DNA of 64,000 bases, from positions 128,001-192,000 of the forward strand of contig CAVRCF010000004.1 of the NCBI GenBank assembly GCA_963719505.1, read 5' to 3'. Below the pieces are notes generated by a model, which saw nothing but the letters and a program-made list of their open reading frames with translations, was not told the DNA's origin and did not search any database. The position numbers and the translations under genes were made by a program. Position 1 is the first letter of the stretch; every line of letters begins with the position of its first letter. Source of the DNA: Halobacteriovoraceae bacterium. GTDB lineage: Bacteria > Bdellovibrionota > Bacteriovoracia > Bacteriovoracales > Bacteriovoracaceae. Shown one piece after another: positions 1-64,000 of this stretch.

Positions 1-200
1 TTTGGCGTGAAAAGTTCTTTGCCTCAGTTGAAGATGTTAAAAAGTTGGGCTTTGATGATACTTTTGTCAGAAAGTGGGATTACTACCTTAGTTATTGTGA
101 AGCCGCTTTTATTGAGAGAAATATCTCTGATGTTCAAGTCACTTATATAAAACCAAATAATACAAGTTACTTGGCAGGCCTTATAAAAGAGATGGAGTAG
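1..200 (+). CDS. cfa: Cyclopropane-fatty-acyl-phospholipid synthase family methyltransferase, C-terminal fragment (5' truncated by window)
   Basis: Frame 3 translated by hand: WREKFFASVEDVKKLGFDDTFVRKWDYYLSYCEAAFIERNISDVQV...*, the typical CFA-synthase C-terminus; TAG at 198-200. Confidence 0.8.
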   Translation, partial: WREKFFASVEDVKKLGFDDTFVRKWDYYLSYCEAAFIERNISDVQVTYIKPNNTSYLAGLIKEME

Positions 201-935
201 TTACCACTTTATATTGACACCATCCCATGAGATAAAAAGATGGTCTTCTAGGTTGGCCATGTCGATTCTTTTTAAAATATTTTTTGCGGTCTCATAAGGC
301 TTGTGTAATTTATATTTTGTATTTTTTATAAAAGGTGCCGACAACTGCGTCTCAGTAGTTCCTGGGTGGATGGCCCTCACCACACATTCGATTTTGTCTC
401 TTTTAAATTCGATATCAATCGTTTTAAGAAACATGTTAAGAGCTGCTTTAGAGGATCGATATCCATACCATCCGCCAATTTCATTATCGTCGATACTTCC
501 AACTTTAGCAGATATTGCACAAAAGAGAGAATTTCTACTCTTTCTAAAGTGGTCTTTAAAGTGGCGGGCCAACATTGGTGTAACAAAGCTGTTGACCGCA
601 AAGTATTCTGTAAGGGTTGAAAAATTGATATCTTTCAAACTTTTCTCTGGTGATAAATTTTTGTGATGGAGAGTTCCAATGCAGTTGATGATAAGATCGA
701 CACTTTCGATCTGTTCAGAGAGCTTCTCATAGGACGCTTCTTTTGATGGATCAAAGTGAAGCGCCTCAATTGAATCGACAGCTAAGAGATCTTTTGCTGT
801 TTTCTCATTTCTATAAGTGCCATAAACTTTATCAATCTTATAGTCATCCTTTAGCATTTTTACTAAAGCAAAACCTATTCCTTTGTTGGCCCCTACGACT
901 AATGCCGATTTCACTTTCTTAAGCTCGAAGATCAT
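201..935 (-). CDS. Short-chain dehydrogenase/reductase (C-factor/CsgA-like)
   Basis: VGANKGIG Rossmann motif, SAKVGSI, catalytic YRSSK, HPGTTET. Confidence 0.85.
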   Translation of the reverse strand: MIFELKKVKSALVVGANKGIGFALVKMLKDDYKIDKVYGTYRNEKTAKDLLAVDSIEALHFDPSKEASYEKLSEQIESVDLIINCIGTLHHKNLSPEKSLKDINFSTLTEYFAVNSFVTPMLARHFKDHFRKSRNSLFCAISAKVGSIDDNEIGGWYGYRSSKAALNMFLKTIDIEFKRDKIECVVRAIHPGTTETQLSAPFIKNTKYKLHKPYETAKNILKRIDMANLEDHLFISWDGVNIKW

Positions 936-1447
936 TTTTGTATTCCTATGAGTTTATTATAAATATTTATAGAGATTGGAAAGAAGATGGCCCATAAAAT
1001 CCCAATAAGGGGGAGAGCTTGTACAGCTTGCAGCTTGATCGAGCCAATTTTTGAACCTGAGTAATAGGAGACGGGGGCAAAAATCAAAGCGAGGACTATA
1101 GACAGAAGAGTCTTTCCACTAAATCGGTAAAAGCCTATTTGGTAATAAGGGATAAAAATTATCCACATACCCCACATGAAAGGCGAAGAAATAGGTTCAC
1201 TCCAGTTTGCAAACGAGATATAGCCAAGGTTGAGGACAATAGAGTCTATGATCATTCCCGATATGACAATAAAGGCCGTAAAAGTGATGAATCTTCTGAT
1301 CGGTACTTCTTTATAATAGATAGTCTTGTCGATAAAAAGAAAGATTAGACTCAAAGGCACAGTGAAATATAAGTAGGGCGTTTTGCCCAAATACACATTT
1401 GCAAACCATAGGGATTGAAAAATAATGAGGCGAATAATATTATTCAT
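932..1447 (-). CDS. DUF2878-like membrane protein
   Basis: Hydrophobic, FQSLWF start, PFMWGMWIIF and APVSYYSG motifs; this family is usually found near cfa. Confidence 0.65.
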   Translation of the reverse strand: MNNIIRLIIFQSLWFANVYLGKTPYLYFTVPLSLIFLFIDKTIYYKEVPIRRFITFTAFIVISGMIIDSIVLNLGYISFANWSEPISSPFMWGMWIIFIPYYQIGFYRFSGKTLLSIVLALIFAPVSYYSGSKIGSIKLQAVQALPLIGILWAIFFPISINIYNKLIGIQK

Positions 1448-1917
1448 AAGAGCTCTAAAATATCTTTTTCTATACTCATGGGTTTCGTTTGTGGAGAGTA
1501 TCTTTTAATAACCTTGCCGTGAGTGTCTACTAGAAACTTAGTAAAATTCCATTTGATTTTTTTAGATCCCAAAAGCCCCGGTTTTTCTTTCTTTAAATAT
1601 TTATAAAGATCACTGGCGTCTTTGCCGTTAACGTTAACCTTCTGAAAAATATCAAAAGAGACATTAAACTTTAAGTCACAAAACTCTTTTATCTCTTCAG
1701 AGGTTCCTGGCTCTTGGGATCCAAATTGATTACACGGAAAAGCTAGAATTGACAGCTTGTCCTTATGTTTTTGGTAGAGCTCTTCAAGACCAGCATACTG
1801 GGGTGTAAAACCACAAGCTGAAGCAGTATTAACAATCAAGACGACTCGGCCTGCATATCTTTTAAGCTCAACATCTTTATCGTTTATATCTTTTTCTTTG
1901 TAGACGTAAATAGTCAT
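1444..1917 (-). CDS. Glutathione peroxidase
   Basis: VNTASACGFTPQY, FPCNQFGSQEPG, IKWNFTKFL signatures. Confidence 0.95.
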   Translation of the reverse strand: MTIYVYKEKDINDKDVELKRYAGRVVLIVNTASACGFTPQYAGLEELYQKHKDKLSILAFPCNQFGSQEPGTSEEIKEFCDLKFNVSFDIFQKVNVNGKDASDLYKYLKKEKPGLLGSKKIKWNFTKFLVDTHGKVIKRYSPQTKPMSIEKDILELL

Positions 1918-1918
1918 T

Positions 1919-2545
1919 TTAATTTTTCCTTTTTATGGGTTTATCTGGTTTGGCATACTCAAGCCGGGCAAGAAGCCTTGGCTTATAATATCCCTCTAGT
2001 GAGACTCCACTGGTAACTTTTAGTTTCTCCAGATCTACATAGCCGCTATCGTCACATGCTTTTTCATCGAACTCAACACTTTCTATGCTACCAATGATCA
2101 TGATCGTCCCATTCTCATCAATCTCAATTTCTCGAACAAGCTTCATCCCTATTTTTAAAGGGGACTCTTTAACAAATGGCGCAGCGAAGTCATCTTTAAA
2201 TAGGGCTTCAAGTTTTGTTGCAGTGAATTCGGATCCATCAAAGCGGGCGCTTGTGTGGTGGGCTTGTTCAAAGAATTCTTCCCCAACGGCGTTGATTGTA
2301 TAAAAACCTGTCGTTCGAATATTTTCTAAAGTGTGTCGGGCCACAGAATCTGGTCTAGAGATCATTCCTAAAAGGGCTGGGTCTGCTCCTAGATGGAAAA
2401 CGGAGTTAAATATAGCAAGGTTTTGCACACCTTTATTGTCGATGCTGCCGATGAGATTAAGTGATTTAAAACCACTTAGAGAGTTAACAAAGGCCCCTCG
2501 AAAGCGCTTTTCAAATTGGTTTATATCTTCTTTTGTATATTTCAT
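1919..2545 (-). CDS. Flavin reductase family protein
   Basis: NSLSGFKS, NLAIFNSVFHLGADP, HTLENI, APFVKES motifs. Confidence 0.85.
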   Translation of the reverse strand: MKYTKEDINQFEKRFRGAFVNSLSGFKSLNLIGSIDNKGVQNLAIFNSVFHLGADPALLGMISRPDSVARHTLENIRTTGFYTINAVGEEFFEQAHHTSARFDGSEFTATKLEALFKDDFAAPFVKESPLKIGMKLVREIEIDENGTIMIIGSIESVEFDEKACDDSGYVDLEKLKVTSGVSLEGYYKPRLLARLEYAKPDKPIKRKN

Positions 2546-2650
2546 CTTAAAACTCCTAGACTTGATATTAGCTTTTTAGAGACAGTTTCAAAATAAGTGT
2601 CGAGCATTTGTTTACTGTTCAAATAATATTGTTAAAATGATAATGCATTT

Positions 2651-3118
2651 ATGGAACTACTTGAAATAAAAAAACTACTACATCATCGTGAGCCTTACCT
2701 TATGGTGTCTAAAGTCTTGCATCTATCTGCTTCAGAGATCGAAACTCAGTGCGTTCACCGCGGAGATGAAGGTCATTTAAGGGGGCATTTTCCGGGGGCT
2801 CCGGTTGTCCCAGGCGCGATGATTCAAGAGTTCTGTACCCAAAGCGCTGGTATTCTTATCACGAAGCATTATAGCCCTGTCGAAAATTATGATTCAGAAA
2901 AAACCAAAGGATATGCTCTTGGGGTTTTAAATAAGATTGAGTTTGCAAAGTATTTAGAAATAGTTAAACCCTCACATTCACTTGAAGCTAAAGTCGAGCT
3001 TGTAGAGAACGTAGACAACTTGTTTAAGTTTAAAGCCCGTGTTTTTCAACAGGGTGTTTTAAAAGCGAAGCTAAAGTTTAACTTAGTTAATATCAGTGAT
3101 TCTTATTTGACTGAATAG
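2651..3118 (+). CDS. 3-hydroxyacyl-ACP dehydratase FabZ/FabA-like hot-dog protein
   Basis: LHHREPYLMV and GHFPGAPVVPGAMIQE motifs. Confidence 0.8.
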   Translation: MELLEIKKLLHHREPYLMVSKVLHLSASEIETQCVHRGDEGHLRGHFPGAPVVPGAMIQEFCTQSAGILITKHYSPVENYDSEKTKGYALGVLNKIEFAKYLEIVKPSHSLEAKVELVENVDNLFKFKARVFQQGVLKAKLKFNLVNISDSYLTE

Positions 3119-4119
3119 TAACCAATAATTCCTGAGTCGGTTGCAAAATAGACTTTGTCTTCGATCGCCTCTAATGCTCTAAATCTGTCATTTAAATTTT
3201 CTGATAACTTTTCTTGGGAGCTAAATTTACCATCTTTAATTTTTAATCTCACCAGTTGTTGTGTTCCTAGGCACGCTAGGTAAAGGTGATCTTGATGGAT
3301 GAGTATTTCAGAAAATGAAAGGGAAGGAACCCAGTGTTTTACTGGAGAGACATACCCTTTCTTTGAGGTTGCACCTATTTCTCCACCACCGTATTCTTCT
3401 CCAAATGTAACCACTGGCCAGCCGTAGTTATTTTTGGCTTTTAAAATATTTATTTCATCACCACCTTGGGGACCAAATTCTCCTTCATAAATAATTCCGT
3501 CGTGCAAAGTGAGTCCCTGGGGATTTCGGTGTCCGTAAGAATAGATGGCCCTGGTCGATTCGTTTTTATTTTTAGCGTAAGGGTTATCTTGCGGTATACT
3601 TCCATCAAGGTTGAGCCTTAAGACTTTTCCATTGTGAACTGTAAGGTCTTGAGACTTGTCTCTTTGTCCTCTCTCCCCAACAGTCATGAAGATCTTGTCA
3701 TCTTTTATAAGAAGCCTAGATCCATAGTGATGGGTTGTTGATTCATACGCATCGGCTGTAAAGATATTCTCTAGCGCAGAGACTTTAGAATTTTGAAAAG
3801 TCGCCTTTGCAAGTCTTGTCGTATTGCCTTTGTCAGCTTTAAAAGAATAGGTAAAAAATAGAGTGTCTTGAAAATAGTAGACATCTAATAAACCACCTTG
3901 GCCTGAAACTTTAAGATTAGGAAAACTAATATCTAGTTTTGTGGCTTTGTTCGTTTTTAAATTCAAAGTAAAGACTGAACCCTCTATAGTGGTAAAAACC
4001 ATTTCATTATTAGAGACTTTAGTGAGGCCCCAAATTTGAGAATCGTGTTTGTAGACCTTTGTCACATTGGAAAAAGAGAGTACTGAAAAGAGAAGGAATG
4101 GGATGATTAAGTTTTTCAT
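3103..4119 (-). CDS. PQQ-dependent sugar dehydrogenase (YliI/Asd family)
   Basis: Signal peptide; GQGGLLD, HYGSRL, GKVLRLNLDGSIPQDNP, YGHRNPQG, GGDEINIL. Confidence 0.9.
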   Translation of the reverse strand: MKNLIIPFLLFSVLSFSNVTKVYKHDSQIWGLTKVSNNEMVFTTIEGSVFTLNLKTNKATKLDISFPNLKVSGQGGLLDVYYFQDTLFFTYSFKADKGNTTRLAKATFQNSKVSALENIFTADAYESTTHHYGSRLLIKDDKIFMTVGERGQRDKSQDLTVHNGKVLRLNLDGSIPQDNPYAKNKNESTRAIYSYGHRNPQGLTLHDGIIYEGEFGPQGGDEINILKAKNNYGWPVVTFGEEYGGGEIGATSKKGYVSPVKHWVPSLSFSEILIHQDHLYLACLGTQQLVRLKIKDGKFSSQEKLSENLNDRFRALEAIEDKVYFATDSGIIGYYSVK

Positions 4120-4128
4120 CCCATTATT

Positions 4129-4542
4129 CTAGAAGTGTTTTAATCTAATGTTAATAACTTTCTTTTGGTTTGGACCGATTGTGAACACGGCTTTACTAAA
4201 ACTTGGTGCGCCTGTGAGGATGGTTGGATTATTAGAAAAGCCAAACCCCTCTTTAGGAATACCTAGAAAGTTTGTATCGAGTTTACTGTTTCTATTTTTG
4301 TCGTGGTACATGGCAATGGCGTAGCTTCCAGGTTCTAAATTCGATATTAGAGCGCTAAAATTGGGTTTCGCCTTCTGTGTGGAAGTCTCGTACGTTGTGT
4401 TGTAGTCGTCAGGAAAACCAACACTTGAATTCCAAAGTGCTATTTGCACATCTCCGTTGTAATTTTTAAATCCTGTTATCTTCACCTTTAAAGAGGATGC
4501 AAACGCCGATAGTGAAAGTGTAAGCATAATGAGTAGTTTCAT
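4129..4542 (-). CDS. DUF2141 domain secreted protein
   Basis: PGSYAIAMYHDKNRNSKLDTNFLGIPKEGFGFSNN; likely start MKLL at 4542. Confidence 0.85.
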   Translation of the reverse strand: MKLLIMLTLSLSAFASSLKVKITGFKNYNGDVQIALWNSSVGFPDDYNTTYETSTQKAKPNFSALISNLEPGSYAIAMYHDKNRNSKLDTNFLGIPKEGFGFSNNPTILTGAPSFSKAVFTIGPNQKKVINIRLKHF

Positions 4543-4676
4543 GAGCGATCCTTTGTTGTTGTGCAATGAGTCTACCCTGCAAGGGCTCTGGAAAGTAGGG
4601 AATGTGTAATATTTTTACTTGTGTAAACCTCTGAAAATTCGTACCTTTAGGACATTAATTCTTCCAAAAGGTCATT

Positions 4677-5240
4677 ATGAGTCTTCAAACAGAACTAGAA
4701 AATAGATCAGGTCATAAATGTGAAATTTGTGAAAGCAGTGATTCGCTCACGAATATTGATCTTAAAGAGGGTGAAGCCTTGGCTTCAAGTGTTTGTCTTT
4801 GCCTTAAGTGCAAAGAGGCTGTAGAGGCGAAAGACTTTTCTGATCATAATCATTTTAGGTGTCTAAATAACTCCATGTGGAGTGAGCATTCAGCAGTAAA
4901 GGTCTTAAGCTATAGAATTTTATACTCTTTATCCTCAGAGGTTTGGGCCCAGGATCTATTGGAGCAAATCTATTTAGATGAGGATGAACTTGAATGGGCC
5001 AAAGAAGGAATAGAGGCCAAGGCAAGTGGCGCGGTTATTGTCGACTCAAACGGCGCTCTATTAAGTGGTGGGGATTCAGTGACTTTAATCAAAGACTTAG
5101 TCGTTAAAGGTGCAAACTTTACGGCCAAGCGGGGCACTATGGTGAGAAATATTAGTCTGACTGAGGACCCCAAATATATTGAAGGTAAAGTAAACGGAAG
5201 TCACATTGTTATTATTGCGGCGTTTGTCAAAAAGCAATAA
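4677..5240 (+). CDS. PhnA/YjdM domain protein
   Basis: N-terminal CxxC zinc ribbon; C-terminal DSNGALLSGGDSVTLIKDLVVKGANFTAKRGT. Confidence 0.85.
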   Translation: MSLQTELENRSGHKCEICESSDSLTNIDLKEGEALASSVCLCLKCKEAVEAKDFSDHNHFRCLNNSMWSEHSAVKVLSYRILYSLSSEVWAQDLLEQIYLDEDELEWAKEGIEAKASGAVIVDSNGALLSGGDSVTLIKDLVVKGANFTAKRGTMVRNISLTEDPKYIEGKVNGSHIVIIAAFVKKQ

Positions 5241-5252
5241 GATGTATTTTTT

Positions 5253-7124
5253 ATGATTAAAGCTCAAAACACCATAAATACCAATATTGAGTTCAAAAAG
5301 CATCTCTATAAGATAGTGAGTATGTTGCTGCTGTCTACATTTCTTCTCGTTCTTTACTCTCACATACAAAACAGCTTTCTCAAAGGCACAGTTGACTCGT
5401 TAGAGAAGAGAAATATTATCTTCCTTAACTTTATTACGATGAGACAACTCCAAACAGACATGGAGACTGGACTTCGAGGCTTTGTTATCGAAAAAGAGGA
5501 GGCTTATCTTGCTCCTTACACACAAGCTGAGTTGAGGCTTGACGTTTTAGAAGAAAAAATTTTTAAAGATTTGACGGATGAATACCTCCTCGCAAAGTAT
5601 TACAGGGATGTCATTGAGAAGTTTAACTCTTGGAAAAAATATTCAAAAGATATTATTGCTGTTGTTAAAGAAAATCCTGATCAAGCAGACAGGTATACGA
5701 AGCAAGGAAAATTACTTTTTGATGATTTAAGAATGGAGGCAGATGCGTTCGAGCGTGAACTCAATAGAGAGATCTTAATGAGAAGAGGGAAGCTCGACAG
5801 ATTTGATAAATACTCTTTAGGATTAGAGCTGGTCTATTCAGGTTTAATCGTTATTTTTCTAATCTACTTTTTGATAAAACAAATAAGAAATCTTATTTCA
5901 AATTATTCGACTTTATTGAAAGAAAACGAGAGAAACCTCAGGAAAATTGAAGATGCTTCTAAGGCAAAAGATCTCTTTCTTGCAAATATGAGTCATGAAA
6001 TAAGAACGCCTTTGGGAGCTATTATAGGCTTTTCTGAAATTGTGGCAAAAGATCCAGCCTTATCCCAAGAATCCAAAAGCCATATCAGTTTCGTAAAGCG
6101 AAATAGTAAACATCTTCTCAGCTTGATAAATGATCTTTTTGACATCTCAAAAATAGTTGCAAAAAAACTTGAAGTGAAAAGTGAACAAGTAGAGATTTCT
6201 ACTTTTGTTGAGGACTTGGATAATATGTTTGCAAGCCAAGTGAACGACAAAAAAATCGATCTATCTTTAAAGACCTCTAAGAATATTCCACAGATGATTA
6301 AAACTGATAAAACAAGGTTGACTCAAGTTCTTTCAAACCTTATTGGAAACGCTGTTAAGTTTACTCCGGAAAAAGGGAAGATTGATGTTCTTATCACTTT
6401 TGAAGATGAAAGTTTGATCGTTGACGTAATCGATTCGGGAATTGGAATTGAAAAAAGTCATCAGCATTTAATTTTTGAGGCTTTTAATCAAGGTGATGAC
6501 ACACATTCTAGACAATACGGAGGAGCAGGCTTAGGTCTTGCTATCTCTCAAAAACTTGCATCTTTAATTGGGGGAGATATCATACTCGTGTCCTCAAAAA
6601 GAAATGTTGGCTCTCACTTTCGTTTCGTTTTAGAAGTATCAGAGCGCAGCAGTGAGCGGTTAAACAGCGATGAAGTCTACAAAGATGATCATAGTCTTTC
6701 CAATTATGATAACTCAAACGTTTCACTTGTAAGCTATGACTTTTCCGAAAAAAAGATATTACTTGCTGAAGACTCAAAAGAAAATCAGATACTGTTTAAA
6801 GTCTATATAGAATCGACAGGTGCACAGTTGGAAGTCGTAGAAAATGGATCCGAAGCTGTGCGAAAGATTTTAAGTGGAGAAAAATTTGATTTAGTTCTTT
6901 TAGATATTCAAATGCCAGGGATGGATGGCTATGAGGCCTTGAAAATTTTAAGAGAGGCCAACTATGCCGGAAATATTATCGCTCTCACGGCGCATGCTCT
7001 CAAAGGGGTGCGGGATAAGTGTCTTAGACTTGGTTTTAATGATTACGTATCTAAACCTGTCACTCAACCCGCATTACTCACCAAAATAAACCTCTATCTC
7101 AGTGAAGAGGACTATCTCAACTAA
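5253..7124 (+). CDS. Hybrid sensor histidine kinase/response regulator with CHASE3-like sensor domain
   Basis: Two TM segments around ETGLRGF (CHASE3), FLANMSHEIRTPL, NLIGNAVKFT, GGAGLGL, receiver LLDIQMPGMDG. Confidence 0.92.
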   Translation: MIKAQNTINTNIEFKKHLYKIVSMLLLSTFLLVLYSHIQNSFLKGTVDSLEKRNIIFLNFITMRQLQTDMETGLRGFVIEKEEAYLAPYTQAELRLDVLEEKIFKDLTDEYLLAKYYRDVIEKFNSWKKYSKDIIAVVKENPDQADRYTKQGKLLFDDLRMEADAFERELNREILMRRGKLDRFDKYSLGLELVYSGLIVIFLIYFLIKQIRNLISNYSTLLKENERNLRKIEDASKAKDLFLANMSHEIRTPLGAIIGFSEIVAKDPALSQESKSHISFVKRNSKHLLSLINDLFDISKIVAKKLEVKSEQVEISTFVEDLDNMFASQVNDKKIDLSLKTSKNIPQMIKTDKTRLTQVLSNLIGNAVKFTPEKGKIDVLITFEDESLIVDVIDSGIGIEKSHQHLIFEAFNQGDDTHSRQYGGAGLGLAISQKLASLIGGDIILVSSKRNVGSHFRFVLEVSERSSERLNSDEVYKDDHSLSNYDNSNVSLVSYDFSEKKILLAEDSKENQILFKVYIESTGAQLEVVENGSEAVRKILSGEKFDLVLLDIQMPGMDGYEALKILREANYAGNIIALTAHALKGVRDKCLRLGFNDYVSKPVTQPALLTKINLYLSEEDYLN

Positions 7125-7978
7125 TAACACATCACTTTAGATAACCTTGAGTAGAAAACTTTCTTTTCGCTACAGCTAAAGAGTCCGTGTTTTACACAAA
7201 TTTCTCTTGATTCCCCAGCGGGAATTGTGACCTGTCTCTCTCCACCAAAGAAGTTCTTTTTTTCTGTGACAACGCTTTTAGAGAACTCAAAGCTTCCAAG
7301 GGTCCAAGATTCAGGACAGTAGTAGTCGTCAATATTTTGAGTACCAGAGTTAAAAACCTCTAGAGGATTTATTGAAATAGGAGTCGTCTCACTGTCATAG
7401 TAATTTTCCCCTCTAAAAGAGCAAAACTTTTGATTCCCAATGGCTTTTACAACTCCTGACTTTTGTCTGAATACTTCTTTTTCGCAATCATCTTGTGAAT
7501 GAATTCCATTATGAAGAAGAACAACATCTCCCGCCTCGATAGTGTCATTAATAATATAGTGTAAAGTCACTGATGACTTGATTCCGTAAACATCATAAGA
7601 GACATCAATGCTTTGATCACCGGCTTCAACTACTGTATAAACAGCTGCGAAGCTACATGTTGCTCCAACTTCTAGAGTGTCAAAGCAGTTAAGTCTAGTC
7701 ACGTTTACTAGACTGGGGGCTCCAAAAAATTCGAACCCTAAATGATTCAAAGCTTTTGTTCCGGTGTTTTCAATTTTAATGACGATAATTTCGCTGCTAT
7801 CAAAATGAGTTTTCGACACACTTGCGGTAAATTTATCGTTAACACCCACAGTTTCATCAATAGTGTCTTCTGTTATACCAGGTGTAAGAGTGACAATCTT
7901 ATTATCTTTTGAGTCATCTACTTTTTTGCCACAACTAAAAAAAGTGAGAAATGTAATCAAAATTCCAATGCTTTTCAT
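7121..7978 (-). CDS. Hypothetical Cys-rich lipoprotein with Ig-like segment
   Basis: Lipobox-like FFSC, several Cys, SD AGGGAG, sigma54 promoter directly upstream. Confidence 0.65.
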   Translation of the reverse strand: MKSIGILITFLTFFSCGKKVDDSKDNKIVTLTPGITEDTIDETVGVNDKFTASVSKTHFDSSEIIVIKIENTGTKALNHLGFEFFGAPSLVNVTRLNCFDTLEVGATCSFAAVYTVVEAGDQSIDVSYDVYGIKSSVTLHYIINDTIEAGDVVLLHNGIHSQDDCEKEVFRQKSGVVKAIGNQKFCSFRGENYYDSETTPISINPLEVFNSGTQNIDDYYCPESWTLGSFEFSKSVVTEKKNFFGGERQVTIPAGESREICVKHGLFSCSEKKVFYSRLSKVMCY

Positions 7979-8013
7979 AACGAACTCCCTTGTTCATATG
8001 CTAGCTTCTATAG

Positions 8014-8030
8014 AGCAACTTCCGTGCCAA
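8014..8030 (-). promoter_or_regulatory. Sigma54 (-24/-12) promoter for the 7121..7978 lipoprotein gene
   Basis: Minus strand TTGGCAC-GGAAG-TTGCT matches TGGCAC-N5-TTGCW; predicted +1 near 8003, about 25 nt before the ATG. Confidence 0.75.
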
Positions 8031-8176
8031 TCTAAGGTGCTGATTTTATAATACATGATTATGCTTAGTGCCAAAAGGCGAACAGAATGCCCTGCTTTTA
8101 ACCTTTAAAGTCGGTGCCATTTAGGTTATGCTTCAGCTGTTAACCACCTGATTTATTTATAAAAAAAGGATAATTT

Positions 8177-10396
8177 ATGTCTTCAAAAATCATCTACACT
8201 AAAACGGATGAGGCACCAGCTCTCGCAACTCAGTCATTCTTACCAATTGTTAAGAGTTTTACAGCTCAAGCAGGTATAGAAATTGAACTAAAAGACATAT
8301 CTCTTGCCGGCCGCTTGATTTCAAACTTTCCTGAAAACCTAAACGATAACCAAAAAATTAGTGATGCTTTAGCTGAGCTTGGAGAAATCGCAAAAACGGC
8401 TCAAGCAAATATTATTAAACTTCCGAATATCTCAGCTTCAGTCCCTCAGTTAAAAGAGTGCATCAAAGAGCTGCAAGATCATGGATATAAGATTCCAAAC
8501 TTCCCAGATGAAGCTAAAACCGATGAACAGCAACAGCTTAGAGCTAAATTCGCCAAGGTTTTAGGATCTGCTGTAAATCCAGTTTTAAGAGAAGGAAACT
8601 CAGACAGAAGAGTTGCAGCTCCCGTAAAAGAGTTTGCTCAAAATAATCCGCACTCGATGGGACAGTGGTCAAAGGATTCTAAGTCACATGTAAGCTCTAT
8701 GAGTGAGGGTGACTTCTATGGCTCTGAAAAATCATATATTTCTTCTAAGGACCAAAAAGTAAACATCTCCCTTCATACAGGCTCAGGTGTTGTGGTTTTA
8801 AAAGAGGGGTTAAATATTCTTAAAGACGAAATCATTGATGCCAGTGCTATGAGCGCTAAGGCCCTTGACTCATTTTTCAAAGAAGAGATTGAAGATGCAA
8901 AAAACAAAGACGTTCTTTTTTCTCTTCATATGAAAGCGACGATGATGAAAGTTTCAGATCCTGTAATATTTGGTCATGGTGTTCGAGCATTCTATTCAGA
9001 CCTTTTTAAAAAGCACTCTGCTACTTTTGAAAAAGTTGGTCTTAACGTAAACAATGGAATTGGAGATTTATATAATAAATTTTCAAAAATGGATGCTGCT
9101 GAGAAAACTCAAATTGAAAAAGATCTAAAAGATCTCTACGCTAAGCGTCCCGCTCTTGCCATGGTTGATTCAGATAAAGGAATCACAAACCTTCATGTTC
9201 CAAGTGATGTTATTATCGACGCTTCAATGCCAGCGATGATTCGTACAAGCGGAAAAATGTGGGGTCCAGATGGAAAGGCCTACGATACAAAAGCGGTTAT
9301 ACCTGACAGAAGCTACGCTGGTATTTATCAAGCAACGATTGATTTCTGTAGAGAAAATGGAGCTTTTGATCCAAAGACTATGGGAAGCGTTGCCAATGTT
9401 GGACTTATGGCCAAAAAAGCTGAAGAGTATGGCTCACACGATAAGACATTTATTATCACTGAAGCGGGAACAGTAAAAGTAACGGGCGAAGATGAAACTG
9501 TGATTTTTGAACATACGGTAGAGGCCGGAGATATTTGGAGAATGTGTCAAACTAAAGATGTTGCAGTTAAGGACTGGGTTAAGCTTGCTGTCAATAGAGC
9601 GAAGCAAACTGGTGCACCAACTATCTTTTGGCTTGATAGTAAAAGGGCGCATGACTCTAATCTTATCAATAAAGTGAACGAATATTTAAAAGATTACGAT
9701 ACAGCTGGTTTAGAGATAAAAATTATGAATCCAGTTGATGCCACAATCTACTCTTGTGAGAAAATAAAAGACGGAAAAGATACGATCTCTGTAACGGGAA
9801 ATGTGCTTAGAGATTATCTTACAGATCTATTTCCAATCCTTGAACTCGGAACAAGTGCAAAAATGCTATCAATTGTTCCACTTCTTGCTGGTGGTGGGTT
9901 ATTTGAGACCGGCGCTGGTGGATCCGCACCAAAACATGTTCAACAATTTGAACAAGAAAATCATCTTCGATGGGATAGTCTTGGAGAGTTTTTAGCTTTG
10001 GGTGTGTCACTTGAAGACATAGCGATTAAAAATAACAATACCAAAGCAAAAGTTCTTGCAACTTCTTTGGATCAAGCAAATTCAAAGTTTTTAAAAACAA
10101 ATAAGTCACCTTCTAGAAAAGTGGGAGAGCTAGATAATAGAGGTTCTCATTTCTATCTTTCTCTTTACTGGGCGGAGGCGTTGGCCAATCAAAATGAAGA
10201 TGCCCAATTAAAAGAAAAATTTACTAAAATATTTAAAGACCTAAGTTCTCATGAATCTGAGATTGTTAATGAGTTAAATGCCGCGCAAGGGAAATCAATA
10301 GATATGGGTGGTTATTATCACACTGACGATCAAAAAGTTTCAAAAGCTATGCGACCGTCTGAGACTTTTAACACAATCATAAATGGTCTTTTATAG
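8177..10396 (+). CDS. icd: Monomeric NADP-dependent isocitrate dehydrogenase
   Basis: 739 aa; [43 protein letters not shown]. Confidence 0.97.
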
Positions 10397-10908
10397 TGAA
10401 CGAAAAACTTCAAGAAGCCATTGAAATAGCTTTAGAGAACCAATATTGCGTTCAAGAAAAACACCTGCGCCATCTTTTAAACAACTGCTTTCTCATCGTG
10501 AGAGATTCAGCTGAAGAGAAGGGAGCGGATATGGCAGATGTACAATTCTTTGTCATGAAATTCTTTAAAGAACTTCCTAAAACTCTCAATGGTATTAAAA
10601 GAAGTGAACTCTATAAGAAAGGGGCAAAGCTTCTCTCTTTGATCTTTAATAAACTTGATGTGGAAGTTTCTGAAAAGGAATGTTTCGTTCTTTTTCACTT
10701 TAGAGACCTTGGTAAGTTTAGAACAAAAGAGGCCAAAGCTTTTAACGAGTTAAAAACTGAGTGGGGGCTCCATAAAGACTTTTCTTTAGACGAGCCCGAC
10801 TTTCTAGAAGCCGTTAGAGATTTAAAGAATCACGGCTTTATCAGTCATAGGCGAGGGGCTATCACTTTGAGTGAAGCCTGTGTCTTTAGATACAAGATGG
10901 TTGAGTAG
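10396..10908 (+). CDS. Hypothetical protein
   Basis: 170-aa ORF with GTG overlapping the icd stop; no motif recognised. Confidence 0.6.
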   Translation: MNEKLQEAIEIALENQYCVQEKHLRHLLNNCFLIVRDSAEEKGADMADVQFFVMKFFKELPKTLNGIKRSELYKKGAKLLSLIFNKLDVEVSEKECFVLFHFRDLGKFRTKEAKAFNELKTEWGLHKDFSLDEPDFLEAVRDLKNHGFISHRRGAITLSEACVFRYKMVE

Positions 10909-10915
10909 GAGTCTT

Positions 10916-11482
10916 ATGAAAGCTTTATTGATATTTGTTTTTTCTTTTTCAGTCTTCGCCACCTCTGAACTTGTAGAGCTTGCAGATTATGTCAGTCAAA
11001 AAGTTTTTGAACAGGAAACGACTTTAAACCCCGAACAAAAAAGAGATATATACTCGAGGTTAGTTCAGGTTAAAAGTATTCTCAATAATCCCAATCAGAA
11101 AAGTTTATCATGTCTTAAGTACTCACATAACTATCAAGGTTACGCCCTAACGGATCTTGCTTTAAACCAAAAACTGTCCATACTTGTTGATAAAAATGAA
11201 TGTGACAGACTACTATCGACTCAACTAAATTCACTTGTTTGTTCAAAAGTTTCAAATACAACTCTTGGCTACAAAGTTTTCTCACTGAAATTAAACAGAA
11301 GCTTTGGAATTGGTTCATCTTTTGATAATTGTAAAAGAGCTATTTTAAGTCAAAGAAATGGGTATTTTTGCCAATATCAGTCCCACACTACCTTTGGCCA
11401 TATACTAACACTGATAAATAGCGGTGCTACTATAGGACAAAGACAAGAACTATCCGTCTGTCTTTCTCAAATACCTCGTTAA
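10916..11482 (+). CDS. Hypothetical secreted Cys-containing protein
   Basis: SD AGGAG then MKALLIFVFSFSVFA signal peptide at 10916. Confidence 0.65.
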   Translation: MKALLIFVFSFSVFATSELVELADYVSQKVFEQETTLNPEQKRDIYSRLVQVKSILNNPNQKSLSCLKYSHNYQGYALTDLALNQKLSILVDKNECDRLLSTQLNSLVCSKVSNTTLGYKVFSLKLNRSFGIGSSFDNCKRAILSQRNGYFCQYQSHTTFGHILTLINSGATIGQRQELSVCLSQIPR

Positions 11483-12532
11483 TCAAACCAAAGAGATATG
11501 CTTTTTAAAATGCGTTAAGGCCCTCGCTACTGGTCCTTCTTTCTCATTGAAATCGATAATGTAACTTTCTAATTGTGATGAGAAGTCATATGAGCTCTCT
11601 TTAGGTAGGATCGATGGCAAATTATCAATAGCTGTCAAAGAGGTCTGTTGTGTTATCTTAATAATTGGCTGTGATAACGTAGTTGCTTCTTCATATAATG
11701 GAACCATATTACAATCACTATCTGGGTCACAGCTAACATCACTGACCATTTTTAATTGATGACCAGAGCTTTGAATCATCTGCTTTGTTATGAAAGGTGG
11801 CATCGGCTTCATAGCTAAAACACAATTAACAAAAAGATCATGCTTGAGAATTTCTTCAAAGGGACCTCCTGCTTTAGTTTCTTCCATGTCCCATCCTGTA
11901 ATTTCCCAATCAAGAGAAGTTAAGAAGTCAAAGGCGCCAGTACCACTTCTACCTTTTCGACCTATTATGATTCCAGACCCTGGACCAGTAGTATTAGCTT
12001 TAACAAAACTTAAAAGATCTTTTTTATCTGGAAATTGTTTTTGGATATTTAATTTTTTTGTGACTTCAGTTGAGTCACTACATTTAGCGTAAAGAGCACC
12101 AAGAGCGGCACCGACAAAACCGGCCCAGTATCCAAAAGCGTTAGTTCTTCTTCCATTTTCATCGACCATGAATTCAAGATCTATAATCTTTCCGCCTCCA
12201 CTTTTGAACTTTGACAAAAGCTCACTCCAGCCCTCTTGTTCTTTATAGCAATGAGCGAAGTAGATATGGGTGTGTATATAGTTTAAGGGGGCTTCATCAA
12301 GAGCTTTTAGGCCAATGACGATAGTTTCTTTGGGAGAGTTTTGCCAAGAGTTTTCAGGTGCGATCTCGCATCCAACTTCTTTATAAAGAGAAGTCGGGAT
12401 GATTGAATCTTTCCAGTCTTCCACTGTAACTTTGTGACCAGCTTTAATGATTTTTTTACAGCTATCGGGAGTAAGGGCCCTTCTGAATTCGTTCTTCTTA
12501 GTTTCTGCTCGAAGCCAAAATGATTTACTCAT
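11483..12532 (-). CDS. Saccharopine dehydrogenase (NAD+, L-lysine-forming; LYS1-like)
   Basis: WLRAETKKNEFRRALTP, HIYFAHCYKEQEGW, AFGYWAGFVGAA, DVSCDP, AIDNLPSILPKESS. Confidence 0.9.
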   Translation of the reverse strand: MSKSFWLRAETKKNEFRRALTPDSCKKIIKAGHKVTVEDWKDSIIPTSLYKEVGCEIAPENSWQNSPKETIVIGLKALDEAPLNYIHTHIYFAHCYKEQEGWSELLSKFKSGGGKIIDLEFMVDENGRRTNAFGYWAGFVGAALGALYAKCSDSTEVTKKLNIQKQFPDKKDLLSFVKANTTGPGSGIIIGRKGRSGTGAFDFLTSLDWEITGWDMEETKAGGPFEEILKHDLFVNCVLAMKPMPPFITKQMIQSSGHQLKMVSDVSCDPDSDCNMVPLYEEATTLSQPIIKITQQTSLTAIDNLPSILPKESSYDFSSQLESYIIDFNEKEGPVARALTHFKKHISLV

Positions 12533-13662
12533 AGATATTTCCTTTTTACTAATTCTTTTTCAAGATAGGGTTCAATGCTCCACTGTGCTTTAAAGTGCTG
12601 GTAAGCCTTCAGCGCTTTCTCTTTATCTTCAACTGACTTATTTGTCTTGATACATCTTAACAGAATATTCTTCGCTGTGTGTGCAAGGTCAATAAACTCC
12701 ATGGATTGAACTTTATAACCAAGACTTTCAAGAAGTTGTGTTCTCATTGTATCTGTAACTAGAGCACACATTCTGTCTCTAAAAATTCCATGTTTGAGTA
12801 AAACAGAAGACTTTTCATTTTCTAATTGCTTATTCAATTCGTGCTGGCAACAGGGCACAAACATCATTTTAGTTGCTTCGTTATCCAACGAGAACAAAAT
12901 GGCATCATCTGTTGCTGTATCACAGGCATGAAGTGTTATAACCAAATCAATTGATGACTTCACTTTAAAATCATGGATAAAGCCATGGACAAATTTTAAG
13001 TGTTCAAAATCTAGTTTTTTCGCAATAGCATTGCAATGATCGATAACTTCTTGCTTAAGATCAACTCCTACAATTGAAACATCTTTATTTTTTATATTTT
13101 TAAAATAATGATAAACAGCAAAAGTCAGATACGATTTACCACAGCCAAAATCCACAATATGAAAACTTTCTTGTTCTTCTTTTTTATAAAGATCATCCAG
13201 CATTTCTAGAAAACGGTTAATCTGTCTGAACTTCTTGTACTGATTCGATTTGACCTGCCCTTTGGTGTCCATGACTCCTATCTCAATAAGAAACGGGCAT
13301 ATCTCTTTATCAGGAATAAAGTAATTTTTCTCTCTATTATGAGAAGACGTTTTTAGAACGGTCTCTTTGGAGATAATCTTTGACTTATTTTTTTTGTTGA
13401 TAAGAACCTGATGTTCTAAACCAGAGGTCTTAATGAGAACTTGTTTAAAGTCATCAAGGTATTGAGAAAGGTTTAGATCTTTACGAGAAAGTGTCTTTAT
13501 ATCATTATGTTTTTGATGTCTAAACTCAACTTTGAATTCGTCTTTAGTTTTTAAAGGAGAAATAATAATGTTTTTTAATCCACCCTTTGTTTTTGGCGAA
13601 CTAAAACTCACTTGTACGAGGGAGTCTAGACTATCTTTTAATAGAGCTAAGGCTTTTTCCAT
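12529..13662 (-). CDS. SAM-dependent methyltransferase (Methyltransf_32-like)
   Basis: KFRQINRF, VDFGCGKSYLTF, LHACDTATD, VPCCQHE. Confidence 0.88.
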   Translation of the reverse strand: MEKALALLKDSLDSLVQVSFSSPKTKGGLKNIIISPLKTKDEFKVEFRHQKHNDIKTLSRKDLNLSQYLDDFKQVLIKTSGLEHQVLINKKNKSKIISKETVLKTSSHNREKNYFIPDKEICPFLIEIGVMDTKGQVKSNQYKKFRQINRFLEMLDDLYKKEEQESFHIVDFGCGKSYLTFAVYHYFKNIKNKDVSIVGVDLKQEVIDHCNAIAKKLDFEHLKFVHGFIHDFKVKSSIDLVITLHACDTATDDAILFSLDNEATKMMFVPCCQHELNKQLENEKSSVLLKHGIFRDRMCALVTDTMRTQLLESLGYKVQSMEFIDLAHTAKNILLRCIKTNKSVEDKEKALKAYQHFKAQWSIEPYLEKELVKRKYL

Positions 13663-14393
13663 TACTCGCTGAATTCTTCAGAGTATTCCATATTATGATA
13701 GACTTTTGAAACATCATCATCATCCTCACAAAGCTCTACAATCGTTGCAACTGTATCATAGATCTCTTTAGAGCCTGCAGCTTTTGTCGTGAGAGGAAGC
13801 CTTTCTAGGGATGAATCTTCGATCTCTATTCCCAGCTCTTCGAGTTTTTTATAAATGTCTCCAAAGGCTTCGACTTCACTTTGGATAATAATTTCTCCAT
13901 CTTCTTTTTCAACTTCTTCTGCTCCAGAGTCAATGAGTTCCATCATTAACTCATCTGGATCTTGTCCTTCATCTTTAATAGTGAACATCGCTTTTCTTTC
14001 AAAGACAAATTGAAGACAGCCTTCCTTGCCAAGGGATCCACCTTTTTTATTAAAGTATGAGCGAACATTGGCGATCGTTCGGGTAACATTATCTGTTGCA
14101 GCTTCTACAAAAATCGCAATTCCATCAGGCCCATAGCCCTCATAATTTACATCTTTCCAGTCCGCTTGATCATTTCCGAGACCTTTTTTAATGGCACGAT
14201 CGATATTGTCTTTTGGAACGTTAGCTTTTTTACATCTATCAATGGCAACTTTTAAAGAAAAGTTAGATTCTACTTCGGGACCACCATTTTTGGCCGCGAT
14301 CGTAACCTCTTTAAGAGCTTTAGTATAAATTAAACTTCTCGCTCTATCGGCGGCACCCTTTTTACCAGCAATCTTCGCGGACTTTCGACCCAT
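13662..14393 (-). CDS. yebC: YebC/PmpR family protein
   Basis: NVPKDNIDRAIKKG, YEGYGPDGIAIFVE, DDDDVSKVYHN. Confidence 0.92.
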   Translation of the reverse strand: MGRKSAKIAGKKGAADRARSLIYTKALKEVTIAAKNGGPEVESNFSLKVAIDRCKKANVPKDNIDRAIKKGLGNDQADWKDVNYEGYGPDGIAIFVEAATDNVTRTIANVRSYFNKKGGSLGKEGCLQFVFERKAMFTIKDEGQDPDELMMELIDSGAEEVEKEDGEIIIQSEVEAFGDIYKKLEELGIEIEDSSLERLPLTTKAAGSKEIYDTVATIVELCEDDDDVSKVYHNMEYSEEFSE

Positions 14394-14800
14394 TTTATAT
14401 TCCTTATTTTCTTTGATTTTATTGAAGTTAATTATCTTGAATATAAGCGATTATGTAAAGATGTTTAGAGGACTTCACTTTCTTAAAAGACCTGAGATAG
14501 CTCATCCATTCACTTTAAACGATTGGGCCAAACTGAGAACAAAACAGCGCAGACTACAAAAATTTCTTGAGTTCTTAAAGGACAATTTTATGAACTTTTT
14601 TACACAAGATTAACTGATTTTGCTTCTGTGCTTAACTGGGTTGCTATTGCAGGTGATTTCTTTAGTTTCATAAGGAAAAACTTGTGTGGTGCGTTCGGCG
14701 CTTTGCATTGCGACTTTTTATACACTTGCAAGTTAGACATATACGATCGTAAAAAATTTTCATAGTTTCACTTCAATTAGATTATCGATGGGAGATAGAG

Positions 14801-15868
14801 ATGAGAGTTTTTCTTTTAGTTGCACTTATGTGCGCAAGTTTTACTGCTTTTGCTGACGAAGAAGCAGCTGGTGTTAGAACCAGTAAATGGGATGGATATA
14901 ATAATCCGTTTAGATTAGACGCAAATTTTGAAGATCGATTTAGTTCAATGCCACTTTCTGGAGACACATCCAAGTCTGGTTTTGGTTGGCCAGCTTATTT
15001 TTGGGCGAATGAAAAAGGTGGAATTGCTCAAAGATGGTCATCAAATGATCCCCAACATTTTAAATATGAATCACCAACTTTATACGCACTCCAGTCCATG
15101 AGCCCAGAGAAAATCAATGAACTCTCACCGGCTGAAAAATTCGATATCATGAATGGAAGATACGATTATCCAACAGTTGAAAAAGTTTGGGGACAGACAA
15201 GTAGAGGAGCGAAAGATTGGCATGGTATCTGTCATGGGGCAGCACCCGCGGGTCTTCACCACAAAGAGCCGTCAGCTAAAACGATTACTAATGCTGATGG
15301 AATTAAAATCACTTTTCACTCAAGTGATGTAAAAGCTCTTACTGCATATTACTACGCTAAGATTTCAGATCTTCCTTCAACTCAGATTGGGCGAAGATGT
15401 TTTATGGGAAGGTTTTCTCCTTTTAGAGGAAAGGGCTGCAAGGACGTCAATCCGGCTTCCCTCCATATCATACTCACAAATAGACTAGGACTTACTAGTA
15501 AAGGCTTTATCGCAGATATTGATAAATTGAAACAAGTTTGGAATCATGTTGCGGTAAAATACGAATCAAAAATTGTAGCGACATTTAAAGATCTTGATAG
15601 ATCTGTGGATGGAACTCATAGAAGAATTCAAGTTGTGACAAATGTTTCTTATACAGGTGGAGTTGATCCTTCTCAATTTGCAGTTCTAGGAACTGAGAAT
15701 GAGAAGTGGGATGTGAGAACCTATGAATACGTTCTTGATCTTGATGTTAATGATAAAATCATCGGTGGTGGTTGGATATCAAGCGAGAGACCTGACTTTA
15801 TATGGGTTAAGGGTAAAGAAACGTTCCTAGATACCTATTACGGTGCAGTTAAATCTCTATTGAAGTAA
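14801..15868 (+). CDS. Secreted transglutaminase-elicitor (GP42)-like Cys protein
   Basis: Signal peptide; LSPAEKFD, WHGICHG, VWNH, YEYVLDLDVNDKIIGGGW...RPDFIW resemble oomycete TGase-elicitor motifs. Confidence 0.7.
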   Translation: MRVFLLVALMCASFTAFADEEAAGVRTSKWDGYNNPFRLDANFEDRFSSMPLSGDTSKSGFGWPAYFWANEKGGIAQRWSSNDPQHFKYESPTLYALQSMSPEKINELSPAEKFDIMNGRYDYPTVEKVWGQTSRGAKDWHGICHGAAPAGLHHKEPSAKTITNADGIKITFHSSDVKALTAYYYAKISDLPSTQIGRRCFMGRFSPFRGKGCKDVNPASLHIILTNRLGLTSKGFIADIDKLKQVWNHVAVKYESKIVATFKDLDRSVDGTHRRIQVVTNVSYTGGVDPSQFAVLGTENEKWDVRTYEYVLDLDVNDKIIGGGWISSERPDFIWVKGKETFLDTYYGAVKSLLK

Positions 15869-15870
15869 TT

Positions 15871-15982
15871 TAAGCTGGATAAGAGAATAAGAAGTTTTAG
15901 ATAAGTTTTGTGAGATTAATAATATTCATTATTAATCGAAGAGCTTTTGAGGTGGGGTAGAAGAATTCTTCTATCCAGCTTA
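15871..15982 (-). ncRNA. Candidate sigma54-dependent structured sRNA, copy 1
   Basis: Ends TAAGCTGGATA...TATCCAGCTTA are complementary; internal hairpins; paralogue at 20138-20249; begins at the predicted +1 of a sigma54 promoter. Confidence 0.6.
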
Positions 15983-15992
15983 CTCTTTATAA

Positions 15993-16009
15993 AGCAAGGC
16001 TTGTGCCAA
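15993..16009 (-). promoter_or_regulatory. Sigma54 promoter of sRNA copy 1
   Basis: Minus strand TTGGCAC-AAGCC-TTGCT; IHF-like site (plus strand TAAAGTATTGAAT) at 16023-16035. Confidence 0.8.
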
Positions 16010-16051
16010 GAACTAACAGTTCTAAAGTATTGAATTTAAATGTTTATTGAG

Positions 16052-16089
16052 TGGCCAAGTTGATCCAGGATCAATTTGGCCATTTTTTT
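16052..16089 (+). terminator. Rho-independent terminator
   Basis: TGGCCAAGTTGATC-CAG-GATCAATTTGGCCA hairpin followed by T7. Confidence 0.7.
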
Positions 16090-16275
16090 GGGGTAAAAAG
16101 TCACTGTGTAATAATTAACGACAAGTGATCTAAAATACTTTGCTGACAACAATTACACTTATAAGCTCGTCCTTTCGACATTTAACAACTGTTGTATCTA
16201 TTAATGGAAGTATTTGTTAGAGCCAAAGAAATGAGTTTAATAAAATAAATATAAAGCACTGAAGGTCACATTACA

Positions 16276-17514
16276 TGCAGTAGTCACGACTTGCGTTTAC
16301 AAAACGCTCTCAGTCAAAATATAAAACTATTGTAAATCTATTTCGCTACTTTCTACCTCGGTGTCAAAAACCATTTCTTTATACAATTTTACTCCTTCTG
16401 AAAATGTTTCATAAGGAGTTCTTCCTTTGCACCTCTTTCCTTGATTTGTTCTGTCGAAGTTGTAATCCTTCATGTAAAAATCAAGATCATACTGCAGTCC
16501 TTCTAGGCTCGTATAAAGCTTCTTTCTAAATGCAACACTATAAAATTCATTTTGGATGATTTGATTTAATTTCTCTACTGATCCATTCGTTTGAGGATGT
16601 CTTACTTTTGTTCGACTATGTTCTATATCATTCAAGTGCATGAATAATTGATAGTGATGCGCATCTTTGTGACCACAATATTCTCGTCCATTGTCTGTCA
16701 AAATCCTAAGAACTGAGATCCTGTGTTCGTCGAAGAATGGAAGTACTTTGCTGTTTAAAAAATCTGCCGCAACAGTTTGAGTTTTATCCAGATAGAGTTT
16801 TGCAAACCCCACATTAGAATAGGTATCAATTCCTGTTTGCTGATAAATTTTTCCAACACCTTTAATGTAGCCAACGTAGTAAGTATCTTGGGCGAATAGA
16901 AATCCAGAGTGATGAGTCTCTACTTCGCCATGAGCTTCTTTCTCTTGCTTTCTCTCTTCGAGTGCTTGGACTTGAGACTCAGTTAAAATATTATTCTCCT
17001 GAGCCGACCATTTCTCTAGACGTTTTAACCTTAGATGTTTTACTTGTAAGTCATGCCTGAGCCAGATTGAGCGAATTCCGCCAGCGCTAATAGCAATATT
17101 GCTTTTTCTTTTAAGCTCATTCGAAACTCGAACTTGTCCATGGGTAGGATACTGTAAAGAATAGTCTAGAACAGCTTTCTCGACTTCTGGAGCGCACCTG
17201 TTTCCAACTCTTGGACCTCTTCTAGACTTTTCTATAAGGCCTTCAAGTCCGTCTTCTTGTATGGCAGTTTTAATATCGTAGTAATGCTGTCGGCTTACAC
17301 CAAGTCTTTTGCATGCTTTTGTAATATTTTTTAAAGTGTCTGCAAATTCAACTATGTTGAGCTTACGATTAATGAGATACTGTTGTTGAGTCATGTGTTT
17401 TCCTTTTGTTAAAAATTGTTTTGTGGTTACTACAATTTTAACTGAGAACGCATGACTCAAATATTACCGGCAATATTTAGTCAGGTGTTGTAAACGCAAT
17501 TCGTGTTACTTCCA
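16276..17514 (-). mobile_element. IS481-family insertion sequence
   Basis: Imperfect IRs TGCAGTAGTCACGACTTGCGTTTACAA / TTGTAAACGCAATTCGTGTTACTTCCA; direct repeat CATTACA at 16269-16275 and 17515-17521 (or TTACA if the element ends at 17516). Confidence 0.85.
16327..17394 (-). CDS. IS481-family transposase
   Basis: HTH NITKACKRLGVSRQHYY; rve core QDTYYVG, ILTDNGREYCG, PQTNGSVEKLN; ATG at 17394 with SD AAAGGA. Confidence 0.93.
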   Translation of the reverse strand: MTQQQYLINRKLNIVEFADTLKNITKACKRLGVSRQHYYDIKTAIQEDGLEGLIEKSRRGPRVGNRCAPEVEKAVLDYSLQYPTHGQVRVSNELKRKSNIAISAGGIRSIWLRHDLQVKHLRLKRLEKWSAQENNILTESQVQALEERKQEKEAHGEVETHHSGFLFAQDTYYVGYIKGVGKIYQQTGIDTYSNVGFAKLYLDKTQTVAADFLNSKVLPFFDEHRISVLRILTDNGREYCGHKDAHHYQLFMHLNDIEHSRTKVRHPQTNGSVEKLNQIIQNEFYSVAFRKKLYTSLEGLQYDLDFYMKDYNFDRTNQGKRCKGRTPYETFSEGVKLYKEMVFDTEVESSEIDLQ

Positions 17515-17532
17515 CATTACAGGCTAGGGTGT

Positions 17533-18423
17533 CTAATATAGCTTTGTATCTACTGACGAACCAAAAGTATTTTCATAAACTCTTCTGGATTTAACTAAGT
17601 GTCCAGCTCCGTAAATCACAAGAACTTTATTGTACTTTTTGAGACTTTTATCAATTAATTGAACCAAATATCTTTCTCTAATCATTCCTATATGTGCAGA
17701 AATTTTTTGAAAATAGGTACCCGCACTACCGTTGATCGGAGCTACATCCATTGATCCCAAGTCTAAGTAACTTCGCTTCAAACTGGAATGTAACTCATAC
17801 CATTCCTTGAACTGGTTAAAAGTAACAATATTAGGAGTATTCAAGTTATTTGAGAATCTAGTTAGATATTTTGAGATCTGTGAAATCTGATTAGTTATAT
17901 CTATTTTTTTTTGTTTCTTGAGCTGCGGGATCATCCTTAAAAGATAAAAGCCAACAACATCAATTTCTTGAAAGCCTATCTCGTTGAGACCTTTTAAAAT
18001 CATCGTGTCCTTAATTTCACCACCAGCAAAAGGAATATTCTTTTGATTTGCAATAAATGCTGCGTAAGAAGGCTCTCCACACTTTCTAAACCTTGATGTG
18101 CTACACTTGTTGGCATAATCAATATACCACTGAGGACTAACTTCTTCATTGTTTTGAAAACCTTCTAATATAAGAAAATCAGGTTTTTCCTTTAGTATTA
18201 CCTGTTCAATTGTTTTGAAAGTCTTACTATCCATTGAATTTTCATGATCGGCAGCAACGAAGATTAGTTGTTTATCATTCTTTGAGAAGACAGAAATATA
18301 AGGAGCTTCATATGATTCCTGTTTCTGATAATCTAAACTCCAGTGGCGAATTAGGGATTCATTCAAGCTTATATTTGAGCAACTAATCTTTAGGAATACA
18401 AAGCAAATAAGAATAAACTTCAT
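17533..18423 (-). CDS. Hypothetical exported protein
   Basis: 296-aa ORF with N-terminal hydrophobic/lipobox-like segment; PDFLILEG and VIYGAGHL faintly resemble TraB/GumN-like folds. Confidence 0.6.
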   Translation of the reverse strand: MKFILICFVFLKISCSNISLNESLIRHWSLDYQKQESYEAPYISVFSKNDKQLIFVAADHENSMDSKTFKTIEQVILKEKPDFLILEGFQNNEEVSPQWYIDYANKCSTSRFRKCGEPSYAAFIANQKNIPFAGGEIKDTMILKGLNEIGFQEIDVVGFYLLRMIPQLKKQKKIDITNQISQISKYLTRFSNNLNTPNIVTFNQFKEWYELHSSLKRSYLDLGSMDVAPINGSAGTYFQKISAHIGMIRERYLVQLIDKSLKKYNKVLVIYGAGHLVKSRRVYENTFGSSVDTKLY

Positions 18424-18600
18424 AATTTTGACAATATCATGGTTTGATTAAAATGTTTGTCAAAATCACAATTAGGTGTAAATTTAACATTAGCTAAGGA
18501 TAAATAACGTCTTAAGACCCAGCGGTAATTTAAAGGTGGAAAGGATAAATTCTATCTTTAGGTGAACAGTCTTAAGGCTTGAGTTAAATTGCTGAAAATA

Positions 18601-18631
18601 AAAAAGGCTAGGATTTTTACTCCTGGCCTTT
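18601..18631 (-). terminator. Rho-independent terminator of 18682..18996
   Basis: Minus strand AAAGGCCAGGA-GTAAAAA-TCCTAGCCTTT followed by a T run. Confidence 0.6.
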
Positions 18632-18653
18632 GTGATTTCTTTTGATCTTTTAG

Positions 18654-18683
18654 TTTGAGTATCTTATTTTTGAGTATCTTATT
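18654..18683. repeat. Perfect 15-bp tandem duplication
   Basis: TTTGAGTATCTTATT x2 (18654-18668, 18669-18683), abutting the stop codon of 18682..18996. Confidence 0.8.
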
Positions 18684-18996
18684 AATGACAACGATTACCT
18701 ACAAACTTAGCTTCAGCAACGACCTCGGCGGTTTGTCCTACCTGAACACAAGTCACTTCAAATGATGATTCTTGCTTTGCTCCTTCGTAGTAGAGAAATC
18801 GCCAATTTGCTTTTTGCCTAGCATCTGCTTTAGCTAAAGCTTTCATAGCTTTAAGAACTTCATTTTCGGGGTTACTACAGCTACCTGAAATATTCGAAAA
18901 TTCAACTTTTCCAACAAAGCTCTCTTCAAAGCAGCCAGCGAATGCACTTTGGCCGGCAAGACTTACTAAAATTAAAAGTATCCTCAATTTCTTCAT
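18682..18996 (-). CDS. Small secreted hypothetical protein
   Basis: SD AAGGAG, signal peptide ending AFA, 4 Cys. Confidence 0.65.
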   Translation of the reverse strand: MKKLRILLILVSLAGQSAFAGCFEESFVGKVEFSNISGSCSNPENEVLKAMKALAKADARQKANWRFLYYEGAKQESSFEVTCVQVGQTAEVVAEAKFVGNRCH

Positions 18997-19172
18997 GCTA
19001 TCTCCTTGCCCTTTAGGCTTTTGTGAAAACGAATTGTTACCTCAACGATTCGTTTTTATCTATAATTATTGGTCTAAATCGTTGATGACCAATCTTCTGA
19101 ACAATATGTACCTATATCGATGTTATATGCATAGTTTACAAATACTTCTACTTGATATAGGTATTTGTTTAT

Positions 19173-19994
19173 ATGATAAGACTAAATGATTTGAATAATT
19201 TTATTGAAGCAAGTGGTTTTCCTAGTTTAAGTATGGCCTCTAAAAAGTTAGGTGTAACTCAACCTGCTCTTTCTGAGTCGATTAAAAGGCTCGAGAAAGA
19301 TTTAGAAACAGTACTCTTTTATCGAACAAAAAATGGAATCTCTCTGACACCTGAAGGGAAGAAAGCTCTTGAGAAAAGTAAAAGCATCAGAATAATGCTA
19401 AACGATCTTGGAGAGATGAGGAGTGATCAAAAACAACCACTACTCACTTTGGGGTGTCATCCTGCTATTGGTTCTTACTTCCTTCCATATTTTATAAAGC
19501 GAGTTAATCACACCATCCCTGAAGGGAGATTCAAAATTACTCACGATCTTTCTAGAAATATTCAACTACAAGTTCAGTCGGGGGAAATTGACTTTGGTAT
19601 TATAGTCAATCCTTCTCCAAATCCGGATCTCATTCTCAAGCATATAGGGGTAGATATGGTGCGAGTTTGGAAATCAAAAAAGAAAGGGGATGACAACAAA
19701 ATCATTGCTGACTTAGACCTTCTACAAACTCAAAATATTTTGAACAAATGGAAGCGTGCTCCTAAAGAGTTAATGTCTATGTCAAGCCTTGAGATTATCG
19801 CGAGAATGACCAATCAAGGTTGTGGGTATGGGATTATACCAGAGAGAACGGTCAAACTTTTAAACTTTGATTTAGAAATAGTTAAAGGGAGTCCTTGTTT
19901 TAAAGATGAGTTTTACCTCGTTTATAGACCTGAATTCGGAAAGACTAGATATGAGAAAGATGTGATCAAGCTGATTGTTGAATCTTTTTCTTGA
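19173..19994 (+). CDS. LysR family transcriptional regulator
   Basis: HTH SMASKKLGVTQPALSESIKRLEKDL...LFYR...LTPEG. Confidence 0.92.
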   Translation: MIRLNDLNNFIEASGFPSLSMASKKLGVTQPALSESIKRLEKDLETVLFYRTKNGISLTPEGKKALEKSKSIRIMLNDLGEMRSDQKQPLLTLGCHPAIGSYFLPYFIKRVNHTIPEGRFKITHDLSRNIQLQVQSGEIDFGIIVNPSPNPDLILKHIGVDMVRVWKSKKKGDDNKIIADLDLLQTQNILNKWKRAPKELMSMSSLEIIARMTNQGCGYGIIPERTVKLLNFDLEIVKGSPCFKDEFYLVYRPEFGKTRYEKDVIKLIVESFS

Positions 19995-20137
19995 TATAAA
20001 GAGACGAGGTTTTTGAAAAGAACAAAGGTCCTGATCAAAAAAATTAATAAGCAAAATGTCCAATTTGATTATATCTCAGAATTTTTTTTGAATACTATAG
20101 ATGAACAGAGAATCTTTTTTTCTTAGAAAAAAAGTTC

Positions 20138-20249
20138 AAGCTGGATAAGAAGAATGAGAATTTATAGGTTAGTTTTGTGAGATTTGAAACATTCGTGACA
20201 AATCGAAGAGCTTTTGAGGTGGGGCAGAAGAATCCTTCCATCCAGCTTA
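20138..20249 (-). ncRNA. Candidate sigma54-dependent structured sRNA, copy 2
   Basis: Ends AAGCTGGAT...ATCCAGCTT; the core AATCGAAGAGCTTTTGAGGTGGGG (plus strand) is identical to copy 1; same +1 register. Confidence 0.6.
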
Positions 20250-20259
20250 CTATATATGA

Positions 20260-20276
20260 AGCAAGCTTCGTGCCAA
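20260..20276 (-). promoter_or_regulatory. Sigma54 promoter of sRNA copy 2
   Basis: Minus strand TTGGCAC-GAAGC-TTGCT; IHF-like TAAGTGATTAATT at 20290-20302, same spacing as copy 1. Confidence 0.8.
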
Positions 20277-20397
20277 GGTGTTTGATGTCTAAGTGATTAA
20301 TTTTATTATGTGAATTTGGTGTCACTAAAGCATCGTGCCCCTAAACTCCGACTTTTTGACTCCAATTTAAGTCTCAATTTGCCTGACTTCGACTTTT

Positions 20398-21093
20398 CTA
20401 AGGTAAATCTGTGTAGTCTTCCAAGACCGAAAACTTCGAACTAACGACTCTTAAAGCACCTTCAGTATTTTCAAAATGTGGTAATTCTAAAGCGTATTTT
20501 GCACAGTACTCACGGTAGTAGATACTTTTTTGGGGGTGACGAGGATTGCTTAAGTTTATTAAGCGTGGAGTTTCAAGTTGGTAAATCAGTTTAACAGCTT
20601 TGGCGACGTCAATTCGAGCAATAAGATTCAAAGGGTCATTACCATTTTTGAGACCCTTTTTACCAGCAAGATACATTCCGGGGTGTGAACCCTCTGAGTA
20701 AAGGCCACTAGGTCTAATAATAAATGAATGGTCAAAATCAGCTAATAGTTTTTCAATCTTAAAAAGCTTATGACCATTTTCAGTATTTGGTTGAGGTGTC
20801 TTATCTTCGGTGACGACACCTTCATTCTCTCCATAAATTCCCGTTGAGCTTATGAGAATAACTTTCTTATCCTTTACTTCATTTAACCTTTGAATCCAAA
20901 CGTCAGTTGAAAGAGCACTTGGTGGGATACAAAAAATATAGGTATCAAACTTTAAACCAACTAGTGAATCCACATTAAGGTCTAGCTTGATAGAGCCACT
21001 GTGTGGTGTTGTTTTTGAACCAGTAATATCACCTTCAGGAAATTGGTCAATAATAAGTTTTCCAAGCCTTCCGGCTCCAATGACAAGGATCAT
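20398..21093 (-). CDS. NAD-dependent epimerase/dehydratase family protein (YeeZ-like)
   Basis: IGAGRLG, ISSTGIYG, RPSGLY, LNLIARIDV. Confidence 0.8.
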   Translation of the reverse strand: MILVIGAGRLGKLIIDQFPEGDITGSKTTPHSGSIKLDLNVDSLVGLKFDTYIFCIPPSALSTDVWIQRLNEVKDKKVILISSTGIYGENEGVVTEDKTPQPNTENGHKLFKIEKLLADFDHSFIIRPSGLYSEGSHPGMYLAGKKGLKNGNDPLNLIARIDVAKAVKLIYQLETPRLINLSNPRHPQKSIYYREYCAKYALELPHFENTEGALRVVSSKFSVLEDYTDLP

Positions 21094-21509
21094 TTGAGTG
21101 CGTCTTTTACCATTTGCGAAGCGAGCTTTCCATCAAAGCGACCTTTGATTTGTGGTTGGAGGTGCTTCATAATTTCTCCCATATTTGGAGAATCAAGATT
21201 CCCTTTAATCTGATCAATAAGATCTTTAACCTCTTGTTGATCTAGGGACTTCGGAAGAAATTCAGAGAGAACTTTGTGTTCTGCATATATCTCTTTTTTA
21301 GCTTCACTATCATCGGGGTATAGATCAGCAGAGTCTTTAACTTTTTTGGCGTAAGAGATAACGATATCAATTTCCGGTTTTGGATTCCCTGAGACATCAT
21401 TTTCAATAAATAACTTCTTTACGTATCTGAGAGCATTGAGACGAGTTTTATCTCTGGCCTTCATTGCCAGCTTGATCCCTTCGTTTATTTGTTCCTTAAG
21501 ATCACTCAT
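21090..21509 (-). CDS. GatB/YqeY domain protein
   Basis: AMKARDKTRLNALR, LSEFLPKSL, MGEIMK...GRFDGK. Confidence 0.88.
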   Translation of the reverse strand: MSDLKEQINEGIKLAMKARDKTRLNALRYVKKLFIENDVSGNPKPEIDIVISYAKKVKDSADLYPDDSEAKKEIYAEHKVLSEFLPKSLDQQEVKDLIDQIKGNLDSPNMGEIMKHLQPQIKGRFDGKLASQMVKDALK

Positions 21510-22126
21510 TATTTTTCCTTTGTTATTTTTGTAAAAACTAAAATTTTATTATTTGCTGGCATATCAATTTTTTGAGAAAAGATGAGAGATGATTTTTCAA
21601 GGTTTTTCTTTATATCCTCAAAGTTTCTGATACCGCTATTTGGATCTCTTGCTTTTAGGTTCTCATCGAATTCTTTGTTTGATTCGGAGGTAAATTCACC
21701 GTCAAAATTAAAAGGTCCATAGATAATAAATTGACCGCCCTCGATAAGAATCTGATCGATACTTTTTAAAATTGTTTTCACCTTTTTCCAAGACATAATG
21801 TGAAATGTATTGGCCGTGTAAACAAGATCATATTTCTTATTGGGAAGCTTCGTTACACCGGCTTCAAACTCTATAGGATGGATGAGGTTTTTTAAATTCG
21901 CTTGATCAATATAGGCGGATATTGTCTTATGGTTCTCTTTTAAGTCCGAAGTTTGCCAGTAGAGATGTGAAAAATAGTTCCCTAGGTAAGCAGCATGCTG
22001 CCCAGTACCGCTACCAATTTCGAATATATTGCGATCGTGTTTAGTAATGATCTCACTTAGAGCTTTAGCTATAGGTTCTTTGTTTCTATCTGCACTAGGT
22101 GAAAATGGAAGGTCTAAATTCGTCAT
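21509..22126 (-). CDS. DUF938 family SAM-dependent methyltransferase
   Basis: SADRNKEPI, EIGSGTGQHA, YGPFN, SNKEFD, DMPANN. Confidence 0.9.
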   Translation of the reverse strand: MTNLDLPFSPSADRNKEPIAKALSEIITKHDRNIFEIGSGTGQHAAYLGNYFSHLYWQTSDLKENHKTISAYIDQANLKNLIHPIEFEAGVTKLPNKKYDLVYTANTFHIMSWKKVKTILKSIDQILIEGGQFIIYGPFNFDGEFTSESNKEFDENLKARDPNSGIRNFEDIKKNLEKSSLIFSQKIDMPANNKILVFTKITKEK

Positions 22127-22181
22127 GGGTAACTATAAGGCGAAATTTGTCACTTGTCGAAATATTCCATAGAATTTCATT

Positions 22182-22901
22182 ATGGAATTGTTTAAACACT
22201 CAAATCATCGAAACTCAAAGTACCTTGCTTGGTTAAGGGAGCAAAACTGTATTGTTTCTGGAAAAAAAGCCCAGTGTGCTCATCATATAAGACTGGAAAC
22301 AAATGGTGGCCAGGGGATCAAACCTTCGGACTATTTTTGTATTCCTTTAACAAACGAGTTTCATACCACTGGCAGTGGAGCCGTTCATCTGGTGGGAGAG
22401 GAGACTTTTTTAGTAGAAAATAGTATTGATAAGGTTGAGTTTTTTATCTATTATTTACAGCGTTTTATCGAACAGATGCTTGGTTCAAAAGTAGACGTTA
22501 AGAAGCTTGCACGATTAGAGGCCTTGGAAACTCTCATTGAAAAAGTTGAAAGTTTTAATACAACGGGGAGTAAACCTCTCAAAAAGAAAAAAAAGAAAGT
22601 AAAGGCAAAGCCCAAAGTCTCTATAACGGAGAGTGAGTTCTATCAAAAAGCAAAAGAGTTTAAGAAGGAAAAAGATAAAGAACTCAGACAATCTCTAAAG
22701 AAAAAGACCAGTAAGACAAAAGTAAAAATAAAAGAAGATGAATACTATCAAAAAGCTAAAGAGTTAAAAAGACAGTCAGATAAAAAGACCAGAGATGAAA
22801 ATAAAGAGGCGCAGTCAGCCTACAGAAAAAAAATGTACAAAAAGTATAAAGAAGAAAAAAAAGAGTATGATAAAAAGATAAAAGAATCAAAAAGGAAATA
22901 A
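22182..22901 (+). CDS. DUF968-like (phage-type putative nuclease) domain fused to a Lys-rich tail
   Basis: YLAWLREQNCIVSG, AHHIR, GIKPSDYFCIPL..H; C-terminal ~110 aa very K/E-rich. Confidence 0.6.
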   Translation: MELFKHSNHRNSKYLAWLREQNCIVSGKKAQCAHHIRLETNGGQGIKPSDYFCIPLTNEFHTTGSGAVHLVGEETFLVENSIDKVEFFIYYLQRFIEQMLGSKVDVKKLARLEALETLIEKVESFNTTGSKPLKKKKKKVKAKPKVSITESEFYQKAKEFKKEKDKELRQSLKKKTSKTKVKIKEDEYYQKAKELKRQSDKKTRDENKEAQSAYRKKMYKKYKEEKKEYDKKIKESKRK

Positions 22902-22902
22902 G

Positions 22903-23553
22903 ATGGATACCAAAAACCTCATCAAAAAGTTAGTCGAAGCAAATGTTTTTAAGGCCCATCCTTGGCATGGTATTGATTTGTGGGCTGATAAATCCAAAAA
23001 TATTGTAAACGTATATATTGAGATTGTCCCTGAGAATAGAATCAAATATGAGCTTGATAAAAAGTCAGGATACCTTAAGGTCGACAGACCTCAAAAATTT
23101 TCAAATATTATCCCTTCTCTCTACGGCTTTCTACCGCGTACTTATTCCGATAAACACTCAGCGAATTATACAATGAAAAAATTAGGTCGTGATCATTTAG
23201 TTGGAGACAACGATCCCGTTGATATATGTGTTTTAACCGAGAAAAACTTAAAGCATGGTGATATTTTGTTAGAGGCGATTCCAATTGGTGGCTTTAGAAT
23301 GATTGATGGCGGTGAGGTTGATGATAAAATTATCGCCGTTTTGAAAGATGATGCTGTTTATGGAGACTATACTTCTATTGAACAGGTTCCACCCAAAATT
23401 GTAGAATCACTTAAACACTATTTTTTAACTTATAAAGAGATTCCAAAGTCCTCTGATGCAACAGTTGAAATAACTGACACCTATGGAATGGATGAAGCTC
23501 TTCGAATTATCGATGTCTCTGAAAAAGACTACGCCGAGTGTTTTGATGTATGA
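22903..23553 (+). CDS. ppa: Inorganic pyrophosphatase (family I)
   Basis: HPWHGI, KYELDK, YGFLPRTY, DNDPVD, DGGEVDDKI. Confidence 0.93.
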   Translation: MDTKNLIKKLVEANVFKAHPWHGIDLWADKSKNIVNVYIEIVPENRIKYELDKKSGYLKVDRPQKFSNIIPSLYGFLPRTYSDKHSANYTMKKLGRDHLVGDNDPVDICVLTEKNLKHGDILLEAIPIGGFRMIDGGEVDDKIIAVLKDDAVYGDYTSIEQVPPKIVESLKHYFLTYKEIPKSSDATVEITDTYGMDEALRIIDVSEKDYAECFDV

Positions 23554-24016
23554 TCCCTACGAGTTTTTTAAAAAACTAGAAAAGAATCTTATTCAAGCTG
23601 ATATTGAATTGAGTAAAGATTGGTTTATCGATCATATTTGCTACAGGACTGAGTCCCTTAAGGAGTATGAGAAAGTAAAAAGTGATTTCTCTATTGGACA
23701 TGAGCTTTTGGTCGAGTCCATGGTCGGAGGAAGAATGATTGCAACCTTTAAACTTTCACAACCTTTTAAGTATAAGGACTTCATCATCCCTTTAATTGAA
23801 ATCCCTGCCCCCAAAAAGGGGAGGGTCTCTCAATCAGGTTTTGAGCATGTAGAAATAGTCGTAAAAGAGAGCTTTAAGGAATTAAAAGAGAAATTTTCTC
23901 ATCTTGATGTTAAGACGCATTCTTTAACTAAAGCTATCAATCCAGAGCTTGAGGTCGAGTTTAAAGATATGTCGATAAAGTTTCATCACCAATCTCTCGA
24001 AGAAGTCATTGAATAA
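23546..24016 (+). CDS. YecM/VOC family protein
   Basis: DHICYR, GGRMIATFKL, IEIPAPK, GFEHVE, IKFHHQSLEEVI; ATG at 23546 overlaps the ppa end. Confidence 0.85.
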   Translation: MYDPYEFFKKLEKNLIQADIELSKDWFIDHICYRTESLKEYEKVKSDFSIGHELLVESMVGGRMIATFKLSQPFKYKDFIIPLIEIPAPKKGRVSQSGFEHVEIVVKESFKELKEKFSHLDVKTHSLTKAINPELEVEFKDMSIKFHHQSLEEVIE

Positions 24017-24042
24017 GAGAAATCTTTAGTTTAGGATCACTT

Positions 24043-24996
24043 ATGGGCGTTTATTCAAATATTAAATTATCAGAAATTAATGAAATACTAAGCTACTATG
24101 ACTTAGGAAGAGCGAAGTCTTTTGTACCGACAATGACTGGGATTTCAAACTCAAACTTCAAGGTTTCTATGGAGACTGGAAGTGACGTTTTGTTAAAAAT
24201 ATCAAATGATAAAACCATTGAACAACTCAATAATGAACAACACGTTTTAACAGCACTTGCAGACCATAAATTTGAATTTGCTTTAACTCCTTTTCAAACA
24301 ATTCAAGGTAAACCCATCTACCAACATAATAATTACTACGGGGTCGTTTTTCCTTTTATCGATGGGCTTCCTCCAGAAATAGACGCTGACGTTTGTTTTC
24401 AAGTTGGACAGGCCTTAGCAAAGCTCCACTCTTTAGATATCACCAAAGAGGATCTTGAGCATATTCGACCTCACGATGTGGTAGGGTTTGGTAGCCCAGA
24501 TATCAAAGAGTACTTGCAAAATGAAAACGCTGCTTCAGACTTCATAGAAGACTTTAAAACTGTCTTTCCTGATAACCTTGAAAACATCCCTTATGATGTC
24601 TTTCCCGTTGGGATCATTCACGGGGATTTGTACTTTGATAATTCACTTTTTAAAGACGGTAAACTTGTTACCTTGATAGATTTTGAGCAATCTGGTCGCG
24701 GACGATTTATTTTAGACATTGGTATTGCTATTTCTGGAACTTGCTTAAATAGAGACAAGTCAAATGTTGACAGGGCTTTGCTTGAGAGCTTTTTAAATGG
24801 ATATCAAAGTGTGCGAAATTTAAAAATTATCGAAAAAGAATATTTAGATAAAGCTATTTTAGTTGGATTTTTCTCCATTGCGCTTTGGAGAATTAAAAGG
24901 TTTTATGAAGGTAATCTTGATGAATCTAAGAAATATAATTATAGAGAGCTAACTCAACGGGCGAAAAATTATAAAAGAGAATTTATCAAATCTTAA
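24043..24996 (+). CDS. thrB: Homoserine kinase type II / APH-like phosphotransferase
   Basis: MGVYS start, GISNSNF, GIIHGDLYFDN, LIDFE. Confidence 0.75.
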   Translation: MGVYSNIKLSEINEILSYYDLGRAKSFVPTMTGISNSNFKVSMETGSDVLLKISNDKTIEQLNNEQHVLTALADHKFEFALTPFQTIQGKPIYQHNNYYGVVFPFIDGLPPEIDADVCFQVGQALAKLHSLDITKEDLEHIRPHDVVGFGSPDIKEYLQNENAASDFIEDFKTVFPDNLENIPYDVFPVGIIHGDLYFDNSLFKDGKLVTLIDFEQSGRGRFILDIGIAISGTCLNRDKSNVDRALLESFLNGYQSVRNLKIIEKEYLDKAILVGFFSIALWRIKRFYEGNLDESKKYNYRELTQRAKNYKREFIKS

Positions 24997-25642
24997 ACTT
25001 TGGATCAATAATAATATCTTTTTTATCTAGCTGTATTCTCAAGTTTTTTATAAATTCATACGGCCATTTTTTTTGAACAATATTTATAACAAATGTTGGA
25101 ATCATTCCTCCAAAGTCATTTAAGAAAGCCATTTCAAGCTGAGTTTTTCCGGGAGTCTTCACGCTGACAATCGCGTAACCATCGTGAGAGAAACCTCTAA
25201 CATATTCGGGGTTTACTTTTAGATCTTTGTGCTTCTTTATCGACTTCATTTCAACTTTGAGAACTTTGGCTTTCTCGTCAAAGACACCACTACTTCTTAT
25301 AAGAAAGTCTCTGGGACTAAAAGGCCAAGGAGAGCCATAACGGTAGTAGACAATGGCCTCAGAAAAAGAGAGGTCTTCAATAGTTCTAGAGTCCTGAAGA
25401 TACGGGAGCCACTGAGTTTTTCTATCATTGTCAGCTAGGACTGTTACAACTCTAGAGATATCGTGATCGATAATTGTTTTAAACTTAATGGGGACAAGCC
25501 CAGAGGGATGTTCGTAATTTACTGGGGTATAAATCTCAATACCATCTTCGTTTGAGTAAAGTTCCCATTTGATTTTTTCTAGTAAGCTTTCAGAAAATGC
25601 GCTTGTCGATATAAAGAGTAATAGTAATATAATCGTTTTCAC
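24986..25642 (-). CDS. START/SRPBCC lipid-binding domain protein
   Basis: Signal peptide; WELYSNEDGIEIY, PWPFSPRDF, DFGGMIPTFVIN. Confidence 0.8.
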   Translation of the reverse strand: MKTIILLLLFISTSAFSESLLEKIKWELYSNEDGIEIYTPVNYEHPSGLVPIKFKTIIDHDISRVVTVLADNDRKTQWLPYLQDSRTIEDLSFSEAIVYYRYGSPWPFSPRDFLIRSSGVFDEKAKVLKVEMKSIKKHKDLKVNPEYVRGFSHDGYAIVSVKTPGKTQLEMAFLNDFGGMIPTFVINIVQKKWPYEFIKNLRIQLDKKDIIIDPKFKI

Positions 25643-26359
25643 TCATAGTCCCCAAAGGTGTGGTCTGCTTTTGGATTCAATTTGATCTTCAATAGAGTCA
25701 GGAAGGTCTTGAAAGAAGTCAATAGAAGTTAGTGCTTCAATTGTATCAAGAGGCACGAGAAAGGCTCTAAGGTCTTCTTTGGATTTCTTATGAGGGACAA
25801 GAAAAGAGAGGACTTTAATTTCGTTTTTGTCGTGGTAGAAGATAATTTTATAAAAAACTTTTGGAATATTTAGATTGCGAGACTGGTGGGTGGTTTTTTT
25901 GAAATCGAAGATCACCCCGGTTATCACTTCATAGTTTTTATGAGGTGCTGTAAGTCCTCGAACAAGATTTTCTAGCCTTTTCCATACACCGCGGTTAAAA
26001 CTTGGTGATTGTGCCGCAACATTTGTCATGAAAAACGTCTCTCTCATAGCGAGGTCACTTATTTTCATATCAGCAGCGGGAACCAAGTGCCCTCGGTCAA
26101 AGCCGGAACCATAGTAATGTTCTGGCCTTGGTGAGTACTTAGGGATGAGAGGATCGATAAAAAATTTATTTTCACGTCTTGCGTTACCTCTGAACATCTC
26201 TTCATTCAAAGTATATGAGACCCAACGAGCGAGTTTTTTATTTTTGCTAAAACATGTCTTGTAAAAGGAGTGAGATAAGACGGTATCGTTGCAGGTGTGC
26301 AAACTCGCAAAAGCGAGGTTGGTAAGTATTAATCCGAATACTGCAATCATTTTCATCAT
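25643..26359 (-). CDS. DNA/RNA non-specific endonuclease
   Basis: GFDRGHLVPAAD, TFFMTNVAAQ, FNRGVWKRLE, IPKVFYKI. Confidence 0.93.
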   Translation of the reverse strand: MMKMIAVFGLILTNLAFASLHTCNDTVLSHSFYKTCFSKNKKLARWVSYTLNEEMFRGNARRENKFFIDPLIPKYSPRPEHYYGSGFDRGHLVPAADMKISDLAMRETFFMTNVAAQSPSFNRGVWKRLENLVRGLTAPHKNYEVITGVIFDFKKTTHQSRNLNIPKVFYKIIFYHDKNEIKVLSFLVPHKKSKEDLRAFLVPLDTIEALTSIDFFQDLPDSIEDQIESKSRPHLWGL

Positions 26360-26517
26360 TCATCCTTGAACTGTGTCTAAATGTTATCGTATTGTGAACA
26401 AAGAACCAAATAAAAAACAAATTATATATAATTTTCTAATTTTTTCTTACAAGAGCTCTCAATCCTAAAATCCGTGGTTTAATAGTTTAAATTTAATTAA
26501 TAGATCACGGAGGATTT

Positions 26518-27735
26518 ATGAAAATGATCATGACGATCGGACTGCTTGCAGTCACTGCTTCAACAGCATTTAGTGCAGAATATATTGTAAAACTAAAAGA
26601 CTCAGATACTGCAGTTTTAAAAAACTTTAAGGCTTCAAGACTTCTTAATTTAAGTTTTGGACATTTTGCCGTGGTTGAATCCGACCAAAAATTAGATTCC
26701 TTAAAAGCACTTTCAAATATTGAGTATATTGAACCAAACTATACTTACACAGCATTTACTTCTCCAAGCGATGCTAATTTCTCTAAGCAGTGGGGCCTTC
26801 ATAATGATGGGAGAAACTCTGGAAGCATTTGGTCTCCGGGGAAGAAAGGCGTTGATATTTCAGCTCTTGAAGCTTGGAAGATCACTAAAGGTGATCGAGC
26901 GGTAAAGATAGCTGTCATCGATACAGGTGTTGATTATAACCACCCTGATTTAGTTAAAAATATTATGGTTAATCAAGCTGAGCTTAACGGAACAGATGGA
27001 GTTGATGACGATAATAATGGTTTTATTGACGACGTTTATGGTTACGATTTTGGAAATAATGACAATGATCCGATGGATGGGCATGGACACGGAACTCACT
27101 GTGCTGGTGTTATTGGTGCAAGTCATAATGCTGAAGGTATTGCTGGTGTTATGGCAAACGTTCAAATTCTTCCCATCAAGTTTTTAAAAGACAATGGTTC
27201 AGGGACACTTGATGCTGCTATTGGTGCAATCGATTATGCCATTTCTCGTGGAGTGGATGTAATGAGTAACTCTTGGGGTGGATCTGGTAACTCACAGGCA
27301 CTTAAAGAGGCGATTATAAGAGCACGTGATGCAGGAATTACTTTTGTAGCTGCTGCTGGAAACTCTAATCAAGACAATGACTCTACGATGACTGTTCCAG
27401 CTGGTTATGATATCGAAAATATCATCTCTGTTGGTGCTCTAGATGGTAAAGGTCAAAAAGCAAACTTTTCAAACTATGGTAAAAACTCAGTTCACGTTTT
27501 TGCTCCAGGTGTAGATATTTACTCAACTGTTCAAAACGGTGGATATAAAAAGATGTCTGGAACAAGTATGGCATGCCCACATGTTGCAGGAGTGGTAGGA
27601 CTTGTCCTTTCTTCAGAGCCAAACATGAGCTATGCAGATATAAAAACGAGACTTATGTCGACGTCGATTAAGTCATCAGACCTGTCAAAATATACAGCTT
27701 CTGGCTATGTTGATGCAGCTTTATCTCTTAAATAA
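26518..27735 (+). CDS. Subtilisin-like S8 serine peptidase
   Basis: Triad motifs VIDTG, HGTHCAG, GTSMACP; signal peptide and propeptide. Confidence 0.95.
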   Translation: MKMIMTIGLLAVTASTAFSAEYIVKLKDSDTAVLKNFKASRLLNLSFGHFAVVESDQKLDSLKALSNIEYIEPNYTYTAFTSPSDANFSKQWGLHNDGRNSGSIWSPGKKGVDISALEAWKITKGDRAVKIAVIDTGVDYNHPDLVKNIMVNQAELNGTDGVDDDNNGFIDDVYGYDFGNNDNDPMDGHGHGTHCAGVIGASHNAEGIAGVMANVQILPIKFLKDNGSGTLDAAIGAIDYAISRGVDVMSNSWGGSGNSQALKEAIIRARDAGITFVAAAGNSNQDNDSTMTVPAGYDIENIISVGALDGKGQKANFSNYGKNSVHVFAPGVDIYSTVQNGGYKKMSGTSMACPHVAGVVGLVLSSEPNMSYADIKTRLMSTSIKSSDLSKYTASGYVDAALSLK

Positions 27736-27749
27736 TTAAATATTGGAGG

Positions 27750-29499
27750 GTAACTGCTCAATAAAGTGTTCTTCAAATCTTTAAAAATATTTATTTTGAA
27801 CTAAACATCAGAAATTGTTTGGCCATCCATCTCTTTTTTGTAAATATATCTCCATGGCATTTGATGAATTAAAAAACATGGCAATGGGATGGGTAAATAC
27901 TTGGAATAAAGGCAAACTCAAAAGAAAGTTAAAAGAGACTGCTCAGCGTGCTGTAGACCTTACTATAGAAAATTCAGAGTTGGAAAAAAAGAATAGTGAA
28001 CTCATAGATGAAGTTCGTCGTCTCAAAGGTGAAAAAGAAAAACCTAAAATAAAGCCAACAAATACTAGTGACCTAAATCCACCTCCGAAGAAAGAACATA
28101 AGAAAAAGTCTAAAAAGAAAGATATCGAAGTTGATGAAGAGATTGAAATTTCTCCAGATAAAAATGAACTCCCTAAAGACGCTAAATTCATCGGTTCTAG
28201 AGATGTTGTGGTCCAAGAAATAGTATTTAATCGCAGAAATATAAAATTCTCTATTAAGAGATATTACTCTGAAAGTCTTAGTAGAGTTATCGAAGGTGAG
28301 ATACCTTCAGGTTTCAAGGGCCATCAGTTTGGTCCTAAACTTCGGGCCCACATTCTTTATTTGAATTACAAATTAAGAGTTCCCCACGAAAAGATTAGAG
28401 AAATGCTCTCTGAGCTAAAAATTGATATTAGTGCTGGAACTATAAATTCAATTCTAAATAACCTGACTGATGACTTTCAGGTTGATCTGGAATCCGCAAG
28501 ACATGCAGGACTAAAAAGAGATTCGAAAGTTCATATCGATGATACTGGGGCGAAAGTTAATGGAGTAAAAGCTTACACATTTGGAGTAAGCCATAAGTAC
28601 TTTACTAGCTTCACTACGAGTTTTGAAAAGAATCGTTGGGCATCGGTGGGAGCACTCTTTGGAGGTGAGCAAAGGTTTATTTTCGATAGAGCTGCAATTG
28701 ATTTTATTGGTAAGAAACTAAAACGTCCCAAGGTTACAGTATTTTTTAACCTTCTAGAAAAGAAGATAAGTTTTAGTCGAGAAGAATTAGAGGTCTTTTT
28801 TGAAGATTCGACTTTCTCAGATGTAACTAAAAAACAAAAAGATATCGTTAGAACTGCTGGTGCACTTAGTTATGCGAACTCTAGAGCGAATGGACCACCA
28901 ATAAGATTTTTAATCTCAGATGAAGGGACAAATTTTAATGGGCTTCATAGGAACCATCAGCTTTGTTGGGTGCATGAGATTCGTAAATATAAGCTATGTG
29001 AGGTTTTCAAAAGAATAGAGAGTGAAACCCTTGAGAAATTGGTTCGTCAGTGGAGAGCTTTTTATAAGCTCATGAAGAGGTACAGGAATAATCCTGACAC
29101 CGTTAAGAGAATACAGATTCGATCAGAATTTGAGAGGATCACGTCTTTAAAAACATTAGTTAAACCACTGGATGCACAGCTTGGAAGAACAAGAAAGAAT
29201 AGAGATAAACTTTTACTATTTTTGAAATACCCACAACTTCCTCTGGATAATAACCTTTGCGAAAGAGACCTTCGAGAACGAGTGATAAAAAGAAAAATCT
29301 CACTTCAAAACCGCTCATTGAAAGGAATGAAGTCTTGGGACTTGATGCTTTCACTGGCCTCAACTTGTAGAAAAATAAATTTGAGTTTTTGGCGATATTT
29401 AGAAGATCGAATCTCCCAACGAGAAGAAATTCCATACCTGGGCAAGCTAGTTCAAGCTATTTAAATCCTATAAATTTAAACACAATATTGAGCAGTTAC
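27750..29499 (+). mobile_element. IS66-family insertion sequence, single-ORF (ISBst12-like organisation)
   Basis: IR GTAACTGCTCAATA ... TATTGAGCAGTTAC; 8-bp TSD ATTGGAGG at 27742-27749 and 29500-29507. Confidence 0.9.
27854..29464 (+). CDS. IS66-family transposase
   Basis: N-terminal coiled coil; HIDDTG, LISDEG, HQLCWVHEIR, PLDNNLCERDLRERVIKRKIS. Confidence 0.9.
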   Translation: MAFDELKNMAMGWVNTWNKGKLKRKLKETAQRAVDLTIENSELEKKNSELIDEVRRLKGEKEKPKIKPTNTSDLNPPPKKEHKKKSKKKDIEVDEEIEISPDKNELPKDAKFIGSRDVVVQEIVFNRRNIKFSIKRYYSESLSRVIEGEIPSGFKGHQFGPKLRAHILYLNYKLRVPHEKIREMLSELKIDISAGTINSILNNLTDDFQVDLESARHAGLKRDSKVHIDDTGAKVNGVKAYTFGVSHKYFTSFTTSFEKNRWASVGALFGGEQRFIFDRAAIDFIGKKLKRPKVTVFFNLLEKKISFSREELEVFFEDSTFSDVTKKQKDIVRTAGALSYANSRANGPPIRFLISDEGTNFNGLHRNHQLCWVHEIRKYKLCEVFKRIESETLEKLVRQWRAFYKLMKRYRNNPDTVKRIQIRSEFERITSLKTLVKPLDAQLGRTRKNRDKLLLFLKYPQLPLDNNLCERDLRERVIKRKISLQNRSLKGMKSWDLMLSLASTCRKINLSFWRYLEDRISQREEIPYLGKLVQAI

Positions 29500-29502
29500 A
29501 TT

Positions 29503-29528
29503 GGAGGTGTTAGAATTCTAACACCTCC
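29503..29528. terminator. Perfect 26-bp palindrome, probably the original terminator of the subtilase gene
   Basis: GGAGGTGTTAGAATTCTAACACCTCC; its left arm overlaps the IS66 TSD. Confidence 0.65.
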
Positions 29529-29604
29529 CTATCTTTCCTACATTCCAACAAGCTGTAATTCCAAAAAGATGAGATTATCTTAAAAATCAATTTTTGGAGA
29601 AATC

Positions 29605-30120
29605 ATGAAAAAAGTCATTTTAACCATATTTGTTTGCCTCTTTAGCTTTCAGTCTTTTGCTACCTGTATTGAGAAATATCAAAGCACAAAAGTTGGGCAC
29701 TATATGGACCCTATGGCCCAAGAAACCCAATCACTTATAAACATAGGTTCTTCGGCGACTGGACTAATTGTTGGAACTTCTGTCTTAGGCTTTACTTTTG
29801 TCGGTGGAATGGCGATGCTCGCAATTGCATCAGGTCCAATTATGGTTGGTGAGGCCATCCAAAGCATCAAAAATAAAAAAGAAAATAGAGCGATTAGGTT
29901 AATTAGACAGGCCCAGGCCCATGTTGATGGGAAGAAGGCCCTTGGTCTTTTTAAACGAGTTTCAAGAAAAATCATAAAGAATAATGCTGGTAGTAACTCT
30001 TTAGATATTGCTATAGCCATCGTAAAAGGCAATGAAGATATGACTCTATGTCAGGGCGATAATGGAGTTAGAGAAATCAAGCGAGCACAAATGGATGGAA
30101 CCTTGATTCTTCTGGACTAA
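29605..30120 (+). CDS. Hypothetical secreted/membrane protein
   Basis: SD GGAG, signal peptide, Gly-rich hydrophobic hairpin. Confidence 0.65.
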   Translation: MKKVILTIFVCLFSFQSFATCIEKYQSTKVGHYMDPMAQETQSLINIGSSATGLIVGTSVLGFTFVGGMAMLAIASGPIMVGEAIQSIKNKKENRAIRLIRQAQAHVDGKKALGLFKRVSRKIIKNNAGSNSLDIAIAIVKGNEDMTLCQGDNGVREIKRAQMDGTLILLD

Positions 30121-30202
30121 CAAAGAATTGGACAGGTCTGTGCTGCTTCGCGCAGACTCAAGTTATTATGACAATCAGGGCTAAATTTGCTACTGTTTGA
30201 TC

Positions 30203-32995
30203 ATGAAAAATATCGAGATTCGCGGTGCACGCGTTCACAATTTAAAAAATATAGACGTAGATATAAAAAGAAACTCTTTGACGGTTATTACCGGTCCGTC
30301 CGGATCTGGAAAATCATCTTTGGCCTTTGATACACTTTATGCTGAAGGACAAAGAAGGTATATCGAATCTCTTTCAAGTTATGCGAGACAATTTTTAGGA
30401 CAGATGGAGCCACCCGATGTTGAAAGTATTGTTGGATTGAGTCCAGCGATTGCTATCGATCAAAAAAGTACCTCAAAAAATCCAAGGTCTACGGTAGGAA
30501 CGATCACTGAAGTCTACGATTATCTAAGAGTTCTCTATGCTCGCGTCGGGACGCCTTTTTGTCCGGAGTCAGGAGACAAACTTGAAAGCCAGTCGGCCGA
30601 ACAGATTGTAAAAAAGCTTTTAGCAAAAAAAGATAAAACCAAACTTCATATCATGGCCTCAATTATCTCAAATCAAAAAGGCGAGCACAAAGAGATGCTC
30701 AATAAATATCAAAGCATGGGGTTTTCGAGAGTCAGAGTTAACGGTGATATTCTCACTTTAGATGATGACATTAAACTTTCTAAAACGAAAAAAAGTGACG
30801 TTGAAATAGTGGTCGATAGAGTTGTTGTAAAAGAGGGGATTAAACCCAGACTTACGGACTCTTTGGAGCAAGCCCTAAAAATTGGCAATGGAAATATTTT
30901 TGTACTTGCAGATGATAAACTTGAATTCTATTCAGAGCACCTCTATTCCCATACAAGTGGTAAAAGTTACCCTGAATTAGAGCCGAGACTTTTTTCTTTT
31001 AATTCCCCTTTGGGTGCCTGTGAAATGTGCAATGGGATTGGTGAGACCAAAGTTTTTACTCGAGACAAATATATTACTGATGATAGCTTGTCACTTGCCA
31101 ATGGGGCAATTGCACCTCTTGGTAAAAAGGGTGGCTTTTACTACTCAATGGTTAAATCAATTCTAGACTCTGAAAAAGTGAAACCATCAACCGCTCTAAA
31201 AGACTGGCCTAAAAAAGTATACGATATCGTTTTTAATGGAACAGAAAAAGAGTACGAGTTTAAATTTGAATCAGAGAGATCCACTTATAAGTTTAAAAAA
31301 TCATTTCCTGGTCTCGATACGTGGCTAGATAATAAATATAAAGAAAGTAATTCAGATCGTGTAAGAGAAGATCTCGAAAAGTATATGACCATTGAACTAT
31401 GTCCTAGTTGTCAGGGTAAAAGACTTAACTCCTATGCACGGGAAGTAAAAGTTAAAGAGATGGGCATTATAGATATCACTCAAATGAGTATTGAAGACGC
31501 TTATGCATTTATGCAAAAAGTTAAGTTTAAGGGAAACAAAGGCATCGTTGCCGACAAGCTTTTAAAAGAAATTAATTCAAGGCTAAAGTTTCTCGTCGAC
31601 GTGGGGCTTACATATCTGACCTTAAATCGAGGGGCGATGACCTTATCTGGTGGTGAGTCTCAAAGAATTAGACTTGCGACGCAGATTGGGTCAGCTTTGT
31701 CTGGGGTCCTCTATGTTTTGGATGAGCCAAGTATAGGTCTTCACCAAAGAGATAATGATAAGCTCATTAAAACGCTTAAGCATTTAAAAAGTCTTGGAAA
31801 TACAGTTGTTGTTGTTGAACACGATGAGGATACGATGCTTGCGGCAGATCATATTATCGATATAGGACCTGGAGCCGGTATTCACGGTGGTGAGATTGTC
31901 GACTTTGGTACTCCTGCAAAAATTAAAAAATCAAATTCTATAACGGGAAGGTTTTTATCAAATAGGGAAATAATTCCAGTTCCAGAAAAAAGACGAAAAC
32001 TTGAGAAGATGATCTCCATTGAGGGGATCAATCAAAATAATCTTTCCAACTTAAGCGTTGATATCCCTCTTGGTGGATTGGTTTGTATTTCTGGGGTTAG
32101 TGGCTCTGGAAAGTCTACCCTCATTCATAAGGCCCTTGTTCCGGGAGCGATGAATTTCACCAATAGAAATTCAACTTATAAAACCTGTTATACGAAAATT
32201 TCAGGATTAGAAAATATCGATCAGGTTATTGAAATCGATCAATCTCCAATAGGACGAACTCCTAAATCAAATCCTGCAACTTATACAAAACTTTTCGACC
32301 ATATAAGAGCGCTTTACGCTAATACCAATGAAGCGAAGATTAGGGGTTATAAACAGGGGCGTTTTAGTTTTAATGTTAAAGGCGGTCGCTGTGAAACATG
32401 CGAAGGAAATGGTGTTATCAAAGTTGAGATGAACTTTCTTCCCGATGTTTACATTAAATGCTCCGACTGTTCAGGCAAGCGCTACAATCAAGAGACTCTC
32501 AATATCACCTATAGAGGAAAAAATATTTCAGACGTTCTCAATATGAGTATAGAAGAAGCCACCGACTTTTTTGTTAATCATAAAAAAATTCACCGGACTC
32601 TTAAAACGCTTCTCAATATTGGACTAGGGTATATTAAGCTTGGTCAGTCATCGACGACTTTGTCTGGTGGAGAAGCCCAAAGAATGAAACTTTCTCGCGA
32701 ACTTAGTAAAGCGACTAGAGGACATTGTCTCTATGTCTTAGATGAGCCTACCACTGGACTTCATTTTCACGATATAAAAGTTTTAATGAAAGCAATCAAT
32801 AAGCTTGTTGATCTAGGACATTCGGTTGTTATTATCGAACACAACTTAGATGTTATTAAAAGTGCTGATTATATTCTCGATCTCGGACCTGAGGGAGGGA
32901 AGCACGGTGGAAAAGTCGTGGCCAAGGGCACACCAGAAAAAGTAGCAGCGAGTAAAAAATCTTTAACGGGTAAATACTTAAAACGATATCTTTAG
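30203..32995 (+). CDS. uvrA: Excinuclease ABC subunit A
   Basis: GARVHNLKN, two Walker A (GPSGSGKS, GVSGSGKS), LSGGE signatures, zinc fingers. Confidence 0.97.
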   Translation: MKNIEIRGARVHNLKNIDVDIKRNSLTVITGPSGSGKSSLAFDTLYAEGQRRYIESLSSYARQFLGQMEPPDVESIVGLSPAIAIDQKSTSKNPRSTVGTITEVYDYLRVLYARVGTPFCPESGDKLESQSAEQIVKKLLAKKDKTKLHIMASIISNQKGEHKEMLNKYQSMGFSRVRVNGDILTLDDDIKLSKTKKSDVEIVVDRVVVKEGIKPRLTDSLEQALKIGNGNIFVLADDKLEFYSEHLYSHTSGKSYPELEPRLFSFNSPLGACEMCNGIGETKVFTRDKYITDDSLSLANGAIAPLGKKGGFYYSMVKSILDSEKVKPSTALKDWPKKVYDIVFNGTEKEYEFKFESERSTYKFKKSFPGLDTWLDNKYKESNSDRVREDLEKYMTIELCPSCQGKRLNSYAREVKVKEMGIIDITQMSIEDAYAFMQKVKFKGNKGIVADKLLKEINSRLKFLVDVGLTYLTLNRGAMTLSGGESQRIRLATQIGSALSGVLYVLDEPSIGLHQRDNDKLIKTLKHLKSLGNTVVVVEHDEDTMLAADHIIDIGPGAGIHGGEIVDFGTPAKIKKSNSITGRFLSNREIIPVPEKRRKLEKMISIEGINQNNLSNLSVDIPLGGLVCISGVSGSGKSTLIHKALVPGAMNFTNRNSTYKTCYTKISGLENIDQVIEIDQSPIGRTPKSNPATYTKLFDHIRALYANTNEAKIRGYKQGRFSFNVKGGRCETCEGNGVIKVEMNFLPDVYIKCSDCSGKRYNQETLNITYRGKNISDVLNMSIEEATDFFVNHKKIHRTLKTLLNIGLGYIKLGQSSTTLSGGEAQRMKLSRELSKATRGHCLYVLDEPTTGLHFHDIKVLMKAINKLVDLGHSVVIIEHNLDVIKSADYILDLGPEGGKHGGKVVAKGTPEKVAASKKSLTGKYLKRYL

Positions 32996-33001
32996 GGGAC
33001 T

Positions 33002-34315
33002 ATGAAAACTTTAATTTTTAATGCAAAAACTTTAGGGAAGTATTTAGGAAAAAAGGAGCAGCTTGTTGATGTCTGCGTTCTCATTGAACACGGTCTTGTC
33101 AAAGAGATTTTAGAGACAAAGCCATCGCTTGAAGGCGATATCGAGATGATTGATGCCAAAGGAAACCTACTGGCTCCTGGGTTAATTGACCCCCAAGTTC
33201 ATTTTAGAGAACCTGGCTTAGAATATAAGGAAGATATCGAGTCGGGGAGTAAAGCTGCTAATAAAGGTGGATTCACGACGGTGATATCGATGCCTAACAC
33301 GACACCTACAGCGGACAATCCCGAGACGATAAAATTTATGTGGAATAAACAGCAAGATATTTCTCTTTGCAGAGTTTATCCCACAGGTGCAGTAACTATG
33401 GGTTTAAAAGGAGAAGTGCTTTCTCCTTTTGAGGAACTAAAAGATGCAGGTGCCATTGCCTTAACTGATGATGGAAAAGGTATTCAATCAGATGAAATTT
33501 TTGAGCAAGCCATGGTTGAAGCAGCTCGACTAGATATGAGTATTTTAGATCACTCTGAAGATGAATCTTTATCAAACGGTGGGGCCATCCATCTTGGAGA
33601 GCATTCAAAAAAATATGGTGTCAAAGGTATTGATTCAAAAAGTGAATCCGCGCATGTGGAAAGAGGCTGTCGCCTTAGTGGAGAGACAGGTTGCCACTAT
33701 CACGTTCTTCATATTTCGACTAAAGAGTCTATCGATCATGTAAGAGAGGCAAAAGCTAAAGGCTTTAATGTGACGGCTGAAGTTTCCCCTCATCATCTTC
33801 TTTTATGTGACGAAGATATTCCTCAAAGAGAAGATGGGAGTCTTGACTCCAATTGGAAAATGAATCCTCCTCTTCGCTCAAAAGAAGATCGCGAGGCTTG
33901 TGTAAAAGCTCTAATAGATGGGACTATTGATGCTATCGCTACAGACCATGCCCCTCACGCGCCTAATGAAAAAGCGGCTGAGATTCACAAAGCACCTTTT
34001 GGTATTATAGGTCTAGAGACAGCTTTTGGTCTTTGTTACACCCACTTTGTAAAAAGTGGAAAGATTAGCCTTGAACACCTGATTATGCTTATGACTGAGG
34101 GGCCAGCAAATTTATTCAAGCTAGACCTTGGAAAGATCGAAGTTGGTGCCGTAGCAGATTTAACAATCATAGACCTTGAAAAAGCTGAAGAGGTCACAGA
34201 AAGTTTCTTCGCTTCAAAATCTAAAAACTCGCCTTTTATAGGGCAAAATTTATATGGGATTCCACAGATGACTTTTTTGGGTGGTAATCTCGTCTATGCA
34301 AAGGATAACGCATGA
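33002..34315 (+). CDS. pyrC: Dihydroorotase (type I)
   Basis: DPQVHFREPG, GGFTTV.SMPNT, KMNPPLRS, IATDHAPH. Confidence 0.92.
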   Translation: MKTLIFNAKTLGKYLGKKEQLVDVCVLIEHGLVKEILETKPSLEGDIEMIDAKGNLLAPGLIDPQVHFREPGLEYKEDIESGSKAANKGGFTTVISMPNTTPTADNPETIKFMWNKQQDISLCRVYPTGAVTMGLKGEVLSPFEELKDAGAIALTDDGKGIQSDEIFEQAMVEAARLDMSILDHSEDESLSNGGAIHLGEHSKKYGVKGIDSKSESAHVERGCRLSGETGCHYHVLHISTKESIDHVREAKAKGFNVTAEVSPHHLLLCDEDIPQREDGSLDSNWKMNPPLRSKEDREACVKALIDGTIDAIATDHAPHAPNEKAAEIHKAPFGIIGLETAFGLCYTHFVKSGKISLEHLIMLMTEGPANLFKLDLGKIEVGAVADLTIIDLEKAEEVTESFFASKSKNSPFIGQNLYGIPQMTFLGGNLVYAKDNA

Positions 34316-34734
34316 AATTTGACAAGAATGTTGAAGAAGCTTTTAAAATGGCTCAAGAAGCCAGACTTAATGCCTACGCTGACTATTCAGGGGTAAAGGT
34401 TGGGGCCGTTGTAAAAATTAAAGGCAGAGATGATCTCTATATAGGCGCCAATGTTGAATATGTCGTCAATGGTGTCTCTGTTTGTGCAGAAAGAAGTGCC
34501 CTTTCAAATGCGGTCTCGCATAATGGGAAGATAGAACTTGAGTTTGTCGTTGTTTGTTCTAATACTGAGCCTGCACTTTTACCATGCGGAGTTTGTTGTC
34601 AGGCCATTAGTGAATTTGGAAAACGAGATTTGCCTATTTATATTGGTAATAAAGATAAACTTTTAAAGAAAGTCACTTATAGTGATATTTGGCCTCATCA
34701 GTATAGTGAGCTTCCGAAAGTTTTAGCAGAATAA
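34312..34734 (+). CDS. cdd: Cytidine deaminase
   Basis: YS..KVGA, GANVE, CAERSA, PCGVC. Confidence 0.88.
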   Translation: MKFDKNVEEAFKMAQEARLNAYADYSGVKVGAVVKIKGRDDLYIGANVEYVVNGVSVCAERSALSNAVSHNGKIELEFVVVCSNTEPALLPCGVCCQAISEFGKRDLPIYIGNKDKLLKKVTYSDIWPHQYSELPKVLAE

Positions 34735-36740
34735 TGCCAGCATATTTTCAATTGGCCGTAAATTTGCCAATTAAAAATTCAATTCTGACTTATGCGAGTG
34801 ATCTCCCTTTAAAAAGGGGAGAGATGGTTGAGGTGCCTTTAGGTCGACGAAAATCTCAAGCTATTGTCTTAAGAAACTCAAAGCCATCAGAGATCAGGGA
34901 TATTCCCAAAGAGAAAATAAAATTTGTCTCCGGTCTAATGGATAATAGCTTTATCATAGGTGATGATGAAATAGAGCTCTATAGCTGGATGTCTCAGTAC
35001 TACCATTATAGTTTTGGAAAACTTATCTTTGATTGTCTCCCAAAACTGATGAAGCGTCCCAGAGAGCCAAAGTTTCAAAGGGGAAGGGGCGAAGCTATTC
35101 CTCACGAACTCAATTCCTTGCAACAAAATGTTTACGATGGAGTTAAGAGAGTGCTCAATTCAGGGTTCTCTCAACACTTTGCCCATGGGGTTACCGGCTC
35201 AGGTAAATCTTTAGTTTATCTCAGTTTAATCAAAGATGTCCTGAACAGTGGAAAGTCTGCTCAGTTTTTACTTCCTGAAATTAACCTGACACCACAGTTT
35301 ACTCAGATGTTTGAACAGTTTTTAGGGCATAAGGTTTATGCTTACCATTCTGGCGTGACACCTTCAGAGAAATTTAATATTTGGAAAGCTTTGAAAGAGA
35401 GTGAAGAGCCAGTTTTAGTGCTGGGAGTGCGAAGTTCAATCTTTTTACCGGTTCAAAATCTTGGTCTCGTTGTGGTCGATGAAGAACATGATCAGTCCTT
35501 TAAGCAGTCAGATAGATGTCCATATAACGGTCGTGATGTGGCCATTAAAAAAGCACAAATCGCCAATGCTCCAATCATTTTAGGATCTGCGACTCCTAGT
35601 TTTGAAAACTATTATCATTTTTCAAATCAAAATGGAGGCAGAAATTACTATACACTAAAAGAGCGGGTCAGTACTGGTAACCTTCCGAAACTTGTTGTTT
35701 ATGATTCAAGAGACCGTTTTAAAGAAAATGATCCCGCTTGGCCACTTCTGGATGAAACTCTTGAAGATATTAAAAATGCATTGGAAAAAAAAGAGCAGGT
35801 GATCGTCTTTATCAATAAACTTGGATTCTCAGCATTTGTCCAATGTAGAAGCTGTGGGCATCAGTTTAAGAATGAAGACTGTGGCTGTGAAAATAATCTA
35901 CGCTACTTTAAGCAAAGAAATGAATTGAGTTGTGCTCACTGTGAATTTAGAAAGCCCATGCCAGACAAGTGTCCTGATTGTGGAAGCATTACGATGGTCA
36001 ATAAAGGCTTCGGAACTGAAAAAGTTGCCGAAGTTTTAAAAAAAGTTTTTCCCGAATACAGAGTCGATCGTTTTGATAGAGATGAGATTACATCAACAAA
36101 AAAACTGAATGAAAAACTTGAAAGTTTTCATTCGGGACAGATTGATTTGCTGGTGGGGACTCAAATGTTGGCCAAGGGGCATAACTTTGAGCGAGTAAAC
36201 TTGGTTATTATGCTGGGATTAGACTCTATGTTGAGCTTTTCCGATTTTCGCTCGACAGAGAGAACCTATCAGCTTGCGAGTCAGGTTTCTGGAAGGGCGG
36301 GACGTTACTCAAAGGAGAGTAAGGTTGTAATTCAGTCCATGAATCCGGAACACCCAATATTTGAAATTATTGGTTCTCATTCTTTTACAAAGTTTTATGA
36401 AGATGAGGTTGAACTTAGAAAGCTATGTGCTTGTCCGCCTTTTACAAAGCTGACAATGCTCTATTTTAGTTCTCGATTTAGAGATAGACTCATTCAAACT
36501 GTAAATTCTGTCTCTCACAGCCTAAATAGTGCTGCCATTAAAAACTTTAATGAAGTTAGAGTTTTAGGACCGGCCCCTTTGTCTATTGAGAAGAAAGCGA
36601 ATCAGTTCACGTGGGCCATCATGCTTAAAACAGATAATATCAACCAGCTTCATAATATTATTTCTACTTTCGAAAATAACTATAAAGCCGTCTCTGGTGT
36701 AAGCTATAAAATTGATGTCGATCCAGGCCAAGTTCTATAA
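34734..36740 (+). CDS. priA: Primosomal protein N'
   Basis: GVTGSGKS, PEINLTPQ, DEEHD, GSATPS, Cys-rich zinc region, GTQMLAKG, GRAGR. Confidence 0.95.
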   Translation: MPAYFQLAVNLPIKNSILTYASDLPLKRGEMVEVPLGRRKSQAIVLRNSKPSEIRDIPKEKIKFVSGLMDNSFIIGDDEIELYSWMSQYYHYSFGKLIFDCLPKLMKRPREPKFQRGRGEAIPHELNSLQQNVYDGVKRVLNSGFSQHFAHGVTGSGKSLVYLSLIKDVLNSGKSAQFLLPEINLTPQFTQMFEQFLGHKVYAYHSGVTPSEKFNIWKALKESEEPVLVLGVRSSIFLPVQNLGLVVVDEEHDQSFKQSDRCPYNGRDVAIKKAQIANAPIILGSATPSFENYYHFSNQNGGRNYYTLKERVSTGNLPKLVVYDSRDRFKENDPAWPLLDETLEDIKNALEKKEQVIVFINKLGFSAFVQCRSCGHQFKNEDCGCENNLRYFKQRNELSCAHCEFRKPMPDKCPDCGSITMVNKGFGTEKVAEVLKKVFPEYRVDRFDRDEITSTKKLNEKLESFHSGQIDLLVGTQMLAKGHNFERVNLVIMLGLDSMLSFSDFRSTERTYQLASQVSGRAGRYSKESKVVIQSMNPEHPIFEIIGSHSFTKFYEDEVELRKLCACPPFTKLTMLYFSSRFRDRLIQTVNSVSHSLNSAAIKNFNEVRVLGPAPLSIEKKANQFTWAIMLKTDNINQLHNIISTFENNYKAVSGVSYKIDVDPGQVL

Positions 36741-37811
36741 GTTAAAAAATCCAGTTCGCGATGGAATAAAGACTTCACCATCAATTTGCCTTATAACACC
36801 AATTGGAGATTCAAAATATCTCTTTTTCTTTGCGATATGATACTGAGTTTTCCCCTTTTCATAACATAGGAGCTGACCCATTATGCCTATTGCGCAGTAA
36901 TTGTTTCCCATAATAAAAGGCGTTGATATAAAAGGTTCTGGAAATTCTCCAACAAAGCCAATTTTATTTTTTGTGAGATCGAAAGTTAGAATATCCCCAG
37001 TTGAGAGTGTGATTAAAAAATTATTGTCATCAATCTTTGTGGGAGCAAAGAAGTTAAAGCCTCTCAATTCCTTGGTAAAAGTTATTTTTTTCATCTTTGT
37101 ATCAAAAATGAAAAGGGTTGAGGGAATATCAAACTTGCTTTTCATGAGATCCGCTTTAGTTGTTGCTCCAATTATTTTTTCACCAATTTGGGAGAGCATC
37201 ATTTTGGGACTTTCTTTGAACTCATTAATAAATGTTGTTTTTTGAGTCTTCTTATCAACACAGATAAAAGCTTTTAATTCGTATATTGAATTGAAGCAAA
37301 TATCATCTTTTACGATGATAGGGGAACTATCGACGTGAATCTTCTTTTTATTTACTTTTGTGAGATTCCACTTGGACTTTAAGGTTTTTTTATCAAGAGC
37401 TGACAGACCTCCTGGACCGTGACCGACATAAAGCGTGTCTCCATCTAATGTTAATGGTCTTTGGATATGACCTTTAAGCATTATCGAATTTCTTAGTTTT
37501 TCTTTTTTCAGGTCAAAAGCTTAGAGATTGGCATTCTCTGTGTCGTGGAGTCCTTCTCCAAAAAAGGCAATACCGTCATCAACAGTGATATCACTCACAG
37601 AGCTTTGTTTTGTATTAAATAGCTGCTTGAGTTTGGAGAAATCCTTTTGACTTTTATACAGAACGCCACTTGTCGATAAAAAAAGTAGAGAGTTCTCATG
37701 CTTTATTGGAGCGTTGACAGTTGGTCCTATCTTGACCCTTATTTTTTTCTCGTCGGCAAATAGGTTTAAGCTCAAAAAGATCGCACAAGTTATGGCCAGT
37801 AATTGTTTCAT
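36735..37811 (-). pseudogene. PQQ-like beta-propeller exported protein interrupted by an in-frame TAA
   Basis: ORFs 37521..37811 and 36735..37481 are in one frame: ...ENANL*AFDLKKEKLRNSIMLKG...; reading through gives 358 aa with a signal peptide. Confidence 0.7.
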
Positions 37812-37840
37812 AAATTTCTCCTTAGAGATATAATATCGAA

Positions 37841-39007
37841 ATGTCTCAATCTTTAAAGTTTAAAATTTTAATGGAATGTTCTTCTCGAGAGGAGCTTTCT
37901 GATTATATCTTACCTTTTTGGTTTGTTGAAGAACAAGAAGATCTGCCAAGTGATTTTGAGCAATTTATTGTAAGATCTGCTTTGAAGAGCGAAAATAGTG
38001 AAACTTTAAACTCAGGTGTTGGATTAAGTTTGGGAAGTATACAAACTCAAAAAGACTACACTGAGGCCATAAAAAAATTGATGAACCAAGACAATCTGGA
38101 CTTTTTACTTCTGCAGCCATTTTTTGAACACGATATTCATTTAACCATATTTTTAACGACGAATTTTGTCTTTATTGAGTCCCAATCAACAGGAGAAAGT
38201 AAGTTTTACTTTTATAACGATCTCACAAGCTCAAAGCTTCCTCATTGGGGGAAGAAAGTTCAAGATGTTCTCACTCGTTTTAATGCTCTTTATAAAGGAG
38301 AGTTTCTCATTGAGGCGGGATTGAGAGCAGACGAATTTAAGCTTTTCCAGATGAATCGATTGAAGCAAAATCATATAAAGAACGCCCTTTATAACCAGGT
38401 TTTGAGTAAAGCCCTTTTGGGTAATAAAAGAATTGATCAAGATTCATTTTTCTCAAAGCTCAAATTAGAGTACAAGGCTTATAAATTTAGACAGAAAGAA
38501 ACGTATAATGATTTTAATGATACTTTCAATAATTGGGTGTATATTTTTTTTTATTTCAAGCTTTTTTGCACTAAAGAGAATCTTCAATTTAGTGGATCCT
38601 CTTTTGAGGAATTTTTAAATATTGCTGGGGGTGCTGGTGTTCTTTCAAAAAACTTAAAGAGACACTTGGAAATTTGCTCGCTTACGGACAAGGCCAATCA
38701 GTGGAATATAGACTCCGGATTTCATGATAAAGAAGAGATATATATAGGGCATGGAAAGATTGAGGGTATAGTTGATCAAAATGTTCTTGTCTCGACGAAC
38801 TTGACGATGGAGGAGATTCTTCTTCATAAGCCTAGTGTTATTTTAACAACTTATAACTCAATTCTTTCTCATCCAATTTTATTTTGTGCTGAAAATGGAA
38901 TCTCACTTGTTGGAGGTCTCCCTAAGTCATCTGTGCAAGAATTAAGGCCAGGGGATAAATTTTCAATCGATTTTAAATTAAAGCAAATTATTGTAGAATC
39001 TAAGTAG
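37841..39007 (+). CDS. Divergent PEP-synthase/PPDK-type phosphotransferase (ATP-grasp plus swivelling phospho-His domain)
   Basis: FIVRSA..E...SG, LLQP, IEAG...KLFQ (ATP-grasp-like); C-terminal ILTTYNSILSHPILFCAENGISLVGG...PGDKFSID. Confidence 0.6.
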   Translation: MSQSLKFKILMECSSREELSDYILPFWFVEEQEDLPSDFEQFIVRSALKSENSETLNSGVGLSLGSIQTQKDYTEAIKKLMNQDNLDFLLLQPFFEHDIHLTIFLTTNFVFIESQSTGESKFYFYNDLTSSKLPHWGKKVQDVLTRFNALYKGEFLIEAGLRADEFKLFQMNRLKQNHIKNALYNQVLSKALLGNKRIDQDSFFSKLKLEYKAYKFRQKETYNDFNDTFNNWVYIFFYFKLFCTKENLQFSGSSFEEFLNIAGGAGVLSKNLKRHLEICSLTDKANQWNIDSGFHDKEEIYIGHGKIEGIVDQNVLVSTNLTMEEILLHKPSVILTTYNSILSHPILFCAENGISLVGGLPKSSVQELRPGDKFSIDFKLKQIIVESK

Positions 39008-39028
39008 GAATTGCTAAAGGAGACATAA

Positions 39029-39475
39029 ATGGTTTTTCCATCACTTTCATTTTCAGTTGATCCAGGTATTATTTCATCCATGTCCACTTTCGTGGTTATA
39101 GGTTTTAGCTTTATGCTTCGTTATTGGAAAAAGACTTTGTTCACAATTTCTATCGTCTTAGGTGTCGCTCTTTTTTCATTGAAGGCGAGTGCAATTGGTT
39201 TATACACTGGTTCTTGTGGAACGATGTGCTCTAACAATCAAAACTACTACGGATCTCCTTGGGGACAACCAAGGCCCGTTTACTATTATCCCCAACTTCA
39301 ATATCATTCATTTTGGGGCCCTACTCCTTATTATTTCAATTCTCATGGTGCCAGCCCATACGCACCGTCATGGTATAATAATTGCCCTCACTGTAGTCAA
39401 CATGGCACGGGCTTTAACAACTGGAACACAATTATGCCCAACCAAAGTCATGGTCCAGGAATGCCTGCAAGCTAG
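39029..39475 (+). CDS. Membrane-anchored/secreted Tyr-Pro-Gly-rich small protein with Cys pairs
   Basis: SD AAGGAG; hydrophobic N-terminus ending ASA; CGTMC and CPHC flank a Y/P/G/W-rich region. Confidence 0.6.
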   Translation: MVFPSLSFSVDPGIISSMSTFVVIGFSFMLRYWKKTLFTISIVLGVALFSLKASAIGLYTGSCGTMCSNNQNYYGSPWGQPRPVYYYPQLQYHSFWGPTPYYFNSHGASPYAPSWYNNCPHCSQHGTGFNNWNTIMPNQSHGPGMPAS

Positions 39476-40311
39476 TGATTCTTTTTCCGGCCATTGTTTT
39501 TGGGCTTAGTCTTTTATTTTGGTTTTTAAAACCAGAGCTGGTCTCTTCTATTTTTATCGCGAATTTGTGGCTTCTGTCTTATCCTCATACCTTCGCAACA
39601 TTTAAAAGAAGTTACTTTTTAAAAAAAGAAAATAAAATAAAAGCTGGAATCTGTATCATCTTATTTCTTCTTCTTAATATCTTTATTGTTTATCGTTTTG
39701 ATTTTGTGGCTTTAATAAATATCTATTTTTATTCTCAATTTTTTCACTATTGTCGACAAAATTTTGGTATCTCTAAGCTCCATTCTAAAAGTTGGCTAAA
39801 GATGGACAGTGTACTTTTTCATTTTTATCATGTGTTCATCCTTCTCTTTTTTTGGCGAGTACCTCACTCCTTTTTGGGCTTCAAAATTTTCTCGCCGACT
39901 CTTCAGCAAAATCTGACTACTTTTTCATTTGGGGCAATTTGTTTTATCGGTCTGTACTTTATCTCTCGAATGAAAAAGATCTCAGCCATGACTTATATTT
40001 ATCTTGCTCTGTCGGCAGTGATGACTTACTCAAGTGAATCTTTTATTTTAGGCTGGCTAGGACTTCATCTTTTTCATAATTCTCAATACCTCGTGATGGG
40101 ACATAGGCTTTCTCCGAGAAACTCTTTTCTATGGTACTGGTTCTCCTTGATATTTCTCGTGGTCGTGCTCTATTCATTGGCGGGATATCTTGATCAAAAA
40201 ATTGGTTTTTTTATTTCCATTTCTTTTTGCCTTATCTTGGCCGTAAATTTCAGTCACTACCTTTTTGATTCTTTTCTTTGGAGAAGGAAATATAGAGAAA
40301 ACTATCCCTGA
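39475..40311 (+). CDS. Polytopic membrane protein with conserved His motifs (putative metalloenzyme)
   Basis: YPHTFAT, FHYCRQNFG, FHNSQYL, SHYLFDSFLW; start overlaps the upstream stop. Confidence 0.65.
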   Translation: MILFPAIVFGLSLLFWFLKPELVSSIFIANLWLLSYPHTFATFKRSYFLKKENKIKAGICIILFLLLNIFIVYRFDFVALINIYFYSQFFHYCRQNFGISKLHSKSWLKMDSVLFHFYHVFILLFFWRVPHSFLGFKIFSPTLQQNLTTFSFGAICFIGLYFISRMKKISAMTYIYLALSAVMTYSSESFILGWLGLHLFHNSQYLVMGHRLSPRNSFLWYWFSLIFLVVVLYSLAGYLDQKIGFFISISFCLILAVNFSHYLFDSFLWRRKYRENYP

Positions 40312-40325
40312 TTTATAAAAGTGCT

Positions 40326-40580
40326 TTAGTGATTATGATTGTCATCTTCGACCAGTCTATTCACTGGATCATAGCCGCCTTTTGAAAAAGGATTGCACCT
40401 GAGGATTCTCCAAATTGTCTTTAAGACCGCCTGCAGTGGGGAGACTGTCTCAAAGGCTTCCTTTGCGTAGCTTGAGCAAGTTGGGTAGTATTTGCATGTT
40501 GGTTGGAAAAGAGGCGATATCAGATAGCGATAGAGCTTAATTGTCATTAGAAATATCTCTTTTAGGGCTCTAGATACCAA
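40326..40580 (-). CDS. yidD: Membrane protein insertion efficiency factor
   Basis: YRYLISP, CKYYPTCSSY, RILRCNPFSKGGYDPV. Confidence 0.93.
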   Translation of the reverse strand: MVSRALKEIFLMTIKLYRYLISPLFQPTCKYYPTCSSYAKEAFETVSPLQAVLKTIWRILRCNPFSKGGYDPVNRLVEDDNHNH

Positions 40581-40757
40581 CTTTCATCCTTCTTTTGAGG
40601 CTATGTTTTACAAATAAATCAGTGTTTGGCCAATACTAAGCTTTGTCTAGGGCGTTAGGCTATAGTTTTTTCGTAATTTAAGCTACTTTGACAACACATA
40701 TAACGCAACTTGTGTTACAAGATGTTTTTCTAATAGAGCGATAGGAGTTATATCCTC

Positions 40758-41753
40758 GTGAACACGGAGCAGATAATGATTGAACAATCTTTTAAAGAAA
40801 CAAATTCCCTTAAGAACAAAGTCGTTGAAGATATAATGTCTTGTGATTCAAAAGATGAGCAAGGACTGAATGATTTCCAAAAACTACCAACTGAGGACCT
40901 AATAGCTATTCCTAAGGTTGGTATCAATAACTTTAGACTACCAATTGAAATTATTAATAAGCAAGGAGAGACGAGATCTCACGACGCTACAGCGGCTATG
41001 TATGTCTCATTAAATGCCAATAAAAACGGTGTCAGCATGAGTAGGCTTTGTACGATTTTACAAGCAACTAGTGCTGAGCAGAAGTTAGGTGTGGACTTTT
41101 TCAAGACAGTTATGCGCAGATACAGAGATGAGCTAAGAGATGAGACTGATAAAGATCTTATTGAGAAGTCATTTTTAAGATTGAAATTTAATTTTCCAAT
41201 TAAGCAAAAATCTCTAAAAAGCGATAACTGGGGATGGCAATACTATCCAGTTCAATTCGAAGCTCATGAGTCAAAAGATAAAGGATTCGAGCTTTTTATC
41301 ACTCTTGAATACCTGTATTCATCTACTTGTCCATGTTCACTTTCCATGGCCAAGCAATATGAAAGAGAGTACGCGGAAGGTAAAACCACTGAGGGGTCGG
41401 GAATTGGTGTTCCTCACTCTCAAAGATCAAAGATGAATGCTAAAGTGAAAATAGACACTTCTAAGGAATTTTTCCTCGAGGATCTTATCTCCCTTATCAG
41501 AAAAGCTATACCTACCGAGACTCAAAGCTTAGTGAAAAGACTTGATGAGCAAGCTTTTGCTATATTAAACGGTGCGCATCCGATGTTTGTTGAGCACGCT
41601 ACAAAAAGAGTCTATAAAGAATTTAACGCACAGCCAACAATTTTAGACTGGCTTGTTGAGTTGGAACATATTGAATCTTTACACAGCCACAATGCAGCTG
41701 CTGTCATCTATAAAGGTGTACAAAATGGATTGAGGGCCGATACAATCTTCTAG
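40758..41753 (+). CDS. folE2: GTP cyclohydrolase I type B
   Basis: GVSMSRL, SSTCPCS, HSQRS, VKRLDEQ, PMFVE, ESLHSHNA. Confidence 0.92.
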   Translation: MNTEQIMIEQSFKETNSLKNKVVEDIMSCDSKDEQGLNDFQKLPTEDLIAIPKVGINNFRLPIEIINKQGETRSHDATAAMYVSLNANKNGVSMSRLCTILQATSAEQKLGVDFFKTVMRRYRDELRDETDKDLIEKSFLRLKFNFPIKQKSLKSDNWGWQYYPVQFEAHESKDKGFELFITLEYLYSSTCPCSLSMAKQYEREYAEGKTTEGSGIGVPHSQRSKMNAKVKIDTSKEFFLEDLISLIRKAIPTETQSLVKRLDEQAFAILNGAHPMFVEHATKRVYKEFNAQPTILDWLVELEHIESLHSHNAAAVIYKGVQNGLRADTIF

Positions 41754-42551
41754 ATGAAAACTGGAAATTTATTAAAGCTCAAAACCAAACAGTCAGATAA
41801 TAACGTCAAATACTCTCTACCTATTGGTGGGGATCTCGTCGATCTCAACTCTTTAATAGGTAGTGATATATCACTTGAATTCACTGGTATTATTAATTGT
41901 CTTGATACAGGCAAGGTTATCAAGAAGTCTTTTGGACAAGGTTATAGCTGGGAGTCATTTGTAACTCAGCCTTTTTGCGATACTTGTATTTTCAAACCAG
42001 AGTTATGTCATTACTCGGTGGGTACTTGCCGCGACCCTAAATGGGGAGAAAAACACTGTTTCCAGCCCCATATCATTTATTTGGCCAATTCAAGTGAGCT
42101 CAAAGTTGGTATCACTAGAGAGTCTCAGGTTCCAACCAGATGGATGGATCAGGGAGCATCATTTGCTTTACCAATACTTAAAGTCAAAGATCGCTACACA
42201 AGCGGGCTTATTGAAGTTGAGATAGGGAAGAAACTTGGAGACAAAACCAATTGGCGTAAGATGCTAAAAGGGGATGTGGATGAGATTGATCTTTTGAAGA
42301 TCAAAAAAGAAGTCCTAAAAGATTTTAAAGCTCTTATAGAAAAGTATCAGGCAGAAATTTTGCCAGATGAGCTTTATACCTTTGAGTATCCTGTTGAAAA
42401 ATATCCCACTAAAGTCTCCACCTTATCTTTTGATAAAACTCCAAAAATAGAGGGGAAGCTTCGGGGTATCAAAGGACAATACCTCATTTTTGATCACGGT
42501 GTTTTAAATATTAGAAAGCATCAAGGTTATGAGGTTAACTTTAGTCAGTAA
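41754..42551 (+). CDS. DUF2797 domain protein
   Basis: PELCHY..GTCRD..W...CFQPHIIYLANSS.LKVGITR, RWMDQGA, GIKGQYL. Confidence 0.88.
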   Translation: MKTGNLLKLKTKQSDNNVKYSLPIGGDLVDLNSLIGSDISLEFTGIINCLDTGKVIKKSFGQGYSWESFVTQPFCDTCIFKPELCHYSVGTCRDPKWGEKHCFQPHIIYLANSSELKVGITRESQVPTRWMDQGASFALPILKVKDRYTSGLIEVEIGKKLGDKTNWRKMLKGDVDEIDLLKIKKEVLKDFKALIEKYQAEILPDELYTFEYPVEKYPTKVSTLSFDKTPKIEGKLRGIKGQYLIFDHGVLNIRKHQGYEVNFSQ

Positions 42552-43153
42552 TGAATAATCTAATCCTTATCCTCCTTATTGTTTTTATTGTCTTATTATT
42601 TATTTTTATCGGTCTTCTTGCATTTTTTGGAAATAAGTTTTTAAAGATAAAAGAGGCTGCTCTTAAAAATACCAATTCCTCTGAAAAGAGAGCGACAAAC
42701 CCCTCGGTTGAAAGGCTCAAAGAAAAACCTTCCAAGGAACTCATCAAGGCGTTAAGATCAGCAAATGATTTCGATGCTCCGATCAAGAAAGTAAGCTCTG
42801 TCTATTGCATTGATCATCCTGATAACTTCTCCAATGGAAAATGTTCAATCTCACTGGAGCCTCTTTGTGAGCAATGTCTTTCAAAACAGGGGGACATGGT
42901 GATCGGTCGAAAATATTTAGATATTTTTCTTGAGAACGAGTGGACTGAGATTCAGATGGTAAAAGATGAAAAAGAAATTAAAAAAAGATATTTCGAGATC
43001 AAACAAGACCTTTGGGAAAATGAGTCACTTCCAACGATTATCCAAGGTCACTTTAAAATTAACGTTGAAACGGATGAAATAGAGCCTTATATTGTGCTGT
43101 TCGCACCCGAAGAAAAAGCGGAACTTGTCCGTGAGAAGTTTATATTTAGTTAG
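42551..43153 (+). CDS. Membrane-anchored hypothetical protein with B-box-like zinc finger
   Basis: N-terminal TM helix; CIDHP...C...LCEQC. Confidence 0.6.
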   Translation: MNNLILILLIVFIVLLFIFIGLLAFFGNKFLKIKEAALKNTNSSEKRATNPSVERLKEKPSKELIKALRSANDFDAPIKKVSSVYCIDHPDNFSNGKCSISLEPLCEQCLSKQGDMVIGRKYLDIFLENEWTEIQMVKDEKEIKKRYFEIKQDLWENESLPTIIQGHFKINVETDEIEPYIVLFAPEEKAELVREKFIFS

Positions 43154-43162
43154 GAGAAAACC

Positions 43163-44629
43163 GTGTCACTAGTCGTTTATAATACTCTTTCAAATACTAA
43201 GGAAGTTTTCAAATCATTGGAACCCAATAAGGTAAAATTGTATCTTTGTGGCCCAACGGTTTATGACCTTCTTCATATAGGAAATTTTAGAGGACCAATT
43301 ACCTTTAACCTCATGAGAAATTGGTTAGAGAAGTGTGGTTATGACGTCAATTTTGTTTATAATTATACTGATATTGATGACAAAATTATAAATAAAGCGA
43401 TTGTGGAAGGTGTTGAATCGAGCGTTATCAGCGAACGTTTTATAAAAGAGTTTGAAAAAGATTTTACAAGACTAGGACTTAAGCCTCATACGCATAATCC
43501 AAGAGTTTCTGAACACATGGACAGCATCATTACGATGGTCGAGACCTTAATTGAAAAAAAGAAAGCTTATGTTGTCGATGGTGAAGTTTTCTATGAGATT
43601 GATACGTTTAAAAATTACGGAAAACTTTCAAAAAATAATTTAGATGACCTTCAAGCCGGCCAAAGAGTAGAAGTGGACTCTAGAAAAAGAAGCCCTTTTG
43701 ACTTTGTTTTGTGGAAACCTTCCAAAGAAGGCGAGCCAAAGTGGAGTTCTCCTTGGGGAGAGGGAAGACCAGGTTGGCATATAGAGTGTTCGGCCATGAT
43801 AAAGTCAATTCTAGGAGAGACGATCGACATCCATGGTGGTGGAATTGATCTGATATTTCCTCATCATGAGTGCGAAATTGCCCAGGGTGAAGGGTGCTCT
43901 GATAAGACATATTGCAATTACTGGATTCATAATAATTTTATTAATATGAATAATGAAAAAATGAGCAAGTCGCTTGGAAATATTATCTCGTGCCGAGCTT
44001 TTATGGATCAATATCATCCTGAAATTTTAAAATACATGTTCTTAAGTGCTCACTACCGTTCTGTGATGACAATAAGTGACGATAAAATCTTTCAAACAGT
44101 TTCTGCACTCAATAGAATCTATACATCGTTACTCTTGGCAAAAGAAACAATTAGTGACTCTTCTTTGGAGGTACAAAAGGACGATGCTTTTGACAAAAAG
44201 CTTTTAGAATTCGATAAAAAAATAAAGAAGTCTCTTAATGATGACTTTAATACAGCTGAGTTTATCTCCATTGTTTTTGAAGCCGTAAGGACTTTTAACT
44301 CTTTGGGATTTGCAAATAAAAAGAAACGATCTCCTGTTCACAGAGGAGCAAGTCAATCTTTCTTATCTTGGATGAATAACTATGGACAAATGAGTGCCTT
44401 GTTCAATGAAGAACCAAAAGAGCTTCTAGAGCAACTTGATGAGATGGTTATTAGATTAAAAGATATTAGCAAAGAACAGGTAGAGAAACTTATTCAGCTT
44501 AGAAATAAAGCCAGAGAAGATAAAGATTGGGATTCAGCAGACAAGTATAGAGTAGAACTTGAGGGCATGGGAATTGAGCTCTTTGATGGTTCACAAAGAG
44601 GTTGGAGAGTTAAAAGTAGTGAGAACTAA
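43163..44629 (+). CDS. cysS: Cysteine--tRNA ligase
   Basis: CGPTVY, HIGN, GRPGWHIECSAM, DLIFPHHE, KMSKSLGN. Confidence 0.97.
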   Translation: MSLVVYNTLSNTKEVFKSLEPNKVKLYLCGPTVYDLLHIGNFRGPITFNLMRNWLEKCGYDVNFVYNYTDIDDKIINKAIVEGVESSVISERFIKEFEKDFTRLGLKPHTHNPRVSEHMDSIITMVETLIEKKKAYVVDGEVFYEIDTFKNYGKLSKNNLDDLQAGQRVEVDSRKRSPFDFVLWKPSKEGEPKWSSPWGEGRPGWHIECSAMIKSILGETIDIHGGGIDLIFPHHECEIAQGEGCSDKTYCNYWIHNNFINMNNEKMSKSLGNIISCRAFMDQYHPEILKYMFLSAHYRSVMTISDDKIFQTVSALNRIYTSLLLAKETISDSSLEVQKDDAFDKKLLEFDKKIKKSLNDDFNTAEFISIVFEAVRTFNSLGFANKKKRSPVHRGASQSFLSWMNNYGQMSALFNEEPKELLEQLDEMVIRLKDISKEQVEKLIQLRNKAREDKDWDSADKYRVELEGMGIELFDGSQRGWRVKSSEN

Positions 44630-45092
44630 AATCCTATTTGTATGCTTGGGAAATATTTGTCGCTCTCCAGCGGCTGAAGCAGTATTTAAAGACTTAGCAC
44701 AAAGACAAGGTTTCGCAGATAGCTTTGAGGTCGATTCAGCCGGAACAAGTGGTCACCACTGTGGACAGAGAGCCGACAGTCGAATGGTTCAGACGGCAGC
44801 CAATAGAAATTTGTTTATCACAAGTGTATCGAGAAAGTTTGAACCAAAAGACTTTAGAAAATTTGATCATATTGTGGTTATGGACGAATCTAATTATCAA
44901 AATCTAGTCCATTTAGACCTAAATCAAGAGTATATCCAAAAAATCACAAAACTGACTGATTATTGTTCCTATAAATTTGCAGGTATATCTGAGGTTCCCG
45001 ATCCTTACTATGGCGGACCAGCAGGGTTTAATAATGTTTTAGATATCGTGGAAGATGCATGTCAGAACCTAATAAAAGAGATTCATTCCTAA
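44619..45092 (+). CDS. Low-molecular-weight protein-tyrosine phosphatase
   Basis: VCLGNICRSP, DSAGT, VPDPYYGG; GTG start at 44619. Confidence 0.93.
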   Translation: MRTKILFVCLGNICRSPAAEAVFKDLAQRQGFADSFEVDSAGTSGHHCGQRADSRMVQTAANRNLFITSVSRKFEPKDFRKFDHIVVMDESNYQNLVHLDLNQEYIQKITKLTDYCSYKFAGISEVPDPYYGGPAGFNNVLDIVEDACQNLIKEIHS

Positions 45093-45757
45093 AAGGCTTC
45101 TCGAGCATGGGACCTGTTATTCCAGGGATCATACCCTTTGGCATGATAATGGGGACAGTGGCCGCTGATGCGGGCTTGAGTATGCCTCAGACCATGGGGA
45201 TGAACGTCATCGTCTTTGCTGGTGCTTCACAGCTTGCAGCAGTTGACCTTCTTACAAAAGACGCACCTTCAGTTATTATTATTTTAACGGGATTGATAAT
45301 AAATTTAAGATTTCTTTTATATAGTGCTGCAAGTTCTTCATATTTAAAAAAGAGCCATATCTTTATAAAAATCTTCACGGCCCACACTTTGACGGATCAG
45401 TCCTATGCCGTTACTTCGGCCCACGATGAGCAATTGAAAACAACGAGTGAAAAAATATACTTTACCCTCGGAGCATCACTATGCATGTCGATCTTTTGGA
45501 ATTTTTTCGTCTTGAGTGGTTTTTATTTTGGCAATATTATTCCACAATCACTTTCTCTCGATTTTGCAGTTCCTCTCAGCTTCATGGCCTTGACTATTCC
45601 AAGTCTTGTAACAAAGACGCATTTAATTGTGGGCTTAGTCTCGATATTCATGTCGATTGCTTTGAAGGGGCTGCCTTTTAACTTGGGCTTGATTGTAACG
45701 GCTGGTTTTTGTCTTTTTCTTGCCGATACAATGACGAAGGATAAGAATCATGAGTAA
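45059..45757 (+). CDS. azlC: AzlC family branched-chain amino acid exporter permease
   Basis: PFGMIMG, VFAGASQLA, INLRFLLYS, LTDQSYA, DFAVPLSF. Confidence 0.9.
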   Translation: MSEPNKRDSFLKGFSSMGPVIPGIIPFGMIMGTVAADAGLSMPQTMGMNVIVFAGASQLAAVDLLTKDAPSVIIILTGLIINLRFLLYSAASSSYLKKSHIFIKIFTAHTLTDQSYAVTSAHDEQLKTTSEKIYFTLGASLCMSIFWNFFVLSGFYFGNIIPQSLSLDFAVPLSFMALTIPSLVTKTHLIVGLVSIFMSIALKGLPFNLGLIVTAGFCLFLADTMTKDKNHE

Positions 45758-45858
45758 CTCTTATTTTTGGGCAAGTATAATCCCTCTGGGGATCGGTACT
45801 CTTTTGATTCGAATGTCTTTTATTTTTCTATCAAAATATTTGTCTCTTTCAAAAAGAG

Positions 45859-47183
45859 TGTTGTTTCTGGGCAATTATGTCCGGTTAATTTCTGAGCGAT
45901 TATGTCCTATCAGACTTTAAGCGCTTTTTCTGTGTTTCGACTTATCACCATAGTCACTTAATCTTTTCCTATTACTAACTTTACATTGAACTTTTCTGCC
46001 CATCACATCGAAGCTGTAGCTTCCATCAAGGTGAATATTTATATTGATTTCTCGTCCATAGAAACACCTTTTTTCATCCAACACCCAAGTCACATTCTCC
46101 CAACTAAATACATTTCCAACCATAATTTTTCGCCTAATCTTTTTACAAAATATAATATCTAGGTCTCCAAAAACATTTTTTCTCCAGGCTTTTTCTTCTT
46201 CTTCTTCGGCTTTGACTGAGAATTGAAAATTGTATGCAGGAATAAAAATCTCTTTTAAGTAATAATTGGCTTCTTCAATATTTGTTATGTGATTAAATTC
46301 TAACTCCGCTACCAGTCTGTCTTGGAATGTTCTCCAGAGTCTCTCTATTCTTCCCTTTGCTTGAGAAGAACCTGCTAAGATTAATTGAATTCCTGTTTGA
46401 TCAAATGCTCTCGAAATTTGTGATTCCCACTCGCGCTCTTTCTTACCATAAATACCTGCTTGGTCCATATAGAAACTTTCTGGCAATCCATAGTTATCAA
46501 CGATCTCCCTAATCACCTTCAGAGAGTTATTTGACGTCTCTCCATAGAAAAATTCAGCACCAACAACAATCCCGGTAGCATCATCAATTCCTCCAATCAA
46601 ATCAGTTCTTTCATCACCGAACCAAGTATGATCACTTCCATCAAACTGAATCATCATCCCTTCTTTTGGAAGTCTTGCTCTTGGTTTATGGCACCGTCTT
46701 CCTCTTCGTTTAGGATGTTTTACAAGGCAATGTTTCCTAGCAATTGAGTGAAGTGCATCTTTTTTGATTTTAATTTCCTCATACTCTTCTATCTTTTCTC
46801 GAAAATGAGTTAGATTAAAGTTTCGATATTGATTTTTTAGAAGAGAGACTATTTTTTCTTCAACTTCGAATGGAGTTTTATTGTGAGGAGTTCGATTAAT
46901 GTTTCCATGTAAGACACCAATCGAACCCTTGGCCTTAACTTTATTGATAATTCTCTGAGATTGTCGATACGATTTTCCAATCTGTTCAGAGAAGGAAATT
47001 ATAGTTAACTTACCTTCAATAACATCCATGGCCAGGCGATACTGCTTCAATTCTTTTTGTGACATAGTGACTTTTCCCATTCAATTCCCCTAATAACTGA
47101 TTGGAATCAGGGTACATAAATATTATTGAATAGGACATAATCGCTGAGAAATAAGGATAGGACATAATCGTCTAGTTTCTATA
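45859..47183 (-). mobile_element. IS1202-family (ISNCY-type) insertion sequence with 15-bp TSD
   Basis: TSD CTCTTTCAAAAAGAG at 45844-45858 and 47184-47198; imperfect 24-bp IRs ending ATTATGTCC; repeated subterminal ATTATGTCC/GGACATAAT boxes at both ends. Confidence 0.88.
45917..47080 (-). CDS. IS1202/ISNCY-type DDE transposase
   Basis: GMMIQFDGSDHTWF, IDDATG, YMDQAGIY, SQAKGRIERLWRTFQDRL. Confidence 0.92.
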   Translation of the reverse strand: MGKVTMSQKELKQYRLAMDVIEGKLTIISFSEQIGKSYRQSQRIINKVKAKGSIGVLHGNINRTPHNKTPFEVEEKIVSLLKNQYRNFNLTHFREKIEEYEEIKIKKDALHSIARKHCLVKHPKRRGRRCHKPRARLPKEGMMIQFDGSDHTWFGDERTDLIGGIDDATGIVVGAEFFYGETSNNSLKVIREIVDNYGLPESFYMDQAGIYGKKEREWESQISRAFDQTGIQLILAGSSQAKGRIERLWRTFQDRLVAELEFNHITNIEEANYYLKEIFIPAYNFQFSVKAEEEEEKAWRKNVFGDLDIIFCKKIRRKIMVGNVFSWENVTWVLDEKRCFYGREININIHLDGSYSFDVMGRKVQCKVSNRKRLSDYGDKSKHRKSA

Positions 47184-47404
47184 CTCTTTCAAAAAGAGCA
47201 CAAAGACTGTTTACATTTGTACCTGCCGCAGTTTTTCCAGCTTTATTTGCTCCTATGGTTTTTTTCCACCAAGGGCACAATGACATTCTCTTTCATAAAG
47301 AAAGGGTTCTGTGTTTTGGAATCGCTATGATTGTTGGATTTAAAACGAAAAATATTTTACTGACTATATTGAGTGGACTCTCTATTCTCTATTTTTTATA
47401 AAAT

Positions 47405-47479
47405 AAGGGAGAACATCCATGTCTCCCTTCGACTTGTTTAATGCATGTGAGGACAACTGAGACTATTCTCAGCTGTTCC
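47405..47479. terminator. Two hairpins between convergent azlD and dksA-like genes
   Basis: AAGGGAG..CTCCCTT and GGACAACTGAGA-CTAT-TCTCAGCTGTTCC. Confidence 0.45.
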
Positions 47480-47908
47480 TTATTTACTTAGACTTATACT
47501 TTTTCCCAAAGACTTAGACTGACGTCCATGAAAGCTTTGTAATTCATCTCTCTCTGACTCTTCTTTGCAGGTGATACACATCGTACTGGTTGGTCTCGCT
47601 TGAAGCCTCTGAAAAGAAATAGATGAGCCACAGTCATCACAAAGACCATACTCATCAGACTCCATTAATTTTTGTGTTTTTCTTAATTTTTTTAGGTAAA
47701 GGGATTCTCTAGTAGCGAATCTTAGCTCAGCGTGCTTAATAATTTCGTCGTTGGCAGAATCCACGTCGTCACCTGAGTTCTGGTTGGCGACTAAAAGTTG
47801 TTCTGACAAAAGCTTGTTTTCAATTCTTTCAACTTCACCCATGACTTTATCTTTTAAAGTGTTGAGCTCTTTAGTTGTAAGATGACCATTCAATCTTGAA
47901 TTACCCAT
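47480..47908 (-). CDS. dksA: DksA/TraR C4 zinc-finger protein
   Basis: DDVDSA coiled-coil tip, YGLCDDCG..I...RLQARP...MCITCKE. Confidence 0.85.
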   Translation of the reverse strand: MGNSRLNGHLTTKELNTLKDKVMGEVERIENKLLSEQLLVANQNSGDDVDSANDEIIKHAELRFATRESLYLKKLRKTQKLMESDEYGLCDDCGSSISFQRLQARPTSTMCITCKEESERDELQSFHGRQSKSLGKSISLSK

Positions 47909-48394
47909 CGTTGTTTCTCCTTAAAAATTTTCTCTCTCGTTGTGTGTAAAAGATTTAATCAAGGAGTGTTTTGTCTGCCAATAGAGTGTAAGTTTTTATT
48001 AGTTCTTACTGCAATTTTCATGATTTTTAGCGAAATTTGCTTCACATTTGTTAATACTTTTCCACTTTCTGGATTGTGGATAACTTTTTTAATATCGCTA
48101 AATAGTGTTTTAATAGCTGATTTATAGAATTATTTGACATTGAGTATATGTTAATAACTCGCTTCAACTCTCATGTTGTTTCTCATTTGAGGGAAGTTTT
48201 CTTACTTTTAAAAATTTAATGTGAGAAAAATAAGAATTCCTTTTGTTCAAAATCCTTTCGAACAAAAGAAATTATCGTGTGTGATAAATTCTTTGATATT
48301 TTAATTTTAAGTTAGAAATGAAAAATTGCAAAACATTTATTTCTGTTTTTCGGTTCTGCTATATATTCTAATCGGTTAGGTTCTGTAGTGTATT

Positions 48395-48544
48395 TTAACA
48401 GTCGGACTTGTCGATTATATCTTTTATTACGGCCTCAACATCAATTTCAATTTTATTTTTTTCAATTGTGTTTTCAATCTGGGATATAAGCCTTTCAATT
48501 TCAGAGATTTCATTAAGAATTTTTAAAGAATTTTGTATTATCAT
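48395..48544 (-). CDS. Small protein (49 aa) below the ORF-track cutoff
   Basis: SD GGAGG 6 nt before ATG; MIIQNSLKILNEISEIERLISQIENTIEKNKIEIDVEAVIKDIIDKSDC*. Confidence 0.55.
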   Translation of the reverse strand: MIIQNSLKILNEISEIERLISQIENTIEKNKIEIDVEAVIKDIIDKSDC

Positions 48545-48650
48545 GGGGTGCCTCCAGTTAATTTACATTGTAATACATAAGTTTGGTATTGCAAACAAAA
48601 GTTTTGTGTGGTAAATTTTTCTTACACATTCCCATTTGTAGTAACAAATT

Positions 48651-48686
48651 GTCTCGGGGTCTTATAGGCAGACCTCGGGACTTTTT
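48651..48686 (+). terminator. Strong hairpin plus T-tract in the intergenic region
   Basis: GTCTCGGGGTCT-TATAGGC-AGACCTCGGGAC-TTTTT. Confidence 0.5.
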
Positions 48687-48818
48687 AAACCTTGGGGCCT
48701 TTAGCCTTCAACCTTAAAAGTTCCTCTACCTTTTTCATTCTCCCTTGGGACAACTATCTAGAGTTAAGAAACTAGGTTAAAGTTTTAGTTACTTAATTGC
48801 TTGTTATTGGGGATTTTC

Positions 48819-49625
48819 ATGAGTGTTGAATTAGTCGTCGTATATATTTTATTAGGTTGTGGTGTAGGCTTTCTCTCCGGTTTGTTTGGAATTGGTGGAG
48901 GGCTTGTTATCATTCCTATCCTCTCTTATGCTTTTGAGTTCATGGGGTTTCAAGAAGAGATTATTATGCATATGGCGATTGGAACATCTCTTTCTATTAT
49001 TCTTATTACTGTAAGTACCTCTAGTTATCATCACTATCAAAGAGGAGGTATAGACTTTAGTATCTATAATAAGCTTTTTGTTTTCATTGCAATTGGGTCT
49101 CTAAGTGGGGGATTCATTAGCCAGTACCTGTCGAAACTTGTGTTGGAGTTGGCCTTCACAGCTTACGTTTTATTAATAACAGTCAAATTATTTTTAGAAG
49201 GATCTGGTCCGTCCGTAGAGAAAAAAACACCCCTTTGGTTGTACGGCTTTGTTGGATACATTATTGGCCTAAAGTCTGCTATTTTGGGAATTGGTGGAGG
49301 AACTATTAGTATTCCCTTTTTATCATGGAGAGGCGTTCAGATGAAAAAAGCTGTCGGTATTTCTGCCGCTTTAGGTATACCCATTGCCTTATTTGGTGCT
49401 TCGGCTTACGTGTACACAGGTTTAAATTTAAAAAGTCAGGTTTTACCTGCGTACAGTTTGGGTTATGTTTATCTTCCAGCATTTATAAGTGTTTCTCTTT
49501 TTAGTAGTTTTGTCTCTCGCTTTGGGGTTAAGCTTTCACATCGATTGACTCAGAGAAAGCTTAAAGTTATTTTTGCTACATTCTTATCTATTGTGCTTAT
49601 AAAATCTCTTTCAAACTATTTTTGA
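48819..49625 (+). CDS. Sulfite exporter TauE/SafE (TSUP) family protein
   Basis: Duplicated GLFGIGGGLVIIP / ILGIGGGTISIP motifs, AIGTSL. Confidence 0.9.
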   Translation: MSVELVVVYILLGCGVGFLSGLFGIGGGLVIIPILSYAFEFMGFQEEIIMHMAIGTSLSIILITVSTSSYHHYQRGGIDFSIYNKLFVFIAIGSLSGGFISQYLSKLVLELAFTAYVLLITVKLFLEGSGPSVEKKTPLWLYGFVGYIIGLKSAILGIGGGTISIPFLSWRGVQMKKAVGISAALGIPIALFGASAYVYTGLNLKSQVLPAYSLGYVYLPAFISVSLFSSFVSRFGVKLSHRLTQRKLKVIFATFLSIVLIKSLSNYF

Positions 49626-49694
49626 TCCCAGAGGTATTAATTTGTTTTCACCTTCTCTCTTTGTTCTTCTTTAAAGATGTGTTATTTTTAATTC

Positions 49695-49928
49695 ATGACG
49701 GACTTCAAAAAGCACAGAGAATTTATACATGATATTTCAAATCAGTTGGCCATAACTGATGGCTGCATTAAGCGGGTCCAAATTTTAAAAAAGAAGGATC
49801 AAACAGCTGAGGTTAAAGCTGAAATTGATAAAAACTTAGAATTATCTTCAACTTATTCACGCACATGTATTACCTTACTAAAAGAGTATAGGATTTTCAT
49901 TCACCGATTAGAGTCTGAACAGTCATAA
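49695..49928 (+). CDS. Small hypothetical protein resembling an isolated HisKA helix pair
   Basis: 77 aa, FIHDISNQLAITDG (H-box-like). Confidence 0.5.
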   Translation: MTDFKKHREFIHDISNQLAITDGCIKRVQILKKKDQTAEVKAEIDKNLELSSTYSRTCITLLKEYRIFIHRLESEQS

Positions 49929-49989
49929 TATCATTCACTTTTCAATTTGTTTCGCTACAATAGAAGCATAGAGAATCGGGGAGAAATAA

Positions 49990-50493
49990 ATGAAGATTAG
50001 TATTCTATTTTTGGTCTTAAGTTTTAATGCTGCGGCAAGCTTTTTAATAGATCCATATATCGGAACTGGACTTGTAAAGACGAGTTATGAAAGTGGATTT
50101 AGCGATGACGACGATACCTTAACTAGTGCAGGAGCGAGAGTTGGCTATCAGTTTCTATTGGTATCAGCAGGAATCGATTATTCAAAAGGTAAAGCCGGCG
50201 ACTATGAATTTACCAATACCTCTTTATTTGCTGGAGTTGATCTGCCTATTTTGCTAAGGGCTTGGGTGGAATATTTTGTTTCCTCTGACCTCTCATCTAA
50301 TAGTAGTAAATTTAACTCCGTCGATTTTGAATTCAAAAAAGGAAACAGTATAGGCTTTGGTTTTACTGGCCTTCCGTTTGTGTCTCTTAATTTAGAAGTT
50401 CAAAATATAGACTACGAAGCAGACGCAACTACTGATATTGATTTTGATAGCGCGGCTTATATCTTTTCCGTATCTCTGCCTCTTAATTTATAA
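49990..50493 (+). CDS. Outer-membrane beta-barrel protein, paralogue 1
   Basis: Signal peptide, amphipathic strands, motifs shared with 51060..51581. Confidence 0.75.
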   Translation: MKISILFLVLSFNAAASFLIDPYIGTGLVKTSYESGFSDDDDTLTSAGARVGYQFLLVSAGIDYSKGKAGDYEFTNTSLFAGVDLPILLRAWVEYFVSSDLSSNSSKFNSVDFEFKKGNSIGFGFTGLPFVSLNLEVQNIDYEADATTDIDFDSAAYIFSVSLPLNL

Positions 50494-51038
50494 TGAAATT
50501 CGTCCTCTTATATTTTTTGACTTTGAGTGCCTGGGGCCATTCGGTAATAATTAATCCCCATTTTGGGCACACAGTTTCTGGAGACCTCTCTTCAAATGCT
50601 CTTGATTCAGACACAACAGTACAAGGATTGAGTGGGGGATTAAGACTTCTCTACAGGCATGACATTATTTACTACGGATTGGATTTAGAGAGAACAAGTT
50701 TTAAAATATCTGAGAGTGATCAAACAAATGGTTTTTCTAGTTCTACAGTCTCTATGATGGGAGGGCTTAGGTTCTCTGCCAATGAGTACTTTGGAAAATT
50801 TAAATTCCTTGGAGAAGCCACTCTTGATAACCTAGGATCTTTTGAAACGCCTGTCGGATTTGAAATAGGTTATTTAAGACGATTTATTGTTGATGGGGTG
50901 ACAAAAATAGCTCTCTTTATTAGCTATTCAACAACCCAGTGGGATGATTTTTCAAATAATACCTCTGGCACAAGTTTTGACCTCGAAGTTAGCCGTTTAT
51001 TAGTTGGAGTAAGCATACCGTTTGAAATTAGTTTATAA
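50493..51038 (+). CDS. Outer-membrane beta-barrel protein, paralogue 2 (divergent)
   Basis: Signal peptide, IINPHFG, C-terminal VGVSIPF. Confidence 0.65.
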   Translation: MKFVLLYFLTLSAWGHSVIINPHFGHTVSGDLSSNALDSDTTVQGLSGGLRLLYRHDIIYYGLDLERTSFKISESDQTNGFSSSTVSMMGGLRFSANEYFGKFKFLGEATLDNLGSFETPVGFEIGYLRRFIVDGVTKIALFISYSTTQWDDFSNNTSGTSFDLEVSRLLVGVSIPFEISL

Positions 51039-51059
51039 GTAAAATCTCAAGGAGGGATT

Positions 51060-51581
51060 ATGAAAAAAAGTTTATTATTAGTTATTGTTGGTGCATTTAT
51101 GGCCATGCCTGCAAATGCCGCACTTTTAATTGAGCCGTATATCGGTATGCATTTTAATTCTGAAGCAGAAGATGCAGATGCTGATATCACTGGAACAGGA
51201 ATTGGAGCGAGACTAGGTTATCAAAACCTTGGACTTATGCTAGGTCTAAACTATAAAAGTGCAAGCCTAGAATTTGAACCAGATTCAGGATCAAATTATG
51301 ACGTTGATCAAACAAGCTACGGTCTTTTTGTTGGTTACGAATTTCCAATTCTAGTAAGAGCTTGGGCTGAATACATTATTGGTGGAAACGCAGAATTTGA
51401 TGGAGGCTCAGAATTTGATACTATTTCAGGAACTCAATTAGGTGTTGGATATACAGGTCTTCCATTTGTTAGTTTAAATCTTGAAATCGGAAACTTAACT
51501 TATGAAGAAGGTCCTTCAGGAACTGATGACCAAGATATTTCAACTTATATGTTTAGTATTTCACTACCACTTACGCTTTAA
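51060..51581 (+). CDS. Outer-membrane beta-barrel protein, paralogue 3
   Basis: LIEPYIG, GARLGYQ, PILVRAWAEY, GLPFVSLNLE, FSISLPL. Confidence 0.75.
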   Translation: MKKSLLLVIVGAFMAMPANAALLIEPYIGMHFNSEAEDADADITGTGIGARLGYQNLGLMLGLNYKSASLEFEPDSGSNYDVDQTSYGLFVGYEFPILVRAWAEYIIGGNAEFDGGSEFDTISGTQLGVGYTGLPFVSLNLEIGNLTYEEGPSGTDDQDISTYMFSISLPLTL

Positions 51582-51590
51582 GAAAATAGT

Positions 51591-51616
51591 GTGGACCCAA
51601 TAGTCTTGGGTCCACT
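51591..51616. terminator. Bidirectional terminator hairpin
   Basis: GTGGACCCAA-TAGTC-TTGGGTCCAC between convergent genes. Confidence 0.65.
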
Positions 51617-51620
51617 TCAC

Positions 51621-52136
51621 TTATTCAAATATTGATAATTCTAATTTCTCTGTTTTAAATCCTAGATCTTTTGCAAACTGCACATACTCATTATAGTCAG
51701 CTTCATTCATTGATGTTGTTCTGCTCATAATCCAAAGAGACTTTCTATCATTCCCGCCAACAATAACGTATTCATAGTTGGGGTCTATTTTTACTATATT
51801 GTAATCGCCTTTGATTCTAAAAAGCCTTGACCACCATGTATAGAATCTAACTTCTAGTTCGGCATTCGTTTGAAAATTAATAATCTTGGCTTCACCTTTT
51901 ATTGTGGTCTTCTTCTTCTTTTTTATACAAGTATTAAGAACAGATATCTTCTGATCAGTCATAATTTCATAATCAGCCGTTTGGGCTAAGCAGCCTCTAG
52001 TAAAAATTTGAGGAAGAGAACTTATCACATACCACTTTCCAATATAGCGATTTACATCGATAACTTCATTTGTTGCGACACTCGTTGTACCACCAGCGAA
52101 AGCAGCCAAGCTTAAAATAAAGACCAGTATTTTCAT
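51621..52136 (-). CDS. blc: Bacterial lipocalin
   Basis: DVNRYIGKWYVI, A.Y.....ISVLNTC, DPNYEY, LWIMSRT. Confidence 0.88.
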   Translation of the reverse strand: MKILVFILSLAAFAGGTTSVATNEVIDVNRYIGKWYVISSLPQIFTRGCLAQTADYEIMTDQKISVLNTCIKKKKKTTIKGEAKIINFQTNAELEVRFYTWWSRLFRIKGDYNIVKIDPNYEYVIVGGNDRKSLWIMSRTTSMNEADYNEYVQFAKDLGFKTEKLELSIFE

Positions 52137-52254
52137 GGAAACTCCTTTGTTAATAGACTTCTACTATAGTATAGCCGCTTACGATAGTTTACATTTCATA
52201 GACAAGAAATTTTTGATTAGTTTTAAACACATTCAAAGATAAAAGATAAAAGAT

Positions 52255-52284
52255 AAAAAAAAGGCCCGGGATTTATCCCAGGCC
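52255..52284 (-). terminator. Rho-independent terminator of rpsD
   Basis: Minus strand GGCCTGGGAT-AA-ATCCCGGGCC followed by T8. Confidence 0.7.
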
Positions 52285-52311
52285 AATTCAATTATAAATC
52301 TAATCTTTAAA

Positions 52312-52952
52312 TTATGATTTAATTTTCCAGTAATATTCGATCACTAATCGTTTTTCGAATGCGAATGGAATATCTTCCGGTAGTGGCTCAGAAACAACTT
52401 TAGCTTTTTCTTTTTCACCATCATCTTCTTTTGAAAGAAATGCTGGAATAGCAGAAAGTCTTGGTCTTGCTTGAGCTTGAAGGTAGTTTCCTGACTTCGC
52501 ACCTTTATCCTGAGATTGTAATTTCGTCACCAACATTTACTGTTGCAGAAGCAATATTACATTTCTTACCGTTAACTAGAGATTGTCCGTGACTTACCAT
52601 TTGTCTTGCTGCTGCAATTGATGGAGCCCAGTTAAGTCTGAAGACAACATTATCTAGTCTAGACTCTAAAGAGATGACAAGAGAATCAACCCATGCTCTT
52701 TTATGTCTTTTTTACATTTTTTAATAAGATTAACTGAGTTGTTTTTCTCTAACACCGTAGTGAAATCTAACTTTTTGTTTTTCCATAAGACGAATCGTAT
52801 AGTCAGAAAGTTTCTTTCTTTTCATACCGTGCATGACCTGGACCGTATGGTCTTCTCTCTATAGCACCAGCTTTACCAAGTCCTGGTAATTCAACTCCAA
52901 GTCTTCTTTGGATTTTGAAGGCAGACTTTCCGCCCATCGTAGTTTTTGACAT
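52312..52952 (-). pseudogene. rpsD: 30S ribosomal protein S4 with four frameshifts (possible sequencing artefact)
   Basis: Segments in shifting frames: MSKTTMGGKSAFKIQRRLGVELPGL...PYGPG / [32 protein letters not shown] / [34 protein letters not shown] / LVIEYY. Confidence 0.88.
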
Positions 52953-53103
52953 CTTTTATCCTTTGTACTAGAACCCAAGTAGAATTTGATTGTAAACCGT
53001 TGAGTTATAGCAGGAAACGTTTATATGAATTCACTGTTAATGCCTGCTTCCAAAAATCAGTAGAGTGAATGTAATAAAATTAACCCTTTGTGGCAAGGAG
53101 ATT

Positions 53104-53571
53104 CTATAACTCTTTTACACTATTTAATAGGTTGACCATCTCAATTGTGCCAAGCGCAACTTCCCAGCCTTTATTTCCAGCTTTCGTTCCAGCACGCTCT
53201 ATCGCCTGCTCAATATTTTCAGTTGTTAGAACGCCGAACATCACCGGTAGACCGTGGTCAAGACCAACCTTTGCTATTCCTTTGGCCGCTTCATTACATA
53301 CATAGTCATAGTGCGTTGTAGCACCTCTGATAACACAGCCAAGACAGATAATCGCGTCAAACTTTTTCGTCTCAGCCAGCTTTTTAGCAACAAGAGGTAG
53401 CTCATAAGCCCCAGGGACCCAAACTTCCGTTATTGAATCTTCATCAACACCGTGGCGAACTAAACAGTCGTGTGCACCACCGTGAAGTTTTGAAACGATG
53501 AACTCATTAAATCTTGCCGATACAATAGCAATCTTTTGATTTTCTCCAGTTAACTTTCCTTCAATCATCAT
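53104..53571 (-). CDS. ribH: 6,7-dimethyl-8-ribityllumazine synthase
   Basis: [38 protein letters not shown]. Confidence 0.96.
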
Positions 53572-53586
53572 GTCATTTTCCTTTAA

Positions 53587-54219
53587 TTAAATATTTTGTT
53601 TAAATTTTTTAAGATCTTCTATTGATATAAGTTTGAGATTAAATTTCTGTGCGAGAACCTCAAGCTCGCCAACTCTTGCACAGCTTCCATCTTCATTTAA
53701 AATTTCGCAGATAACTCCAGCTGGGCGATAGCCAGCTAAAACGGCAAGATCTACAGCAGCTTCAGTGTGGCCTTCTCGAACTAAAACTCCACCTTCTTTT
53801 GCGATAAGGGGAAATATATGTCCTGGTCTGACAAAATCCGATGGCTTCGATTGAGGATCAGCTAAAAGTTTCAAGGTCGTCATTCTATCTTCTGCAGAAA
53901 TCCCTGTGGAGATATCATGTGAGGCATCTATTGAGACGGTAAAGGCTGTGCCTTGATGGTCTGAGCCGTCACTATACATCAGGGGAAGGTGAAGATCAGC
54001 CGCAATTTGAGTTGAAACTGGTGCACAAATTAAGCCTCTACCGTGGGTGGCCATAAAGTTCACATCGGCAGCGGTAACAATTTGGGCGGGCATGATGAAG
54101 TCTCCTTCATTTTCACGATTTTCGTCATCCACCACGATTACCATTTTGCCGATCTTTAAATCTTCAATAGCTTCTTCGATGGTATTAAAAACGTCACTCA
54201 CTTTTGATCCTTTGCCCAT
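53587..54219 (-). CDS. ribB: 3,4-dihydroxy-2-butanone-4-phosphate synthase (stand-alone)
   Basis: [35 protein letters not shown]; no GTP cyclohydrolase II domain. Confidence 0.94.
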
Positions 54220-54842
54220 TGGTCTAGATTGAAACTTTTCTTTGAATTTGATTTCATAAAGCCCACGAAGTTCTCTAGATACTTTGCCATCATATCTACT
54301 TCAATATTGAGGTAATCTCCAACCTTTTTTGTATGAAGAATAGTATTATCCCAAGTGTGGGGTATTATTGACACCGAAAAAGCCGTAGATGTAAGTTTTG
54401 AAATTGTGAGGCTAATTCCTTCTAAAGCAATTGAACCTTCACTTATCATATACCTTCTTAAATCACTTGGAGCTTCAATTGTGATGTCGAAATTTTTACC
54501 TTTTGAATCAATTTTTAAAATTTTTCCTGTCCCGTTAACATGACCTTGAACAAAGTGACCACCTAATCTGTCCATGGGTCTAAGTGCCAGCTCTAAGTTT
54601 ACTTTTGAGCCGACGGTGAGCTTTCCGGTGGTGGTCTTCTCTAAAGTGACATGAACGGCTTGAACTTTGAAGGTTTTGTCTTTAATTTGTGTTGCTGTTA
54701 AGCAGACGCCATTTGTCGCAATTGAATCATCAATTTTAATTTCCTCGATAAGTTTAGGAGCTTCGATAGTGAACTCTTTCCCCTCAGGATTTGATTTAAT
54801 GGCTTTAATTATTCCAATGTCTTTTATTAGTCCGGTAAACAT
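54198..54842 (-). CDS. ribE: Riboflavin synthase
   Basis: [37 protein letters not shown]. Confidence 0.95.
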
Positions 54843-54843
54843 T

Positions 54844-55926
54844 CTACTTCCTAAGTCCTGTGATACAGATGTCTGTTCCTAAAGATTTGTGTTCTATATT
54901 TTTGAGCTCCAAGCTCTCACTCATTTTATCAATTGATAAGTCTTTCACTGAGCTATTTCCGCTTCCTAGAATTTTGGGTGCGATGTAGAAGCTCACTCTA
55001 TTAAAGAATTTCTTCTTTAAAAAATGAGAATGCACAATACTGCCTCCCTCAACAAAGAGTGAGGTTACCATAAAATCATCGTAGAGTATCTTACACATCT
55101 GTTCTACATCGATATTACCGGAGCTATCTCTTGGGACATAAATGATATTAGCTTTGATTTTTGTTTGAGTATTCTCCGGAAGAATCAAGTGGGTCATCTC
55201 TTTATATTGGTCGTTGAAAAGAAAAAGATCTTCAGGAAGAATCCCACTTACGGAGATAATAAATCTCTTTATCGCCTTGGTTTTGTTTTTGGTTCGAACA
55301 GTTAATATCGGGTTGTCCAATCTGGCCGTGTTAGCCCCTATAAGAATACCATCGAAAGAGAGTCTCTTTTCGTGAACGTCTGCTCGGGAGAGTTCATTGG
55401 TAATCCACTTGGATTCGCCCAAATGAGTTGCCGTTTTACCATCTAGAGTTTGTGCTATTTTGAGATGAATGAATGGAGTCTTATTAACGATATGGTGAAA
55501 GAATATCTCATTGAGTTTCTCACCTTCATCTTTAAGGACGCCAACGATCACTTCTATCCCCGCATCGACAAGTATTTTTACACCTTGACCGGCAACTTCA
55601 GGATTTGGATCGAGGTTGGCGATCACAACAGTTGATATACCTTCTTTTACTAGTCTTTGAGCGCAAGGAGGTGTTTTTTTATTAGTATGGCAGCAAGGCT
55701 CTAAATTACAGTAAAGAGTTGCTCCAACAACTGAAGAAGTCGCATTATTAAAAGCATCGACTTCAGCGTGATCAAGACCAGCTTTGTGATGATATCCTTT
55801 GGCAATAACTTGATCACCTTTGACAATAACACAGCCAACTAGTGGGTTTGGTGAAACATCTCCCAAAGCTTTCAAGGCCAAATCAAAACACTGCTTCATA
55901 TAGGTTTCATGGACTTTAGAGCTCAA
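54844..55926 (-). CDS. ribD: Bifunctional riboflavin deaminase/reductase
   Basis: PNPLVGC, HAEV, LEPCCH..KTPPC, LDGK, VEGG. Confidence 0.95.
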   Translation of the reverse strand: MSSKVHETYMKQCFDLALKALGDVSPNPLVGCVIVKGDQVIAKGYHHKAGLDHAEVDAFNNATSSVVGATLYCNLEPCCHTNKKTPPCAQRLVKEGISTVVIANLDPNPEVAGQGVKILVDAGIEVIVGVLKDEGEKLNEIFFHHIVNKTPFIHLKIAQTLDGKTATHLGESKWITNELSRADVHEKRLSFDGILIGANTARLDNPILTVRTKNKTKAIKRFIISVSGILPEDLFLFNDQYKEMTHLILPENTQTKIKANIIYVPRDSSGNIDVEQMCKILYDDFMVTSLFVEGGSIVHSHFLKKKFFNRVSFYIAPKILGSGNSSVKDLSIDKMSESLELKNIEHKSLGTDICITGLRK

Positions 55927-56867
55927 AGGGGAACCTCAGTATAGGTATAAACATCGGGAGCAGCTTTAATGAGATCGTGAAAAGGTTTGAGTGAGTATTG
56001 TGGCTGCACGCCAATCCACTCTTTTATTGAGGCGTCTGGCTTCGCTTGGTTGATCCAGTGAAAAATACAAGCCTGTCTCAAACTTTTAGCCGTTATCTTA
56101 TCATTAAGCTTGTTGCCAAATTCTTTAAACAGAACCTCGATACCACGAGGGGAGAGGCCGCCGGCTAAAATTTTATAAGGATTCGCATTGAAAAAAAAGT
56201 TTGAAAATTCAATATCATCTTTTACTTTTTGCTCTTCTAAAAAACCGACATAAGGGGTGTAAAATCTCTCAAAATTCGCAGACAGCTCAACAGTGTAGGG
56301 ATCTCTTTTGGGTGGTGTTATCATGACTCGAAATGCGCCGTCTTGCTGTCTAAAGACGTGTTTACTTTCAAGGGCCTCAAGGTCTGAAACTTTCAGCCCG
56401 CCACCGTAGATGAGCTCAATAAGCACCAAGTTTCTGTAGGCCGTCAGACGCTCTAGGGGCTTTTTACTTTTAGTATTGGCGAAATTTAATTCATACAGTT
56501 TGATCAGGAGTTTAAAGCTTGCAGGATTTGGTTTGTCGACTCTCTTAGGGGCAACTGCCGCCTGCTTGAGAGGATTGTGTTCGATGAGACCTTTGTGGAC
56601 GAGAGTATCGAAAAAGATACGCAAGGCCTGGATTCTTCTTCTAATTGAATTAGGCGAATTATAGGTGTCTTCAAGGAACTTATTGTATTCTAACACCTCA
56701 GCGTGGGTCATCTCAGTGATGAAGAGATCTCGACCCTTTAAGGCAAGATACTTATTGTAGCAGTTGAGATCAGTTTTATAGTTTTTAACGGTATTGAAGC
56801 TTTTCCCAGCTGCATTTAGTTGATCAAGAAAAGCTTTTTGTTCGGAGATAAGGTCTATTTTGTTCAT
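55923..56867 (-). CDS. XerC/XerD-like tyrosine recombinase fold lacking catalytic residues
   Basis: SAM-like N-terminus (SFNTVKNYKTDL, SIRRRIQALRIFF); box I YGGGLKVSDL, box II TAKSLRQAC, WIGV...F. Confidence 0.8.
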   Translation of the reverse strand: MNKIDLISEQKAFLDQLNAAGKSFNTVKNYKTDLNCYNKYLALKGRDLFITEMTHAEVLEYNKFLEDTYNSPNSIRRRIQALRIFFDTLVHKGLIEHNPLKQAAVAPKRVDKPNPASFKLLIKLYELNFANTKSKKPLERLTAYRNLVLIELIYGGGLKVSDLEALESKHVFRQQDGAFRVMITPPKRDPYTVELSANFERFYTPYVGFLEEQKVKDDIEFSNFFFNANPYKILAGGLSPRGIEVLFKEFGNKLNDKITAKSLRQACIFHWINQAKPDASIKEWIGVQPQYSLKPFHDLIKAAPDVYTYTEVPL

Positions 56868-57029
56868 GGTGCGTATATACCTTAATTTTCTCGTGAGTTC
56901 AATTACTTATAGATATGAAGTAATTTCACATAGGGATTTACAACCCCTTTACTGCGGTGCTAGAAGTGAGCATTCAAATAGATGGTAGATGTCTTTAAGA
57001 CTCAGACCTTGACGACCTTAGGAGCATGA

Positions 57030-57824
57030 ATGAGTTTAACTCGTTTAAGTGAATATTTTATTAATGAGTATTTTCCACTCAATAAAGCGGCCACAAAGGC
57101 GGACTTCCAAGCGGAAGTCTCCTCAAAAGTGAGTTCAGTCCTAAATTATAGTTTTCAAAATAATGACCTTCTTATCGAGTCTTTAACCCATAAATCATTT
57201 TCTCATGAATCTAAGTTCGATCTTCTCTACAACGAGAGGCTTGAGTTCTTGGGAGATGCGATATTGGACCTTATTGTTTCTGATGAAATTTTTAAAGCCT
57301 TTCCAGAGTCTCCTGAAGGGGATCTGTCTAAATTGAGATCGACTATTGTTAATGAAGCGACTCTGTCTCATATTGCACAGATGAACAACTTGGATAAACT
57401 CATTCTCTTGGGCAAAGGTGAAATAAAGAATAATGGCTTTAATAAAGCGAGTGTTCTTTCAGACTGCTTTGAAGCCGTTGTTGGAGCTGTTTATCTCGAT
57501 TCTAATTTTGAAACCGTAAAAAGCGTTGTTTCTGAAGTCTTTAAAAATTATGAAGTTAAAGCAAGTGTAGAGCTTTTCGATCTAAAGTCTCTTAAGGATT
57601 CAGATCCCAAAAGTAAGCTTCAAGAAATCACGATGAAAGAGTTTCAAGTCACTCCAAAATATGAGTCTGAAGAGATTGTTGAAAATAAACAAAAGGTATT
57701 TGAAGTTAAGATTTTGATAAAAGATCAAGTCTTAGCTTCGGAAAAAAATATTTCAAAAAAGAAAGCCATGCAAAACCTTGCCAGCAAAGTATTAAAAGAA
57801 AACATCTATAAAAATATAAACTAA
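57030..57824 (+). CDS. rnc: Ribonuclease III
   Basis: NERLEFLGDA, EGDLSKLRS, DCFEAVVGAVYLD, DPKSKLQE. Confidence 0.95.
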   Translation: MSLTRLSEYFINEYFPLNKAATKADFQAEVSSKVSSVLNYSFQNNDLLIESLTHKSFSHESKFDLLYNERLEFLGDAILDLIVSDEIFKAFPESPEGDLSKLRSTIVNEATLSHIAQMNNLDKLILLGKGEIKNNGFNKASVLSDCFEAVVGAVYLDSNFETVKSVVSEVFKNYEVKASVELFDLKSLKDSDPKSKLQEITMKEFQVTPKYESEEIVENKQKVFEVKILIKDQVLASEKNISKKKAMQNLASKVLKENIYKNIN

Positions 57825-57833
57825 GGACAAAAA

Positions 57834-58808
57834 ATGTTAATGACTGATCAAAACCCATTTAATAAATCAATTATGATTGCCCTTTTGGGAAAGCCAAACG
57901 CAGGAAAGTCAACGCTCATCAATTATCTTTTGGGATTTGACCTCTCTATTGTAAGCTCGATGCCACAGACAACGAGGAATCAGTTTCACTGTGCCTTTAC
58001 AGTGGATAAAACAACTGAAGTTGTTCTTGTTGACACTCCGGGTGTTCACTCTTCAAGTAAAGAGTTAAACATAAGAATGAATGGTCAAGCTCAGTACGGA
58101 AGTGAAGGAGCTGATTTAAATTTTCTCCTTCTCGATATAAATAAAGATGTTATTGAAGACACGAAATCCTTTTTAAAGGAATTCGAAAAAAGTTTAAGCC
58201 GCACTTGGATTGTTTTTACCAAGGTTGATAGAATGGAAAATAACTCTTTTGACTTCGAAGGCAATTTTGCTCAAATTAAAGAGCTGATTCCTGGTGCTGA
58301 GAAGTACTTTGCAATTTCAGCAAAAGAAGGAACAAATGTTCACAACTTAACAGGTGAGATTGTTGATGAAGCCAAAGAGGGACCCCATCTTTATCCAAAC
58401 GGTACGGTTTCAAATAAAAACGAAAGATTCTTTGCAACAGAATATATAAGAGAACAAGCTTTTAAAATTTTAAAAGATGAGCTGCCTTATGAAATCGCAG
58501 TTGTTATCGAAGATTTTCAAGACGGTTTTAAGGATGAAGAAAAATCCATCTCAAGAGATACAAAAATTTCCGCATCTATTCTTGTTAATAGACCTAGTCA
58601 AAGAGCCATCGTTGTTGGTGCAAAGGGTAAAAATATAAAAGAGATCGGAACAGGGGCAAGAAAGAAAATTGAAGCCATGGTTGGGGATAGAGTTCACCTT
58701 AATCTACACGTAAAAGTGAGTCCAAAGTGGTTTAAAAATAACTTTGTTTTAGATGAAATAGGTCTTCCTAGAACTCATAAGTCTAATAGAGTTTGGAGAA
58801 AAAAATAA
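57834..58808 (+). CDS. era: GTPase Era
   Basis: [21 protein letters not shown] domain [14 protein letters not shown]. Confidence 0.95.
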
Positions 58809-60592
58809 TGAAACGTAATACTAGATCAGCAGTTATCTCTCTCATAGGGAGACCGAATGTTGGAAAGAGCTCTCTTTTTAATAGGCTCATGAGAAAAAAC
58901 TATAAAGCCATGACTCACGATCTTCCCGGAGTTACTCGTGATCGCCACTACGGAATTGCATCGTTCTACGATAGATCCGAAGAAAACCCTGAAGATGTCA
59001 TTCTTGTCGATACGGGGGGATTCTATCCTGAAAAAGTCGAAAAAGTGGAGAAGCTTGGAAAGAAAAAAACAGCGGAACCGTTTTTTAACCTGATGGCCGA
59101 TCATGCTAAAGTCGCTATTGGTGAAAGTGATCTCGTTTTATTTGTTGTTGATGTTCGAGAAGGTCTTCTTCCTTTTGATAAGGGAATTTGCGATTATATA
59201 AGAACCACAAAAAAGAAAATGTGGCTTATCGTTAATAAATTTGATTCAGATTCTCAATGGGGTACTGAGGCAGATTTCTATGAACTTGGCTTACATGAAG
59301 ACCAATACCTCATCGTCTCCGCTGAACACGGAAGGGGACTGGGTGAGATGAGAGAGAGAATCTATAATTTCGTTGGTGAATTTAACAAAGAAGTCAAAGA
59401 GCTGGAAGAAGTTCAAAAAGGTGTTAAACCAAACTTTGATGTCGTTGCTAATATAGCTTTAATTGGAGCTCCTAATGCTGGGAAGTCAACACTGCTCAAT
59501 AATCTAGTTGGCGCTCAAAGAGCAGTTGTCTCTGATATTGCTGGGACGACAGTGGATCCAATAGAGGGATATTTTGATTTATTTTTTGGTAAAGATGTGT
59601 CAGCCCTTACAGCCCAAGAAAATGCTTTTAGAAAAACCAATATGGATTTATATAAAGAGTATAATGAATTTGAAGAAGAGTTTGGTGAAGAGGCTTTAAT
59701 CGCTTATGAGAACCTTACTCCGCAGATGACGGACGCATCACTTGAAGCTATAGACGATAGTGACGAAGAAATGGAAGTCGGAGACCTTGAGAATGAGGCC
59801 CTTTTCTCTGTCGAAGATAATATGGAAGCTCTCGAATCAGATGATTCCGTAGAAGTATCTGAAGAAGCAGTTGAGGATGAAGAACTACCAGAACCTCACC
59901 GTTCGATAAAAATCGTCGACACAGCAGGTATTAGAAAACAAAGTAGCGTTAAAGGTTTTATAGAAGAGCAGTCGGTTTATCGTTCCCTTAGGGCCATTAC
60001 AGAAGCTGATGTTGTTGTTTATATGATCGATGCCACCAAAGGGATTGCTCATCAAGACAGAAGATTGGTGGATGTTGCTTTGGAGCGAGGGAAGTCGGTT
60101 ATCATATGTCTTAATAAGATTGATCTCATGCGAGAGGTGATCGACGATCCGAAAAGAAAAAAAGAATGGCTCCTTGATCTTAGGGCAACTGTTCCTTGGT
60201 TGAGTTTCTGTGAGCTTTTGACTATTTCTGCGAAAAAAGGATCTTTCCTTGGAACGTTTAGAAAATCATTAGCGAAAACAATTCTTATTAGAAATAAAAA
60301 GCTTGGGACAAGTAAACTGAATAAGGTTGTGTCTGGTCTTGTGGATCGGCACCCGGTTGTCCTAAAAAGAGCAGAAGGTGCAGTCTTTAAGGTTAAGTAT
60401 GTTTCGATGTTAAAATCGGCTCCGCCAACCTTTCTTCTTTTTACAAATAAATCAAAAGGGGTTCCAGCCAACTACAAGAAGTACCTTCAAAGTGGCTTGA
60501 GAAATGAATTTGGGCTTGTAAACACTCCAGTCCATCTGATTTTTAGAACTGCTGCGGATATTGAAAAAAGATTGAAAAAAAGTAAGTTATAA
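58808..60592 (+). CDS. der: Ribosome biogenesis GTPase Der (EngA) with acidic insertion in GD2
   Basis: [18 protein letters not shown] and [19 protein letters not shown]-terminal PPTF domain. Confidence 0.93.
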
Positions 60593-60597
60593 GATTG

Positions 60598-60626
60598 GGC
60601 CCATCTCTAAGATGGGCTTTTTTTTT
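60598..60626 (+). terminator. Rho-independent terminator after der
   Basis: GGCCCATCT-CTA-AGATGGGCT followed by a T run. Confidence 0.75.
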
Positions 60627-61416
60627 ACCAACTGATATTATAACTCATAAAGAAAGTGATAACATCACCGTTTAAATTATCAAAAGTATTCCCCGGCTCT
60701 TCCCCTGGATCAGGTGTAGGGTCTTCTTGAAAGTCGATAGTATTTTTGTCAAAGAAATTAACGACGTGGTACTTCACTTCAACGTTAAAGTAAGTTTTCT
60801 TTATCTCAATGGGAAACTCAAGTCCTACCCCAAAGCCCGTTCCAATACCACCACCAGACTCATCTGAAATATCATCGTTATCTAGGTAGATATTCGTTTG
60901 GTACCAATACTCTAAGCGTCCAACAAAGTAGGGGTTGGAGTAGGTAATGGCCGTTCCAAGATCTGCGGTATCAATATAGTAGCGAAAGCCAAAGAAGGGC
61001 CTAAGCATATTTGTTTCTATGGCCCCGATTTGCTCGTCAACTCCATTGACGAATCCATCGACGAAGTAAGTATGTTTTGAGTATTCAAAACCCATAACAA
61101 AAACATTTCTGAAGTCGATAAAATACATCAATGATAATGCAAATGAGGGATGATTATCTGTGTAGGCAACTCCTCGGTTTCCAGTGAAACTTGTGAAGCC
61201 AACACCGATATTGACCCCAAAAAAGCGGCTGTATCGATAGAATCTTTCATCTTCCATAACTTGAGAAGCTTCGAGATCTTCATTAAAGTCCGAAAAAATA
61301 TCACCACCGACATTGAAGTCATCCTCAATGAGTTCAGCGGGAGATTGGGCTAGTGCGCCAAAGCTGATAAGTGAAAGCATTATAATCTTAATAAAAATGT
61401 TCAAATTTTTGTCCAT
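60625..61416 (-). CDS. Outer-membrane beta-barrel-like protein
   Basis: Signal peptide, amphipathic strands, C-terminal aromatic (SYNISW). Confidence 0.65.
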   Translation of the reverse strand: MDKNLNIFIKIIMLSLISFGALAQSPAELIEDDFNVGGDIFSDFNEDLEASQVMEDERFYRYSRFFGVNIGVGFTSFTGNRGVAYTDNHPSFALSLMYFIDFRNVFVMGFEYSKHTYFVDGFVNGVDEQIGAIETNMLRPFFGFRYYIDTADLGTAITYSNPYFVGRLEYWYQTNIYLDNDDISDESGGGIGTGFGVGLEFPIEIKKTYFNVEVKYHVVNFFDKNTIDFQEDPTPDPGEEPGNTFDNLNGDVITFFMSYNISW

Positions 61417-61546
61417 CTAGGGTTGCTGTGCAATATGTTACTTTATTAAAATGCTATATGAGTCACGATCTTTTGACAACTTATAGATTTTCCGACTAAA
61501 ATTTGGAGTTAAAAATGAAACTTGTTCACTATAAAAAGGCTTTAAA

Positions 61547-62215
61547 ATGACTGATGAATCTCAATCACTCGATCAAACATTGGATCAAACACTAAATAAG
61601 ACTGACTTTGGTCATATGATTAATGAAAATAAAGTAGGAATTCTTATTGCCGGAGCTGTTTTAGTAGCTGCTATCATCGGTTTTTCCCTTTACTCAACAC
61701 AAAGTGAAAAGGCTTATCAAAAGTCTTTAAGCGAAGCCTACGTCTTTGAACAAGATGTTTTAAATGCTTTTAATCAAGATAAAATAAACGCCGATGAATT
61801 TATTAAAAAAATAAAAGAACTTCCCGCTAATGTTAAAGGGACAAACGCTATCGTGCCCGCACTTTTTGTCTCTTTAGATAAGCTAGTCAAAGATGGTAAG
61901 CAAAAAGAAGCAATTGAAATTCTAGAGAACTGGAAAGCAAATTATTCGTCAGGAACTTTTATGTCTTACTTTATGGGATTGAAGTTAGCTCCTCTGTACG
62001 AAGACAACCAAATGTATGATAAAGCCATCGATCTCCTTCAGTCGATGATTGCCTCTAAAGTAGAGGTGGTAAAGGCGAGACTTTACCTAAACTTAGGTCG
62101 AATCTATTTGAAAAAGGGTGACAAGAGCAAAGCTGAAGAAAATTTTAATTTTATTATCACCAACTACAAAGACTCAGAGTTTGCAAAAACAGCAACTCTT
62201 TACCTTGGTAAATAG
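61547..62215 (+). CDS. YfgM-like membrane-anchored TPR protein
   Basis: N-terminal TM helix, C-terminal TPR (LYLNLGRIYLKKGDKSKAEENF), upstream of bamB-like gene. Confidence 0.7.
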   Translation: MTDESQSLDQTLDQTLNKTDFGHMINENKVGILIAGAVLVAAIIGFSLYSTQSEKAYQKSLSEAYVFEQDVLNAFNQDKINADEFIKKIKELPANVKGTNAIVPALFVSLDKLVKDGKQKEAIEILENWKANYSSGTFMSYFMGLKLAPLYEDNQMYDKAIDLLQSMIASKVEVVKARLYLNLGRIYLKKGDKSKAEENFNFIITNYKDSEFAKTATLYLGK

Positions 62216-62222
62216 AGGCATT

Positions 62223-63353
62223 TTGAAAGTATTTTTATTTCTAATCATTTTAAACTTAGTTGCCTGTAGCACGATGGAAAAAGTGCAAGATAGCTTGTCA
62301 AAACTAGAGGCACCAAAGAGAGAGGTTAGTGCCTTTCGTATGGCCTGGAATAAAAATCTTGATCCTCCTTACAATACAGGTAATTTACCAATTGGAACTT
62401 CCTCTCCTTTTATTTACCAAGACCTCCTTTATATGGGAGATCTTACAGGAATGATGAGAGCTTATGATATTGAAACGGGTAAGGTTGTTTGGCAGATGCA
62501 AGAGACAGAAGCTCTTAATGCCAAAGCGTCTAATTTCAAAGACCACGTTATATATGGATCGATTAGCGGTAGACTCTACTCTCGACATTTTTTAACGGGA
62601 AAGCTTAAGTACGCTATTGACCTTGGAGCACCCATCGAGTCTGAGCCTGTTCTTTCAGATGGGCGCCTTTATATTCATTTGAGAAATCACAAAATAATGT
62701 CTTTAGACGCAGAGACTGGAAAGATCATTTGGGGATACAAAAGAAGTGTTCCTTATGTTACGACTCTTCACCGAAGTTCAAAAGTTCTTCCCCTGGGAAA
62801 CAAACTCATCGTAGGTTTTGCTGATGGAAATATCGTGGCCGTTTCTAAGCCTGAAGGTATTGTGGTTTGGGAGCAAAAAATTTCTGATGGTGTTAAGTTT
62901 GTCGATGTCGATGCCGCGCCATTATTCTTCAACGGTTATATCGTCGCTGGTAGCGCTAATGATAAGTTGAGATTCATTGATCCTTCCAATGGGATAATCA
63001 AAAGAACAATAAATGTGGTTATTGGTCATCAGCCTATCGTCTTCCAAGAAGACCTGATTGTTGGAACAATCTACGGCGAGATCTATAGAATTGATGGAGA
63101 AGGTAAAATTATCGCTAAAACGAAATTGTCTAATAACGGAATAAGCTCGATCGCGAAATGGAAGAATGGATTTGTTGTTGCTACGATGGGGACTGATCTT
63201 TTCTTCGTTGATCAATCGACGCTTCAACCAGTGGAAAACTTCAAGCTTGGTCATGATCAGTCAGCGATTTTTGGTTTCTTACAACAAAAGTCTGACTATC
63301 TGGCAACATACTCATCAAGAAATAGATTATATGTTTTTAAAAATATCAAGTAA
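62223..63353 (+). CDS. bamB: BamB-like PQQ-type beta-propeller lipoprotein
   Basis: TTG start with SD AGAGG, lipobox LVAC, repeated ETGKxxW blades, FVDVDAAP. Confidence 0.7.
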   Translation: MKVFLFLIILNLVACSTMEKVQDSLSKLEAPKREVSAFRMAWNKNLDPPYNTGNLPIGTSSPFIYQDLLYMGDLTGMMRAYDIETGKVVWQMQETEALNAKASNFKDHVIYGSISGRLYSRHFLTGKLKYAIDLGAPIESEPVLSDGRLYIHLRNHKIMSLDAETGKIIWGYKRSVPYVTTLHRSSKVLPLGNKLIVGFADGNIVAVSKPEGIVVWEQKISDGVKFVDVDAAPLFFNGYIVAGSANDKLRFIDPSNGIIKRTINVVIGHQPIVFQEDLIVGTIYGEIYRIDGEGKIIAKTKLSNNGISSIAKWKNGFVVATMGTDLFFVDQSTLQPVENFKLGHDQSAIFGFLQQKSDYLATYSSRNRLYVFKNIK

Positions 63354-63474
63354 AAACGGATGCTTAGGATAGTTTATGTGCGCTGCACTGTAAAATATAA
63401 TCACTGTCTTACATTTACTTCTCTGAAGACTTACTTTGTTGTAATGTCTTTGAAAACAATTACCAAGGACTCAT

Positions 63475-64000
63475 ATGAAAAATCTTAAAATGTCTCTTCT
63501 TTCAGGTTTACTGATCTCCAGTGCTGCAATGGCAGGGATGGGGAAATTTAGCGAAGAAATGTACGTGACGGGAACAAATAAAGATCTAGTAAAAATAATT
63601 GAAACGCATCCTGAACTAATTTTAGACCATATGGACTCAAATGGTTTTGAGCTTTATGGACCTAAAGGGACGAAGAAATGGTTAGACTCAATGGGTGTTG
63701 ATCATTCTGAGCTTTCTCTTCATGGCCATGGAGATAAGTCTCAAGATCTTTTTGCTGACTACCCAACTTTTCAACAGATCGAAACTTTCTTAAAGAAAAT
63801 GGCTACTGACTATCCATCGATCGCTAAGCTTGAATCTATTGGTAAATCAGTTCAGGGGAGAGATCTTTGGGTTTTAAAGATCTCAGACAATGTTTCTGTA
63901 GACGAAGTTGAGCCTGAGTTTAAATATATCTCAAGCATGCATGGAAATGAAATTACTGGAAGAGAGTTAACTCAATTTCTTATTAAAGATCTTCTAGAAG
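63475..64000 (+). CDS. M14 zinc carboxypeptidase (N/E-type), 3' truncated by window
   Basis: Translated by hand: signal peptide, then SIGKSVQGRDLWVLKISDN...EPEFKYISSMHGNEITGRE. Confidence 0.88.
   Translation, partial: MKNLKMSLLSGLLISSAAMAGMGKFSEEMYVTGTNKDLVKIIETHPELILDHMDSNGFELYGPKGTKKWLDSMGVDHSELSLHGHGDKSQDLFADYPTFQQIETFLKKMATDYPSIAKLESIGKSVQGRDLWVLKISDNVSVDEVEPEFKYISSMHGNEITGRELTQFLIKDLLE

Follow-up and report, generated by a model that had tools for sequence, protein, structure and literature searches.

What are the two diverged, non-coding elements that lie on the minus strand of a 64,000-nucleotide stretch of a Halobacteriovoraceae genome? In this stretch (the window), an earlier note had marked a pair of sequences at 15871-15982 (copy A) and 20138-20249 (copy B) and proposed that they are small RNAs with an invariant core complementary to Shine-Dalgarno (SD) sequences. 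Do they belong to a genuine RNA family, how would they be controlled, and what might they do?

Both elements have the positions and parts first ascribed to them. Each is 112 nt long, and together with their promoters they align at 83% identity over 142/151 nt (BLAST within the genome, E 3.1e-36); all remaining within-genome matches have E >= 0.01. The predicted fold is a closed three-helix, junction-like form. In copy A the ends of the molecule are joined by a stem, P1, formed by UAAGCUGGAU(A) and (U)AUCCAGCUU(A). The hairpin P2, AGAAG-AAUU-CUUCU, is followed by an unpaired motif, CCCCACCUC, that is also present in copy B, and then by the hairpin P3, GAUUAAUAAU-GAAU-AUUAUUAAUC, and a G-poor tail. 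Copy B has the same architecture, with GGAAG-GAUU-CUUCU as P2 and GAUUUG..CAAAUC as P3; the second hairpin changes its sequence between the copies and keeps its pairing. Minimum free energies of -23.0 kcal/mol for copy A (z -5.6, 0/200 shuffles as good) and -23.9 kcal/mol for copy B (z -3.55, 1/200 as good) bear out the paired ends and both hairpins. The 24-nt core, CCCCACCTCAAAAGCTCTTCGATT, is identical in the two copies and occurs exactly twice in the window even with up to three mismatches allowed (0.00 expected from shuffles). Its invariance does not extend to the family, since in a relative of the same genus (G002) the core reads TCCTACCCAAAAAATTCTTTGATT; an invariant anti-SD core is a property of the two window paralogues only.

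How widely do such RNAs occur? A covariance model, R1, was trained on three sequences, of which it covers the RNA and not the promoter. Copy A scores 134.2 bits against R1 and 116 bits against model R2; copy B scores 126.3 and 105.6 bits. R1 finds 26 full-length homologues in 18/151 genomes of the same GTDB family, representing 7/69 genera, and R2, applied to 80 loci at which a conserved neighbour gene lies, gives 13 matches, four of them new sequences. The covariance search of 127 genomes from 24 other Bdellovibrionota families returned no homologue. Public records of the GTDB family carry the names Bacteriovoracaceae or Halobacteriovoraceae. Family members are about 105-116 nt long and number one to three per genome. 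The host has three in 3.69 Mb, the third being a diverged copy outside the window (G000:C1:990103-990210, minus strand), and G069, G078, G112, G121 and G164 have two or three each.

All three helices covary. When the sequences are aligned to the model, pairing is seen in 91.7% of cells, versus 69.6% in shuffles, with double changes in 24/24 pairs (10/10 in P1); shifting the partner by 1-3 columns lowers pairing to 32-49%. RNAalifold was also given 27 sequences that MAFFT had aligned without regard to structure; P1 and P3 reappear, and 22/24 pairs are compensatory. G-U pairs, of which the last P1 pair is an example with GC:10 GU:10, are frequent and fit the promoter-side strand only. A search for a conserved peptide frame found a single recurrent position, an AUG in the P3 loop, in 8/28 sequences; indels are not multiples of three, and a mechanically called ORF of 76 aa overlaps copy B only. 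Pairing is conserved and a peptide frame is not, as expected of the non-coding elements first described. Scanning the whole window against Rfam 15 with cmscan at the gathering threshold gave 0 matches. At E <= 10, six weak matches fell within 15600-20600, none overlapping copy A or B, and the locus of the third copy yielded no match on the element. The RNA genes to which these elements belong form a genuine family, conserved, structured and non-coding, that is multi-copy in several genomes and lies outside Rfam. The family is previously undescribed and has so far been found only in marine predatory Bacteriovoracaceae.

The RNA has an unpaired C-rich motif, which across the family reads CCYACC(U), often twice per RNA. 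CCYAYC is present in 26/28 sequences, at least twice in 13/28, and missing from 2/28. Its mean predicted unpaired probability is 0.89 versus 0.51 for the whole RNA, and G makes up 5.1% of unpaired columns versus 20.8% of paired ones. The host 16S tail is GGAUCACCUCCUUU, and CCACCUC in the window copies does share CACCUC with the anti-SD. The resemblance first claimed weakens at the family level: the complement of CCYACC(U), AGGURGG, is only SD-like, and the family motif CCUACCU is no true anti-SD copy. We infer translational repression in trans, a role that the earlier note had offered alongside protein binding, both under an enhancer-binding protein. The activator-type promoter described below agrees with that control, but no target enrichment over controls was seen. 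Across 3648 crudely called start regions of the host genome, seed duplex energies were no better than those of six shuffled seeds: 363 duplexes reached -14 kcal/mol or lower for the seed versus 164-452 for the shuffled seeds, and the best had -26.2 kcal/mol versus -22.2 to -31.7. In the one genome examined, GAGGTGG and AGGTGGG stand before start codons in 9%, a smaller share than the 13-17% of ordinary SD words. Hfq (PF17209) was found in 0/1 own genome, which is 83.5% complete, and in 0/41 genomes of the phylum, 32 of them of high quality; the same profile, which tests gene presence only, detected Hfq in five reference genomes. ProQ was also sought and not found.

The same features could be read as those of a protein-binding or titrating RNA of the CrcZ or RsmY/Z kind, whose C-/A-rich stretches, GAAU loop or AAGGAU-type P2 would sequester a KH- or S1-type binder of C/A-rich RNA, or CsrA at P2. 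Such a role would suit a target prediction without signal above controls, the conservation of several unpaired blocks (CCYACCU, the GAAU loop, UCCCAA and AUCUAAAAAUUCUU), the conserved AAGG(N)AUC of P2 and the presence of CsrA among the proteins encoded by the host. Sigma-54-driven protein sponges also exist, as reported for CrcZ/CrcY (PMC6292655). The RNAs here, however, are short and have at most two C-rich motifs, Hfq, the partner of CrcZ, was not found in the host or the 41 phylum genomes, and no candidate binder was identified. Protein sponges carry many GGAs in loops, whereas each of these RNAs has one to three, mostly within stems. We consider protein titration doubtful.

Could the RNAs act in cis instead? 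They might be 5' leaders governing attenuation, stability or translation of a downstream gene, ancestrally one for a metzincin-like lipoprotein, with the window copies as orphaned remnants. At 10/26 family loci, that of the host's third copy included, a co-oriented homologous lipoprotein gene (HEWTHKxGxxH) lies 95-280 nt downstream, and the RNA precedes this gene at 13/80 of the gene's loci. In G002 the RNA is followed, after 20 nt and on the same strand, by the start of a redoxin gene. A search for an intrinsic terminator on the minus strand after copies A and B found none, so that the transcript might extend further or be processed. Yet promoter, structure and motifs have been kept where the next gene is convergent or unrelated, as it is for the window copies and several others, and downstream genes vary among the family loci. 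Moreover, the interval from the RNA to the lipoprotein gene holds a conserved TTTAG-N15-17-CCGATA; it resembles TTAAG-N16-CCGATA, reported as the FliA-type attack-phase promoter of Bdellovibrio (PMC3627812), so the lipoprotein gene probably has its own promoter. At locus L024 a clear hairpin and U-run separate the two. We judge a leader function quite unlikely, although the RNA may act in cis at the lipoprotein-gene loci. Convergent genes follow both window copies: because a plus-strand gene of the TGase_elicitor family (14801-15868) ends 3 nt from the presumed 3' end of copy A, this copy has no downstream mRNA. The arrangement shows that both window copies stand alone. An ECF sigma/anti-sigma pair is a conserved neighbour of the RNAs.

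How would these genes be switched on? In both copies 10 nt separate the end of TTGGCAC-N5-TTGCT from the start of the element, in agreement with the sigma-54 promoter proposed earlier. On the minus strand, the promoter of copy A (TTGGCACAAGCCTTGCT, 15993-16009; -24 GG, -12 GC) has its predicted +1 at 15982 and that of copy B (TTGGCACGAAGCTTGCT, 20260-20276) at 20249. TGGC-N8-TGC is present in 25/25 family members with upstream DNA; its distance to the RNA start is 26-27 nt in 24 members and 30 nt in the remaining one. Farther upstream lies an IHF-like box, TTCAATACTTTA within AAATTCAATACTTTAGA in copy A (16021-16037, minus strand) and TTAATCACTTA in copy B (20288-20303, minus strand). The box was correctly noted in both, but the distance between box and TTGGCAC is not strictly identical, with a difference of 1 nt between the copies. 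A matching column pattern, AtTTcA...a.TTa, is conserved at -33 to -19 from TGGC in the 25 upstream regions. Beyond it, copy A has two putative enhancer (UAS) dyads, GGCCAAATTGATC and GATCAACTTGGCC, 16 bp apart (16053-16081, minus strand). The UAS of copy B is weaker, a degenerate dyad with two mismatches (GGGCACGATGCTT, 20325-20340, minus strand). With up to one mismatch, GGNCA-N3-TGNCC has 14 matches in 11/25 upstream regions versus 0.65 in shuffles, with centres fixed at -68 and -52 from TGGC. Taken together, the -24/-12 element, IHF-like box and dyad arrays amount to the full architecture of an activator-dependent sigma-54 promoter. The host genome (37% GC) encodes rpoN, 10 enhancer-binding proteins and three HU/IHF-family genes, and a relaxed sigma-54 pattern matches it 44 times, as a raw count. 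All 10 activator genes lie elsewhere than the RNA loci, and no Sigma54_activat domain was found by Pfam in 48 neighbouring ORFs chosen from 103 ORFs at 26 loci. A DksA/TraR-type gene bears the same enhancer array.

Transcription by sigma-70, with TTGGCA as -35 and an A/T-rich TATA(N) as -10, is very improbable. The promoter of copy B matches 10/12 positions of a sigma-70-like TTGGCA-16-TATAGT, and most family members have a TATA-rich stretch after the -12 element, but copy B alone passes a sigma-70 scan. The GG...TGC that is invariant and exactly spaced in 25/25 members marks a sigma-54 promoter, whereas under sigma-70 it would lie within the spacer; TGCT with a yATATAG extension also occurs at other sigma-54-type promoters of the host, ones that precede protein genes; and sigma-54 promoters typically have IHF-like sites and arrays of enhancer dyads.

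Why does the window hold two copies? About 4.2 kb of inter-copy DNA (16327-19994, genes on both strands) contains an IS-type transposase with HTH_29 and rve domains (16327-17460, minus strand), two minus-strand ORFs without a Pfam family (17533-18423 and 18682-18996) and a LysR regulator (19173-19994, plus strand). G002 lacks this DNA at its syntenic locus, which has a single copy; there a TGase_elicitor homologue adjoins the RNA and the conserved upstream neighbours of copy B, an ORF of 231 aa without a Pfam family and then YqeY (20398-21509, minus strand), stand in the same order. The window pair goes back to a local duplication of promoter and RNA that now brackets a 4.2-kb insertion. That they are MITE- or REP-like mobile DNA without RNA function, the second copy spread by the nearby transposase, is scarcely credible. 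In its favour, the ends form inverted repeats of 10-11 bp, the transposase gene is 345 nt away on the upstream side of copy A, and an insertion lies between the copies. Against it, there are only one to three copies per genome, the ends covary to preserve pairing and not one sequence, the duplication extends beyond the inverted repeats to take in the promoter, the IHF box and part of the UAS, synteny of the RNA loci is conserved across genera, and no target-site duplications flank copies A and B.

We propose, with moderate confidence, that the family consists of activator- and sigma-54-controlled, Hfq-independent, trans-acting small RNAs, of which the window holds paralogous genes. Each gene is self-contained. 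A GGNCA-N3-TGNCC dyad array, presumably bound by an NtrC-type activator, is combined with an IHF-like bending site, the sigma-54 promoter and the RNA, in which P1, formed by the first and last bases, encloses P2, the unpaired C-rich stretch, the GAAU-loop P3 and a G-poor A/U/C tail. A signal would activate the cognate enhancer-binding protein, which with IHF and sigma-54 RNA polymerase would fire all copies. The RNAs would then act in trans without Hfq, the exposed CCYACC(U) (CCCCACCUC in the window copies) pairing with G-rich, SD-like mRNA sites and lowering translation or stability. Multiple copies may provide added dosage or differ in enhancer strength.

By analogy, control most resembles that of the Pxr and Qrr regulatory RNAs, the closest analogues. 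As far as the cited account goes, Pxr of Myxococcus and Cystobacter is a 108-nt non-coding RNA with a sigma-54 promoter and a multi-stem-loop fold; in Cystobacter the Pxr paralogues lie in tandem and have a sigma-54 promoter apiece; and Pxr is a life-cycle gatekeeper of narrow range in a predatory, former 'delta-proteobacterial' group, in whose lineage no Hfq homologue was found (PMC5568312). On that account the likeness covers size, sigma-54 promoter, paralogues with promoters of their own, Hfq that was not found and narrow predatory range. Pxr differs in adjoining an activator gene, nla19, whereas the RNAs here have no adjacent activator gene, and in its three serial stem-loops, whereas here the ends pair and close the molecule, in an AT-rich genome (37% GC). 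No relationship to Pxr in sequence or structure was detected via Rfam at E <= 10, in a library whose inclusion of a Pxr model is unconfirmed.

For the Qrr RNAs of Vibrio, an activator-dependent qrr promoter has been reported (PMC10162802). Qrr1-5 resemble the present RNAs in their redundant copies of ~100 nt, own sigma-54 promoters, NtrC-type activator site and shared single-stranded region. The 5-3-5 dyad here has the geometry of the LuxO site and a different sequence. Qrr RNAs need Hfq, which was not found in the host or the 41 phylum genomes. Their last stem-loop is a Rho-independent terminator, whereas none follows the window copies, and the RNAs here have a closing end-to-end stem. The Rfam Qrr model gives no match, and the earlier note was right not to recognise the sequence as Qrr.

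Other systems share single features. Transcription of GlmY and GlmZ uses the activator GlrR and IHF. These two homologous sRNAs of Enterobacteriaceae have sigma-54 promoters (PMC3045617). They are unrelated in sequence, GlmY being a RapZ protein decoy and GlmZ an activator of glmS, and no sign of such a circuit was seen here. RsaE/RoxS of Firmicutes are Hfq-independent and pair through unpaired C-rich motifs with G-rich sites. They differ in promoter type, fold, phylum and C-rich motif (CCCC versus CCYACCU here), with no Rfam match. RsaE-rocF interactions are reported to involve G-rich target sequences (PMC6158497). CrcZ/CrcY and NrsZ of Pseudomonas and Azotobacter are reported as RpoN-linked or NtrB/C-induced non-coding RNAs (PMC6292655, PMC4253122). 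They are longer and work by Hfq/Crc titration or processing, whereas Hfq was not found here, and there is no sequence match.

What would such RNAs mean for their hosts? One possibility, unlikely as we judge it, is that they are the Pxr/Qrr equivalent of the marine predatory Bacteriovoracaceae. A prey- or nutrient-sensing enhancer-binding protein would fire the one to three sRNA copies together with the DksA/TraR-type gene, and the anti-SD-like, Hfq-independent RNAs would gate the switch between attack and growth phases. Such gating would fit their conserved position beside the ECF sigma/anti-sigma pair and a secreted metalloprotease gene that is probably driven by FliA.

The two elements described by the earlier note are present on the minus strand of the window, at 15871-15982 (copy A) and 20138-20249 (copy B), each 112 nt long, with the promoters, closing stem and two hairpins listed for them. 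A within-genome comparison aligned them at 83% identity (142/151 nt including the promoter, E 3.1e-36) and returned no further match with E < 0.01. In the predicted fold of each, one stem pairs the two ends and two hairpins form, at -23.0 kcal/mol (z -5.6) for copy A and -23.9 kcal/mol (z -3.55) for copy B. In both, the sequence TTGGCAC-N5-TTGCT ends 10 nt upstream of the element. An IHF-like box accompanies each copy as claimed, although its spacing, said to be identical, differs by 1 nt. Allowing up to 3 mismatches, a search of the window for the 24-nt core gives two matches, where shuffled sequences lead us to expect none; this anti-Shine-Dalgarno (anti-SD) core, which had been called invariant, is common to the window copies but is not kept across the wider RNA family. 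Copy A runs into a convergent gene of the TGase_elicitor family and copy B into a convergent LysR gene, so in the window neither is an mRNA leader: these copies stand alone. No intrinsic terminator follows either of them. A mechanically called, GTG-started ORF of 76 aa (20095-20325, minus strand) overlaps copy B and its promoter only; copy A lacks anything similar, so this ORF is probably not a gene.

How widely is this RNA distributed? Rfam offers no family for either element, whether at the gathering threshold or at E <= 10, nor for the third copy described below. A same-genus relative, G002, carries a single homologue with 78% identity, an intact promoter and compensatory changes in the hairpins. 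It was the sole match in a contig scan with an exact pattern of promoter and 5' end, which shows that pattern to be too strict for the family. BLAST against 41 relatives likewise found G002, together with two spurious short matches, one of which (in L010) lies in apparent coding sequence. A covariance model was built from 3 sequences, restricted to the RNA without its promoter. Searched over 151 genomes from the window's own GTDB family, it gave 26 full-length matches, which lie in 18 of these genomes and 7 of 69 genera. The matches include a third copy in G000, the genome that holds the window (G000:C1:990103-990210, minus strand, outside the window), and two to three copies in each of five further genomes. 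A second model of 26 sequences found nothing in 127 genomes from 24 other families of the phylum, a soft negative, since scoring in these searches was confined to each genome's 25 top first-look candidates. The Bdellovibrionota-wide search proposed in the earlier note places the homologues found within one GTDB family, and we regard a conserved RNA gene family as established. A contig labelled as a Flavobacteriaceae MAG (L119, CAXPDR010000034.1) has a Bacteriovoracaceae-type locus of RNA and lipoprotein gene, and its RNA matches that of G112 (L018) base for base; mis-binning is the likely explanation.

The secondary structure is also established. In the model-fitted alignment, 91.7% of pairing cells can pair, against 69.6% in shuffles; double substitutions occur at 24/24 pairs, and sliding the partner by 1-3 columns reduces pairing to 32-49%. 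Such an alignment leans towards its own model, so pairing was retested on a plain MAFFT alignment of 27 sequences. There RNAalifold recovered the end-to-end stem P1 (13 pairs, extended) and the hairpin P3 (9 pairs), with compensatory changes at 22/24 pairs. P1 can be extended by three pairs only at the expense of the short hairpin P2; covariation supports P2 in the model-fitted alignment and the extension in the MAFFT alignment. G-U pairs are frequent; they would read A·C on the opposite strand, which makes the promoter-side strand the fitting RNA strand.

The unpaired elements conserved across the family are CCYACC(U), which 26 of 28 sequences carry and 13 of 28 carry at least twice; GAAU, the loop of P3; UCYCAA, on the 3' side of P3; and AUCUAAAAAUUCUU. 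The C-rich motifs are predicted to be unpaired with a mean probability of 0.89, compared with 0.51 over the RNA as a whole, and G makes up 5.1% of unpaired columns as against 20.8% of paired ones. Since the 16S rRNA ends in GGAUCACCUCCUUU, the CCACCUC of the window copies has CACCUC in common with the anti-SD; the family motif CCUACCU does not match it exactly. Across the family sequences we found no conserved start codon or reading frame; a peptide frame kept in place of pairing is among the outcomes that, according to the earlier note, would refute its reading. Hfq was undetectable in all 41 sampled genomes of the phylum, G000 included; ProQ was not found in G000, which does encode CsrA.

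The best-supported reading is an Hfq-independent sRNA whose transcription would be controlled by an activator together with sigma-54, and whose exposed C-rich motifs would let it act in trans; its transcription, 3' end, activator, trans action and targets are inferred. Against pairing with mRNA stand the target searches, which gave no signal above controls: seed duplex energies over 3648 start regions of G000 were no better than those of 6 shuffled seeds, and words complementary to the seed showed no enrichment ahead of start codons. The start regions came from our own rough heuristic calls in a single genome, which leaves this outcome weak evidence either way. That the RNA instead titrates a protein is conceivable, if rather unlikely.

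Could the RNA act in cis? At 10 of 26 loci, the third G000 copy among them, an ECF sigma factor gene, an ORF of about 100 aa, the RNA and a co-oriented lipoprotein gene follow one another. The lipoprotein has a metzincin-like HEWTHKxGxxH motif, and its gene is preceded by the RNA in 13 of its 80 public-genome loci; these 13 are the closest orthologues, and four gave new RNA sequences. Between RNA and gene, TTTAG-N15-17-CCGATA is conserved. It resembles the FliA-type (sigma-28) attack-phase promoter of Bdellovibrio, given as TTAAG-N16-CCGATA in PMC3627812, so the lipoprotein gene probably has its own promoter. We think it improbable that the RNA served as a cis leader at the ancestral locus. 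A conserved run beginning TTCTTCCCCC accompanies TTTAG-N15-17-CCGATA upstream of the lipoprotein gene in L016, L033, L030, L018, L032, L024 and L056. The lipoprotein start region was also considered as a target and rejected, complementarity judged by eye being inconsistent.

The promoter offers an independent check on an sRNA under sigma-54 control, because neither covariance model holds promoter columns. TGGC-N8-TGC precedes all 25 matches with upstream DNA; for 24 of them its distance to the first base of the RNA is 26-27 nt, for the remaining one 30 nt. An IHF-like pattern, AtTTcA...a.TTa, is kept at -33 to -19 from TGGC. Dyads of about GGNCA-N3-TGNCC, putative enhancer sites, form arrays centred at -68 and -52 from TGGC, often 16 bp apart: with at most 1 mismatch, 14 matches fall in 11 of the 25 upstream regions, versus 0.65 in shuffles. 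Two good dyads lie upstream of copy A (16053-16081), against a single degenerate one for copy B. We regard the sigma-54 promoter architecture as established. Transcription from a sigma-70 promoter fits copy B, but it fits that copy only and leaves the invariant GG/GC spacing unexplained, and we consider it very unlikely.

G000 encodes rpoN, three HU/IHF-family proteins and ten enhancer-binding proteins, whose inputs are of the REC, GAF or PilZ-GAF type. None of the ten genes adjoins an RNA copy, so none can be assigned as cognate. Receiver-domain genes lie directly upstream of the RNA at four loci (L017:1-1356, L036:1745-2299, L027:577-933 and L028:445-801), one encoding part of a hybrid kinase that contains three REC domains; they could hint at a signalling input or be coincidence. 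A relaxed sigma-54 pattern has 44 matches in G000, many ahead of protein genes, and most intergenic ones share TTGCT-(c/t)(t/a)-TATA(G) right after the -12 element. One at window position 8029 (minus strand), ahead of a protein gene, has a partial dyad at -63. Another, G000:C1:1223416 (plus strand; L039:617), has the same enhancer array, with three dyads at -101, -86 and -70 spaced 15-16 bp. Downstream is a DksA/TraR-type zinc-finger gene (ORF L039:815-1306), which may be co-regulated with the sRNAs. Its leader of about 170 nt is unusually rich in GGA: 185 nt contain 8, whereas background windows average 2.3 and 0.35% of them have as many as 8. As a target this leader was rejected: its seed energy ranks in the middle of the background (fraction 0.435), and the fraction for its tail energy is 0.10.

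How did the twins arise? The window has the order YqeY, 231-aa ORF, copy B, a 4.2-kb stretch, copy A, TGase_elicitor; G002 has YqeY, 233-aa ORF, RNA, redoxin, TGase_elicitor. The 4.2-kb stretch (16327-19994) holds an IS-type transposase (HTH_29 and rve), two ORFs without a Pfam family and LysR, and is missing from the syntenic G002 locus, where the redoxin gene takes its place. By this comparison of gene order the twins are a local duplication of promoter and RNA, by now parted by an insertion and, at 83% identity between the copies, not recent. That the RNA is itself a mobile repeat we consider highly implausible.

In kind, the family falls into a known class of sRNAs, multi-copy and sigma-54-driven, that includes Pxr, Qrr and GlmY/Z. 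Its closest analogue is Pxr of the myxobacteria, which according to PMC5568312 is 108 nt long, has a sigma-54 promoter and serves as a life-cycle gatekeeper in a lineage where Hfq was not found; Cystobacter has tandem Pxr paralogues, each with its own promoter. The family resembles Qrr in its multiple copies and NtrC-type logic, GlmY/GlmZ in its sigma-54 promoter and paired homologous sRNAs, and RsaE/RoxS in the idea of a C-rich seed. Where the comparison could be made, it falls outside each of them, with no match in Rfam, no activator gene alongside, and neither Hfq nor a terminator detected. Full-text searches of the literature turned up no description of an sRNA in Bacteriovoracaceae or Halobacteriovorax. 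Given this, and the lack of detectable Hfq in the 41 genomes, the family is a well-defined entry point, with a clear promoter, enhancer motif, structure and candidate seed. The conserved enhancer dyad is a handle on the cognate activator and its regulon, and the family opens the study of RNA regulators in Hfq-less predatory bacteria and of the signal read by their sigma-54 activators.
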